32,000 nt of DNA from NCBI RefSeq assembly GCF_002945325.1, contig NZ_CP026606.1:600001-632000 (forward strand), given 5' to 3'. Below, piece after piece: positions 1 to 32,000 of the stretch (positions within the stretch are counted from its first letter, which is position 1; each line of letters starts with the position of its first letter). Below the pieces are notes generated by a model, which searched no databases, had not been told where the DNA came from, and saw only the letters and a list, made by a program, of their open reading frames with translations. The DNA is from Methanococcus maripaludis (GTDB taxonomy: Archaea > AGJL01 > Methanococci > Methanococcales > Methanococcaceae). The translations under genes were made by a program, and so were the position numbers.

Positions 1-834
1 TGCCATTTCCATTAATCTTTTTACCCGTTCTTCGGTTGAAGGGTGTGTTGAAAATAACCTTGCAACGTTTCCTGCTTTAAAAGGATTTACAATAAACATG
101 TGTGCAGTTGCAGGGCTTCCATTTCTTAACGGATGGTATTTTACCCCTTTTTCAAGTTTTGTAAGTGCATTTGCAAGGTAAATCGGGTTTGAATATTTTG
201 CCCCGTTTTCGTCAGCATTGTATTCATTCTGCCTTGAAATTGCAAATTGAACAACCATTGCAGCAATTGGAGCCAATATTATGAAAAGTAGGGATGCAAC
301 AATCTGCATTGGATTTCCATCGTCGTCTCTTCCATATCCAAAAAGCATTCCCCACTGTAAGAAATTTGCAATGTACATTATTGCTCCAGCCATCGTTGCA
401 ACGATTGTCCCGATTAAAATATCCCTGTGCTTTATGTGTCCAATTTCGTGAGCTAAAACTCCTTCAAGTTCTTGCTCATTTAAAAGTTGTAAGATTCCGG
501 TAGTAACTGCGACTACACCATTTTTAGGGCCTCTACCTGTTGCAAATGCATTTGGAGTATCAGTATTAATTATTGCAACTTTTGGTTTTTGAATATTTGC
601 CCTGTTTGCTATTGATTCAACAATTCTGTGTAAATTTGGCGCTTCGTTTTCATCAACTATTTTTGCACCATAGCTTGTCAGAACTATTTTGTCGCTATAA
701 AAATAGCTTATTAAATTAGGAATTAGTGCTAAAAGTATTGCAAATATTGGGGGGAATCCGAGCATAAAGCAAATTCCGTAGATCATTCCTGTTAAAAGTG
801 CCATCAATAAAAGAACTTTTACTGTAGACATCAT
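1..834 (-). CDS. htpX: Zn metalloprotease HtpX homolog (peptidase M48); the C-terminal end runs off the window
   Basis: Absent from the ORF track because it is open to the window edge. Minus-strand translation from ATG 834 gives MMSTVKVLLLMALLTGMIYG with hydrophobic segments. The zinc motif LAHEIGHIKHRD has its HEIGH codons at 436-450. AGGTG lies 5 nt upstream of the ATG. Confidence 0.85.
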   Translation of the reverse strand, partial: MMSTVKVLLLMALLTGMIYGICFMLGFPPIFAILLALIPNLISYFYSDKIVLTSYGAKIVDENEAPNLHRIVESIANRANIQKPKVAIINTDTPNAFATGRGPKNGVVAVTTGILQLLNEQELEGVLAHEIGHIKHRDILIGTIVATMAGAIMYIANFLQWGMLFGYGRDDDGNPMQIVASLLFIILAPIAAMVVQFAISRQNEYNADENGAKYSNPIYLANALTKLEKGVKYHPLRNGSPATAHMFIVNPFKAGNVARLFSTHPSTEERVKRLMEMA

Positions 835-844
835 GTTTACACCT

Positions 845-1720
845 TTATTTGTAAATTTTACAAACCACTGGATTTGATAAAATTGAAGCGGCGTCATTTA
901 ATTCTTCGTCTTTACAGATGCAGAATATTGCATTTCCAAGCATTGCCTGGGACGCTCCAGCAGTAAATCTTAAATCATCACATATTTCGATTATTTCTTC
1001 AGATGCAAGACCTGTATTTTTTGCAAAGTAGTATGATAACTCCATGAAATTTTCAAGGGTTGGTTTTTTCAACAATTTTCCAAGTAATTCGTCTGAAGTA
1101 GCATTTATTTTTTCTATCCACGAAGGATCGTTAATTACGGTATCAGTTTCCTTTTTGCCAAATATATCTACCAAAACACTATAATCATCCATGTTTTTAA
1201 TGTCAACGCTTTCTACACCAATTGGAAATCCTGGACTCTTTCGAATAACAAAACCCTTTGTGTGCTGTGCGATAACATCTCCAAGCCCAGTATTACAGCG
1301 TACTTCTGCCTTGTGAGCAATTTTCACCAGTTCTGATATATCTGATTCATTTTTTTTATTATCTAAATTACTTCTATCAATATCATTTTGCATGTTCTTA
1401 AAGTTGTATGTTGAACTCAGCTCATATGCAGCACCAAGTGCACAACATCCTGATGTTCCCATACCACATCCAAGCGGAAAATCGGAAGTATAGGTTATAT
1501 CGTGTTTTAATTCGTTTTTAAGCCCCAAATAATGGATAACATCTTTTGACGGACACAGATCTATTTTTTCATCGTTAAAATAAACATTTCCAGATCCTTC
1601 GACCAATTTTGTGGATACTCCCCTATTTAGTGTAATTCCTGCACCAGTTGATCCGGTTTTTAGTAAATTTTCGTGTCTAGTTATTTTGAAAAAACCTGTA
1701 ATATGAGAGGGTATGAACAT
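845..1720 (-). CDS. Pantoate kinase (archaeal CoA pathway, GHMP kinase fold, COG1829)
   Basis: 291 aa. The N-terminus MFIPSHITGFF...GSTGAGITL, the GHMP loop PLGCGMGTSG and AHKAEVRCNTGLGDVIAQ closely parallel my recollection of the Thermococcus kodakarensis pantoate kinase. AGGTG RBS is present. Confidence 0.7.
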   Translation of the reverse strand: MFIPSHITGFFKITRHENLLKTGSTGAGITLNRGVSTKLVEGSGNVYFNDEKIDLCPSKDVIHYLGLKNELKHDITYTSDFPLGCGMGTSGCCALGAAYELSSTYNFKNMQNDIDRSNLDNKKNESDISELVKIAHKAEVRCNTGLGDVIAQHTKGFVIRKSPGFPIGVESVDIKNMDDYSVLVDIFGKKETDTVINDPSWIEKINATSDELLGKLLKKPTLENFMELSYYFAKNTGLASEEIIEICDDLRFTAGASQAMLGNAIFCICKDEELNDAASILSNPVVCKIYK

Positions 1721-1762
1721 TTTAGCACCTAATATTTATCAAAAACAGAAAAGAAATAAAAA

Positions 1763-4441
1763 TTATTTATTTAAAATCTGAATTATTTTTTCCGTAATTT
1801 GTTCCTTATTTTCAGAATATTTTCCTTGTGCGAGGTTATCTTTTCCACCGCCTTTTCCAATATTTCTGATTAAGTCTTTCATACTTATTTCAACGTTTTC
1901 TCCTCTTTTACATAAGAGGTAGTCGTTTTCATTCATTAGAACTATGAGTTTGTTTCCAACTGCTAAGTTGTCTGCAATCGACATTAATTCGTTTGGAGTT
2001 CCGTTGACCTGTTCAACTAAAACTTCGTAATTTCCAACATTCTCAAATTTGTCTGCAAGTTCGTATTTTACGAGTTCACCGACTTTTTTCTGGAGTTCTT
2101 CAATCGTTTTTTTCTGTTCTTTCCATTCTTCAAAGAATCTTTTAACAGTTTTTGGAAGCTGGTCATTTGGAATTCCTAAAATTTCAGCTGAATCAATTAA
2201 GGTATCTTCAAGACTCGCAATTTCTGAAACTGAACCCATTCCTGTTGAATATTCAAGTCTTTCAACACCATCCTGAATTCTTTCGGTCTTTAAAACTTTA
2301 ATGTATCCCACTTCTGAAGTGTTGCTGCAGTGAGTTCCACCACATGCTTCAACGTCAGTTCCTTCGATTTCGATTATTCTTAAAGTATCTCCCGGAACTA
2401 CACCACCCTGGTAGATTGTAAAGCCGTATTTTTGTTCCGCATCGTTTCTATCCATAAAAGTTGAGTTTACAGGCATTTTTGAAAGAACAATTTCGTTTGC
2501 AATTCTTTCAATTTCTTTTACCTGTTCTCTTGAAATTCTCTCGTAGTGGGTGATATCAAGTCTTCCTTTTTCAGTATCAACGTTTGAACCGGTCTGCCAT
2601 ACGTGTTTTCCAAGAACCCTTGTTGCTGCTGCATTTATTACGTGCGTTGCAGTGTGGTTTCTCATTAATTTAAGCCTGTTATCCCAGTTTACGGCACCTT
2701 TTACTGTGTCGCCTTCTTTGAATTTTGAAATGTCAGAAACTTTGTGGAATACAATTCCATTCTTTTTCTGTACGTCAATAACTTCAATATCATTTAACTG
2801 ACCAATATCGTACTTTTGACCCCCGCCTTCAGCGTAGAAAAGGGTTTTGTCTAGTACAATATATTTTTCAGCGATTTTCAAGATTTTAGCTTCAAATTCA
2901 ACTTGCGTTGGGTGTTTGAAGAATAAAAGTTCGGTTTCAGAAACTTCAAGTTCAGGAAGTTCTTTTTTCGTTGAAACTACTTCTTCAGGTTTTTCTTCCT
3001 CGTGTCTTTCTGCAACAATCGTGTAGAAATTGTCAGGAACTGTAATTGCAATAGTTTTCTTTCCTTTTTTGTTTAATTCATCAACTACATCTTTTACAAT
3101 TTCAGGAGGAAGCCCGTTACTGTCATATAATTCGATTAAATCGTCAAGCGTGATTTCTGACTTTGAAGCAGCCATTCTTTCAACGATTCCTCTTCCACGG
3201 TTTACAGTTTGAATGTATTTTTTCTCTTCAGAATCCAAAACATCCATTATGTATTCTTTCATGCCACTTAATTCAGGGTAAATTTCTTTCATGTTTTCAA
3301 GCTGCATTGAAATGATATCTTTTATGGACATTGAGATTCCGATTTTTTCCATGTATCTTAATGTCTTTCTGAGTACCAATCTTGCAAGGTAACCTTCTTT
3401 TACGTTTGAAGGTACAATTCCATCTCCAAACATGAAAGAAAGACATCTTGTGTGGTCAGCAATCGCATAGATGTATTCAAGCGGGCTTATTAATTTATCA
3501 AGCTCATCTACATCCATTCCGATTTTTTCAGCAACTTTTTGCCTTAAAACTCTTAAATCACCGACATTTTCAATATCCATAAGTCCGGCGAGAGTTGCAC
3601 TCTCAGCCATTATTTTTTCATCGACTTCTGGAATTCCCGCATCTTCTTTTAATTTTTCAATTATTTCTGAAAATAAAGATTCGTAAACTGTTGGAGTTCC
3701 TTGGGAAGCCCATGCAAATCTTTCGATTCCGTATCCTGTATCAACAATTTTCAAAGGAATTTCTTCGTAATCGTTTCCAATTTTCTTATACTGCATGAAA
3801 ACAAGTGTTGCAAGCTCAACACCGTGCGTTATAACTTCGTAGCAGGGTCCAGCGTTTCCTCCACCTTCCCACCAGCTTTCGATAAAGGTAATTGTTTTTC
3901 CGTCAATTCCAAGTCTTTTCATTAATTCAAAACAGTATTCAACAGTTTTATCTGTCCAGTACTTGTAGTCGTCTTTTGAATTGAATGCGTGGTGTGCACC
4001 CATTGTAAAGCATGTTAGGTGTCTTCCAGTTCTTCCAACATTATCAATATCGTTAAGCCTGATACATGGCTGTGCAATTACTAACGGATTTTTTACAGGT
4101 TTTACAAGCCCACTTGTAACCCATGGTTGAAATACTGCAATCGATGCAATAGTTAAAAGAATATCGTCTCTCCATCTTTTTGCAACTACGGGAGATCTTT
4201 TTACAGGGGTGTGTCCCTTTTCGTCGAAAAAGTTCGTAAATTCCTTAACCATTTCGTTGTAGGTGTATTTTTTACTGGTGATAGGGTTTCCAATAAATGA
4301 ATACTCATCACACGGACTATCTCCACAAGTAGTCCTGTCTTTATCAAGTGTCCAAAACCATTGGTTACACTCAGTACACTGTTTTCTTTCAAAACCTAAT
4401 TCATCAAAAAGTTTTACTCTATAATCGTGATTAATCTCCAT
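1763..4441 (-). CDS. alaS: Alanyl-tRNA synthetase
   Basis: The ORF has the archaeal AlaRS layout: an N-terminal Zn-binding CTEC..C motif, the catalytic core, an editing domain with HTATH and CGGTH, and a C-terminal DHHA1-like tail. I prefer ATG 4441 ([12 protein letters not shown]), preceded by GGTGG, over the track start at 4462. Confidence 0.95.
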
Positions 4442-4640
4442 TACAAACCACCAATCCGGCAATAATTGACATTATTGATAATGATTTTAAAACAATATGT
4501 ATTTTTTGTTTTTATTCTTTGCCCAGTTGTATTCATAAATTATAATATATAACTTTAAATTAAAATTTAAAAAATCTTTGAAAAATACATGTTTTAAATA
4601 AAATTGAATAAAAAAATTTGAAAAATAGAATTAAATAGAA

Positions 4641-5921
4641 TTAAAATGGAATTTTGAAATCTTTTCCAGCATATTTTGAAATCTGGAGTTCTTCTTCGAT
4701 TCTCATTAACTGGTTGTATTTTGCAGTTCTTTCCCCCCTTGCAGGAGCACCGGTTTTTATCTGGCCTGCATTTAGTGCAACGGCTAAATCTGCAATTGTT
4801 GAGTCCTCTGATTCTCCACTTCTGTGTGAAACAACCAAACTGTATCCATTTCTAAATGCCATGTTTGCAGCATCGATTGATTCTGAAAGGGTTCCAATCT
4901 GATTTACTTTCAAAAGGAGTGAGTTTGCAGCACCCATTTCAATTCCTTTTTTGAGTCTTTTCGTGTTTGTCACAAACAAATCATCACCGACAATTTGTAT
5001 TCCTTTTAACTCTTTCGTTGCAGTTTTAAATCCTTCAAAATCTTCTTCGAACAATGGATCCTCGATTGAAACAATTGGGTACTGTGCAACCATTTCTTTG
5101 TAAATATCGATTAATTTATCGGTTGAAACCTTTTCTCCTGCAATCATGTATGACCTGGATTTTTCATCGTAAAACTCGCTTGCAGCAGAATCGATTGTAA
5201 ATACTATTTCGTCTTCATAACCTGCTTTTTTAACTCCATCTAAAAGTACTGCTAGAGCTTCATCGATTGTCTTTACAGGAGGTGCAAATCCACCTTCATC
5301 CCCTACATTTACAGCATCTTTTCCGTATTTTTCAGCAACTACTTTTTTCAAAGATTGGTATGTTTCAGAACACATTCTCACTGCTTCTGCAAATGAATCT
5401 GCACCAACAGGCATTATCATGAATTCCTGAAAATCAAGTGCATTTCCTGCGTGCTGGCCACCATTTAACACGTTCATCATTGGAGCAGGCATAACATATG
5501 CGTTAGAGCCACCAATGTATTTGTAAAGCGGAAGTGATGCAGTGTCTGCCGCAGCCTTTGCAACTGCAAGTGAAACTGCTAAAATTGCATTTGCGCCCAA
5601 ATTTCCTTTATTTTCAGTTCCATCTAACGTTATCATTATTTGATCAATTAATCTCTGGTTTCTTGCATCTTCACCGATTAATTCCTGTGCAATAATGTCA
5701 TTTACGTTTGAAACTGCAGTTAATACGCTTTTTCCGCCGTATTTTTCGCTTTTATCCCTTAATTCAACTGCTTCGAAAGTTCCGGTTGAAGCACCGCTTG
5801 GAACAATTGTATGACCATATCCGCCACCTGCAGTTAACACTTCAGCTTCCACAGTTGGGTTTCCCCGTGAATCAAGTACCTGTCTTGCTTTTATTTCATA
5901 GATATCAAATGAATCGTCCAT
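4641..5921 (-). CDS. eno: Enolase (phosphopyruvate hydratase)
   Basis: Matches the enolase family throughout ([34 protein letters not shown]-like SHRSGESED). ATG 5921 ([15 protein letters not shown]) fits other methanococcal enolase N-termini better than the TTG at 5933. Confidence 0.95.
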
Positions 5922-6174
5922 GTTTCTTAACAAAGTCTCACCTCTGGTAAATTTCCAAATTATTAAAGTTTAAAAAAGATGAATGCCGCTAAAAACTACA
6001 TCAATGATATCGGTTTAAGAAATATATAGTTTTCCCATGATTAATTCAATTGCAAAAAGGTTATTTTTGTTTAAAAAATCCGTTAGCATTCCTTATTTAT
6101 AATTTAATAAAAAAAGTTATTTATAATTAAAAAAATAAAATTAAAATGATTCTTAAAACCTAAAAGATGATATT

Positions 6175-6453
6175 ATGAAAGGAACTGGCAATCTAATTAC
6201 CGTTGATGACAAAACTATTGTAAATTCCATGGAAAAAGTCTTTAAAGAAGAACTTGAGGATATGGAGAAAGATTTAGAATTTTTGTATAAAAAATACGAC
6301 GTTCCAAACAGCAGACTCCTCGCAGACAAAGTTTCTGCAGGAATTTACATGGGCGAAGAAATTTTAAGGGATTTAGAAGACATGGAATATTTTGAAGAAA
6401 ATATTGAAAAATTAAGGGCATACTTAAGAGATTTGAATATGAAAAAAATCTGA
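6175..6453 (+). CDS. Small acidic hypothetical protein (92 aa, predicted helical)
   Basis: Clean ORF. It ends 15 nt before hemD on the same strand. I recognise no family. Confidence 0.55.
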   Translation: MKGTGNLITVDDKTIVNSMEKVFKEELEDMEKDLEFLYKKYDVPNSRLLADKVSAGIYMGEEILRDLEDMEYFEENIEKLRAYLRDLNMKKI

Positions 6454-6468
6454 TGAAATGGAGATCCC

Positions 6469-7203
6469 ATGAAAGTTGTAATCACGCGCCCGGCCGAGAA
6501 GGGTAAGGATTTTTCAAAAATACTTGAAAAAAATGGTTTTGAAACGATTATTCTTCCAACACTTGAACTGGTTTTTAAAAAAGCCCAAATAAACCTTGAA
6601 GACTATTCTTGGATAGTATTTACAAGTCCTCGGGGAGTTGAAGGTTTTTTTAGGAATTTAGATTTAGAGGATGCTAAAAAAGTTTTAACTAAAAAAATAG
6701 GTGCAATTGGTACGGAAACTGCAAAAGAATTTGAAAGAACGTTTGGAAAAGCGGTAGACGTTATTCCACAACAATATACTGCAGAAAACTTACTTGAAGC
6801 ACTACAAAAACAGGTTAAAAATGGAGAAAATGTGCTTGTTCCAACAACTCCTTCAACTAGAGATGTCTTAAAAGAAGGACTAAATGCAGACCTTGTTTTC
6901 GTTTACAGTTCAGAAGAACCAACAGATATACCTGAAAAATTAAAGGAACTTGAAAAACAGGTTATTTCTGAAAACTGCATGGATAAAAAAGTAATCCTGA
7001 CATTTACAAGTGGTCTTACTGCGAAAAATTTCTTTAAACACTGCAGCCCTGAGTTTTTAGAAATTTTAAAAAAGCAGTATATCGTATCAATTGGGCCGAT
7101 AACAAAGAAAAATGTAGATTCTTTTGGATTTGATTCTTTGATACCTGAAAAAAATTATACCGTCGAAGCTATGGTTCCTGTAATTAAAGATTTAAATATC
7201 TGA
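6469..7203 (+). CDS. hemD: Uroporphyrinogen-III synthase
   Basis: 244 aa. MKVVITRP...FTSPRGVEGFF plus the second-half repeat LTFTSGLTAKNF is typical of the two-lobed HemD fold. GGAGAT RBS is present. Confidence 0.8.
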   Translation: MKVVITRPAEKGKDFSKILEKNGFETIILPTLELVFKKAQINLEDYSWIVFTSPRGVEGFFRNLDLEDAKKVLTKKIGAIGTETAKEFERTFGKAVDVIPQQYTAENLLEALQKQVKNGENVLVPTTPSTRDVLKEGLNADLVFVYSSEEPTDIPEKLKELEKQVISENCMDKKVILTFTSGLTAKNFFKHCSPEFLEILKKQYIVSIGPITKKNVDSFGFDSLIPEKNYTVEAMVPVIKDLNI

Positions 7204-7261
7204 TTTTCTATTTTATAATTATTTTATTGTTTAACTACCCTTGCTAATATTGGTGATTTCT

Positions 7262-7777
7262 ATGAAAATCGGTATAATGTCAGACACTCATGACTATCTA
7301 CCAAATATAAGAAAAGCTATCGCTGTTTTTAACGACGAAAAAGTTGATATGGTTGTTCACTGTGGTGATTTTGTATCATTGTTTGTAATCAAAGAGTTTG
7401 AAAACTTAAACTCAAAAATCGTTGGAGTTTTTGGAAATAACGACGGTGAAAAAACCCTGTTAAAGGAATGGTTAAAAGAAATTGATCCTGATAATGAACT
7501 TGAAAATTATGTAAGTTTTGAAACAGATGGACATAAATTCTTTGTTCTCCACGGAACCCATGCTCCAATTCTCGAAGCAGTAATACAGTCAAAAGAGTAC
7601 GATGTTGTAATTCACGGACACACTCACGAAAGACAGTTTGAAGAAATCGACGGTGTTTTAGTAATTAACCCTGGAGAGTGCTGCGGCTATTTAACTGGAA
7701 AACCAACCGTTGCAATATTAAACACTAAGGACAAAGAATATCAAGAAATCGATTTAGATGAAGTTTCTGAAATTTAA
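7262..7777 (+). CDS. Metallophosphoesterase, YfcE/MJ0936 phosphodiesterase family
   Basis: Calcineurin-like motifs occur in order: SDTHD, HCGDF, GNNDGE, HGHTH and GE. ATG 7262 follows GGTGAT, and the track start at 7241 is a TTG extension. Confidence 0.85.
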   Translation: MKIGIMSDTHDYLPNIRKAIAVFNDEKVDMVVHCGDFVSLFVIKEFENLNSKIVGVFGNNDGEKTLLKEWLKEIDPDNELENYVSFETDGHKFFVLHGTHAPILEAVIQSKEYDVVIHGHTHERQFEEIDGVLVINPGECCGYLTGKPTVAILNTKDKEYQEIDLDEVSEI

Positions 7778-7977
7778 ATCAGTTTAAATCCTATTTTTTA
7801 AAAACTTTTTTAAAGTTATTTATTGTACCCAACTCTTTAATCATGGATAATTTTATTTATTATAATGCATTAACAGAAAGATGATTAAATTATTTCCATT
7901 TTCAAAAATTAAAAAAATACTAACATCAATATATTTTTAAATGTTTTTTTAACTAAATAATCGAAATGGTGGTTTGT

Positions 7978-9312
7978 ATGAAAGTTTTACTTATTGGCGG
8001 GGGAGCTAGAGAGCATGCAATTGCCATGGCCCTTAAAAAAAACGAACTCGTGGAGCTTTATACGTTAATGAAAAATAAAAATCCGGGGATATACGCACTC
8101 TCTGAAGAAGTATCATTTAACAACGAAACCGATGTTCCTGCAATAAAAGAGTTTGCGGAAAAAATTAAACCTGAAATTGCAGTAATTGGTCCCGAATCCC
8201 CACTTGGAGTTGGCGCTTCTGATTTACTCGAAGAAATGGGCATTTTAACAGTTGGTCCAAAAAAACTTCCAGCACAAATTGAAACAAGCAAAGAATTCAT
8301 GAGAAACTTATTTAAAAAATATGAAATCGACGGTTCTTTGAAATATGCTGCATTTAATGATTATGGAACTGAACTTGAAGGATTTATCGATGAAATGACA
8401 TCTTTAGGAAAAGATGTTGTTGTAAAACCTGCAGGACTTACTGGCGGTAAAGGTGTGAAAGTCGTTGGTGAACAGTTAAAAGACAATGAAGAAGCTAAAA
8501 TTTACGCTAAAGAAGTATTCGATAAAAGTATTGGTGGCGGAAAAATAATTATCGAAGAAAAACTTGTTGGTGTTGAATTTACACTCCATGGTTTTGTAGA
8601 TGGCGAAAACATCGTATTTATGCCTGCTGTTCAAGACCACCCTCACGCGTACAACAACGATGAAGGCCCAATAACCGGAGGTATGGGTTCATACTCCTGT
8701 CCAAACCACGGATTGCCCTTTTTATCAGAAGAAATGCTTGATAAAGCAGAAAAAATAATGGAAAAAACTGTTAATTCAATTAATTTAGAAGTTGGCCCTT
8801 ACAAAGGATTTTTATACGGTCAATTCATGCTTACTGCAGATGGTCCAAAGATTATTGAATATAACGCAAGATTTGGAGATCCTGAAGCTATGAACTTGCT
8901 CCCGATATTAAAAACTGACTTTTTAGACGTTTGTTTTGCAATTGCAGAAGGAAAACTTGATAAACTAAACCTTGAATTTGAAAACAAAGCAACTGTTTGT
9001 AAATATGTTGTTCCAAACGGTTACCCGATAGACCCTGTAAGAAACAAAGAATTAGCAGTTGACGAAAAAGCAATTGAAGATGCAAATGCAATATTGTTTT
9101 ACGCATCAATTAACGAAGAAAATGGAAAATTATACATTACTGGTTCAAGAAGTGCCGCTGTTGTTGGAATTTCAGAAAATATCGAAGAAGCTGAAAAAAT
9201 CGCCCAAAAAGCAATTGAAAACTTTAAAGGTGAAGTTTACTACAGAAGCGATATTGGAACACTTGATTTAATTAAAAAAAGAGTAGAAAGAGTAAAAGAA
9301 CTGGCCAAATAA
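7978..9312 (+). CDS. purD: Phosphoribosylamine-glycine ligase (GAR synthetase)
   Basis: [15 protein letters not shown]-terminus, an ATP-grasp core ([13 protein letters not shown]) and the C-terminal PurD domain. ATG 7978 follows GGTGG. Confidence 0.93.
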
Positions 9313-9410
9313 ATATAAAATTCATGACAATATATAAATAATAGAAATATATATCAAATTCCATCAATATTATAGAATTTAGTAAAAAATAAGTTAAATA
9401 GAGGGATTTA

Positions 9411-10559
9411 ATGAAACAGATGGATACTGAAAAACTGTTAATGATTCCGGGCCCTACAATGGTTCCAAGCAGGGTTTTAAACACCATGGCGTTACCAATT
9501 ATTGGTCACAGGACTTCAGACTTTGGAGATTTAACTGGCGATACCGTAGACATGATGAAAAAAGTATTCCAGACTGAAAATGATACATACATCATAACCG
9601 GTTCAGGAACTGCTGTAATGGATATGGCTATTTCAAATACCTTGGATAAAGGCGACAAAGTAATAAACATTACAAACGGAAACTTTGGAGAAAGATTCTA
9701 CAAAATTTCATCAGTTTACAAGGCAGACACGATAAAATACGAACCTGAATGGGGAGATTTAGCAGATCCTAAAAAATTAAGAGAATTACTCGAAGAAAAC
9801 GAGGGAATAAAAGCAGTAACTGTTGTTCACAACGAAACATCAACAGGTGCTAAAAACCCAATCGAAGACTTAGGAAAAGTTGTAAAAGATTTTGATTCAA
9901 TCTACATCGTAGATACAATCTCATCACTTGGTGGAGATTACGTAAATGTAGACAAATTCAACATCGATATCTGTGTTACGGGTTCACAAAAATGTATTGC
10001 TGCACCACCAGGACTTGCTGCAATTACCGTGGGTGAAAAAGCATGGGATGTTGTTTCAAAAACGGAAACTAAATCATTCTATTTAGATTTAAACGCATAC
10101 AAAAAATCATGGGATGCTAAAAAAGAAACCCCTTACACACCATCTGTTTCATTAACTTACGCAATGAATGAAGCTCTTGAAATGGTGCTTGAAGAAGGGC
10201 TTGAAAACAGATTTAAAAGACACGATTTACTTGCTAGAGCTACAAGAGCAGGTTTAGAAGCTATGGGACTTGAATTATTTGCAAAAGAAAGAGCAAGATC
10301 AGTTACAGTTACCTCAGCAAAATACCCTGAAGGAATTGACGACAAAAAATTCAGAGGACTCCTTGCAGAAAAATACGACATAAGAGTTGCTGGCGGACAG
10401 TCACACCTTGCTGGAAAAATATTCAGAGTTGGACACATGGGTTCAGCTAAAGAATACCAGGTTTTAGGAACCTTAGCAGCTATCGAACTTGCATTTAAAG
10501 AATTGGGCTACAATGCAGAAGGCGGAGTTGCTGCTGCAAAAAAAGTTCTATCAAATTAA
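9411..10559 (+). CDS. Class V PLP aminotransferase (serine-glyoxylate / aspartate / phosphoserine aminotransferase group, MJ0959-like)
   Basis: 382 aa. LMIPGPT N-terminus, HNETSTG, and the TGSQKC PLP-lysine motif. GAGGGAT RBS is present. Confidence 0.85.
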   Translation: MKQMDTEKLLMIPGPTMVPSRVLNTMALPIIGHRTSDFGDLTGDTVDMMKKVFQTENDTYIITGSGTAVMDMAISNTLDKGDKVINITNGNFGERFYKISSVYKADTIKYEPEWGDLADPKKLRELLEENEGIKAVTVVHNETSTGAKNPIEDLGKVVKDFDSIYIVDTISSLGGDYVNVDKFNIDICVTGSQKCIAAPPGLAAITVGEKAWDVVSKTETKSFYLDLNAYKKSWDAKKETPYTPSVSLTYAMNEALEMVLEEGLENRFKRHDLLARATRAGLEAMGLELFAKERARSVTVTSAKYPEGIDDKKFRGLLAEKYDIRVAGGQSHLAGKIFRVGHMGSAKEYQVLGTLAAIELAFKELGYNAEGGVAAAKKVLSN

Positions 10560-10624
10560 AACATAATCTTTTTTAACCATTATTTTCATTTTTTTAATTA
10601 ATGTAATTATTTTTTGGTGAGTTA

Positions 10625-11284
10625 ATGTTTGAATCCAGATTTTGCGATATTTGCGGTAAGCCTGCAAAAACATATCAATTTGGAAGTTTACTTTGTGAAG
10701 ATCCCGAATGTTTAAAAAAGGCACAAAAACTTCGTGGAGGCCCTGCCGGACACAAATTAAGAGTTATTTCTGTTGGAAGTACAAATCCCGTTAAAGTTTC
10801 TGCTGTAGAAAAAGCAATTGAAAAAACTGTTGGAACCATGCTTGTATCTTCCGTAGATACAAAAAGTGGAGTATCGGACCAGCCTCAAGGATTTGAAGAA
10901 ACTTTTAAAGGAGCATATAACCGGGCAAAGGGTGCTTTTGAAAAGGTAAATTGTGTTTATGGAATTGGAATTGAAGCAGGAATTGTAGAAATTGGAGAAA
11001 AAAAATTAGATATCCACATTTGTGTTGTATATAATGGACTGGATTACAGTGTTGGAACGTCTCAGGCTTTTCAAATTCCGAAAGATATTTCTGATAGGAT
11101 AAACGAAGGTTATGAATGCAGTAAAATTGCAGAAGAAACCTACGGGGTAAAAAATATCGGTCAGAAAAATGGAATTATTGGAGTTCTTACCGATAACAAT
11201 ATACTTAGGGAACAATTATGTATTGATTCAGTTGTAATGGCCATGATTCCAAAGTACAGAAGGAATTCACAAATAAGGTTTTAA
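10625..11284 (+). CDS. Non-canonical purine NTP phosphatase (YjjX/DUF84 family) with an N-terminal CxxC...CxxxxC extension
   Basis: Residues from about 48 onward (VISVGSTNPVKVSAVEKA...SGVSDQPQGFEET..GA.NRA) align by eye with E. coli YjjX. The first roughly 45 aa carry CDIC and CEDPEC. GGTGA RBS lies directly upstream of ATG 10625. Confidence 0.7.
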   Translation: MFESRFCDICGKPAKTYQFGSLLCEDPECLKKAQKLRGGPAGHKLRVISVGSTNPVKVSAVEKAIEKTVGTMLVSSVDTKSGVSDQPQGFEETFKGAYNRAKGAFEKVNCVYGIGIEAGIVEIGEKKLDIHICVVYNGLDYSVGTSQAFQIPKDISDRINEGYECSKIAEETYGVKNIGQKNGIIGVLTDNNILREQLCIDSVVMAMIPKYRRNSQIRF

Positions 11285-11370
11285 ATAGGATTAATACAAC
11301 AATCTAATGAGGATAGTATTTATACAATGATTTTAATTTGTATAATAATTCTAATGGTAAAAGTGATACG

Positions 11371-12710
<1,340 letters not shown>

Positions 12711-12742
12711 AAAATTAATATATTTTTGGTTTTATTTAGTTT

Positions 12743-13366
12743 TTAATTATTTTTTGCAACTTTTTCTTTTCTGTAATCGTAATACATCCATATTACAAGC
12801 AATATCACAAATATAATTAAGTTCTCTTTTAGAATTATTGAAATGTGTCCAAGATACGGAATTATAAATGGTTCGTCATTTAATTCAACTACCCTCTGTC
12901 TAACTTGTTCTGCACGTATTAATTCTGGATCATACGTCGGGTTATTATCCCCTTTTGTAATGTAATATTTGTTTCCCTCAGAATCAGTCCACGTATCAAT
13001 TACCCTGTGAATTACAGGCGTTGTTGGCGAATAACTCGAAATTATTGGCAGGTTATAAATCATACTTTCCCGGGAATTTAACTCGTAATAATTTAAATTT
13101 CGCCCGTTTATCGATAAGTCCTGGTTTATTATTTTATTTTCTCCAGCATTGGTCCAGTGGGCACTATAAACTATTATATCACCTACTGAGACGCTTTCGG
13201 GGTCAAACTCAAATAAAGAATTTTCCACAACTACAAAATCGCCTCTCGTCATTACTGGAACCATGCTGTCTGAGACCACAACATTGACATGTGTCCACAC
13301 AATAAGAAAGACAAATAAAAATACAGTCCATTCAAGAATATTTTTATTATTGATGATACCACCCAA
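12743..13366 (-). CDS. Signal peptidase I (archaeal Sec11/S26 type)
   Basis: An N-terminal TM segment is followed by the catalytic-serine box VVSDSMVPVM, then HRV and KGDNN boxes, and a C-terminal TM. The only in-frame start upstream of the TM is a TTG at 13366. Confidence 0.8.
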   Translation of the reverse strand: MGGIINNKNILEWTVFLFVFLIVWTHVNVVVSDSMVPVMTRGDFVVVENSLFEFDPESVSVGDIIVYSAHWTNAGENKIINQDLSINGRNLNYYELNSRESMIYNLPIISSYSPTTPVIHRVIDTWTDSEGNKYYITKGDNNPTYDPELIRAEQVRQRVVELNDEPFIIPYLGHISIILKENLIIFVILLVIWMYYDYRKEKVAKNN

Positions 13367-13501
13367 ACTCTAATTTAATTTAGCGATTTTTGGATTCTTA
13401 ATAATAATATAGGTAAGCTAATATAAATTACATTGTGGTTTTGGGTTTAGTCATGATTTGATATTGGTATAGGCTTGTCATTTGTGGTTTTTTCCGAAAG
13501 A

Positions 13502-13509
13502 TTTATATA
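13502..13509 (+). promoter_or_regulatory. TATA box (TTTATATA) with a purine-rich BRE-like CGAAAGA upstream; histone promoter
   Basis: The TATA box sits about 45 nt upstream of ATG 13554, and GAGGTGAT RBS is at 13541-13548. Confidence 0.5.
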
Positions 13510-13553
13510 TTTAGTTTTCCAAAATTAAAACTGTAAAAGATTGAGGTGATTTT

Positions 13554-13757
13554 ATGGCAGAACTACCAGTTGCACCAGTAGTAAGAATATTAAAAAAAGC
13601 AGGTGCTGAAAGAGTAAGTGAAGATGCAGCAAAAATGTTTGTTGAAGCATTAGAAGAAATCGCAATGGATATTGCTAAAGAAGCAGCAGATTTATCAAAA
13701 CATGCTGGAAGAAAAACTGTTAAAGTTGAAGACATTAAAATGGCTTTAAAAATGTAA
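13554..13757 (+). CDS. Archaeal histone (HMf family)
   Basis: 67 aa with a single histone fold: [23 protein letters not shown]...[13 protein letters not shown]. Confidence 0.93.
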
Positions 13758-13993
13758 ATTACCCTTAATTGGGAAGTTACACGTTTAAAACTACTGATAA
13801 GTTAATTATCAGATATCAAAATCTTTGATTTTGTGATTCAATATTACAGTTATCACTTATCTTATTGTTACTTTTTTATTTTCTTTTTTCAGAATTTTTC
13901 AGCTAAAATTTTATATAATAAAGGATTATACTATTTAGGATAATTTAGAGTTATTATTTTTTGAAACTTACAAAATATAATTGAGGTTACTTC

Positions 13994-14671
13994 ATGGATG
14001 TAGTTTTTGCACTTGGAGGATCAGTCTTGATGCCAAAAGAAGGCGCGTCGACTGAAAACATTCAAAATTATGCTAAAGCTTTTAAAAAATTAAAAGAAAT
14101 GGGCCATAGAGTTTCTGTCGTTGTTGGCGGAGGAAACACTGCAAGGCAATACATATCAGTTGCGCGAGAATTTGCAAATGAATCTTTTTGTGATGAAATC
14201 GGAATCCTTGCAACACGAATGAACAGCATGCTGTTAATTTCAGCACTTGGAAAAGATGCAGTAAAACAAGTTCCTGAAAATTTCAAAGATGCTGAAATTA
14301 TTTTAAATATGGACAAAATACTTGTAATGGGTGGAACTCATCCTGCACACACTACAGATGCAGTTTCAGCAACTCTCGCAGAATTTATTGATGCGGATTT
14401 ACTCGTTATTGCAACAAATGTTGATGGAGTATACAATAAGGACCCAAGATGCAATAAAGATGCAGTAAAACTTGATAAAATAAATACAAAAGAACTTTTA
14501 GAGATTACTGGTTCAAGTTCAATGAGTGCGGGATCATCTGGTGTCGTTGATCCATTAGCATCAAAAATTATTGATAGGGCAAAATTAAAAACTATTGTTG
14601 TAAAAGGAATTCCTGAAGAAATTATATCGTCAGTTTCTGGAAATCATAACGGAACTACCATTACTCCCTAA
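13994..14671 (+). CDS. pyrH: Uridylate (UMP) kinase, archaeal type
   Basis: 225 aa amino-acid-kinase fold: ALGGSVL, VVGGGN.AR, and GGTHPAHTTDAVSA. Confidence 0.9.
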   Translation: MDVVFALGGSVLMPKEGASTENIQNYAKAFKKLKEMGHRVSVVVGGGNTARQYISVAREFANESFCDEIGILATRMNSMLLISALGKDAVKQVPENFKDAEIILNMDKILVMGGTHPAHTTDAVSATLAEFIDADLLVIATNVDGVYNKDPRCNKDAVKLDKINTKELLEITGSSSMSAGSSGVVDPLASKIIDRAKLKTIVVKGIPEEIISSVSGNHNGTTITP

Positions 14672-14825
14672 ACCCTTTTCTTTCTAAAGAAAAAAGCCTT
14701 TTTTGCAAAATTAAATTTTGCAAAATATCAGAAAGCTCTGCTTTCTGCCTATGATGGGAAAAGAAAGATTTGTAGGTATTTATTTAAAACTTCAAAAACT
14801 AAATATTACACTTTGGTGATTAAAA

Positions 14826-15008
14826 ATGGAAAAACACAAACACTGCATAAATTGCGGATTATCCATCCCTCCAGAAGAATCATTCTGCTCACAAAAATGT
14901 AAAGAAGAATTTGTTCAGAAAAGAAAGAAAATGATGAGAAGTCAGCAGATATTCTTTGTTGCGATGCTCGTTATCTTGGCAGTTTATGCATACACTGCAT
15001 TTTTCTAA
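14826..15008 (+). CDS. Small Zn-ribbon plus C-terminal TM protein (DUF2116-like)
   Basis: 60 aa. CINCG...CSQKC, then a basic linker and a hydrophobic tail. GGTGAT RBS is present. Confidence 0.65.
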   Translation: MEKHKHCINCGLSIPPEESFCSQKCKEEFVQKRKKMMRSQQIFFVAMLVILAVYAYTAFF

Positions 15009-15180
15009 TAAAAAAGCATTTTTAAAAAAATTTTTTTAAATATTTAACCCATAAGTTTAAATACTACGGTTAATATGTTTATGTGTTAGCAAAGTGTTAG
15101 TCATGAGCCAATATTGTTGAAATGAGTTAGAGCACTCAGGCGACCTTTTAAAAAAGGTCGATCAAAAGCTAATTGTTTGA

Positions 15181-15259
15181 AGCGAGGTAGGGTAGCCAGG
15201 CCTATCCCGCCGGGCTCATAACCCGGAGATCAGAAGTTCAAATCTTCTCCTCGCTACCA
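15181..15259 (+). tRNA. Initiator tRNA-Met (CAT), copy 1, CCA encoded
   Basis: Cloverleaf read by eye: acceptor AGCGAGG/CCTCGCT with an A1:U72 pair, anticodon stem CCGGG/CCCGG (three consecutive G:C pairs) around CTCATAA, T-arm AGAAG-TTCAAAT-CTTCT, and a terminal ACCA followed by a T-run. Confidence 0.9.
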
Positions 15260-15358
15260 TTTTTTATAATGAAATATTTTCAAAATGATTCGTACAATTT
15301 TAAAATTGTTATTCGAGTTTTTGGAATCTTTTTTGATCCAAATAATATTTGTAATTGA

Positions 15359-15437
15359 AGCGAGGTAGGGTAGCCAGGCCTATCCCGCCGGGCTCATAAC
15401 CCGGAGATCAGAAGTTCAAATCTTCTCCTCGCTACCA
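15359..15437 (+). tRNA. Initiator tRNA-Met (CAT), copy 2, identical to copy 1
   Basis: 79/79 nt identical to 15181-15259. It also shares the TTGA 5' flank and the T-run 3' flank. Confidence 0.9.
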
Positions 15438-15639
15438 TTTTTTTTAAAAACTAAACTGTAATCGTAGATAAGCAACATTCCATTCGTTTAAAACTGTAGT
15501 ACCATTTTTTTAAAATTAGGATTATTGTGATCTTTATTTTTCGATAAATCAATCATTATATCCAAATATATTTAAAAATTAATTTCAACAGATATCATAT
15601 TTTTAAAAATAGAACCATATATTTAAATATAACAATATT

Positions 15640-15678
15640 ATCTTTCAAAAAAAGAAAAAGTGGGTCAAAAGACCCACT
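15640..15678 (-). terminator. Hairpin plus oligo-T terminator of the S-layer gene
   Basis: Stem AGTGGGTC/GACCCACT with an AAAA loop at 15659-15678, 36 nt past the stop codon. On the minus strand it is followed by TTTTTCTTTTTTT. Confidence 0.65.
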
Positions 15679-15713
15679 TAGTTTATTTTTTATTAAACTT
15701 TTTAAAAGTTTAA

Positions 15714-17330
15714 TTATAACATGTCGATTAAAGCTTCAGCAGCTTCTTCTGTTGCAGCTCTGTCTCCACCAGCTACAACTAATACATCGTTACCGTTTGC
15801 AGCGCCAGCAGCTACTGCTAAGGTTGCAGGTGATTCGTTGTCGATTGCAACTAATCCAGCGTCAGCGAGTTCAGCTGTTAATGCGTTTACAACTGGTCCA
15901 CCAACTAAGATTAATCCTTTGTCAGCAGCATCTAATGAAGCTTCTGAGTCTAATACTGCAATAGGTGCAGTCATTACAACAGCTTCTTTAGCTTCAGCAT
16001 CGATTTCAGCTAACTTAATTTCAGCGTTTAATACATTTACTGATTGACCGATAGCTAATGAAACTTCTTTTGCCTGGTCCATTTTGAAGAGAACGTTAGT
16101 GTCGTCGTCGTCGTCTTCTAAGTCAAATGTCACGTAATCAGCAATATCAAAGTCGTCTCCACCTTCTAAACCTTCTTCGTCGTCTCCAACGTATTTTAAA
16201 GCAAGACCGGATACAACTAATCCTGATTTACTTGCGTCATCTTCAAAGATGTCGTCAATGTCGGTTATTGTAGCGTCTGAGTTAAATAAGTATAATTCCC
16301 AGTCAGGTAAGAATTCTTCTCCCAAGTCTGCTTTAACTACATTATCAACAATTACAAGTTCTGCGTAACCGTAGTCTGAACCTACGTTTTCCCATGCACT
16401 GTTTACAACTACACCGATGTCGCCGTAAACCATTTTAATTTGTGTTGTGTCGAATTTTTCAGCAACTGTTTTTCCATCTTTTAAGATTTTAACATTTACT
16501 TTTGGTTCCTCGGTTGTACCAAGTGGTGATAAAACTGAATCTACTTTAACAGTGTATCCGTTTCCTAAATCGTATGATTCACCTTCTTTGATAACTCCAT
16601 CAAATACTTCTTTACCTATTACAACGAAATCGTCGTCTGAATCAACTTTAACTAATACGTATTCTTCCCCTAAGAATGGTATTCTCATTCCAGGTTGGAG
16701 TTTAACGAAACCATCTTCAATTGTGTCGTTAGTTACTGCGGAAATGTAAGCTACATCACTGTCGTTGATGTCAAATTCTCCTACTTTACTGGTTGAAGAA
16801 ACTGTTGCATATACTAATTCTGCAGCATTGTCTTCTTCATCACTGTACCATTCTGAAGGGTCAATGTCGTCAATTTCTACCAATGTATCTAATTTTCCTA
16901 ATGATACGTAGTTTGTAATTACAAATGATGAATCATTGAATAATTCATTGTAATCTTTATCTGCGGATGTTACAAATGTTGCAGGGAATGTACCTACGTT
17001 TGCTTCATCATCAGCATCGTATACTTGTTCGTCGTCTGATTCTGCTTCAGCTTTAACTGAAACTGTTGCAGCTCCATCTTCAACTGTTCCTTCTGTGAAC
17101 ATTAATGATCCGATTTTTGCAGCGATGTTAGCAGCTGAAACAACGTCTAAAGCAGCAGCGTTTGAACCTACTACAATATCTACGTTTGCGTTTCCATCTG
17201 CAACTACGTCAGCAGCGAAAGCATCTACATCTCCAACTTTTTCAGCAGCGAAAGCGCCTGTTGCTAAAGCGGATGCAACCATTGCACCGCCTACAGCAAT
17301 AGCACCTATTTTTTTCATGCTCATAGCCAT
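15714..17330 (-). CDS. S-layer (surface layer) protein
   Basis: The signal peptide MAMSMKKIGAIAVGGAMVASALATGAFA and the NVDIVVGS..AALDVVSAANIAAKIGS block match my recollection of the Methanococcus voltae and M. vannielii S-layer proteins. The protein is very acidic and Cys-free, with a conserved C-terminal LILVGGPVVN...VLVVAGGDR domain. Confidence 0.92.
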   Translation of the reverse strand: MAMSMKKIGAIAVGGAMVASALATGAFAAEKVGDVDAFAADVVADGNANVDIVVGSNAAALDVVSAANIAAKIGSLMFTEGTVEDGAATVSVKAEAESDDEQVYDADDEANVGTFPATFVTSADKDYNELFNDSSFVITNYVSLGKLDTLVEIDDIDPSEWYSDEEDNAAELVYATVSSTSKVGEFDINDSDVAYISAVTNDTIEDGFVKLQPGMRIPFLGEEYVLVKVDSDDDFVVIGKEVFDGVIKEGESYDLGNGYTVKVDSVLSPLGTTEEPKVNVKILKDGKTVAEKFDTTQIKMVYGDIGVVVNSAWENVGSDYGYAELVIVDNVVKADLGEEFLPDWELYLFNSDATITDIDDIFEDDASKSGLVVSGLALKYVGDDEEGLEGGDDFDIADYVTFDLEDDDDDTNVLFKMDQAKEVSLAIGQSVNVLNAEIKLAEIDAEAKEAVVMTAPIAVLDSEASLDAADKGLILVGGPVVNALTAELADAGLVAIDNESPATLAVAAGAANGNDVLVVAGGDRAATEEAAEALIDML

Positions 17331-17386
17331 AGTAATTCACCTTTGTTGTGTTACTTTTTTTACAAGAATAGCCTTGTCGCCATCAC

Positions 17387-17394
17387 TATATATA
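17387..17394 (-). promoter_or_regulatory. TATA box (TATATATA) of the S-layer gene
   Basis: On the minus strand it lies about 55 nt upstream of ATG 17330, and GGTGA RBS is at 17337-17341. Confidence 0.5.
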
Positions 17395-17759
17395 CCTTAC
17401 CATTTGAAACGGTTGCAATAATAGTTTCAGGGGATTAAACTATTTAATATGGGTTAAATTTTAAAAATAAATCCAAAAAAGTAATTATTTTAAAAAATAA
17501 ACTGTTGCAAATATTTGCAACTTTTTTAAAGAATTTTTTAAAAATAAAAAATTTTAAAATTCTGCATAACTTAGCATTTTAAAATATAACGAAATTGTAT
17601 TCTTTGAATGTTTTTTAAACTATTTTAAAAATATATTTGTAAATCCAAATATTTGAGAATATATTGTACTATTGACATAATTTACTTCGCATTAAAGTAA
17701 ATCAAATAAAATCTGTAAAAAAATGTTATTAAAAATAATTAAAAATAAAAGTAAGTCAT

Positions 17760-19532
17760 TTATTCATCGAGGTAATAGTATTCCCCAATTTCTTTTTGGT
17801 AAACGTCTCTTTGGCTTCCTTCCTTGTTAACTCTTGGCCTTCCAGTGTCGGGATCTCTTCTAAATGTAATTCCCATTTCTTTTAAAAATTTGTTTGCACC
17901 AGCTCGTTTTTGTAATGGCTCTGAACCAGTTCCGCTTGATCCTGCATTTCCGCTGAATACGATAAATCTATCAGAAATGTAATCCTGGAATAAAATATCG
18001 TGGTCAACTACAAACATTGCTGCTTCTTTTTCATCAGCCATTCTTCTAATTACCCTTGATGTAGTCAATCTCTGCTCAACATCCAAAAATGCAGAAGGCT
18101 CATCTATTAAATAAAGATCTGCATCCTGACTTAAACACGCTGCAATTGAGACTCTTTGGAGTTCCCCGCCTGAAAGGTCTTTTACTGATGAATCAAGTAT
18201 GTTTTCAAGTGCAAGCGGTTTTATTATCTCTGATTTGTAGTAGGAAGTATGAATTGCAGTAATTGACATTAATAAATCTTCAACCGTTCCTTCAAAATCT
18301 GATGAAATGTACTGCGGTTTATATGAAACTTTAACATCTCCATTAACTTCTCCTGAATCTGGCGAAATTACTCCTGCAAGTGCTTTTACAAATGTAGTCT
18401 TTCCAATACCATTTGGCCCTAAAATTCCTACAACTTCCCCCTGATAGATTTGACCGCCATTGACATTTAAGCTGAAATCCCCAAGTTTCTTTGAAATATC
18501 CGTATAATCCAAAAGTAAAGGCCTATTGGTGCTGTCTTGTGGAGGTCTTTTTTCAAATACTATCGGGCTTTTTCTAAATCTTATGTTTTCTTCTTTTAAG
18601 AAACCATCAAGGTACGTGTTTATCCCAACTCTCGTTCCTCTCGGGTGAGTTACAACCCCGTAAGCTGAAGGGATACCATACATTATATGAATGTAATCTG
18701 AAAGGTAGTCTAAAACAATCAAATCGTGCTCTACTGCAACAACTTTTTTGCCCTCAGCAACTTCCCTTATTACTTTTGCCGCACTAAATCTCTGTTTTAC
18801 ATCTAACCAGGACGTAGGCTCATCAAAATAATAAATGTCACCTTCTCTAAGGCATGCTGCTGCAATTGCAACTCTTTGAAGTTCCCCGCCTGAAAGCTGG
18901 TCAAAAGTCCTATCCAAAAGATTCGAAAGTTCAAGGGCAGTTATAATTTTTTCAAATTCTCCTTTTTCATCTACTTTTTTGAGAAGTTCCCCAACTTTTC
19001 CTTTTACAACTTTTGGTAAAACATCAACGTATTGAGGTTTGTGAATTGGTTTTATCCCATTGTTTTTCAATTTTTCAAAGTAATTTTGAAGTTCGGTTCC
19101 TGAAAAATAGTCTAAAACTTTTTTCATGTCAGGAGTTTCTGTTAAATCATTTAAATTTAATACCATTTCCCCGCTTAAAGCTTTAATTATTGTTGATTTT
19201 CCAACACCGTTTGGACCCAAAAGCCCAGTTACTCCATCTCTTGGAGTAATTAATCCATACAATCTAAACCGGTTTTGACCGTACGAATGAACAATCCTGT
19301 CATCCGTTAACTCTTCAGGAAGCCCGATAATTCTTATCGCTCCAAATGGACATCTTTTTGTACAGATACCGCATCCGCTACAAAGTTCCTCGGAAATTAT
19401 TGGTTTTCCTAAATTTTCATCCATTACTATTGTTTCTTCTTCCATCCTGACTCCAGGACAGTACTTCATGCATTCCATCGAACATCGTCTTGGTTGACAT
19501 CTATCATAATCTAAAATCGCCAGTCGCGACAT
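17760..19532 (-). CDS. ABCE1 / RNase L inhibitor homolog (ribosome-recycling ATPase)
   Basis: An N-terminal two-cluster FeS domain (CxxCxxC motifs) is followed by two ABC cassettes (GPNGVGKST and GPNGIGKTT, with two LSGGELQR signatures). ATG 19532 (MSRLAILDYDRC) follows GGTGAT. Confidence 0.95.
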   Translation of the reverse strand: MSRLAILDYDRCQPRRCSMECMKYCPGVRMEEETIVMDENLGKPIISEELCSGCGICTKRCPFGAIRIIGLPEELTDDRIVHSYGQNRFRLYGLITPRDGVTGLLGPNGVGKSTIIKALSGEMVLNLNDLTETPDMKKVLDYFSGTELQNYFEKLKNNGIKPIHKPQYVDVLPKVVKGKVGELLKKVDEKGEFEKIITALELSNLLDRTFDQLSGGELQRVAIAAACLREGDIYYFDEPTSWLDVKQRFSAAKVIREVAEGKKVVAVEHDLIVLDYLSDYIHIMYGIPSAYGVVTHPRGTRVGINTYLDGFLKEENIRFRKSPIVFEKRPPQDSTNRPLLLDYTDISKKLGDFSLNVNGGQIYQGEVVGILGPNGIGKTTFVKALAGVISPDSGEVNGDVKVSYKPQYISSDFEGTVEDLLMSITAIHTSYYKSEIIKPLALENILDSSVKDLSGGELQRVSIAACLSQDADLYLIDEPSAFLDVEQRLTTSRVIRRMADEKEAAMFVVDHDILFQDYISDRFIVFSGNAGSSGTGSEPLQKRAGANKFLKEMGITFRRDPDTGRPRVNKEGSQRDVYQKEIGEYYYLDE

Positions 19533-19608
19533 TAAAATCACCAAAATATAAATTTACTATCTGATTACTATAATTAATTTGTATCAAATTTGTTAAATCG
19601 TTTAAATT

Positions 19609-20097
19609 TTAATTTTTTTGTTTCTTTGCGTAATTTATAAGCCCGCCTTCATCCATTATATCTTTTGCAGTTCCTGTCGGAAGATTGCAGTCAAGAACAG
19701 TGTCTTTTAGGATAACTTTTTTTTCTTCGAGATCTAATTCTATTACATCCCCATCTTTGACGTGTTTTGATATTCCTTTACATTCAATTGGAAATACTCC
19801 TAAATTTATGCAGTTTCTGTAAAATATCCTTGCAAAACTCTCGACAATTATTGCCTTGATTCCGCAGTATTTTATGGCAATTGGAGCCTGTTCCCTTGAA
19901 CTTCCACATCCAAAGTTTTCACCTGCAACTAAAAAGTCACCATCTTTGACCATTTTTGGAAAATTTTCGTCAATTCCTGCCATACAGTGCGATGCAAGCT
20001 CGTATTCATCCGTCGTTTTTAAATAAGCTCCGGGAATTATCGCATCAGTATCGATGTCGTCCCCAAATAAGTGCACCTTACCAGTTATTTTCATCAT
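19609..20097 (-). CDS. Aconitase-family dehydratase small subunit (LeuD/HacB; loop sequence favours homoaconitase HacB)
   Basis: 162 aa: [25 protein letters not shown]. The substrate loop reads YLKT, close to the YLRT I recall for M. jannaschii HACN MJ1271 and unlike the YLVY of IPMI MJ1277. Confidence 0.8.
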
Positions 20098-20275
20098 GTC
20101 ACCATCAATAACTAAAATAAAACCGAATTTTTCCGAATTTAAATTAAAAATATACTAAAAACTGTAACTCTCAAATATTACTTTAATGAACATATAAATT
20201 TAACTAATATTTTATAAAAATCTAAAAAATAGTTTTGATTATAGAACTCATAACCTAAATTTCTGCGGTGTTTTA

Positions 20276-22630
20276 ATGGAAAGCCTGATTGATTTGGACT
20301 ACAATTCTGACGACTTGTGCATATACTTATATTTAATAAATAGTATCATAAAAGAAAAAGATTTCAAACCTTATTTTTACGTAAATTCAACGGATAAGGA
20401 ACAAATCCTCGAATTTTTAAAAGATTACGAAAAAAAACATAAATTAGATAGTGAAATCAGCAAAATGATTGAAAACATCGAAACTGTTAAAAAAATAGTT
20501 TTTGATGAAAATTATCAGGAAAAAGAGCTCTCAAAAGTTACTGTAAAATACCCAAATAACGTAAAAACAGTTCGAGAAATATTGATGGAATTTGAAAGGC
20601 TCTATGAGTATGATATTCCATTTGTAAGACGTTATTTAATAGATAATAGCGTTATCCCTACGTCCACATGGGATTTTGAAAATAATAAAAAGATAGATAA
20701 TAAAATTCCGGATTTTAAAACTGTTTCTTTTGATATTGAAGTTTACTGCAATAAAGAGCCAAATCCAAAAAAAGACCCAATAATAATGGCAAGTTTTAGT
20801 TCAAAAGATTTTAACACCGTAGTTTCCACCAAAAAATTCAACCACGAAAAATTAGAATATGTAAAAGATGAAAAGGAACTTATAAAACGAATTATCGAGA
20901 TTTTAAAAGATTATGATATAATTTACACATATAATGGGGACAATTTTGATTTTCCATACCTTAAAAAAAGAGCTGAAAGTTTTGGGCTTGAACTAAAGCT
21001 TGGGAAAAACGATGAAAAAATAAAGATCACAAAAGGGGGAATGAATTCTAAAAGCTACATCCCCGGAAGAGTTCATATCGATTTATACCCTATTGCAAGA
21101 CGGTTATTAAATTTAACAAAATACCGGCTCGAAAATGTAACCGAAGCTCTTTTTGACGTAAAAAAAGTAGACGTTGGTCATGAAAATATTCCAAAGATGT
21201 GGGATAATTTAGATGAAACACTTGTAGAATATTCACATCAGGATGCATATTATACTCAAAGAATCGGAGAACAGTTTTTACCTCTTGAAATAATGTTTTC
21301 TCGAGTTGTAAATCAGTCCCTTTATGATATAAACCGTATGAGCAGCAGTCAAATGGTAGAATATTTACTTTTAAAAAATTCTTACAAAATGGGAGTTATA
21401 GCGCCAAACAGACCTTCTGGTAAAGAATATCAAAAAAGAATCCGAAGTTCATATGAAGGGGGATATGTAAAAGAGCCATTGAAAGGAATTCATGAAGATA
21501 TTGTTTCGATGGACTTTTTAAGCCTTTACCCTTCAATTATAATGAGCCACAACTTAAGCCCTGAAACAATAGACTGCACTTGTTGTGCTAACGAAGAAAA
21601 TGGTGAAAATGAAGAAATATTGGGCCACAAATTCTGTAAAAAAAGTATTGGAATTATCCCAAAAACCCTCATGGATTTAATAAATAGGCGAAAAAAAGTC
21701 AAAAAAGTTTTAAAAGAAAAAGCTGAAAAAGGAGAATTTGACGAAGAATACCAGATTTTAGACTACGAACAAAGATCTATCAAAGTTCTTGCAAATTCTC
21801 ACTACGGATACCTCGCATTTCCAATGGCAAGGTGGTATTCGAGAGATTGCGCAGAAATTACAACACATCTTGGAAGGCAGTATATTCAAAAAACTATTGA
21901 AGAAGCTGAAAATTTTGGATTTAAAGTAATTTATGCAGATACTGATGGATTTTATTCGAAATGGGCCGACGATAAAGAAAAGCTGTCAAAAGATGAGCTT
22001 TTAGAAAAAACCCGTGAATTTTTAAAAAATATAAATAATACTCTGCCTGGAGAAATGGAACTTGAATTTGAAGGGTATTTTAAAAGGGGAATTTTTGTAA
22101 CCAAAAAGAAATACGCACTTATTGACGAAAATGAAAAAATTACGGTAAAAGGCCTTGAAGTAGTAAGGCGAGATTGGTCCAATGTTTCAAAAAATACACA
22201 AAAAAGCGTATTGAACGCACTTTTAAAAGAAGGTAGCGTTGAAAATGCAAAAAAAGTGATTCAAGATACCATTAAAGAGTTAAAGGATGGAAAAGTAAAT
22301 AATGAAGATTTATTGATTCATACTCAGCTTACAAAAAGAATCGAAGACTATAAAACCACAGCCCCACATGTTGAGGTTGCAAAAAAAATATTGAAGTCAG
22401 GAAATCGGGTAAATGTTGGTGATGTTATCAGCTACATCATAACAAGCGGAAATAAATCGATTAGTGAGCGGGCGGAAATACTGGAAAATGCAAAAAATTA
22501 CGATACAAATTATTATATCGAAAATCAGATTTTACCCCCCGTTATACGATTAATGGAAGCTTTAGGAATTACTAAAGACGAATTAAAAGATTCTAAAAAG
22601 CAGTACACGTTGCACCATTTTTTAAAGTGA
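20276..22630 (+). CDS. polB: Family B DNA polymerase
   Basis: Exonuclease motifs FDIEVY and [11 protein letters not shown], plus polymerase motifs SLYPSII (A), [10 protein letters not shown] (B) and YADTDG (C). The ORF is uninterrupted and has no intein. Confidence 0.95.
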
Positions 22631-22634
22631 TTTT

Positions 22635-22958
22635 ATGGAATATTTTAATATTTTTGCGTATGGAGAATTGATGAAAGAAAACGTAAATCTCGAATTAATA
22701 GGGAGAATCCCCGAAAAAAATTCTGGAAAAATATATAATTTTGAAAAATTTTTTGATGAAAAAATAGGATACTGGGGAGTGAGAATAAAAGAAAATTCCT
22801 ATGTGAATGGAGTCATTCTTTTTAATATCACTTCAGACGAACTGGAAATTTTTGACGATTATGAAGATGAAGGGATATATTACTCAAAAAATAAAACTAT
22901 TTGCCGTGATTTAAATGGAAATAATTATGAATCATACGTTTACGTAAGATTGGAGTGA
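22635..22958 (+). CDS. Gamma-glutamylcyclotransferase-like (AIG2/GGACT fold) small protein
   Basis: 107 aa. The pattern IFAYGELM...V.G.L..I...ELEIFDDYE....Y......VYV fits the GGACT family. AGTGAT RBS overlaps the polB stop. Confidence 0.5.
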   Translation: MEYFNIFAYGELMKENVNLELIGRIPEKNSGKIYNFEKFFDEKIGYWGVRIKENSYVNGVILFNITSDELEIFDDYEDEGIYYSKNKTICRDLNGNNYESYVYVRLE

Positions 22959-22963
22959 AAATT

Positions 22964-24244
22964 ATGATATTGATAAAAAATGCGTCGTTTTATATAGATA
23001 ATAATTTAAATGTTCATGAAAATTGCGACATTTTAATTGAAAAAGTTGAAAATGAAACAAAACTAACTTCTGGAAAAAACCTCATTGAAAAATTAAATTT
23101 AAATCAAAATGACTTAAAAATTATTTCTGGAGAAAAAAAATGTGCAATGACTGGGCTTTATAACGCACACACCCACATTCCAATGACTCTTTTGAGGGGA
23201 ATTGCTGACGACATGATTCTTCAAAACTGGTTAAATCAAAAGATATGGCCAAATGAAGCGAAATTAACTAAAAATGATGTTTACTACGGTTCACTTTTAG
23301 GATGCCTTGAAATGCTTCGTTTTGGAGTTACATCATTTAATGAAATGTACTTTTTTTCTGAAGAAATATTGAAAGCTACAAAAGAAATTGGACTGAATGC
23401 GCAAGTATCTTATCCAATTATAGATTTTGGAACTCCTGAAGAACAAAGTATAGATAAACTGTTAACTTCTGCTGAATCTTTTGTTAAAAATAATGCTGGT
23501 GAAAAAAATATAAAAGTAGGGATTGCACCTCACGCACCATACACGTGTTCAGAAGAAACCTATCAAAAATGCAGTGAAATTTCAAACGATTACAATGTAA
23601 ATATGCACACACACGTCTCTGAAACTCGATATGAAGTAGTTGAACTTGAAAATAAAATTGGAATGCGCCCCGTAGAATATCTTGAAAAAATCGGAGTTTT
23701 GAATGAAAAATTGCATGCTGCACACTGCGTATGGATTACAAAAGACGAAGCTAAAAAACTTGCAAAAAATAATGTTAAAGTTCTGCACTGCCCAACGAGC
23801 AACATGAAACTTGCAAGTGGTGGAGTAATGCCACTTTTCGAACTTTTAGAATATGGTGCAGATATTTCAGTTGGAACTGATGGGCCTGCAAGCAATAATA
23901 ATCTTGATATCTTTAAAGAAATGAAAATGACTTCCCTTTTACATAAAGCACACCGGTGGGATCCAACCGTTGCCGGTATCGATACGGTTTTAAAAATGGG
24001 AATTAATAGTAAAAGTATTGGAATAAAAAATAACGATATTATTTTGATTGACCTTGATTCGGCACATTTAAGACCATTTAATAATATAAAATCAAATATT
24101 GTATATTCTGCGTTTGGAAACGATGTTGACACCGTAATAGTCGGTGGAAATATATTACTCGAAAACAAAAAATATAAATTCTCCGAAACATTCATAAGTA
24201 ATATCTACAAAAATATACAGAAAATAACGGAAAAATTCGAGTAA
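22964..24244 (+). CDS. mtaD: Amidohydrolase: 5-methylthioadenosine/S-adenosylhomocysteine/5'-deoxyadenosine deaminase (MtaD/DadD)
   Basis: YNAHTHIPMTLLRGIADDM.LQNWL, HVSET, HC.W and GTDG metal and substrate motifs. ATG 22964 follows GGAGTGA, and the upstream gene's stop overlaps this region. Confidence 0.85.
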   Translation: MILIKNASFYIDNNLNVHENCDILIEKVENETKLTSGKNLIEKLNLNQNDLKIISGEKKCAMTGLYNAHTHIPMTLLRGIADDMILQNWLNQKIWPNEAKLTKNDVYYGSLLGCLEMLRFGVTSFNEMYFFSEEILKATKEIGLNAQVSYPIIDFGTPEEQSIDKLLTSAESFVKNNAGEKNIKVGIAPHAPYTCSEETYQKCSEISNDYNVNMHTHVSETRYEVVELENKIGMRPVEYLEKIGVLNEKLHAAHCVWITKDEAKKLAKNNVKVLHCPTSNMKLASGGVMPLFELLEYGADISVGTDGPASNNNLDIFKEMKMTSLLHKAHRWDPTVAGIDTVLKMGINSKSIGIKNNDIILIDLDSAHLRPFNNIKSNIVYSAFGNDVDTVIVGGNILLENKKYKFSETFISNIYKNIQKITEKFE

Positions 24245-24272
24245 TTTATCACTTTAAACTTCTGGTGACTTG

Positions 24273-24917
24273 ATGATAAAAATTGACATGCACGTACACA
24301 CAAACACGTCCAGATGCTCCATGAACTTTTTGGAAATGTTAAAAAAGATGTGCAGTAGAAAACATATTTTGCCGATAATTACTGATCACAATGCCATGAC
24401 TAAAGTCGACTTCGGAATACCTGGAGAAGAGATTTCAACAGAAAAAGGAGAATTTTGTGGACTCTTTTTAACTGAAGAAATTCAGGAAAAAAACATATTC
24501 GAAGCTGTCGACCAGGTAAAAGAACAGGGCGGGCTTATTTATCTGCCCCACCCATTTGACTGGAGAAGAAGGAGGTCTCTTTGTAAATATGGGGAACTTG
24601 AAAATCCAGAGTTTATAAAAAATGTGGATATAGTCGAAGTATATAACAGCCGGTGTGTCGAGCAAAGACCAAATGATGAAGCATACTCTTTTGCAGAAAC
24701 TAACAACCTCTTGATGGGTGTTGGAAGTGATGCGCATTTCCCATGGGAAGTAGGCAATGCATATTTGAATGTTGAAGATTTTGATTTAGATAATCCAAAA
24801 GAATTTTTAAAAGTTCTAAAAAAAGCCGATAAAAATGGGTTTTACTGCAAAAGGTCACACCCAAGCAACATGCTTGTATGCAGTAAACTCTCAAAAAGAA
24901 TTAAAAAACTAATCTGA
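24273..24917 (+). CDS. PHP-domain metal-dependent phosphoesterase
   Basis: IDMHVHTNTS (HxH) N-terminus, then PHP, GSDAH. GGTGA RBS is present. Confidence 0.75.
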   Translation: MIKIDMHVHTNTSRCSMNFLEMLKKMCSRKHILPIITDHNAMTKVDFGIPGEEISTEKGEFCGLFLTEEIQEKNIFEAVDQVKEQGGLIYLPHPFDWRRRRSLCKYGELENPEFIKNVDIVEVYNSRCVEQRPNDEAYSFAETNNLLMGVGSDAHFPWEVGNAYLNVEDFDLDNPKEFLKVLKKADKNGFYCKRSHPSNMLVCSKLSKRIKKLI

Positions 24918-24922
24918 TTTTT

Positions 24923-26107
24923 ATGGACAAAACTTATTTTTCAGAAGATATTTTAAATTTTGAAGAATTCATTATAGATGCGTCTAAAAAATTAAATATT
25001 GATGAGGATAGTCTGAAAAGCGGATTTAAAAGAAAATTAATCACTAAATATGAGTATAACGGGGAAAAATACCTTTGTTTTAAAAAAAAGTTGAAACATA
25101 TTGAAAGAGGGACAATCCTTTTTTTAAACGATAATTTAGATTTTATTATTGGGTATCCAAAAATAAGACGTGCAATGGTGCTTGAATCATCTGTTAAAAA
25201 ATATTTTAACGGAAAAATTGCAGTAGAAGAAAAATTAGATGGCTACAACATACGAATCGTGAAAATGCACGATGAAATCATTGCAATTACTCGCGGAGGA
25301 AAAATCTGTCCATTTACAACTAAAAAAGTAAAAAAATATATTAATACAAAATTTTTAGACGATTTTCCAGAATTAATGCTCTGTGGTGAAATGGTCGGAT
25401 TAAATAATCCTTACGTGAATCACTACTATCCTGAAGCAGACAAGACTTATGAAAACCTCGGTTTTTATATTTTTGATGTAAGAAATAAAGAAACTAACCT
25501 TGCTCTTTCGATATATGAAAAAGAAAAAATTTTGGATGAATATAATATTCCTTACGTAAAACCGATAAAAATCATCGATAGTAGAGACATTGATGAATTA
25601 TGGGATATTTTAGACGATTTAAACGAAAATCATAGAGAAGGCGTAGTTTTAAAAGACCCTGAAATGATAAAAAATCCGATAAAATACACCACCCACAGTA
25701 CGCAGTGTGGAGATCTTTCAATCGCATTTAGCTACGTTTACGACCTTGGAATTGATTTTATGTTCAGCCGACTTGTAAGGGAAGGTTATCAGTCTTTTGA
25801 AAAATGCGAAAGCGAAGAAGAAAGAAAAAAAAGAGCACATGATCTTGGAGAATCAATTTTACTCCCCATGGTTGAAACCATAAATGAAATTTCAAAAGAA
25901 TCAGTTGCAAAAGAATGTTTTGAGCTTTATTTTGATTCGGAAGCAGAATTTAACGAATTTATAAACTACCTTAAAACTATGCATATTAATTTTACCGTTG
26001 AAAGCAGGGAGTATATTAAAAAAGATATATTTAAGGCCAAAATAAATAGAATCTATAATTCAACGTCAGATAAGATTAAAAGTCACCTTGACGGCAATTT
26101 ATGGTAA
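24923..26107 (+). CDS. ATP-dependent RNA ligase, archaeal Rnl3 family (Pab1020/MthRnl-like)
   Basis: Nucleotidyltransferase motif I EEKLDGYNIRI (the KxDG lysine), motif EGVVLK, and N- and C-terminal dimerisation-type extensions. The length of 394 aa is typical of the family. Confidence 0.8.
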   Translation: MDKTYFSEDILNFEEFIIDASKKLNIDEDSLKSGFKRKLITKYEYNGEKYLCFKKKLKHIERGTILFLNDNLDFIIGYPKIRRAMVLESSVKKYFNGKIAVEEKLDGYNIRIVKMHDEIIAITRGGKICPFTTKKVKKYINTKFLDDFPELMLCGEMVGLNNPYVNHYYPEADKTYENLGFYIFDVRNKETNLALSIYEKEKILDEYNIPYVKPIKIIDSRDIDELWDILDDLNENHREGVVLKDPEMIKNPIKYTTHSTQCGDLSIAFSYVYDLGIDFMFSRLVREGYQSFEKCESEEERKKRAHDLGESILLPMVETINEISKESVAKECFELYFDSEAEFNEFINYLKTMHINFTVESREYIKKDIFKAKINRIYNSTSDKIKSHLDGNLW

Positions 26108-26174
26108 TTTAAACATTTTGTATTGGTTTTGTTATTAGAAAACATTAAATATATAGATACCATATCTAAGTATG

Positions 26175-26286
26175 TCTTTAGGGACACTCCATGTGAATAA
26201 TTGTGGTCGTGTGGGGCATATTCTTAAATTGTGGTTGGGGAACCTGAAAGTTATATGCCCCTCGAAAACGACTGGCTTTTTTGTAT
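26175..26286 (+). ncRNA. Candidate small structured RNA of unknown class
   Basis: TTAAATATATA box at 26146-26156. A 9-bp perfect long-range stem GGGGCATAT (26213-26221) / ATATGCCCC (26253-26261) encloses the hairpin GGTT-GGGG-AACC (26233-26244). A T6 run lies at 26277-26282. The segment is locally G-rich and has no ORF. Confidence 0.3.
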
Positions 26287-26683
26287 TGATTTAAAAAATT
26301 TAAAAGAATCTTTTAAATAGTGTCAAAATAACTATTTTTAACGAAATTAACGAAATTCAGTAAAAAAATAGATAAAAAAGCATTCTAAAGTTTTTTATAA
26401 ACTTAATTAATAAAAGTTTTGGGGTTGACATATCATTATTGATATGATTAAATATAACTTAAAGTAATAGATGTACTAGAAATGGCTCGATGATGATTGT
26501 CATCACAAGAAATATATATTAAATCTATATATGTTTCGAGGTAATTTATCATCGTTAACATCCCGATTTTTAAAAAATTAAGTTCCTTATTTTGACGATT
26601 AAAGAGCGGAAAACGCTTATTTTTTTAGACGATTTTTAGACGAATAAAACGACTATTTTTAAGATTTATGTAAAAAACGATTA
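26267..26683 (+). repeat. Iteron-like array of ACGA-core motifs
   Basis: AACGACT 26267-73; perfect tandem TAACGAAAT x2 at 26339-56; inverted copy ATCGTTA 26551-57; GACGATT 26594-600; TTTAGACGA at 26624-32 and 26635-43 (11-bp phasing); AAACGACTA 26647-55; AAAACGATTA 26675-83. Confidence 0.45.
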
Positions 26684-26689
26684 ATCTAT

Positions 26690-27195
26690 GGTTATTCATT
26701 TTGGCGAGTTTCTAAGTTGTACGTGGATTTCCCACCCCAACACCTTGATTACTATTATAAGTCCTGACGGAGCAGGCGAACTTACCAAAGGGTATACGCC
26801 AAACCCCTCTTACAGGGGTTTGGCTACCGCCAAGATAGGGGCTAACGCCCATGAAAAGTGCCTTTGGGCAGATTGATTTTATCGGAGTTATGAATTGCTA
26901 ACGCAATTCATTCAATTAGGCTTACGTTAAGCTACTTCGGACACCTGGTCCGATTGCTTTCGCAGGTCGCGACCTGCTCAGACGTTTCTCGAACCGCCAA
27001 GATTGATTTTATTTTTTAGAGTGTAGGCAGTTCTCCGGAACGCCACGCAATCTATAAATTTAAACACGTCAAGCCCATGGCTTATATACCCTTTCGGGTA
27101 TAAATCGCCGGGGCGATAGTTAGAGCTTAGAGCTTATTGATTAATGACCCTTCGGGTCGGGATTCCAAAAAGAAGAATAATTCACCGTTTTTAAT
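26690..27195. ncRNA. GC-rich hairpin-dense island: candidate large or multi-part structured RNA, or ssDNA-structure element; class unknown
   Basis: GC is 33/60 at 26761-26820 and 35/60 at 26941-27000, against 11/60 at 26341-26400 (my counts). There are at least 12 near-perfect stem-loops, T-run terminators at 27007-17 and 27188-92, and no credible ORF. Confidence 0.4.
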
Positions 27196-27202
27196 AGTTA
27201 AA

Positions 27203-27229
27203 TTTATATAGTATAACTACTATATAGTA
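27203..27229 (+). promoter_or_regulatory. Promoter with a TATA-containing repeat/operator for the polyvalent-protein operon
   Basis: TTTATATA lies at 27203-27210. TATATAGTA occurs at 27205-13 and 27221-29. The first copy forms a perfect 9-bp inverted repeat with TACTATATA at 27218-26. GGTGG RBS is at 27253-57, and the ATG is at 27263. Confidence 0.45.
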
Positions 27230-27262
27230 GCTTATACAGAAGGTAACAAAACGGTGGTAGAA

Positions 27263-29320
27263 ATGGTTAAAAAATCAGTTAAAGATATTATAACGGAAAA
27301 AATTATAAATAGATTAGAATCCGGCGATATTCCTTGGATTAAACCGTGGGGCTTTACTCCATCAGTAAATTATGTAACAGGTAAAGAGTACACCGGAATA
27401 AATAGAGTTTCTTTGGAGAAAGGGGGTGAATATTTAACATTTAAACAGATTGATGAATTAGGCGGAAAAGTCAAAAAAGGAAGTAAAGCGGAAAAAGTAG
27501 TATTTTATAAAGAATATGAAAAAATCGAAAGAGATCCCGATGACCCCGATTTAATGAACATAAAAGACACTTTCGCTTTAAGATATTATAATGTGTTTCA
27601 TATATCCGATGTCGAAGGAATAAGAAGTAAACTTCCAGAAATGCCAGAAATAAAACATAATCCAATAAAAAATGCTGAAGAAATAATAAATAATTATGAA
27701 ATCCCAGTAAATGAAATAGAACTCCGAAAAAGGGCAACATATGACCCGATAACGGATAAAATAGAAGTTCCAACAAGAAACCAATTTAAAAAAATAGAAG
27801 GTTTTTATGGAACTGCATTTCATGAAATCGGACACAGTACAGGACATGAAACAAGATTAAACCGCCCCGAATTAATAAAACCGTGTGCATTTGGTAGTAA
27901 AAACTATTCAAAAGAAGAACTGACCGCAGAAATAACCGCATCATTTTTAAATAATCATTGTGGGATCTTTGAAAATAATATTGAAAACAACGCCGGATAT
28001 ATACAAAGTTGGATAAAAGCATTAAAAAATGATAATAATATGATCCTTTACGCATCAGCAAAAGCGGAAAAAGCTTTAAATTATGTTTTGGAAAGTGTAG
28101 AAAAGAATAAATCAAAAATAACCGAAACAATAACAGAAATTAAAACAGTTAAAAAAGTTCAGGCGGATTTATTAGATTTTATTAAAAATCAACCTGAAAC
28201 CCCTTCTTTTAAACCTGAAATAAAACCGGAACCAATAAAAGAAGAAGCAAAGAGAATTAATTTAAAAGCTGCGAAAAGTTTGGAAGCAAAAGCGGAAAGC
28301 CTGAATAAAAAAATTGAAAAAAAATTAAGTTGCTTTGCAAATTGCAACATGACGAGAAGACGTGCAAACTTTAGAGAAAGTGCGAGAATTGATGCAGAAA
28401 ATTTAAAAAAAGTACAAAGTGTTTTATTTAATTTAGCAAAACTCCACAGAAGCGGAGAAATTAAAAAAGAAGTTGAAAATATAAATGCAGTTTCACAAGT
28501 TGAAATATTATTATGCGAACACGTCAAATATAAAACTCCAAACGATATTGAGCCCGATTATGGGGAATGGGCAAAAGAAGAGATTTTAAAAAGATTTAAA
28601 ATGTTTAATAAATTAAATATTCATTCTCAGAACGATTTAAACGAAACAAGGGAAATTTTAAAAAGTTTAATTCTTGAAGAAAGCCAGGACGAAAAAACAA
28701 AAAGAGAACTTCAAAAACTGGAAGATAATTTGATCGGTTTAAAAATTCCTGGATTTTTCCCAACTCCCAAAGAAATTATAAAAGATATGATCGATAAGGC
28801 AGAAATAAAAGAGAATGATTCTATCCTTGAACCCTCCGCAGGAAAGGGAGATATTGCAGAAGTAATAAACGAAGAAACCGGAATAAAAGCCGATTGTATC
28901 GAAATAAATCCAACATTACAAACAATATTAAATAAAAAAGGTTTTGAAACAGTAGAAAGTAATTTTTTAGAATTTAATGGTAAATATGATAAAATTATAA
29001 TGAATCCACCTTTTGAAAAAGGTCAAGATATAGAACACGTAACCCACGCATACAATTTATTAAACAATGGCGGAAAGCTTGTTTCGATTATGTCAAATTC
29101 AGTAACATTTAGAAATGATAAAAAATATATGGAATTTAGAGAATTTTTAAAAGAAAATAACGGATATATTGAAGAACTTCCAGAAGGATCTTTTAAAAAA
29201 TCCTTCAACAGCACAGGAGTTAAAACTATAATGGTAGTTATTGAAAAAAACTACCCTTCATCAAATTTTTCTTTAGCCACAGCCCCGACACCACACCACT
29301 CAAGAAAAATGTATGTTTAA
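27263..29320 (+). CDS. Polyvalent fusion protein: ArdC-N (DUF1738) ssDNA-binding domain + ArdC-type HExxH metallopeptidase + helical linker + N6-adenine (NPPF) DNA methyltransferase
   Basis: The N-terminus (ITEKIINRLESGDIPWIKPW...TGKEYTGINRVSL...YLTFKQIDELGGKVKKG...YYNVFHISDVEG) matches ArdC-N. FHEIGHSTGHETRLNR...YSKEELTAEI matches the ArdC C-terminal metallopeptidase. The C-terminus has FFPTP, motif I ILEPSAGKGDI and motif IV IIMNPPF. ATG 27263 is preferred over GTG 27254. Confidence 0.8.
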   Translation: MVKKSVKDIITEKIINRLESGDIPWIKPWGFTPSVNYVTGKEYTGINRVSLEKGGEYLTFKQIDELGGKVKKGSKAEKVVFYKEYEKIERDPDDPDLMNIKDTFALRYYNVFHISDVEGIRSKLPEMPEIKHNPIKNAEEIINNYEIPVNEIELRKRATYDPITDKIEVPTRNQFKKIEGFYGTAFHEIGHSTGHETRLNRPELIKPCAFGSKNYSKEELTAEITASFLNNHCGIFENNIENNAGYIQSWIKALKNDNNMILYASAKAEKALNYVLESVEKNKSKITETITEIKTVKKVQADLLDFIKNQPETPSFKPEIKPEPIKEEAKRINLKAAKSLEAKAESLNKKIEKKLSCFANCNMTRRRANFRESARIDAENLKKVQSVLFNLAKLHRSGEIKKEVENINAVSQVEILLCEHVKYKTPNDIEPDYGEWAKEEILKRFKMFNKLNIHSQNDLNETREILKSLILEESQDEKTKRELQKLEDNLIGLKIPGFFPTPKEIIKDMIDKAEIKENDSILEPSAGKGDIAEVINEETGIKADCIEINPTLQTILNKKGFETVESNFLEFNGKYDKIIMNPPFEKGQDIEHVTHAYNLLNNGGKLVSIMSNSVTFRNDKKYMEFREFLKENNGYIEELPEGSFKKSFNSTGVKTIMVVIEKNYPSSNFSLATAPTPHHSRKMYV

Positions 29321-29334
29321 ATTAAAGTGATAAT

Positions 29335-29553
29335 ATGAAACCAAGCGAAAAAGAAGTTTTTGAATTATTTTTAGTAAATCAAATAGTTACTGCACCAATT
29401 GCAGAATTATTGACTGGACGAAACATTACAACTTGTAAACGGGCATTATTGGAACTTAAAGAAATGGATTTGATAACTTTAGCACAAAGAAAAGCAGGAT
29501 ATTATATTCCAACTGAAAAAGGGGAAGGTGAATTGAAAAAAATTGAATTATAA
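29335..29553 (+). CDS. Small winged-helix-type DNA-binding protein (putative element regulator)
   Basis: 72 aa. It starts 14 nt after the polyvalent gene, with an AGTGAT RBS. The HTH-like segment is IAELLTGRNITTCKRALLELKEMDLI, followed by a beta-wing-like AGYYIPTEKG. Confidence 0.5.
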   Translation: MKPSEKEVFELFLVNQIVTAPIAELLTGRNITTCKRALLELKEMDLITLAQRKAGYYIPTEKGEGELKKIEL

Positions 29554-29764
29554 AATAGTGCCTTTCTGCTGCATTCAAAATATATTTTTATATTTTTTTA
29601 ATTTGTTTTTTCATGCTGCAGACAGTTCATATATTTTTCTTATACGACTTCAAAAATTCCAGGAACAGCTCCTGAAGAAAAATTTTAATCTTTGAAAAAT
29701 CCGTTAAATTTAATTTAAAAGATAAATAGAAGTATTTCTTATAGTAAAAATTTAAAAAAAGTAA

Positions 29765-31825
29765 TTATTTTTTAGAAAATTTAATTTTTCCCATTTTGGA
29801 AGATACTTTTTTAGCACCAGATTTCATGCTTTTCAAATCAATATCTCCACCAAACACAACTACTACACCAGCTAAAACGATTAAGATTCCTAACCAGTTA
29901 TCAGTTATTACAGCAGGGATTAAATCCCCTGAAATTGCACCGATTAAACCAAAATCAGAACCAGAGTTAGCTTCTTCTGTTGTGGATGCTAAAGTTAAAG
30001 CCTGATCGTCAAGTCCATAGTAATAAAGTTCTGCAATTTGGACCCAGTCCTTGGCTTGTGATTCATAATACCATGCTTTATTTTTTCCCTCTATAATTGA
30101 ATCCGTATTAGTTAAAGAAATAGCAGTTAACGAATCAATTGCCTTTTGGTAGTAATCAATAGCTTTTTGGTAAGCATTTTCCGAGTCCGTGTCATCTGCA
30201 AAATCTCTGTTACTTTCAAGTTCTGCAATTTTTGACAGATAGTCCGCTACATCCCCCTCAAACATTGCCTCTGTTTGTTCTTTTTCTGATGCGGTGAAAT
30301 CCCCATCTGCAAGGAAACTATCTATCAATTTTGAGTGGTCTGTAATTACGAAAACATAATTTGACCTAATTGTTATTCGAGGCTTTGAAATAGCCCATAC
30401 TGGAAAAGACCTATCAGGATTATCTTCGGTTTGATATATTCTTCCTGAAACTAAAAGGAATGGATATATAGCGACTGTATCCTCATCTGAGTTATAGTCG
30501 AGGATCGTGTTAATTACTCCAACCTTTGTAAGGTCCGGTAAAATTCCATCTGATTTTGAATCTGTTGAAATTGTTGAAGTTCCATCTGCATGATAATTAA
30601 TTGCAACTAATCTGTAAGATACATTTTGAATTTTCATATCAGTTGAATAAGTATCAAAATATTCAGGATAACCGATAATAGTTACAGAATACCCGGCAGG
30701 ATTGTTTAATTCATGAATCATCGAGGATTTAATAGTCATAACAATGTTTGAAGTAGCACCGTTTGCATCGGCCTTAAAAGCAAACATTTCGTCATCGTAT
30801 TGATCCCTATATTCAGAACCTAAACCGCCCTCTTTTCCTTTGTGGTCCACGATTCCATCAAGGATTGATTGAGTAGCAGATGTTGTATGCCTATATGAAA
30901 TGTAAGATGTGTTCTTCCAGGGGTCATCTTTTCCATCATCGTCATCATCCCATCTAAGAGGCTTATCTTCTTCTTCCTCAGGGGTATGTTCCTCTAAATC
31001 CCATCGGGCCCACTCTGCGTTTTCTTTCCAAACGACTAAATTATGGTTAACTTCGGTGTATATTTCAAAATTTTCTACATCCGCAGTAACAAGAGCGTTT
31101 AAATCATTTAAATCTAAATTTCCGCCCTGAGTCATAACAGCGACTTCCGATGCGTAATCATCAGGAACTTTTAAGATTGCATCAAAAGTATGTTCCTGGT
31201 TTTCAGAAGTAATATTCAAATCAGTTAGTTCATATTTGGATACAACAGTTCCCCCTTGCATAACTTTAAAAGTTACTGAATTTATCTCAGTATGGCCGAT
31301 AACATCTATTGTATATTGATCGTCCCCATAATCGATAACATCTTCGGGGAACATTGAATCTATTGAAGGAGTTTTCACAGTTATTCTAACTGGAAAGACT
31401 GAAAAACCACCTATTTTATCAGGGGCGTTAATTACTTCTTGAACCAATCCCCCAACTTCATATCCTACACAATAATAAGAAACCATATCAGATTTTATCT
31501 CATCTAAAATCCTTTGTGTGGAGTTTGAGGCTTCGATAATTGATTGTTCCTTATCCCCCATTACCGCCTCGGCAGAGGATTGCTCGGTTTCGTTTTGTGT
31601 TCCATTAAACACAATATCTGAGGGCGTATCATCTGTTGTGTTACTTGGCGGTAAATCAACAGTATTTCCACCAGTTAACCAGTCCCATATATCAGTAAAT
31701 AAAGTTCCGGTTCCAGTTCCACCGCCATCATCTATTCCCACATATCCGGTTCCATCCGCAAATACTGAAAATGGAGAAATTAAGACCAGAAAAAGGATAA
31801 ATAAAGATTTAGTTTGTAGCTTCAT
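29765..31825 (-). CDS. Large secreted, C-terminally membrane-anchored surface protein (probable glycoprotein), family unknown
   Basis: Signal peptide MKLQTKSLFILFLVLISPFSVFA. There are many N-x-S/T sequons, an acidic DDDDDGKDD patch, and a YQKAID tandem repeat. The TM segment WLGILIVLAGVVVVFGG is followed by a Lys-rich tail. Confidence 0.75.
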   Translation of the reverse strand: MKLQTKSLFILFLVLISPFSVFADGTGYVGIDDGGGTGTGTLFTDIWDWLTGGNTVDLPPSNTTDDTPSDIVFNGTQNETEQSSAEAVMGDKEQSIIEASNSTQRILDEIKSDMVSYYCVGYEVGGLVQEVINAPDKIGGFSVFPVRITVKTPSIDSMFPEDVIDYGDDQYTIDVIGHTEINSVTFKVMQGGTVVSKYELTDLNITSENQEHTFDAILKVPDDYASEVAVMTQGGNLDLNDLNALVTADVENFEIYTEVNHNLVVWKENAEWARWDLEEHTPEEEEDKPLRWDDDDDGKDDPWKNTSYISYRHTTSATQSILDGIVDHKGKEGGLGSEYRDQYDDEMFAFKADANGATSNIVMTIKSSMIHELNNPAGYSVTIIGYPEYFDTYSTDMKIQNVSYRLVAINYHADGTSTISTDSKSDGILPDLTKVGVINTILDYNSDEDTVAIYPFLLVSGRIYQTEDNPDRSFPVWAISKPRITIRSNYVFVITDHSKLIDSFLADGDFTASEKEQTEAMFEGDVADYLSKIAELESNRDFADDTDSENAYQKAIDYYQKAIDSLTAISLTNTDSIIEGKNKAWYYESQAKDWVQIAELYYYGLDDQALTLASTTEEANSGSDFGLIGAISGDLIPAVITDNWLGILIVLAGVVVVFGGDIDLKSMKSGAKKVSSKMGKIKFSKK

Positions 31826-32000
31826 CTTGTATCCACCCTAATTTAAGCGATATTTGGTATAATCCCCAAATTACGAAACCACCAAGTAGTGCAGTCAAGT
31901 AAAAAATATTTCCTTCAAGAGTTGCAGGTCCTGAATTGTAAGATTGAGTAATAGTTACTGCATCTGCAGTAACTGAATTCATTAATAATCCAAGGCCAAG
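31809..32000 (-). CDS. Small membrane protein, N-terminus outside the window; 17-nt overlap with the downstream surface-protein gene
   Basis: The reading frame is open from the window edge: ..LGLGLLMNSVTADAVTITQSYNSGPATLEGNIFYLTALLGGFVIWGLYQISLKLGWIQDEATN*. It has a signal-peptide-like hydrophobic stretch ending VTA/DA and a C-terminal TM. The stop is at 31809-11. Confidence 0.4.
   Translation of the reverse strand, partial: LGLGLLMNSVTADAVTITQSYNSGPATLEGNIFYLTALLGGFVIWGLYQISLKLGWIQDEATN

Follow-up and report, generated by a model that had tools for sequence, protein, structure and literature searches.

The island studied here occupies positions 26690-27195 (no strand is assigned to it) of the window, by which we mean the whole 32-kb stretch of Methanococcus maripaludis JJ DNA that was analysed and to which all coordinates refer. 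To its left lie chromosomal genes for an S-layer protein, ABCE1, PolB and a Pab1020-type RNA ligase, and to its right lie an ArdC fusion gene and a t26-6p homologue. The fusion gene (27263-29320, + strand), which joins an ArdC-N domain to a zincin peptidase and a DNA methyltransferase, is a neighbour and stands outside the module. Homology to element-free strains ends at 26504, as seen against the empty site in L001-L003 and L007, where the RNA ligase is identical, and since similarity to these empty-site strains stops at this position the island is inside a mobile element, ~190 bp from the left junction. The junction (26504/26505) cuts a C/D-box sRNA-like gene, the 5' part of which (GGCTCGATGATGATTGTCATC, 26486-26504, + strand) remains on the attL side. 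At the empty site the C, D', C' and D boxes of this gene read AUGAUGA, CUGA, AUGAUGA and CUGA, and the best Rfam match is sR55 with 24 bits, which is below the gathering score of 35.

The mobile element appears to be an integrated plasmid of the pT26-2 family in the JJ chromosome, a setting that the original prediction had not recognised. It carries a clear t26-6p homologue (with Pfam T26-6p domains), which we take to be the hallmark of this plasmid family. The core-gene criterion for the family is t26-5p, 6p, 7p, 11p, 13p, 14p and 15p in synteny, and here the assignment is based on t26-6p and its neighbours, which are syntenic with those of the C5 and X1 elements named in PMC6972569. The JJ element thus resembles the described members of the family (PMC6972569, PMC2926602) in its t26-6p-type and neighbouring core genes, with relatives in C5 and X1, but differs in the island itself: no such non-coding module is described in PMC6972569 and, unlike the JJ element, the free relative pMEFER01 has no equivalent island. 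For Methanococcales members of the family, the reported integration targets are the 3' ends of tRNA-Ser or tRNA-Leu, and 'no detectable limits' are given for the C5 and X1 elements (PMC6972569); the junction described above lies in a C/D-box sRNA-like gene, so the tRNA-Ser/tRNA-Leu rule does not hold here. Elements with the island were found in at least three chromosomal places, beside the RNA ligase gene, ilvC (KARI) and a Fer4/CCG gene, and in every variant the island is at the element end. Whether it is read as RNA or as DNA, the island shows where these elements, whose limits had been reported as undetectable, truly begin on the left. A word-based protein search with t26-6p returned near-identical proteins only, and two scans of GTDB genomes guided by t26-6p protein alignments yielded no confirmed match.

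Ahead of the island is an AT-rich conserved element leader (26590-26686, no strand assigned), delineated from repeat families and alignment. It contains the iteron-like TTTTTAGACGA twice, at 26622-26643, together with related GACGATT, ACGACTA and ACGATTA copies, and its block AAACGCTTATTTTTTTAGA carries a T7 run at -66 to -60 in 5/5 variants checked (L076 and L077 were outside this check).

Composition and parts of the island

The GC content of the island is 44.7%, compared with 33.5% for the whole 32 kb and 24-26% for flanking intergenic DNA; no other 506-nt stretch anywhere in the window is as rich, and 60-nt blocks within it reach up to 55-62%. No frame remains free of stops for more than 61 codons, so the island has no ORF of more than 61 aa, and the indels among island variants are not multiples of three, with no reading frame kept. 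Folded as RNA, the island has a minimum free energy of -167.6 kcal/mol on the + strand and -165.5 kcal/mol on the - strand, as against ~-133 ± 7 for dinucleotide shuffles (z ~-5), and 0/100 shuffles were equally stable; folded with DNA parameters, it has z-scores of -5.8 (+) and -6.95 (-). Because both the GC content and the fold statistics exceed those of background and shuffles, the island is non-random. The original prediction, which had described a GC-rich, ORF-free stretch packed with hairpins, is borne out by these values, and direct reading found all of its hairpins, the 16-bp palindrome, the doubled TAGAGCT and both T-runs where it had placed them; the 11-bp perfect stem at 26798-26808/26814-26824 was also recovered independently by a repeat search.

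The conserved core of the island (~26693-27158) is homologous in seven variants, and its structural parts are given here without being assigned to a strand. An invariant single-stranded CUAUUAUNAG stands just ahead of hairpin H3 (UCC-UGAC-GGA, 26762-26771), which shows a CG/UA compensatory change and is kept in 7/7 variants. H4 (26791-26828), recognised by repeat search and covariation, consists of the 11-bp stem extended by GGTA/TACC; both sides have changed in 4/11 pairs of the stem (CG<->UA, AU<->GC and CG<->AU), and 96% of its cells are paired. H6 (26839-26850) is GGGC-UAAC-GCCC in JJ and GGGC-UUC-GCCC in the other six variants. The hairpin UGCC-UUUG-GGCA (26859-26870), read in the sequence and in the variant alignment, is elsewhere GCU-UUUG/UUUA-AGC (a change from C-G to U-A) and is missing in L013, as is H8 (26890-26911), which has a 9-bp perfect stem and a UAAC loop (TGAATTGC-TAAC-GCAATTCA at 26891-910) that is replaced by UGAA in L077. 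A further hairpin, GCTTA-CGT-TAAGC (26920-26932), and a CTTCGG (26935-26940) were read in the sequence.

Next comes a three-way-junction domain (26951-27052), drawn from seven single-sequence folds and from covariation. Its closing helix pairs 26952-57 with 27047-52 and encloses H11 (26962-67 with 26972-77, within the 16-bp palindrome 26962-77), H12 (26983-88 with 27037-42) and H13 (26991-27000 with 27024-33), and a conserved AU-rich loop with the T4AT6 run (27007-17) caps H13. Reading also confirmed the coordinates of hairpins at 27026-27044 and 27071-27083. The stem of H16 (UAUACCC-UUUC-GGGUAUA, 27085-27102) is invariant, with CTTATATA in its 5' arm, and its loop is UUUC, UUC or AUUC; in the hairpin AUCGCC-GG-GGCGAU (27104-27117) the stem is retained and the loop is variable. 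The two TAGAGCT copies (27121-34) and the third copy of a single-stranded motif, (A/U)UUGAUUU(U)AU, make up 27121-27145, the other two copies of the motif being at 26870-26882 and 27000-27012, and the last conserved hairpin is H18 (GACCC-UUC-GGGUC, 27146-27158). For the recurring UUGAUUUAU motif, no enriched complement was found elsewhere within the 32-kb window. On the + strand the hairpin loops retain a U-N-A-N pattern (UAAC, UGAC, UGAA, UAAA and UCAA), including C(UAAC)G, which is a recurrent rRNA tetraloop.

Compensatory pairing among seven variants

Variants of the island were gathered from the surroundings of ArdC and t26-6p relatives, which yielded seven distinct versions: JJ, C5 (L008), L011/L012, X1 (L072), L076, L077 and L013/L014. 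Their identity to JJ is ~82% at most and falls to regions that are beyond blastn alignment. The family is narrow, with seven partly related variants from one species (M. maripaludis), so that two divergent members account for part of the covariation. For the whole island, an RNAalifold structure of 117 pairs was computed on five variants, and shuffled and slid partners served as controls. In these five variants, 92.4% of cells are paired and 24 pairs have changed on both sides, as against 10.2 ± 2.3 when partners were shuffled (0/500) and 1-11 when partners were moved by 1-3 columns. The junction domain, whose pairs were counted on a plain MAFFT alignment, has 94.6% of cells paired and double-sided changes in 11/27 pairs, compared with 3.1 ± 1.4 in shuffles (0/500) and 0-3 with slid partners. 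The original prediction had proposed that homologous loci be searched for compensatory base changes; they do carry them, above both kinds of control.

The same three-way-junction architecture was obtained when each of the variants was folded singly (7/7), and it is unchanged in L077 and L013, in which entire helix sequences have been replaced. The closing helix occurs as GAUUGC/GCAAUC, AAUUGC/GCAAUU and GGUUAC/GUAACC, with partners ~95 nt apart; H11 has G-C replaced by A-U in L076; H12 is either CGUUUC/GGAACG or CACC/GGUG; and H13 is GAAC-CGCCAA/UUGGC-GUUC, GAAAACG/CGUUUUC or GAAAUACAA/UUGUAUUUC. The pairing of the island is thus conserved by compensatory changes. Since the closing helix pairs bases ~95 nt apart, the selected object is a folded single strand and not a set of duplex palindromes, and a single-strand fold with pairing over this distance takes duplex palindromes, cruciforms, chance and a decayed gene out of contention. 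As judged from sequence comparison, selection acts on a predicted fold of about twelve GC-rich hairpins and a three-way junction closed by a long-range helix. The island is, in sum, a conserved non-coding module of one M. maripaludis lineage of pT26-2-family integrated plasmids.

Neighbouring gene, flanking signals and known families

The gene next to the island is ArdC in four of the seven variants (JJ, C5, L011 and L013) and an unrelated ORF of 213-215 aa, which has no family match, in the other three (X1, L076 and L077). Since three of the seven variants are followed by an unrelated gene, the island is not tied to ArdC. Homologues of ArdC at 40-46% identity are in phage contexts and lack the upstream island, and no island was found upstream of 51 phage ArdC homologues. 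The tie to ArdC made in the original prediction was consequently positional only, and does not survive the three variants that precede another gene and the 51 phage ArdC genes that lack the island: the island is independent of ArdC and tracks the end of the mobile element. The methyltransferase context of P0015 is unrelated.

Signals that could bound a transcript were read on either side of the island. On the left, the TATA-like TTTATGTA (26665-26672, + strand) is a candidate promoter for a + strand RNA that would start at ~26695; it has one mismatch to the archaeal TATA consensus TTTATATA, lies 15-22 nt before the conserved island, and is present (at -21) in JJ, L011 and X1 and missing in C5 and L013. 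On the right, a T5 run (27188-27192, + strand), conserved after H18, is a candidate terminator of the same RNA: in all variants a run of T5-T7 begins 25-31 nt past H18, across poorly conserved intervening sequence, and the chance of finding T5 within 45 nt of such DNA is 0.2-0.3. This conserved run is directly followed by a consensus TTTATATA (27203-10) ahead of ArdC, within what is putatively the gene's own promoter region (27203-27228, + strand), and most of this box lies in the 5' arm of a 9-bp hairpin, TATATAGTA-TAAC-TACTATATA. The ends of the L010 contig were considered as possible transcript ends and are explained instead by a 48-nt repeat that flanks ArdC.

We found no known family to which the island belongs. 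At the gathering thresholds of Rfam 15 there was no match to the island in any variant, the window giving two tRNA-Met genes elsewhere, and at E<=10 the sole match on 26400-27400 was sR55 (13.6 bits, 26486-26510), outside the island. The classes without a match thus include rRNA, RNase P, SRP, riboswitches, Hgc RNAs, GOLLD/ROOL/OLE and the C/D and H/ACA sRNAs. ARAGORN found only the two tRNA-Met genes in the window (15181-15437), and no tRNA or tmRNA in the island. The island had no blastn match in PLSDB plasmids or GenBank phages, exact-pattern scans gave 0 matches in IMG/VR and three in JGI metagenomes (22-26 nt, all by chance), our literature search found no expression data for this locus, and non-coding RNAs are not mentioned in the JJ transcriptome paper (PMC11097638). 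The Rfam check that the original prediction had recommended therefore returns no family even at E<=10. Of its proposal of a structured RNA of no known class, the fold (through covariation in seven variants) and the lack of an Rfam match stand, and the link to ArdC does not.

Several known systems bear a partial likeness to the island. The Hgc RNAs of Methanocaldococcus and Pyrococcus were reportedly found by GC-content screens by Klein, Misulovin and Eddy in 2002, and like them the island is GC-rich, ORF-free and rich in hairpins within an AT-rich methanococcal genome; it differs in having no match to HgcC/E/F/G, in being far longer than most of them, and in being confined to one species and to a mobile element instead of the core chromosome. 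GOLLD, ROOL, OLE and HEARO are large structured ncRNAs linked to bacterial phages and mobile elements. The island shares with them a length of several hundred nt, several domains, covariation, carriage on an element and the lack of a fixed neighbour gene, whereas it is archaeal, has no match to their Rfam 15 models and is known here from its sequence. No known family explains the island, although it does have the conserved fold that is the generic mark of a structured ncRNA.

The nature of the folded strand

Evidence on the strand and on the kind of nucleic acid is divided, and fold energies, the energies of single domains, G.U versus A.C counts and the composition of unpaired bases point clearly to neither strand. 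Consensus energies slightly favour the minus strand, with -87.9 (+) vs -96.8 (-) for five variants and -90.2 (+) vs -104.5 (-) for seven, and unpaired bases on the plus strand are only slightly U-rich. The pairs common to the predicted structures of both strands comprise 445 Watson-Crick cells, 3 G.U and 3 A.C; so few wobbles are unusual for RNA, and G.U and A.C are symmetric between the strands. Junction pair 37-89 favours the + strand, with U.G in five variants and one case each of C-G and U-A, whereas an A.C mismatch of H4 in three variants, equivalent to G.U on the other strand, favours the - strand. For a + strand RNA there are also the T-run after the last hairpin, the TATA-like box in three variants and the U-N-A-N loops; against it are the absence of the candidate promoter in C5 and L013 and the T4AT6 run, which in 6/7 variants lies on the + strand inside the covarying junction. 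Archaeal RNA polymerase normally terminates at such T-runs. Terminators of M. maripaludis have been the subject of earlier work (PMC8716108). A - strand RNA would meet a similar difficulty, as in C5, L011 and L077 the conserved left-hand 5' block would be severed by A5-A6 runs.

We next weigh the readings to which this evidence could be applied. On balance, and with no great confidence, we regard the island as an undescribed, element-encoded structured ncRNA gene of ~480-500 nt that is independent of the downstream gene. The island could be a double-stranded array of protein-binding palindromes or cruciforms, acting as an origin, a partition site or a set of regulator operators; the perfect 16-bp palindrome (26962-77), the iteron-like repeats of the adjoining AT-rich region, the AU-rich stretch between inverted repeats in H13 and the 'not found' that published predictions give for an ori in the C5 and X1 elements would all agree with such a role. 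We nonetheless consider it improbable, for duplex palindromes explain neither a helix across ~95 nt nor the nested covarying H12 and H13, the palindrome centre is non-palindromic in C5, L011, L076 and L077, most stems (3-6 bp) are too short for cruciform extrusion, and stems that vary freely with complementarity kept would call for a dozen co-evolving proteins. Still harder to sustain is a role in cis as a long 5' leader of the ArdC-methyltransferase mRNA, be it a riboswitch, an attenuator or a thermometer, which we hold to be very unlikely: the island is directly upstream and in the same orientation in 4/7 variants, and its internal T-run could in principle attenuate, but the X1, L076 and L077 islands precede the unrelated 213-215-aa gene, the conserved T-run and a further TATA box of consensus sequence come between island and ArdC, no riboswitch or leader family matches, and the 51 phage ArdC genes have no such upstream sequence. 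One case in which the original prediction would have failed, that the island is the remnant of a GC-rich gene (such as rRNA or a foreign CDS) in decay, is close to refuted, as is a chance run of hairpins. The GC content is indeed foreign to its surroundings, but there is no match to rRNA or any other Rfam family at E<=10 and none by blastn in plasmid or phage collections, the reading frame is not preserved, 0/100 shuffles fold equally well and the compensatory changes exceed those of the controls.

The main rival, which the original prediction had raised as its alternative and which we think unlikely but deserving of serious attention, is that the module acts as single-stranded DNA, in the form of priming sites, a packaging signal or hairpin promoters, the single strand arising through the putative DNA-secretion module of pT26-2, through uptake by natural transformation or through synthesis of the rolling-circle type. 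Precedents exist in bacteria: the intergenic region of Ff phages has ~500 nt and five hairpins that comprise the packaging signal and both origins, and in conjugative leading regions anti-restriction genes are preceded by hairpin promoters of the ssi/Frpo type. Like the Ff region, the sso of rolling-circle plasmids and ssi/Frpo, the island is an ORF-free, hairpin-packed sequence of ~500 nt at an element end, upstream of an ArdC-type gene in four variants, with near-pure Watson-Crick pairing and TATA-like sequence in stems (those of H16 and of the hairpin 27206-27227). ArdC-N is, moreover, a single-stranded-DNA-binding anti-restriction domain. The core helices, being nearly all Watson-Crick and strand-symmetric as counted above, would suit DNA, and both strands fold with DNA parameters at the z-scores given above (-5.8 and -6.95). 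On the - strand, the template for ArdC, the loops are often C(GAA)G, GCGAAGC, C(GAAA)G and C(GNNA)G, all of them very stable DNA mini-hairpin motifs, and the T-runs that are awkward for RNA on either strand do not matter for DNA.

Against the single-stranded DNA reading, the parts of the elements that were covered (13-15 kb, short of the right end) showed no relaxase, HUH Rep or oriT, although most of their proteins have no family match, and many hairpins of 3-5 bp within a multi-branch architecture are more typical of RNA. Three variants lack ArdC and have no anti-restriction gene downstream, pMEFER01 lacks the island, and archaeal promoters are of another kind than those of the Frpo type. 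To our knowledge, single-stranded transfer is neither known for the pT26-2 family nor demonstrated for any archaeal plasmid. Members of the family are described as replicating by the theta mode with MCM, and a single-stranded stage is not known for them, but a role in DNA transfer has been proposed for their core, which includes a VirB4/HerA-like ATPase (PMC6972569), and this would agree with a single-stranded stage. We find it doubtful that in archaea the island corresponds to the Ff intergenic region or to the hairpin promoters and priming sites of leading regions. Were this so, the present lineage of pT26-2-type elements would be transferred or taken up as one DNA strand, with its first genes, such as the ArdC-methyltransferase, expressed, or its complementary strand primed, from folded DNA; a DNA fold would be the first indication that the pT26-2 family passes through a single-stranded stage.

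Returning to the element-encoded ncRNA, we infer from the fold and the flanking signals that the folded strand is RNA, and we put forward its polarity, its ends and its role on the same conditional footing. Such an RNA would probably be in the sense of ArdC, to which orientation we give about two-thirds of the weight of the ncRNA reading. Transcription would run from the TATA-like box near 26665 to the conserved T-run near 27188, and a shorter isoform may end at the internal T-run (27007-17). The hairpins would expose conserved single-stranded U/A-rich segments, namely the three copies of (A/U)UUGAUUU(U)AU and the loop at the tip of the junction arm, to which a protein or a nucleic acid would bind; this partner in turn could serve maintenance of the element, its transfer or its defence against the host. 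RNA-guided integration was considered as a role and set aside: C5 has the same site as JJ, yet resembles L011 in the variable segments, which thus do not follow the integration site. If it is RNA, the module adds a class of element-borne large ncRNA to the archaea. JJ, which carries it, is the type strain of a model methanogen that is genetically tractable, and with JJ RNA-seq data (PMC11097638) and a toolbox for CRISPR/Cas12a editing of M. maripaludis (PMC9295151) already in place, the question is directly testable.

Integration target and left end of the element

Comparison of the window with the empty site of L001, a strain without the element, showed that the pT26-2-type element is integrated within a C/D-box sRNA-like gene. 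The L001 empty site (11562-11650) contains 4/4 C/D-box sRNA boxes, and the guide of this gene is similar to Pyrococcus sR55, with a below-threshold score of 24 bits. On the left side of the element, just the 5' portion of the sRNA is left beside the junction (window 26486-26504). In contrast to Methanococcales pT26-2 members, for which insertion in tRNA-Ser or tRNA-Leu genes has been reported (PMC6972569), the target of the JJ element, as judged at the left junction, is neither of these genes. The same study described the related C5 and X1 elements as having 'no detectable limits' (PMC6972569).

The junction is separated from the GC-rich hairpin island by a conserved AT-rich stretch (window 26590-26686), and element homology in L011 and X1 begins only at ~26590 (window coordinates). 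The stretch contains a TTTTTAGACGA x2 repeat (window 26622-26643), additional GACGATT/ACGACTA/ACGATTA copies and the block AAACGCTTATTTTTTTAGA, which holds a conserved T7 run. Integrase arm sites could lie here; alternatively, the stretch may contain an origin or a terminator.

Mosaic island variants

The identity of the L013 variant to JJ is uneven, at 91% over the last 110 nt and only ~73% over the remaining island, and its H4 hairpin (in JJ, the 11-bp stem with GGTA/TACC extension) is common to X1 and L077; therefore, the island variants are mosaics. L013 also carries ~170 additional nt between the island and ArdC (L013 9760-9900), with further hairpins that include CCCC-A-GGGG, CCC-TTC-GGG and GTCC-TTTG-GAT.

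Candidate ArdC promoter and downstream genes

The region ahead of ArdC (window 27203-27228) contains a 9-bp hairpin, TATATAGTA-TAAC-TACTATATA, the 5' arm of which holds most of the consensus TATA box preceding the gene, and the TAAC loop of which is identical to that in two island hairpins. A 48-nt AT-rich leader, AAACTCCAAAATATAAAACTCCAAAACTCAAAGAGGTCATAAAT, precedes both ArdC and the next small gene in L011 (9953-10000 and 11985-12031) and L008 (9953-10000 and 11997-12044). This repetition also accounts for the fact that a number of metagenome contigs end precisely at the ArdC boundaries. In three elements, ArdC is replaced immediately after the island by a 213-215-aa ORF (L072 13742-14389, L076 4938-5579 and L077 5227-5874, all -), which had no match in Pfam or PHROG.

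Chromosomal neighbours

Window 26215-26275, located 3' of the RNA ligase gene, corresponds to L001 11290-11360 and contains an inverted repeat, GGGGCATAT...ATATGCCCC, with a T7 run after it. The repeat is chromosomal, being found also in strains without the element, and together with the T7 run is probably a terminator or small RNA. Elsewhere in the window are two identical tRNA-Met (CAT) genes (15181-15259 and 15359-15437, both +), spaced 178 bp.

Follow-up and report, generated by a model that had tools for sequence, protein, structure and literature searches.

ArdC of the IncW plasmids R388 and pSa (PDB 6SNA, 6I89) is an anti-restriction protein, the peptidase activity of which proved dispensable in R388 for the sole phenotype measured (PMC7213743). 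Orphan methylases encoded in leading regions likewise guard entering DNA (PMC11541004, PMC7736820), among them M.EcoGIX, which places m6A promiscuously on the entering single strand and guards against restriction (PMC7736820). In the polyvalent proteins of phages and conjugative elements, at least two unrelated effector domains are brought together in one polypeptide, typically with an N-terminal ArdC-N header and a peptidase (MPTase) (Iyer et al., 2017). In archaea, ArdC-like genes have been published for T4SS plasmids (PMC13532300), and Methanococcus maripaludis JJ carries an integrated element classed as pT26-2-like, the Mic1c10 and X1 relatives of which lack five of the seven core genes (PMC12667266). 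For the movement of pT26-2-type elements, their describers proposed a novel DNA/protein transfer apparatus or vesicles (PMC6972569). One gene of the JJ element, MMJJ_06640, is already called ArdC in the supplement of the 2025 study (PMC12667266).

In the window, by which we mean the whole 32,000-nucleotide stretch of DNA that was analysed, MMJJ_06640 occupies positions 27263-29320 on the + strand and encodes an ArdC-methyltransferase fusion of 685 amino acids. Its reading frame ends at 29320 and has two candidate starts, GTG 27254 and ATG 27263, the second of which fits a Shine-Dalgarno sequence GGTGGT at 27253-27258 and agrees with the public 685-aa annotation (P0001), a record 100% identical to the fusion protein. 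The reading frame is a real gene, every module of its product is under purifying selection (dN/dS 0.05-0.58), and all named motifs are kept in the four lineages in which it occurs. The product is confirmed to combine an ArdC-N domain, a peptidase of the ArdC type with an HExxH motif and, at the C-terminus, an N6-adenine methyltransferase, with all motifs intact; the profile searches recovered ArdC_N, the PolyVal peptidase and the N6-adenine DNA methylase, the three modules that the initial annotation had named together with their HEIGH, FFPTP, EPSAGKG and NPPF signatures. Upstream of the gene a BRE-like AGTTAAA (27196-27202, + strand) is directly followed by a TATA box, TTTATATA (27203-27210, + strand), both read from the sequence, and in the alignment the TATA box is unchanged in all four lineages, with the bases just upstream of it varying in C5 and L007. 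Going by the Methanococcus consensus, we take 27196-27210 to be the archaeal promoter of the fusion gene, with a predicted transcription start near 27235; it would be an ordinary promoter of the dsDNA type, so that early or ssDNA-dependent expression is not indicated.

Judged by its domains, the N-terminal half is a complete ArdC, comprising ArdC-N and a gluzincin peptidase whose metal site is intact. The predicted ssDNA-binding ArdC-N domain (27278-27598, + strand; aa 6-112) matches Pfam PF08401 with E 4.5e-20, and the ArdC-type gluzincin peptidase domain (27671-28060, + strand; aa 137-266) matches PF18818 (MPTase-PolyVal) with E 4.6e-33. The HEIGH motif at residue 187 (nt 27821-27835, + strand) provides H187-E188-x-x-H191, kept in four lineages, and is joined by E218/E219 (nt 27914-27919, + strand) and a further conserved residue, Y246. 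Residues 11-288 of R388 ArdC align to aa 8-279 of the fusion protein with E 2.4e-28, and H201/E202/H205/E228/E229/Y255 of the plasmid protein correspond to H187/E188/H191, E218/E219 and Y246, so that all metal-binding and catalytic residues are conserved. In PHROGs, an anti-restriction family matches aa 2-292. The AlphaFold model of this half reached a pLDDT of 31-73, probably owing to a poor mixed alignment, and this part of the model was left out. Unlike R388 ArdC, however, the protein carries about 400 extra residues, made up of a spacer and a DNA methylase unit, and its setting is an archaeal integrative element in which a relaxase or T4SS is not recognisable.

Between the ArdC half and the methyltransferase the initial annotation had placed a helical linker of about 220 aa, which has to be revised. 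Only about 60 residues (aa 283-345; 28109-28297, + strand) form a true linker, a variable Lys/Glu/Pro-rich spacer, whereas the following 150 or so (aa 346-495; 28298-28747, + strand) are a conserved helical N-domain belonging to the methylase. The spacer shows the lowest conservation among closely related copies (71% identity between JJ and L009, dN/dS 0.58, with indels) and low AF2 confidence, while aa ~346-495 are the most conserved stretch of the protein (93-95% identity between lineages, dN/dS about 0.1) and are modelled together with the methylase core as one unit (AF2 pLDDT 90-98). This unit recurs in about 1,900 homologues, the named members of which are all bacterial, and some of its relatives come with LPD domains or are giant phage proteins.

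The core itself, a predicted gamma-class N6-adenine methyltransferase (28748-29257, + strand; aa 496-665), presents FFPTP (aa 498; nt 28754-28768), EPSAGKG (aa 523; nt 28829-28849) and NPPF (aa 581; nt 29003-29014), all on the + strand, as methylase motifs X, I and IV in the order X-I-IV. It aligns to residues 19-122 of M.TaqI, and DNA methyltransferase modules in PHROGs match aa 432-664 with E values down to 5e-73. Several of the profiles matched by the core are those of RNA or protein methyltransferases (MTS, RrnaAD, HemK-like), the Pfam MTS match lying at aa 561-635 with 27.6 bits at a cutoff of 23. In Foldseek comparisons, M.TaqI, M.BseCI and CamA superpose on the core with an rmsd of 3.3-4 A over ~200 columns; the best matches are HsdM subunits, aligned over 350-400 columns but with an rmsd of 13-16 A, and Pfam HsdM_N has no match in the fusion protein. 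A target-recognition domain is absent, as only 20 aa separate the end of the core, at about aa 665, from the stop codon, and the C5 and L007 proteins also finish at the methylase core, with the N-terminal helical domain as the sole extra one. The C-terminal half would be best explained as an orphan HsdM-like gamma-class N6-adenine DNA methyltransferase without a target-recognition domain.

The view that the gene encodes a polyvalent protein is borne out by its relatives, in that the same architecture exists in bacteria and its two halves lie side by side on a conjugative plasmid; the protein also shows the pattern of ArdC-N header, MPTase, two or more effector domains and residence on a mobile element (Iyer et al., 2017). 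In Aureibacter tunicatorum, WP_309941383.1 (P0246, 830 aa) contains the three modules in the same order and gives one continuous match to aa 4-670 at 38% identity, differing in its bacterial host, its greater length and a 60-aa N-terminal extension. Besides Aureibacter, ArdC and the methylase are fused in this order in other sequences. On the plasmid Cy782203 of the cyanobacterium Gloeothece verrucosa PCC 7822, typed as MOBP/MPF_T conjugative, the methylase WP_013325573.1 matches aa ~319-663 (37% identity, E 3e-69) and the next gene encodes a full ArdC, WP_013325572.1 (34% identity to the fusion protein, E 9e-50); in contrast to the fusion, the halves are here encoded by separate genes, the methylase preceding ArdC. 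On the single IncF plasmid that was inspected, the leading region encodes, among antirestriction, ssb and parB genes, a 187-aa class I SAM-dependent methyltransferase that shares about 36% identity with the catalytic core and lacks the helical N-domain. By tblastn at least 5,000 plasmid records were matched, and 3,861 among the matches listed were conjugative. The plasmid methylases M.EcoGIX and M.BceJIII, which are specific for single strands, are beta-class enzymes with a DPPY motif (PMC7736820), whereas the fusion is gamma-class with NPPF, and they are therefore analogues and not homologues.

Phages hold further relatives of the methylase unit. NVP1211A_14 of Vibrio phage 1.211.A (2,715 aa) embeds it with 44% identity over 72% of the C-terminal query, and the PHROG profiles of giant phage methylases of the P1 DarB type, which are injected, span 2,800-3,400 positions and cover the unit. 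Compared with the fusion, these giant proteins are far larger, include a helicase and other modules and are virion-associated. In the DarB-type dyad a methylase goes with a SWI2/SNF2 ATPase and LPD36 (PMC5512222), whereas the fusion protein has no helicase or LPD domain and is hence not of the DarB type. Cellulophaga phi17:2 gp136, seemingly a full-length structural match, was set aside since the common part is the methylase unit only and an ArdC half is missing.

The fusion gene travels with its element to three chromosomal loci; in each of the four contexts it is the leftmost gene of the integrated element, and it is always adjoined by a T26-6p-like gene cluster. Full-length copies fall into four protein clusters only, three of which bear M. 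maripaludis names, and the fourth (P0002, from a read assembly) is 94% identical and has the same element context. A full-length scan of genome contigs with the fusion protein returned no relative. The T26-6p-like membrane protein in the window, MMJJ_06660 (686 aa; 29765-31825, - strand; Pfam PF22265, PF22092, PF20984), is a marker of pT26-2-type elements. Within MMJJ_06640 lies a protospacer (28182-28216, + strand) matched with one mismatch by CRISPR spacers of the M. maripaludis strains Mic1c10 (#106) and OS7 (#115); it matches exactly the MMJJ_06640 sequence printed in Fig. S7D of the published supplement (PMC12667266). A second protospacer, at 31269-31303 inside MMJJ_06660, is an exact match. 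The presence of the element at three loci and its targeting by spacers of other strains point to recent mobility. Its four clusters, three loci, linkage to T26-6p and CRISPR targeting show that it does not belong among the conserved housekeeping genes.

The JJ insertion measures about 40 kb, and the reading of the element covered 10 kb to the right of the fusion gene. Within these 10 kb neither a VirB4/HerA-type ATPase, which among the seven pT26-2 core genes is encoded by t26-14p, nor another transfer gene was found by Walker A motif or Pfam; no integrase was identifiable in the element sequence read, and no tRNA or att site was found at the element edge on the left side. Starting 14 nt downstream of the fusion gene, and possibly co-transcribed with it, is an ORF of 72 aa (29335-29553, + strand), called in the L009 lineage too, which has no relative in Pfam, PHROG or PDB and no homology to the small ORF at the same position in C5. 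The idea that it encodes a winged-helix regulator was dropped, as nothing spoke in its support.

From the domain and motif content of the protein, MMJJ_06640 probably encodes an anti-restriction 'establishment' protein of the pT26-2-like integrative element. Such a protein would be produced soon after entry into a new cell, from the gene's BRE/TATA promoter, or be carried in with the element DNA, and would be tethered by its ArdC-N domain to the entering DNA, which may be single-stranded. From there the methylase would add m6A at low sequence specificity, whereupon host restriction enzymes would stop cutting the element. Like R388 ArdC, the ArdC part may in addition give the DNA direct protection, and the peptidase may cut the halves apart or act against a factor of the host. 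The DNA substrate, the timing, any proteolysis and the benefit to the element, namely evasion of restriction, are inferred. That restriction does impede DNA entry in M. maripaludis is shown by treatment with PstI methylase, which raised transformation at least four-fold (PMC4902934). The position of the fusion at the element edge would be circumstantial evidence that host restriction is met on entry, possibly by the element as ssDNA.

As an alternative to the establishment role, the methylase could serve for modification in an R-M-like or MADS-like defence or addiction system that is carried by the element and marks host and element as 'self'. This would suit the best PADLOC match, which is mad2, the MADS methylase (E 5e-19, aa 445-663), the closeness of the fold to type I HsdM subunits and the automatic annotation of cyanobacterial homologues as type I subunit M. 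However, HsdS, HsdR, any other nuclease and any other MADS gene are missing next to the fusion gene in all four contexts, and the two neighbours of the fusion gene gave no other defence-library match, the neighbouring genes encoding membrane proteins of the element. Moreover, the methylase is covalently joined to an anti-restriction protein, and its relatives sit with anti-restriction and ssb genes in a plasmid leading region and in polyvalent proteins of phages, which makes a defence system unlikely.

Equally unlikely is that the element is immobile and decaying and that the gene persists in it as a relic, which has no current role in transfer or has been co-opted by the host, for instance for epigenetic regulation. 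The C5 element is indeed listed as a 'remnant, no detectable limits' by Badel et al. (PMC6972569), and the lack of an integrase, ATPase or att site in the sequence read is what a decaying element would show, but selection is purifying on all modules and the motifs are intact in four diverged lineages, and the occupation of three loci and the spacers in other strains speak against immobility. That the C-terminal module methylates RNA or protein instead of DNA is the least credible alternative. In its favour, Pfam and NCBIfam give matches to families such as MTS, RrnaAD, HemK2/MTQ2-like and Erm, the protein goes under 'predicted RNA methylase' in one NCBI record, and a target-recognition domain is missing. 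Against it, the RrnaAD, HemK2/MTQ2-like and Erm matches score far short of their cutoffs, and NPPF together with an N-terminal TPxxxxxM motif characterises gamma-class N6A DNA methylases. The longest-aligning structural neighbours are DNA methylases, and members of the family are annotated, and occur embedded, as DNA methylases in anti-restriction contexts of phages and plasmids.

The least explained item at the locus lies upstream of the gene for the putative establishment protein, where a hairpin-rich conserved non-coding block of about 560 nt (26590-27165) forms the left end of the integrated element. It shares 78-80% nucleotide identity with the C5 and L007 copies, above that of the 5' end of the gene, and occurs once per element within the sequence read. 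Folding and covariation delimit a structured part at ~26758-27157, the best helices being 26798-26807/26815-26824 and a long-range pair, 26952-26957/27047-27052; 94.6% of cells are paired, 13 pairs are compensated compared with 5.1 +/- 1.6 in shuffles, and z is -5.5 to -7.3. Both strands fold equally well, and the asymmetry between G-U and A-C did not reveal the strand. A 62-aa ORF in the block (26688-26876) was judged to be non-coding: from one lineage to another its frame is disrupted by a 5-nt indel in a hairpin loop and by further length differences not divisible by three. No Rfam family matched, whether at the gathering thresholds or at E<=10, and blastn found no counterpart among plasmid and phage records; a covariance model built on the 3' domain picked up its four training copies and nothing else, and a pattern scan for the invariant hairpin GGCTTATATACCC[N]TTCGGGTAT found none in genome contigs or viral contigs. 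One metagenome match to this hairpin (L011) was dropped as a chance hit in a GC-rich bacterial contig.

In its layout the block resembles EGeRS1 of the Bacillus plasmid pLS20, a non-coding region of about 600 bp that directly precedes ardC, has many inverted repeats and is predicted to fold as ssDNA or RNA (PMC8708921). The two have no sequence similarity, however, and pLS20 carries five copies of EGeRS1, compared with one of the archaeal block in the sequence read; in further contrast to pLS20 EGeRS1, the archaeal fusion gene has a TATA box of its own downstream of the block. Block and fusion gene at the end of the element could conceivably, as a long shot, be the archaeal counterpart of the leading region of conjugative plasmids, in which an ssDNA-folding control or priming element (like Frpo, EGeRS1 or a rolling-circle single-strand origin) is followed by establishment genes. 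Were this the case, pT26-2-like elements would enter Methanococcus as ssDNA via an unrecognised conjugation-like apparatus. Less radically, the block could encode a large, structured and previously undescribed non-coding RNA that is confined to pT26-2-like elements. It is a testable candidate for a new regulatory RNA or ssDNA element.

Taken together, homology supports the proposal of the initial annotation that the gene is an anti-defence module in an archaeal element, but the novelty it implied was overstated, since the pT26-2-like element had been described and the ArdC identity noted (PMC12667266) and ArdC-like genes on T4SS plasmids had been published (PMC13532300); the ArdC-methylase design and its presence in this element are thus largely known already. 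The locus suggests a passage of bacterial 'establishment' modules into the mobile elements of archaea, and its methylase is a candidate promiscuous DNA methylase of an archaeal element with a possible use in methanogen genetics. Among archaeal systems, the haloarchaeal T4SS plasmids of the pHdsl9-3 family are alike by description, as an ArdC-like core gene is tied there to the presumed transfer apparatus (PMC13532300). They belong, however, to another archaeal order and possess a T4SS cluster of which none is seen in the JJ element, whereas the fusion of ArdC to a methylase, unreported in those plasmids, sets the Methanococcus protein apart.

The fusion gene runs on the forward strand from 27254 (GTG) or 27263 (ATG) to 29320; a GGTGGT Shine-Dalgarno sequence lies 4-6 nt before the ATG at 27263, and translation from it yields the 685-aa protein found in public annotation (P0001, 100% identity). 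Pfam recovered ArdcN at residues 6-112 (E 4.5e-20), MPTase-PolyVal at residues 137-266 (E 4.6e-33) and an MTS methyltransferase domain whose match barely exceeds the cutoff, and PHROGs assigned residues 2-292 to an anti-restriction family and 432-664 to the DNA-methyltransferase modules of very large phage proteins (E down to 5e-73). This confirms the three-module reading frame described in the initial annotation, and every motif named there is present (HEIGH at 187, FFPTP at 498, EPSAGKG at 523, NPPF at 581). In the ArdC half, residues 8-279 align to residues 11-288 of the R388 ArdC crystal structure (6SNA/6I89, E 2.4e-28), and, on the residue roles described for that protein (PMC7213743), H187/E188/H191 correspond to H201/E202/H205, E218/E219 to E228/E229 and Y246 to Y255. 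Based on this alignment and the conserved residues, the ArdC half is complete and looks catalytically competent; its AlphaFold model was poor and was left unused.

The ~220-aa helical linker proposed between the two halves resolves into a spacer of about 60 residues and a conserved helical domain that belongs to the methylase. The spacer (residues ~283-345) is variable, rich in Lys, Glu and Pro, carries indels and houses a CRISPR protospacer, while residues 346-495 are more constrained than any other part of the protein (93-95% identical between lineages, dN/dS ~0.1). AlphaFold models residues ~330-665 as a single compact unit (pLDDT 90-98). The closest solved structures to this unit, aligning over 350-400 columns, belong to type I HsdM subunits, and M.TaqI, M.BseCI and CamA come next at an rmsd of 3.3-4 A. 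The order of the core is that of the gamma class, an N-terminal TPxxxxxM-type motif followed by EPsaGkG and NPPF, and its alignment to M.TaqI is weak. No target-recognition domain follows the core, as the protein stops 20 residues beyond it and the orthologues in C5 and L007, two of the three other lineages carrying the element, terminate at the core itself. The 20-aa tail (…YPSSNFSLATAPTPHHSRKMYV; residues 666-685, 29258-29317) is found in JJ and the third lineage, L009, and is absent from C5 and L007. Less probably, the methylase could be part of a defence or addiction system, a reading that its match to mad2 would suit; no partner genes accompany it.

The relatives of the methylase unit are widespread. 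Residues 283-685 used as query retrieved about 1,900 proteins with matches spanning ~80-90% of the query; the named homologues are all bacterial (Deinococcus, Bacillus, Bacteroidota and others), some carry the LPD domains of polyvalent proteins and one is an ArdC-N and methylase fusion. In Vibrio phage 1.211.A the unit is embedded in a 2,715-aa protein. Among annotated plasmids at least 5,000 records matched the module, 3,861 of them predicted to be conjugative. The enterobacterial matches cover the catalytic core only (~36% identity) and are small 'class I SAM-dependent methyltransferase' proteins, whose gene on one inspected IncF plasmid is flanked by an antirestriction gene and ssb/parB, that is, in the leading region. 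A MOBP/MPF_T conjugative plasmid of Gloeothece verrucosa encodes a stand-alone 347-aa methylase matching residues ~319-663 (37% identity, E 3e-69), and the gene after it encodes a full ArdC (34% identity, E 9e-50). In view of this bacterial gene pair, the archaeal protein is a Rosetta-stone fusion. On the same plasmid (Cy782203), the cluster at 5905-10089 comprises the methylase, ArdC, a hypothetical protein, a winged-helix regulator and a second small SAM-methyltransferase, adjoined by ParA and a primase-polymerase, and looks like a compact bacterial 'establishment' cassette parallel to the archaeal fusion. The nearest relatives of both halves likewise lie in mobile contexts, one on a contig resembling a tailed prophage, the other in a cluster of phage-like early genes that includes Dam. 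The latter cluster, on a metagenome contig (L015) whose protein P0123 is a close relative of the methylase unit, also contains a tyrosine integrase, another methyltransferase and a faint match to DUF2080. The DUF2080 family is mostly archaeal, and the contig may be an archaeal virus or provirus.

The genes upstream of the fusion gene are ordinary chromosome, encoding an S-layer protein, ABCE1, PolB, an amidohydrolase, a PHP protein and a Pab1020-type RNA ligase. Two tRNA-Met (CAT) genes on the forward strand (15181-15259 and 15359-15437; 61.9 bits each in Rfam), 100 nt apart, look like a tandem duplicate. Directly downstream of the RNA-ligase gene, 26195-26290 is GC-rich and ends in a T-run (…ggtcgtgtggggcat…gccccTCGAAAACGACTGGCTTTTTT); it lies within the flank conserved with C5 (26018-26314, 84% identity), has sub-threshold Rfam matches only and could form a terminator or a small RNA. 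JJ and C5 cease to share chromosomal homology near 26315, and the homology common to all four lineages begins at ~26577-26590, which makes the fusion gene the first gene at the left edge of the element. Between the two, 26486-26545 (CTCGATGATGATTGTCATCACAAG…TCGAG) is common to JJ and C5 only and contains an inverted repeat, a C-box-like ATGATGA without a D box and a weak, sub-threshold match to a C/D-box sRNA (sR55, 13.6 bits). To the right, on the reverse strand, the gene at 29765-31825 encodes the three T26-6p domains by which pT26-2-type archaeal plasmids are recognised, and the remaining genes are mostly predicted membrane proteins without Pfam matches; no P-loop ATPase was found in the 10 kb right of the fusion gene, out of an insertion of ~40 kb. 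Two protospacers printed in the supplement of PMC12667266, from the M. maripaludis JJ genes MMJJ_06640 and MMJJ_06660, match exactly at 28182-28216 in the fusion gene and 31269-31303 in the T26-6p-like gene, and hence the fusion gene is MMJJ_06640 of M. maripaludis JJ. It is targeted by spacers of strains Mic1c10 and OS7.

The T26-6p-like cluster invariably adjoins the fusion gene, at three loci: the RNA-ligase locus (JJ and C5, with differing immediate flanks), the ilvC locus and an Fe-S/CCG gene cluster. Pattern and protein scans did not find the gene in species-representative genomes, and it is not the conserved housekeeping gene that it might have proved to be. Purifying selection acts across all modules (dN/dS 0.05-0.58), and together with this mobility it contradicts the idea that the gene is a relic. 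Compared with C5 and L007, the ArdC half of JJ is 56-60% identical and the methylase half 81-93%, which suggests module exchange or faster evolution of ArdC; compared with L009, both halves are 95-98% identical, yet the upstream block is highly diverged. This mosaic divergence (27263-28108 versus 28298-29257, and the upstream block) suggests independent exchange of the modules.

The upstream block (26590-27165, ~560 nt, structured part ~26758-27157) is a non-coding, GC-rich and hairpin-rich stretch between the element edge and the fusion-gene promoter; a coding sequence is ruled out by frame-breaking indels. The promoter (27196-27210) consists of a BRE-like AGTTAAA and the TATA box TTTATATA, which is unchanged in all four lineages, with differing bases directly upstream in C5 and L007. 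The C5 and L007 copies of the block share 78-80% identity with that of JJ, compared with 67-72% for the 5' end of the gene. The fusion proteins of L009 and JJ are 94% identical, but only 144 nt of the L009 block are alignable by BLAST, although the helices are still kept. The L009 copy also has an insertion of ~160 nt between block and promoter (~9716-9880; columns ~1040-1200 of alignment A1) that holds a further CCCTTCGGGG-type hairpin, and its promoter is nearly identical to that of JJ. In the four-way alignment 94.6% of cells are paired and 13 pairs show compensation, where shuffles give 5.1 +/- 1.6 (none of 500 reaching 13) and slid registers at most 4. The compensated pairs lie mainly in two hairpins, one of 10 bp (26798-26807/26815-26824) and one of 12 bp, and in a long-range helix (26952-26957/27047-27052). 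Relative to shuffles, the JJ block folds with z = -6.1 and -5.5 as RNA of either strand and -7.3 as ssDNA. This support for structure is moderate, given that the structure was drawn from that same alignment of only four sequences; the block may act as RNA of either strand or as ssDNA. No Rfam match (even at E<=10) or tRNA was found in the block, the element sequence examined contained no second copy, and searches of plasmid and phage records yielded nothing similar.

A role of the C-terminal module as an RNA or protein methylase has sub-threshold matches only. The best-supported reading is that the fusion is an anti-restriction establishment protein, and the anti-defence role initially proposed gains support from homology, active sites that remain intact, purifying selection, a mobile setting and the linkage of the halves; its substrate, timing, benefit and any proteolysis are what we infer. 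ArdC-N would anchor the protein on the DNA of the entering element, and the methylase, having no target-recognition domain, would deposit m6A broadly and blunt host restriction; ArdC may additionally shield the DNA directly, and the peptidase might act on a host factor or split the halves at the flexible spacer, a release proposed generally by Iyer et al. (PMC5512222). Restriction matters in M. maripaludis, as treatment with PstI methylase raised transformation at least four-fold (PMC4902934). As caveats, the promoter is of the ordinary dsDNA type, and the protease activity of R388 ArdC is dispensable for its measured phenotype (PMC7213743).

Several known systems offer comparisons. M.EcoGIX and M.BceJIII promiscuously methylate the entering single strand and protected pESBL in an orientation-dependent manner (PMC7736820), but as beta-class DPPY enzymes they are analogues only. 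The closest analogy for the block is EGeRS1 of pLS20, which is ~600 bp long, lies upstream of ardC and is likewise rich in inverted repeats, with folding predicted for its ssDNA or RNA form (PMC8708921). A single-strand-folding element as in conjugative leading regions would point to ssDNA transfer in Methanococcus, a reading of the block that seems unlikely; for the pT26-2 family, its describers have suggested, as proposals only, either spread by vesicles or a novel apparatus that transfers DNA/protein (PMC6972569). The novelty implied by the initial annotation is reduced, since this pT26-2-like integrative element has been described before, the supplement of PMC12667266 already identifies MMJJ_06640 as ArdC (leaving the methyltransferase unmentioned) and haloarchaeal T4SS plasmids are reported to have ArdC-like genes in their conserved core (PMC13532300); the main text of Badel et al. 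(2019; PMC6972569) mentions neither ArdC nor methylases. A word-indexed search confined full-length matches to four clusters, three named M. maripaludis and one a read-assembly sequence in the same element context, a picture that was amended by an exhaustive HMMER search of 1.84 billion representatives. In HMMER, residues 4-670 were matched in a single stretch at 38% identity by an 830-aa protein of Aureibacter tunicatorum (P0246), and two further proteins (P0251, P0248) likewise combine ArdcN, MPTase and methyltransferase. By these matches the three-module design appears rare, yet of the bacterial polyvalent-protein type described by Iyer et al. (PMC5512222), which bears out the polyvalent reading first given to the gene and makes the fusion a new archaeal example of a known bacterial design.
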